Under the pieces are notes generated by a model that did no database searches, had not been told where the DNA came from, and saw nothing but the letters and a program-made list of their open reading frames with translations. The translations under genes and the position numbers were made by a program. Positions 1 to 6,127 of a stretch of 6,127 nucleotides of DNA are shown piece after piece (the first letter of the stretch is position 1; every line of letters begins with the position of its first letter). Source of the stretch: a virus; the UHGV virus genome UHGV-0207966. One strand, written 5' to 3'.

Positions 1-47
1 ATGGCTTCCCTAATTACATCCGCAAATAATCCAATAGCAACCTGCAT
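1..47 (-). CDS. N-terminal fragment (ATG plus about 14 codons, MQVAIGLFADVIREA...) of a gene that continues beyond the window start; apparently translationally coupled to the upstream ATPase gene
   Basis: The minus-strand ATG is at 45..47. It lies 4 nt after GGGGGTGA (the rev-comp of 52..59), and that motif overlaps the TGA stop of the ATPase gene. The frame stays open to position 1. The same GGGGGTGA Shine-Dalgarno precedes the 56-aa gene at 2227. Confidence 0.25.
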   Translation of the reverse strand, partial: MQVAIGLFADVIREA

Positions 48-51
48 CTAC

Positions 52-720
52 TCACCCCCAATCCTGCCGGTATCGGTTCATCACTGCGTAAGTATCATAA
101 CTGTCATACAGCGCAGGGGAGTGGAACCAGAAAAACCGTTTAATACTGCTGGCAACAACCTCGCCATCTACCTCCCGGGCATTTTTCGCATCAATCAGGG
201 CATTAACCTGTATACAGCGGAGCATGGTACGGCAGGCAACCGCATAGCGGAATTGCTCACGGAACGGTTTCGCGATACGGCTGAATACCTGGGATGTCCC
301 CACGATATGCTTGCGCTGTTTCCGCTGCTGGGAAACTACCGTGAAGATATTGCTATCCATCTTTTTCGATTCCAGGGAATTAAATTCCAGGTGTATCTCA
401 TCTATCAGGTATATCACCCCGGCATAGCCATTATTGATATCTGTGAAACAGTGGACACCATCCCAGGGATATACCTCAATACCCTCAGGCAGTTTCAGAT
501 CCATGTTACTACATACCTTCACCTGGGGATACAACTCACATAGTCGCTGGACATACTGAACAGCACTGATTGTCTTACCAGCACCCTGCATCCCACAAAA
601 AACAATAATCCCATCCGGGTCAAAATACTCAGGATGCTGTTTACGGAACTCTTTGTTATACTTCCAGACCTTAAACACATTCCCAATGTCCAGGGAACCC
701 ATATACCATTTAAAAGACAT
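52..720 (-). CDS. Zot / gene-I (pI)-family P-loop NTPase, the inovirus assembly ATPase. It is 222 aa and comprises only the cytoplasmic ATPase domain, with no TM segment.
   Basis: The Walker A motif is GMQGAGKT (aa 43-50) and the Walker B motif is VIYLIDEIH (aa 102-110). The inter-motif segment KVCSNMDLKLPEG and the post-Walker-B segment DEIHLEFNSLESK resemble M13 pI (KIATNLDLRLQNLP and DECGTWFNTRSW, as recalled). The start was chosen at ATG 718..720 because GGAGG sits 5 nt upstream. The ORF-track start at 750 is a GTG with no Shine-Dalgarno. Confidence 0.72.
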   Translation of the reverse strand: MSFKWYMGSLDIGNVFKVWKYNKEFRKQHPEYFDPDGIIVFCGMQGAGKTISAVQYVQRLCELYPQVKVCSNMDLKLPEGIEVYPWDGVHCFTDINNGYAGVIYLIDEIHLEFNSLESKKMDSNIFTVVSQQRKQRKHIVGTSQVFSRIAKPFREQFRYAVACRTMLRCIQVNALIDAKNAREVDGEVVASSIKRFFWFHSPALYDSYDTYAVMNRYRQDWG

Positions 721-794
721 AACAACCTCCAAACAATTCTGACAATTCACCTTTATAGATAGCCGATCCGCAACTAGAGAAAAAGAATTGTCAG

Positions 795-828
795 AAAATA
801 AAAAAAGGGAGTGGCCACCGCCACCCCC
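795..828 (-). terminator. Rho-independent terminator ending the coat-gene transcript
   Basis: The minus-strand RNA reads GGGGGUGGC-GGUG-GCCACUCCC. This is a 9-bp stem with one G-U pair and a 4-nt loop, followed immediately by UUUUUUUAUUUU. The hairpin begins 9 nt after the coat TAG stop. Confidence 0.65.
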
Positions 829-837
829 AACCCTGAG

Positions 838-1125
838 CTACATGGACACCTTACCTTTACGGAATGCTGCCATAAGGGTACGGACTGCCTTGCGACCGCC
901 CCACCACATGAACACCAGGCCAATGCCAGCGCCTATGGCTGTAGCAATCACACCGACCACGGTTGTTACGGATATTTGTCCTGTCATGGCTGTGATGATA
1001 GGCGCCCAATCCGTGGATGTGACAGTACTGGCTTCAGATGCCAAAGCCGGAAAAGATGAAACTGCCATAAGACCAGTAGCGACCGGGAGAGTGCCATACT
1101 TCTTTAAAGACTGATACAACTTCAC
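838..1125 (-). CDS. Major coat protein precursor (pVIII-type): signal peptide plus about 66-aa mature protein
   Basis: The GTG start has a perfect Shine-Dalgarno (GAAAGGAGGATTTAAG-GTG). The N-terminal signal peptide ends ...SSFPALA|SEAST, an AxA cleavage site. The mature protein has an acidic N-terminus (SEASTVTSTDW), a single hydrophobic helix (VVGVIATAIGAGIGLVFMWW) and a basic C-terminus (GRKAVRTLMAAFRKGKVSM). A strong terminator follows directly, as after gene VIII in Ff phages. Confidence 0.65.
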   Translation of the reverse strand: MKLYQSLKKYGTLPVATGLMAVSSFPALASEASTVTSTDWAPIITAMTGQISVTTVVGVIATAIGAGIGLVFMWWGGRKAVRTLMAAFRKGKVSM

Positions 1126-1140
1126 CTTAAATCCTCCTTT

Positions 1141-1374
1141 CTAGTTAATGCCCACAAGTGCAACCTTACCCGATACCGGGTTATATTCTAATTCCGCCGT
1201 TACATCGGAATAAGGTTCAATACCGGAATACCTGTCATATGCCTCCGCATCCACATAACAGCGGAGGGAATCCAATCCCTGGGCAAAGCCGGCTACATAA
1301 AATACCTGGGACGGGTCCTTAAAACCTTGCCTTTTTTCCACACCTAAAAACTTAAATTCACCTTGTACTTTCAT
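1141..1374 (-). CDS. 77-aa soluble protein in the gene-V position; putative ssDNA-binding protein, function inferred from position only
   Basis: ATG with AAGGAGG 7 nt upstream. Its stop TAG is embedded in the Shine-Dalgarno region of the coat gene. The sequence is beta-rich and hydrophilic (MKVQGEFKFLGVEKRQG...), with no TM segment. It is the first gene after a sigma70-like promoter. Confidence 0.5.
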   Translation of the reverse strand: MKVQGEFKFLGVEKRQGFKDPSQVFYVAGFAQGLDSLRCYVDAEAYDRYSGIEPYSDVTAELEYNPVSGKVALVGIN

Positions 1375-1415
1375 GACTTAACCTCCTTAACCATTCAACC
1401 AGTGACTAAAATCGT

Positions 1416-1444
1416 AATATACAAAAATCTGAAATCATGGTAAA
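1416..1444 (-). promoter_or_regulatory. Sigma70-like promoter for the 77-aa/coat transcription unit
   Basis: The minus strand reads TTTACC-N17-TGTATATT. The -35 is the rev-comp of 1439..1444 and the -10 is the rev-comp of 1416..1421, with a TG immediately upstream. The predicted start lies about 35 nt before the ATG at 1374. Confidence 0.35.
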
Positions 1445-1574
1445 ATAGTTGTACCCCTACACCTATTCGGAATGACTCAGATTTTCGGAAGGTTACCAAT
1501 GCACCTACAACAACCACTTTGACATTTGGGGATTAAAGGTTACTCCCCTGGAATACCCTCAGTATATCACATGA

Positions 1575-1600
1575 GGGGATTAACCGTCAATCCCTTTTTT
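1575..1600 (+). promoter_or_regulatory. Inverted repeat GGGGATT-N7-AATCCCT followed by TTTTTT, immediately upstream of the RHH gene's Shine-Dalgarno; candidate operator or leader attenuator
   Basis: The 7-bp arms at 1575..1581 and 1588..1594 are followed by a T-run at 1595..1600. GGGGATTAA also occurs as a direct repeat at 1528..1536, 47 nt upstream. A TTGACA hexamer lies at 1519..1524. Confidence 0.3.
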
Positions 1601-1611
1601 GAGGAGAAATT

Positions 1612-1818
1612 ATGCCAACAAAAAAACCCAAAGTACAAATTATATTAGACGAAAACATTTATCAAAAATTAAAGGATATAGCAGAACAAGACAAAAGAAG
1701 CATAAGCCAAATGGGAAGTATAATAATCGAAAACTATATCAAAAATTTTGAAGCCCAACAGAACCGGGCAGAACAGAAGGGTAAGCTGGAAAAGTCATCT
1801 ATCTCAAGGACTGGTTAA
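1612..1818 (+). CDS. Ribbon-helix-helix (Arc/MetJ/CopG-like) transcriptional regulator, 68 aa, divergent from the structural genes
   Basis: GAGGAG Shine-Dalgarno 7 nt before the ATG. A basic N-terminus leads into an alternating-hydrophobic beta-strand (KVQIILDE). Helix A is NIYQKLKDIAEQD. The turn KRSISQ resembles the GRSVNS turn of Arc. Helix B is MGSIIIENYIKNF. Confidence 0.72.
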   Translation: MPTKKPKVQIILDENIYQKLKDIAEQDKRSISQMGSIIIENYIKNFEAQQNRAEQKGKLEKSSISRTG

Positions 1819-1835
1819 AGAAACTCATGATAAAA

Positions 1836-1857
1836 CGGAGCAGTACACGCTGCTCCG
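1836..1857 (+). other. Perfect 8-bp hairpin (CGGAGCAG-uacacg-CUGCUCCG) between the RHH gene and the micro-ORF
   Basis: Read directly from the sequence. No U-run follows it. The left arm carries GGAG and the right arm CUCC, and the genuine Shine-Dalgarno AAGGAG lies 4 nt downstream. Confidence 0.4.
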
Positions 1858-1873
1858 CTGGAAGGAGAATACT

Positions 1874-1954
1874 ATGAATATTGAATCACCAAACTTTTGG
1901 ATTGCCGTCTTTATTATCGCAACTATTATCGGAATCATAATAAAGAAAAAATGA
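1874..1954 (+). CDS. 26-aa hydrophobic micro-protein (MNIESPNFWIAVFIIATIIGIIIKKK): a single TM helix with a KKK tail. It may be a pVII/pIX-like minor virion protein or a type-I-toxin-like peptide.
   Basis: ATG with GGAAGGAG 6 nt upstream. The hydrophobic core is uninterrupted and the C-terminus is basic. The longer 68-aa ORF in the track starts at a TTG with no Shine-Dalgarno and overlaps the RHH gene. Confidence 0.4.
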   Translation: MNIESPNFWIAVFIIATIIGIIIKKK

Positions 1955-2056
1955 TAGCATTCGTAAAAGCCATCACCTGTATACAAAGCAGGGCTAATTC
2001 AATATGCGTATATTGCCGTTGACATGGGGAATTAAGCCAGAACCATATTCTTTTCA

Positions 2057-2227
2057 TCATTGATTCCCCCTTTTCCTCTTACCAATAATAAGAGATGCAA
2101 TCGACACAATATCATCAAAGATATGTTTAGAAAGCAAACCCATAAAGAACCCCAATACCATTGCAACCAAGAAAAGGAAAAGCAATAATAAATAACACGT
2201 TGATACAAATACTGTTAATGAATCCAT
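2057..2227 (-). CDS. 56-aa small membrane protein with a basic C-terminus (…IGKRKRGNQ); candidate minor coat or assembly protein
   Basis: The internal ATG at 2225..2227 has AAGGGGGTGA 4 nt upstream. The ORF-track start at 2251 has no Shine-Dalgarno. The hydrophobic stretch is LTVFVSTCYLLLLFLFLVAMVLGFFMGLL, followed by an amphipathic segment and a KRKR tail. Confidence 0.5.
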   Translation of the reverse strand: MDSLTVFVSTCYLLLLFLFLVAMVLGFFMGLLSKHIFDDIVSIASLIIGKRKRGNQ

Positions 2228-2272
2228 AAAATCACCCCCTTGACAAACCAATATTTATAAGCTACACTGATA

Positions 2273-3100
2273 TCAAACCTCATATATATTAACTGATTGG
2301 GTCATGTCCCCATAACATACTTGCGAAACCTTCTTGAACCTTGAACTGTCATCCAGTTCCTGAGACAGGATAAAACGGTCTGTAGCATCCAGGGTAAAAA
2401 CCTCTTCCAAAGGCAAAACCAAATTCCTGGAACACCAATAACGCTTCCTACCATGCAGACCATTTAACATATCTTTCGTAATGTACTTTGTTATGTAGGA
2501 CGTGACCTTTTCCATCTCCCTGACCTTTGTTGCTGTCATCCAACCTAACTTATAGCTGCCTATTTTATATATCTTTTCTTTCGTCCGTACAAACTTACTT
2601 CTAAGCCCTCGAACCCTCTTTACAACATACTTACCAGTCCATACTATCTGACGTTCATTAATCCCACTAAATAATCCATGAAAATGATATGCACCATCCT
2701 TATGTTGTTCAGGCACAACCAGATAGGAGAGAGCAGGAGAGGAACGCTTTAGATTATTAAACCATTTACTGAGATACTTTGTACATTCATCATAATCATA
2801 TCGATTCACTTTATCAGGACTGAAAGTAAAAGTAACAAACCATTCCCATTCATTTGATTTAGCATAATCATAGACTTTTTTTCTTGTCCTTTTTATACTC
2901 ACCTCATCCACATGATTTTTATAATCCTTTATATCAACCAATATATCCTTACACACTTTACCATCAAACGGATTACGATCACCCCCATTACGGGGCCGTA
3001 CAGGGATACTTAAATCATCACTACCAATCGTATTCTGATAGATACGGTATTGTTTAGTAAGGTCAGGATAAGTGATTATCTTCACATTATATGGTTCCAT
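2273..3100 (-). CDS. Rolling-circle replication initiator (HUH endonuclease, superfamily-I Rep; analog of inovirus gene II / phiX174 A)
   Basis: Motif I is EWFVTFTF (aa 86-93). Motif II is AYHFHGLF (an HUH motif, aa 138-145). Motif III is YITKYITKD (aa 202-210); its two tyrosines are 4 residues apart, as in phiX174 A (YVAKYVNK). ATG start with a G-rich Shine-Dalgarno. Confidence 0.85.
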   Translation of the reverse strand: MEPYNVKIITYPDLTKQYRIYQNTIGSDDLSIPVRPRNGGDRNPFDGKVCKDILVDIKDYKNHVDEVSIKRTRKKVYDYAKSNEWEWFVTFTFSPDKVNRYDYDECTKYLSKWFNNLKRSSPALSYLVVPEQHKDGAYHFHGLFSGINERQIVWTGKYVVKRVRGLRSKFVRTKEKIYKIGSYKLGWMTATKVREMEKVTSYITKYITKDMLNGLHGRKRYWCSRNLVLPLEEVFTLDATDRFILSQELDDSSRFKKVSQVCYGDMTQSVNIYEV

Positions 3101-3153
3101 ATGACCCCCTGTTTTTATAAAAATGAGTGTTAAGTGTTTATACTGTCAAGTAA

Positions 3154-3193
3154 TGGCTACCGGACCGCACCGCTGGTGCGGTTCCGGCAGCCA
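3154..3193. repeat. GC-rich imperfect inverted repeat (hairpin of about 16 bp) in the intergenic region between the pVI-like gene and rep
   Basis: TGGCTACCGGACCGCACC-gct-GGTGCGGTTCCGGCAGCCA, with one mismatch and a 1-nt bulge. It is far more GC-rich than the flanking sequence. The TTGACA hexamer upstream of rep lies just beyond it. Confidence 0.5.
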
Positions 3194-3203
3194 TGCCAAC
3201 CAC

Positions 3204-3476
3204 TCACTCAATCCCAAGGAAAGGAATCTTCCGCAACACATACATCACAATCTTATAGACCTTCTCAAAATTCGCTACAACAATCACGAATGGCAACATG
3301 ATTTTCACCAGATCCATATTAAAGAACAGAAATACAAACCCAAGACCAGCGCGCATATATTGAAAGAGAGAACCCACTACCGTCTGTATCTCCGCTGGCA
3401 GCTCCGGAAGGTTAATCCATCCAAATATCAGTTTCAGGGCGGAAGAGAAGAGGTCAAACACACTTTCCAGAATCAA
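3204..3476 (-). CDS. 90-aa polytopic hydrophobic protein, pVI-like minor coat / membrane protein
   Basis: The TTG start overlaps the TGA stop of the upstream gene (A-TTG-A). GAGGTGA lies 7 nt upstream. There are two or three predicted TM helices (LGFVFLFFNMDLVKIMLPFVIVVANF and others). It sits directly after the pIII-like gene, as gene VI follows gene III in Ff. Confidence 0.55.
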   Translation of the reverse strand: MILESVFDLFSSALKLIFGWINLPELPAEIQTVVGSLFQYMRAGLGFVFLFFNMDLVKIMLPFVIVVANFEKVYKIVMYVLRKIPFLGIE

Positions 3477-4867
3477 TTCATCATCACCTCATTCCATTTT
3501 TCCTCACATAGCTGTACAAACGCCATCACTAAATAGATACTTGTTACGGTCTTGATTGCCACAACTACAAAGGAAAAATTAGTATCTAAAAACTCAGTCA
3601 GATTAAACGACATCTCAGGCCATAACAGATTTTCCATGATAGTGAAAGAGGGGAGTACCAGCACACAATCTGTCTGGGATGAATTAACAAAAATATCAAT
3701 GACCTCCAATAGTAAATCAATAGGGAAGGAGAGGAACCCAAACCTTTCACTGAACCAGCTATAGAGGTCATCAAAATAAGCCTTAAAATATTCGTCTGAG
3801 GGAATGAAAAGTTTCTTCAGACCATCAATGATAAAATTTCCATGGGATTCAATAGCAGTAGTGACCTTATTAGTATTGGCATCATCAGCAGCTATGATAT
3901 CATCCGTGTTCGTCCGATCAGCTTCCAATTGTTCGGTATGCTGAGTATTCATTTTGTTATATAGGTTTGTAAATTCCCCGGCAAGCTGATTCCAAAAGGC
4001 CGTAAGCTGGCTTGATATAGTCTGTGTCACGTTGACTATCTGGTCAATGATTGTATCCTGTTTTTCAACCATCTGTGCCGTGTTATCCGCAACAACGTCC
4101 GAAGAATCATAACCAGTATTACCAGACACAGGAATGTCAGCATTGTTTTTAAAATAGAAATCAAAAGATAAATCCGATATATCAAACGTTGTGTTAACAC
4201 CTTTTTTTAAGGCTAAACCAATATTAACACGGATAGAAGTACGAGTTAATTTTACATTACCTTTAACAACATAAGATTCCCCTGTATTGGTATATGACAA
4301 ACCAGTCGTAGCAAAAGCCGATTCCGTTACATTTTGTGCAGATTCATACACCTCACAAAAGCCAGAAGTTACATATTCGCCAAAATCTATATTACCCTGC
4401 AAAAATGTTGCTGTAACACCATAAGTAGCACTTGTTTTAGGTAAACCAGACTTATACACTTGCGCATACAATAAATCAGGATAATAACCAGATGCAGGAG
4501 GACTAAATCTATAAAACCCACCTGTATATACAGCATTCACCCACTTTAATGTACCAGCAGAATTACGATACCGGACACGGTACACATAATCCGTACCATA
4601 TACAAGACCATCACCAGACGACAAGAGCATAGGAGCATTTAGGTCGTCAAATGCATCAGATTCCATATATTCATCCATAGGTGTTGCATTATTTGGTGAT
4701 GCAATTAAAACATCCTTATCCAAAGATTCGACAAAATTCGAGTAGGCACCCGAGGGCCGTGCTTCAGAAGGAGTAGCGGTTGACGCATAAATGGTCAGAG
4801 GAAATAAAAGGACAATAACCAGGGAAAAACTCAATGAAAGGATTTTACGCAGCTTTGCAGCAGACAT
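3473..4867 (-). CDS. 464-aa secreted protein with a C-terminal membrane anchor; pIII-like adsorption / minor coat protein
   Basis: ATG 4865..4867 with GGAGGTG 6 nt upstream. The track's TTG at 4882 was rejected as the start. The signal peptide is MSAAKLRKILSLSFSLVIVLLFPLTIYAS. A Tyr/Gly/Thr-rich beta-type N-terminal region is followed by a central helical, coiled-coil-like segment (QDTIIDQIVNVTQTISSQLTAFWNQLAGEF). The C-terminal hydrophobic anchor is FSFVVVAIKTVTSIYLVMAFVQL. Confidence 0.6.
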   Translation of the reverse strand: MSAAKLRKILSLSFSLVIVLLFPLTIYASTATPSEARPSGAYSNFVESLDKDVLIASPNNATPMDEYMESDAFDDLNAPMLLSSGDGLVYGTDYVYRVRYRNSAGTLKWVNAVYTGGFYRFSPPASGYYPDLLYAQVYKSGLPKTSATYGVTATFLQGNIDFGEYVTSGFCEVYESAQNVTESAFATTGLSYTNTGESYVVKGNVKLTRTSIRVNIGLALKKGVNTTFDISDLSFDFYFKNNADIPVSGNTGYDSSDVVADNTAQMVEKQDTIIDQIVNVTQTISSQLTAFWNQLAGEFTNLYNKMNTQHTEQLEADRTNTDDIIAADDANTNKVTTAIESHGNFIIDGLKKLFIPSDEYFKAYFDDLYSWFSERFGFLSFPIDLLLEVIDIFVNSSQTDCVLVLPSFTIMENLLWPEMSFNLTEFLDTNFSFVVVAIKTVTSIYLVMAFVQLCEEKWNEVMMN

Positions 4868-4913
4868 GGGGCACACCTCCAACTATTCGCGAAAGTCTAG
4901 TAATCAGTAAGTA

Positions 4914-5144
4914 CTAAACAGTAGGTTCCAAACACAAAGAACCTACCGCCGAAACTATTTTGTTATGTATATCAGTAAACGCTTTTATCTGGGATTCATA
5001 TAAGACCATACGTTCATGAACATCTATATCCAAAGTATCAAAGATTCTTTTATCCCGTTCATGACGGTGTTTTATAATATCCAGTTTTTCCGTTGCCAGT
5101 ATGTCCAGATAAAGCAGTTCAGTCTTATCAAAATCCACCAGCAT
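4914..5144 (-). CDS. 76-aa cytoplasmic protein of unknown function
   Basis: The internal ATG 5142..5144 has GGAGG 6 nt upstream. The longer track ORF, which begins at 5324, would overlap the upstream gene by 85 nt and has no Shine-Dalgarno. The sequence is charged and predicted helical (LDIIKHRHERDKRIFDTLDIDVHERMVLYESQIKAF), with no TM segment. Confidence 0.45.
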   Translation of the reverse strand: MLVDFDKTELLYLDILATEKLDIIKHRHERDKRIFDTLDIDVHERMVLYESQIKAFTDIHNKIVSAVGSLCLEPTV

Positions 5145-5239
5145 AACAAACCTCCATAACGTAGATAATCCAGACAATGACGATTCGTAACCATATGGGA
5201 CATGGCACTGGGAGCGGACAAGGAAATGGGGATGTCCCG

Positions 5240-6046
5240 TCATATCCGCATACGGCCCGGGCTGAACAGGGAGCGGTAAATTACAAACAGCAACGCAACC
5301 CCGGCAAAAAAAATCATAAGCCAATAATAAGTAGCCTCACTCTGGAGCATGGGATAACCCTCAAGGTCACTGTACACAATATAGTTATTGGCCTGGAGCC
5401 GGAAAGAACCTTCCGACCCAGAAGTCCAGGTATAATACCTGGAATCATAAGCAACATACTGCGCATCCTCAGCCGTGAACGTAGTACCGTTACAGACCAT
5501 ATCCTTTGCATAAACCAGACGGTAAGCGTACTGACCATGACGGAAAAGCACGTAATGGACGTTTCCCAGCTTTGGAAGCACATCAGACATATAAGTTACC
5601 ACCGTAGTAGAAATGGACGAATCATAGGGTGTATACGAACTGTAAACCACAGGGGAACTGATATTCATGATATTAGCTACCGTTTTCGCTTTGTTCCGTT
5701 CAGCATTAGAAGGACTAGCAATGCGAGCATTAGAGCCAGAAGCAATAGCAACATCCTCCATGTAATCATCATCCTCATCATCAGCCATATCATCCTCATA
5801 CTCATCACCCTCCGCTAACTCAGGATACAGGATTTCCATTATCTGCTGATACTGATCAAAATCCATATCCTCATCAGGGACACTGGAAAGCCATCCATTC
5901 ACATCATCCTGCGCAGCCTGAGGATATCCCTCAGGAGCCATAAAATCCTCCTCAGTGAGCGTATACTCACCCGCATAAGACCGAAAACAGTATAGAGCAC
6001 ACAGAACCAAACAAAGTAATACACAATACATCCTCCTCCATATCAT
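5240..6046 (-). CDS. 268-aa secreted protein with a strongly acidic N-terminal region and a C-terminal membrane anchor; second adsorption/minor-coat-like protein
   Basis: ATG with GAGGGGA 9 nt upstream. The signal peptide is MIWRRMYCVLLCLVLCALYCFRSYA. A D/E-rich tract spans aa 31-98 and includes DDMADDEDDDYMED. A Tyr-rich beta-type domain follows. The C-terminal TM is YYWLMIFFAGVALLFVIYRSLF, with a basic tail. Confidence 0.6.
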   Translation of the reverse strand: MIWRRMYCVLLCLVLCALYCFRSYAGEYTLTEEDFMAPEGYPQAAQDDVNGWLSSVPDEDMDFDQYQQIMEILYPELAEGDEYEDDMADDEDDDYMEDVAIASGSNARIASPSNAERNKAKTVANIMNISSPVVYSSYTPYDSSISTTVVTYMSDVLPKLGNVHYVLFRHGQYAYRLVYAKDMVCNGTTFTAEDAQYVAYDSRYYTWTSGSEGSFRLQANNYIVYSDLEGYPMLQSEATYYWLMIFFAGVALLFVIYRSLFSPGRMRI

Positions 6047-6061
6047 AAGCGCACATCCCCT

Positions 6062-6127
6062 CTAAAGGCCATCCCAAGGAACAATGTAACAATCCGCTGT
6101 CCCAGGGCAAAGACAATCGCATAAGGC
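6062..6127 (-). CDS. C-terminal 21 codons (…ALCDCLCPGTADCYIVPWDGL*) of an upstream gene that enters the window from beyond its end
   Basis: An open minus-strand frame runs from 6127 to a TAG at 6062..6064. That stop overlaps the Shine-Dalgarno of the 268-aa gene, so the arrangement looks coupled. Confidence 0.25.
   Translation of the reverse strand, partial: ALCDCLCPGTADCYIVPWDGL

Follow-up and report, generated by a model that had tools for sequence, protein, structure and literature searches.

Does a 26-codon open reading frame (ORF) that directly follows the regulator gene of a small filamentous phage encode a protein, and what purpose is served by the hairpin in front of it? The sequence in question (here, the window) is a 6,127-base, circularly permuted inovirus genome of the Enterocloster citroniae type. 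The plus strand carries the ribbon-helix-helix (RHH) regulator and the 26-codon ORF and nothing else. The opposite strand carries the genes for Zot, the coat protein, the rolling-circle Rep and the pIII-like protein (464 to 469 aa), along with those for a pVI-like protein of 90 aa and a membrane protein of 268 aa (Table 1). An earlier note, made from the letters of the sequence, had proposed a peptide gene opposite the virion genes and right after the regulator, a placement that can be read directly from the coordinates. Prophage ends in integrated copies map to window positions 4873 to 4901. A 43-aa ORF located after Zot, on the virion-gene strand, spans the window ends. Gene callers usually report only ORFs longer than this one of 26 codons, and it was presumably missed for that reason. 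The proteins of the window match genes 21 to 29 in Table S5 of Burckhardt et al. 2023 (PMC10061712), the 43-aa ORF being gene 21; this annotation of the E. citroniae inovirus includes neither the regulator nor the small ORF. Secretion of filamentous phages by commensals of the human gut was first demonstrated with the Enterocloster inoviruses (PMC10061712).

Table 1. Features of the 6,127-base window that bear on the peptide locus
Feature	Position	Strand	Remarks
Zot/pI-type ATPase	52-720	minus	
Major-coat-like protein	838-1125	minus	
ssDNA-binding-like (ssb-like) protein	1141-1374	minus	77 aa
Promoter-like site	1418-1446	plus	TATACA-17-TAAAAT with TG; consensus match only
Promoter-like site for the ssb-coat-Zot operon	1561-1590	minus	TTGACG-18-TATACT with TG; consensus match only
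Regulator, RHH, Arc/CopG-like	1612-1818	plus	68 aa; TAA 1816-1818
Constant linker	1745-1876		Regulator tail codons, hairpin, SD, ATG; common to all close relatives
Predicted intrinsic terminator of the Rep unit	1830-1858	minus	Hairpin plus U-tract
Hairpin	1836-1857		Arms CGGAGCAG (1836-1843) and CUGCUCCG (1850-1857)
Shine-Dalgarno (SD) sequence	1860-1867	plus	GGAAGGAG; 6-nt spacer to ATG 1874
26-aa peptide ORF (allele A)	1874-1954	plus	ATG 1874; TGA 1952-1954
Hypervariable accessory cassette	1877-2233		From the linker to the constant block at the Rep 3' end
41-aa ORF	1935-2060	minus	MMKRIWFWLNSPCQRQYTHIELALLCIQVMAFTNAIIFSLL; GGGGG SD; start overlaps the 56-aa ORF's stop (ATGA)
56-aa single-pass membrane ORF after Rep	2057-2227	minus	Second variable slot
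Rolling-circle Rep	2273-3100	minus	PF23343
Hairpin directly upstream of Rep	3146-3195		z = -6.3

Very probably, the 26-codon ORF is a genuine gene and encodes a very small peptide of the membrane. This product, MNIESPNFWIAVFIIATIIGIIIKKK, has a polar N terminus, a hydrophobic segment from W9 to I23 (mean hydropathy of 2.97 over a 15-residue window) and a KKK tail, the layout of a single-pass protein. When the sequence downstream of the ATG was shuffled 20,000 times, ATG 1874 opened a frame of ≥26 codons that also contained a 15-residue stretch with a hydropathy of ≥2.5 with P = 0.00075. All the elements of a hydrophobic peptide gene with a strong SD, as the earlier note described it, are present and beyond chance expectation. 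The distance of 4 nt given there between the hairpin and the SD has to be corrected: GGAAGGAG begins 2 nt past the 3' arm, and its GGAG core (1864-1867) lies 6 nt past it. A longer protein of 68 aa, initiated at TTG 1748, was considered and rejected; this codon has no SD, translation from it would read across the hairpin, and its availability as a start appears to be an accident of the Y-E/F-E codons of the regulator.

Comparison with relatives bears out a real, conserved and well-signalled small membrane-peptide gene at this place, and the gene call is well supported on that ground. When the window was compared by blastn against relatives selected through Rep, homology with three of them (L001, L002 and L003) stopped at 1877/1878, that is, at the ATG, and restarted between 2130 and 2253. 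To the left of this break lies the constant linker; to the right lies the accessory cassette, where the slot for the peptide on the plus strand faces a second, convergent slot on the minus strand. A search with the junction pattern GGAGCAG-N6-CTGCTCCG-NN-GGAAGGAG returned 5 viral contigs, 1 Enterocloster aldenensis genome, 14 gut metagenome contigs and 1 chance hit. Throughout the relatives (∼20 prophages and metagenome contigs), hairpin, SD and start codon are unchanged, and the ATG is followed by one of five forms, each a single-pass hydrophobic peptide. Allele A, that of the window, is intact at 12 further loci; allele B has 49 aa (MISLITKFITFATQDMTHIILCLFGIILVITLFLGLFTLIKNFIYNHIH), allele C has 40 aa (MKQKIFLIILSLLGLLLVGLIAHWIMTDFLSFQWLQKLIK), and allele D, a diverged homologue of B, has 37 aa. 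Allele E (37 aa; MNTIERLLLIAVMTIIGYFIMKYGFPLIMQFIANLAR) was found through the protein database, where the slot ORFs appear as 68- to 82-aa proteins begun at an upstream in-frame codon within the regulator gene; this in-frame extension served as the query tag. Only B and D are homologous, A, C and E being unrelated to these and to each other, and the joint probability of the ORF length and a transmembrane (TM)-grade segment arising by chance is <0.001 for each of the five. The placement of charge differs as well, with KKK at the C terminus of A and KQK at the N terminus of C; the differing predicted topologies fit poorly with one common molecular target.

Protein-level selection is apparent between alleles B and D, which share 22 of 36 residues, 12 of these through different codons, with a pS of 0.84 (synonymous sites saturated) against a pN of 0.26. 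This selection is seen in the portion free of overlap with the minus-strand ORF. Selection of this kind indicates that the slot is protein coding. Variation in allele A is limited to A11T and V12I, two nonsynonymous changes and zero synonymous ones, and with only two variable sites this allele yields no dN/dS signal. Because the copies of A are nearly identical, coding selection is shown for B and D only and is extended to A by position and analogy. All amino acid changes within alleles are conservative. Searches against reference collections returned little: every peptide allele and partner ORF gave sub-threshold noise only against Pfam, PHROG, NCBIfam and PADLOC, the complete window had no Rfam match at E ≤ 1, and neither megablast or blastn of the window or region nor tblastn of the peptide matched GenBank phages. 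No relatives of peptide B were found outside this phage group.

The regulator that precedes the slot is itself modular. It gives weak matches, under the curated cut-offs, to Pfam RHH_5 and to the Arc-like repressor families of PHROG. Its N-terminal DNA-binding half occurs as at least four alleles, all joined to a common C-terminal tail, EAQQNRAEQKGKLEKSSISRTG, that is coded by the constant linker. The peptide alleles and the DNA-binding alleles of the repressor recombine freely and assort independently of each other: four regulator alleles are seen beside peptide A, three beside C and two beside B. Operator-like GGGGATTAA repeats at 1528-1536 and 1575-1583 flank the minus-strand promoter-like site and co-vary with the N-terminal allele of the regulator. 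For example, L060, which carries regulator allele 2, has a different palindrome, GTGACGTCAC, in place of these repeats. This co-variation resembles the heteroimmune rstR/ig-2 arrangement of CTXphi, in which related filamentous prophages swap a repressor and operator module within conserved DNA. The likeness concerns the regulator, not the peptide, and the CTXphi module is not known to have a small peptide slot attached. The plus-strand promoter-like site could drive a transcript of the regulator and the peptide; a terminator for this transcript was looked for and not found.

Two other relations between regulator and peptide were considered and rejected. A type II antitoxin whose constant tail binds a toxin is at odds with a tail that stays constant while the downstream peptide varies, and also with L057, in which the tail is frameshifted. 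An arbitrium/RRNPP-type signalling peptide would call for a peptide-binding TPR-type regulator rather than a 68-aa RHH protein, and the alleles assort independently. The peptide allele also shows no link with the variable N-terminal domain of pIII: the window (allele A) and L001 (allele C) have the same pIII type, and the window and L004, both with allele A, have different ones. Since the peptide allele does not track the receptor-binding domain of pIII, receptor-matched exclusion is not favoured.

On the convergent strand, the 41-aa ORF overlaps the final 20 nt of the 26-aa one and is found with every copy of allele A. Between the window and L004 it shows nine differences, six at third codon positions and four synonymous by our own count. 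The 56-aa ORF has several alternatives among the relatives, namely, 60- to 63-aa TM homologues, two-TM proteins of 82 to 93 or 89 aa and a soluble protein of 148 aa. In every allele, the last minus-strand ORF ends within the plus-strand peptide ORF, ∼65 to 95 nt before the hairpin.

The perfect 8-bp hairpin with GGAG and CUCC in its arms that the earlier note pointed out is present, and a U1844-G1849 pair extends the stem to 9 bp, with a loop of 4 nt (otherwise 6). The plus-strand fold has a free energy of -17 kcal/mol (z = -3.9; 0 of 200 shuffles as good), and the minus-strand fold, a G+C-rich stem of 9 to 10 bp with a 6-nt loop, one of -16.7 to -18 kcal/mol (z = -3.6). The expected conservation was also found. 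In 17 distinct relatives, 8 of the 55 sites at 1819-1873 vary, none of them among the 18 stem and 8 SD nucleotides (P = 0.0035), and both middle loop positions vary among the 17 linker copies. As the stem shows no covariation, its conservation may in part be due to a recent common origin of the copies, the linker being prone to recombination. Read on the minus strand, the stem is followed by a U-tract, which is UUUUAU in the window and UUUUUU (the form in most relatives), UUUUCU or UUUUU elsewhere. The four stem-proximal U residues (A on the plus strand) are invariant in the 17 copies. No U-tract follows the hairpin on the plus strand. In L037, a terminator scan picked out this hairpin and nothing else in the region as terminator-like; in the scan of the window, its own UUUUAU copy narrowly fails the rule of the tool. 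The predicted terminator lies 77 nt beyond the stop of the 41-aa ORF, the last on the minus strand.

More distant inoviruses, with diverged regulator tails, show which parts of this arrangement persist. In L064, a 27-aa TM ORF, MGKGILIFIIIVSLLITIGPYIINALQ, follows the regulator and is preceded by the same octamer, GGAAGGAG; the hairpin just past the regulator stop is longer, G+C-rich and unrelated in sequence, and its arms contain neither GGAG nor CUCC. L062 has an unrelated A7-stem-U4 hairpin at the equivalent place. L063 has a 74-aa tail-anchored TM ORF with no hairpin before it and a terminator hairpin farther on, between the convergent units. In L039, an 80-aa TM ORF overlaps the regulator stop and is followed by a plus-strand terminator. 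The small membrane ORFs after the repressor in L064, L063 and L039 are unrelated in sequence. What recurs is a terminator that parts the minus-strand operon from the regulator gene, free in sequence and exact place, and a small TM ORF after the regulator likewise recurs, irrespective of the hairpin. Given the stable hairpin, the minus-strand tract of four to six U residues and the unrelated hairpin in a distant relative, the hairpin at 1836-1857 is best read as a predicted intrinsic terminator of the convergent Rep operon. A role as the operator of the regulator was rejected because the DNA-binding half varies and the hairpin does not. A role as an origin or packaging signal was rejected in view of the far stronger hairpin upstream of Rep, which is the better candidate.

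The reading we prefer, with a probability of roughly 55%, is that the ORF is a translated single-pass membrane-peptide gene in an accessory slot of the lysogeny/regulator operon, that the hairpin is a terminator and that the peptide is an effector expressed in the lysogen. The linker, which runs from the last codons of the repressor gene over the hairpin to the SD and the start codon, would supply the expression signals, and recombination would exchange the sequence after the ATG among at least five peptides of 26 to 49 aa, always with one hydrophobic helix. Most likely, the peptide is co-transcribed with the RHH repressor, and it would then be made while virion production is repressed. The hairpin would serve mainly as the Rho-independent terminator for Rep and then the 56-aa and 41-aa ORFs, and termination there would keep minus-strand transcription from entering the repressor gene in the antisense direction. 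On the circular form, minus-strand transcription may run from the regulated promoter (1590-1561) round the genome through Rep. The 3' end of the Rep-operon RNA would be the complement of the entire peptide ORF together with its SD, which suggests cis-antisense silencing of the peptide in the productive phase. The peptide would thus be expressed when the phage is repressed and silenced when it is productive. Its role could be that of a lysogen-expressed membrane effector under diversifying replacement, acting in superinfection exclusion or in other modulation of the host membrane; the expression pattern, the always-filled slot and the unrelated alleles fit a conflict-type function. By this reasoning we infer a small membrane effector of the lysogen in a swappable slot, with transcription, termination and translation of the locus all predicted from sequence. 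A further step, tentative and rather unlikely as a whole, would make the linker a dedicated exchange point for unrelated micro-peptides, offering one strand a ribosome-binding site and start codon that do not change and the opposite strand a terminator that is likewise fixed. The peptides swapped through it would be lysogen-specific, antisense-silenced effectors that determine exclusion or addiction.

The same elements can be read in other ways. The earlier note had suggested that alternative pairing at the hairpin could gate translation. In such a gate, the CUCC of the 3' arm would pair alternately with the real SD, and opening of the hairpin would switch the peptide off or on; GGAG and CUCC are present in the two arms, and the SD lies 2 to 6 nt downstream. 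Partition-function folding of the regulator-to-peptide transcripts of each allele speaks against this: whichever allele is folded, the arms have a P(unpaired) of 0.00, and allele A leaves most of its SD open. An intramolecular anti-SD switch is thus left without a thermodynamic basis. A 4-bp CUCC/GGAG helix over a 7-nt loop cannot outcompete the 9-bp G+C-rich stem, neither motif is present in the hairpin of L064, and L063 has no hairpin before its small ORF. The regulator stop, 17 nt upstream of the stem, is probably too far away for a terminating ribosome to open it, judging from the ribosome footprint. Gating is hardly credible on these grounds, and GGAG and CUCC in a hairpin beside an SD are by themselves no evidence for a translational switch. 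It is quite improbable, too, that the ORF is untranslated, its frame being fortuitous and 1859-1934 serving either as 3' untranslated region to the minus-strand operon or, at the DNA level and in cis, as an origin or packaging signal. Such a reading would accommodate the lack of synonymous variation in allele A, a region so AT-rich that hydrophobic codons are common and a linker whose conservation could serve a function at the DNA level. It would leave unexplained the low joint chance of ORF length and TM-grade segment in all five alleles, the B/D selection outside the minus-ORF overlap and the invariant, optimal SD at optimal spacing, and the hairpin upstream of Rep is a better origin or packaging candidate.

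If the peptide is translated, it might instead be a minor virion protein, the equivalent of Ff pVII/pIX at the tip that emerges first in assembly, or the toxin of an addiction module. Its size (26 aa, near the 32 to 33 aa of pVII and pIX), its hydrophobicity and the absence of a signal peptide recall the Ff proteins, and the 15-nt gap between the ssb-like and coat ORFs of the window leaves no small ORF there, unlike in L039, where hydrophobic ORFs of 39 and 46 aa occupy this interval. The Ff genes, however, lie within the virion cluster, between the ssDNA-binding and coat genes and on the same strand, and would be expected to stay with the coat and assembly genes among close relatives. The window ORF is part of the repressor operon, opposite the virion genes, matches no PHROG or Pfam structural family or Ff sequence and is replaced by nonhomologous peptides of 37 to 49 aa where coat DNA is 91 to 93% identical and the Rep protein 95 to 100%. 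Since the peptide is exchanged while coat and Rep are conserved, and since other small hydrophobic ORFs on the virion strand (43 aa after Zot, 56 and 41 aa after Rep) could serve instead, a virion role is very doubtful; the locus is not the plain pVII/pIX homologue within a virion cluster that would have spoken against the earlier proposal. A type-I-toxin-like addiction or abortive module, in which a membrane-damaging peptide is held in check by a convergent antisense RNA and stabilises the prophage or episome, has more in its favour but is still unlikely. Type I toxin-antitoxin loci of Firmicutes prophages include txpA/RatA, bsrG/SR4 and fst/RNAII, and in the Bacillus prophages (txpA/RatA and bsrG/SR4) the antisense RNAs overlap the toxin genes at the 3' end. 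Like these toxins, the peptide is small (26 aa, under the usual limit of ∼60 aa), hydrophobic and tailed by charged residues, and its SD is strong. The plus- and minus-strand ORFs overlap in every allele, and the predicted terminator of the convergent unit (1858-1830) lies just upstream of the peptide SD, so that the convergent transcript would overlap the peptide mRNA in full. The antisense RNA here, by contrast, would be the 3' untranslated region of a long operon rather than a dedicated small RNA with its own promoter, and no separate antisense promoter-like site was detected on the minus strand at 1955-2300. The peptide is apparently carried on the repressor transcript rather than on a highly structured, translation-blocked mRNA of its own, the SD of allele A is predicted to be largely open, and there is no match to a type I toxin family in Pfam or NCBIfam or to an antitoxin RNA in Rfam.

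The effector reading that we prefer has precedents. Morons of phage immunity regions, co-transcribed with the repressor, include rexA-rexB in the lambda cI-rexA-rexB operon, sieB of P22 and the lactococcal Sie2009. They share with the slot a membrane protein gene just after the prophage repressor, hence expressed in the lysogen, and variability between related phages. These morons belong to tailed phages and encode proteins of ∼140 to 280 aa, against 26 to 49 aa here, and, unlike them, the alleles of the slot have a common fixed SD, ATG and opposite-strand terminator. A closer match in size is PfsE (PA0721) of Pf4, a 30-aa peptide that binds PilC, blocks type IV pili and prevents superinfection (PMC8764522). 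Like the window peptide, it is a very small product of a temperate filamentous phage, and it acts on the host rather than having been shown in the virion (PMC8764522), a precedent for exclusion mediated by a filamentous-phage peptide of only 30 aa. The PfsE gene, however, belongs to the core cluster and shares a strand with the ssDNA-binding and coat genes; that of the window peptide is part of the repressor operon, on the strand opposite such genes. PfsE is conserved, with ≥66% identity among 312 sequences, and requires a YxWGW motif (PMC8764522); this motif is absent from MNIESPNFWIAVFIIATIIGIIIKKK on direct reading, and the window peptide is one of several nonhomologous alleles. The hosts differ as well, that of the window phage being a monoderm Clostridium relative and that of Pf4 a Pseudomonas.

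Small membrane proteins encoded in phage immunity regions are thus already known. A slot that is always filled, and filled by interchangeable, unrelated micro-peptides, points to phage-phage or phage-host conflict. Peptides of 26 to 49 aa make up a small, tractable set for the study of exclusion, toxicity and membrane signalling in gut bacteria that are genetically difficult. If the proposed arrangement holds, it would represent a compact system of cassettes, not described before, for the small membrane proteins of filamentous phages that live in Gram-positive commensals of the gut.

In the window, the reading frame of the 26-aa peptide ORF remains open upstream to a TTG at 1748 (open frame 1748-1954, plus strand), inside the gene for the regulator, a 68-aa ribbon-helix-helix (RHH) protein; other regulator alleles have an ATG in place of this TTG. 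Because the frame is open into the regulator gene, public gene calls give "proteins" of 68 to 82 aa (P0001 to P0003) that read through the hairpin, and these database entries are probably mis-annotations that hide the micro-peptides. An in-frame fusion was found in a single metagenome contig (L061, 82-333; P0005), where regulator allele 3 continues until approximately residue 41 and is followed by peptide B from residue 7, joined via a shared ATTACAAAAT; the linker, the hairpin, and the Shine-Dalgarno (SD) sequence are thereby removed. The N terminus of peptides B and D (ITKFITFATQD) faintly resembles ITKYINDYEAQQ of the regulator. Altered regulator copies were identified as well. In the related locus L057, a 5-nt deletion shifts the frame of the constant tail, yielding an 86-aa product whose frame continues across the hairpin, and in L046, the regulator is both recombinant and disrupted. 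This may mean that the regulator can do without its tail or that these two copies are defective.

An unannotated 41-aa ORF lies on the opposite strand. It shares 20 nt with the 3' end of the 26-aa ORF and has an ATGA stop/start overlap with the 56-aa ORF that follows Rep. Comparison between copies of the 41-aa ORF shows that they differ mainly at third codon positions. The SD region of the 56-aa ORF is, in turn, overlapped by a promoter-like site within the conserved block that borders the variable cassette on its right; the site is also present in the related locus L037, and transcription from this site into Rep would be antisense.

Features of the window other than the 26-aa peptide ORF
Feature	Position	Strand	Remarks
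Terminator-like hairpin, strong, with T7 run	807-828	-	directly 3' of coat gene
Promoter-like site	1418-1446	+	faces 1561-1590
GGGGATTAA-containing inverted repeats	1528-1536 and 1575-1583		between both promoter-like sites
Promoter-like site	1561-1590	-	faces 1418-1446
Unannotated 41-aa ORF	1935-2060	-	GGGGG SD
Promoter-like TTGACA-17-TACACT	2240-2268	+	10/12 matches
G+C-rich hairpin, 19 bp	3146-3195		immediately upstream of Rep
43-aa hydrophobic ORF (MQVAIGLFADVIREAMPYAIVFALGQRIVTLFLGMAFRGDVRL)	6043-6127 joined to 1-47	-	spans window ends

The window is a circular permutation because the 43-aa hydrophobic ORF crosses both of its ends. This ORF, which corresponds to gene 21 of the Enterocloster citroniae inovirus (PMC10061712), is preceded by Zot, which in the window has no membrane segment, and its stop codon overlaps the ATG of the 268-aa ORF. 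A stretch of ∼25 to 29 bp (4873-4901), flanked by the pIII-like gene on one side and the 81-aa ORF on the other, recurs at both ends of integrated prophages (L041, L044, L045, L050, and others) and is likely the attachment site. The N-terminal part of the pIII-like protein (∼4093-4784), presumed to be receptor-binding, is non-homologous among relatives that are 85 to 95% identical elsewhere; no tracking was found between its alleles and those of the peptide.

The hairpin upstream of Rep is the best candidate for a replication origin or packaging signal; the region spanning it (3101-3210) has a predicted single-stranded DNA fold of -28.6 kcal/mol (z = -6.3). Ff phages carry a terminator after gene VIII, to which the terminator-like hairpin after the coat gene is analogous.

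Transcripts from the two face-to-face promoter-like sites would overlap by ∼100 nt. Phages with another regulator allele carry other palindromes instead of the GGGGATTAA repeats (GTGACGTCAC in the related locus L060). The promoter-like pair together with the allele-specific repeats is a heteroimmunity-type module.
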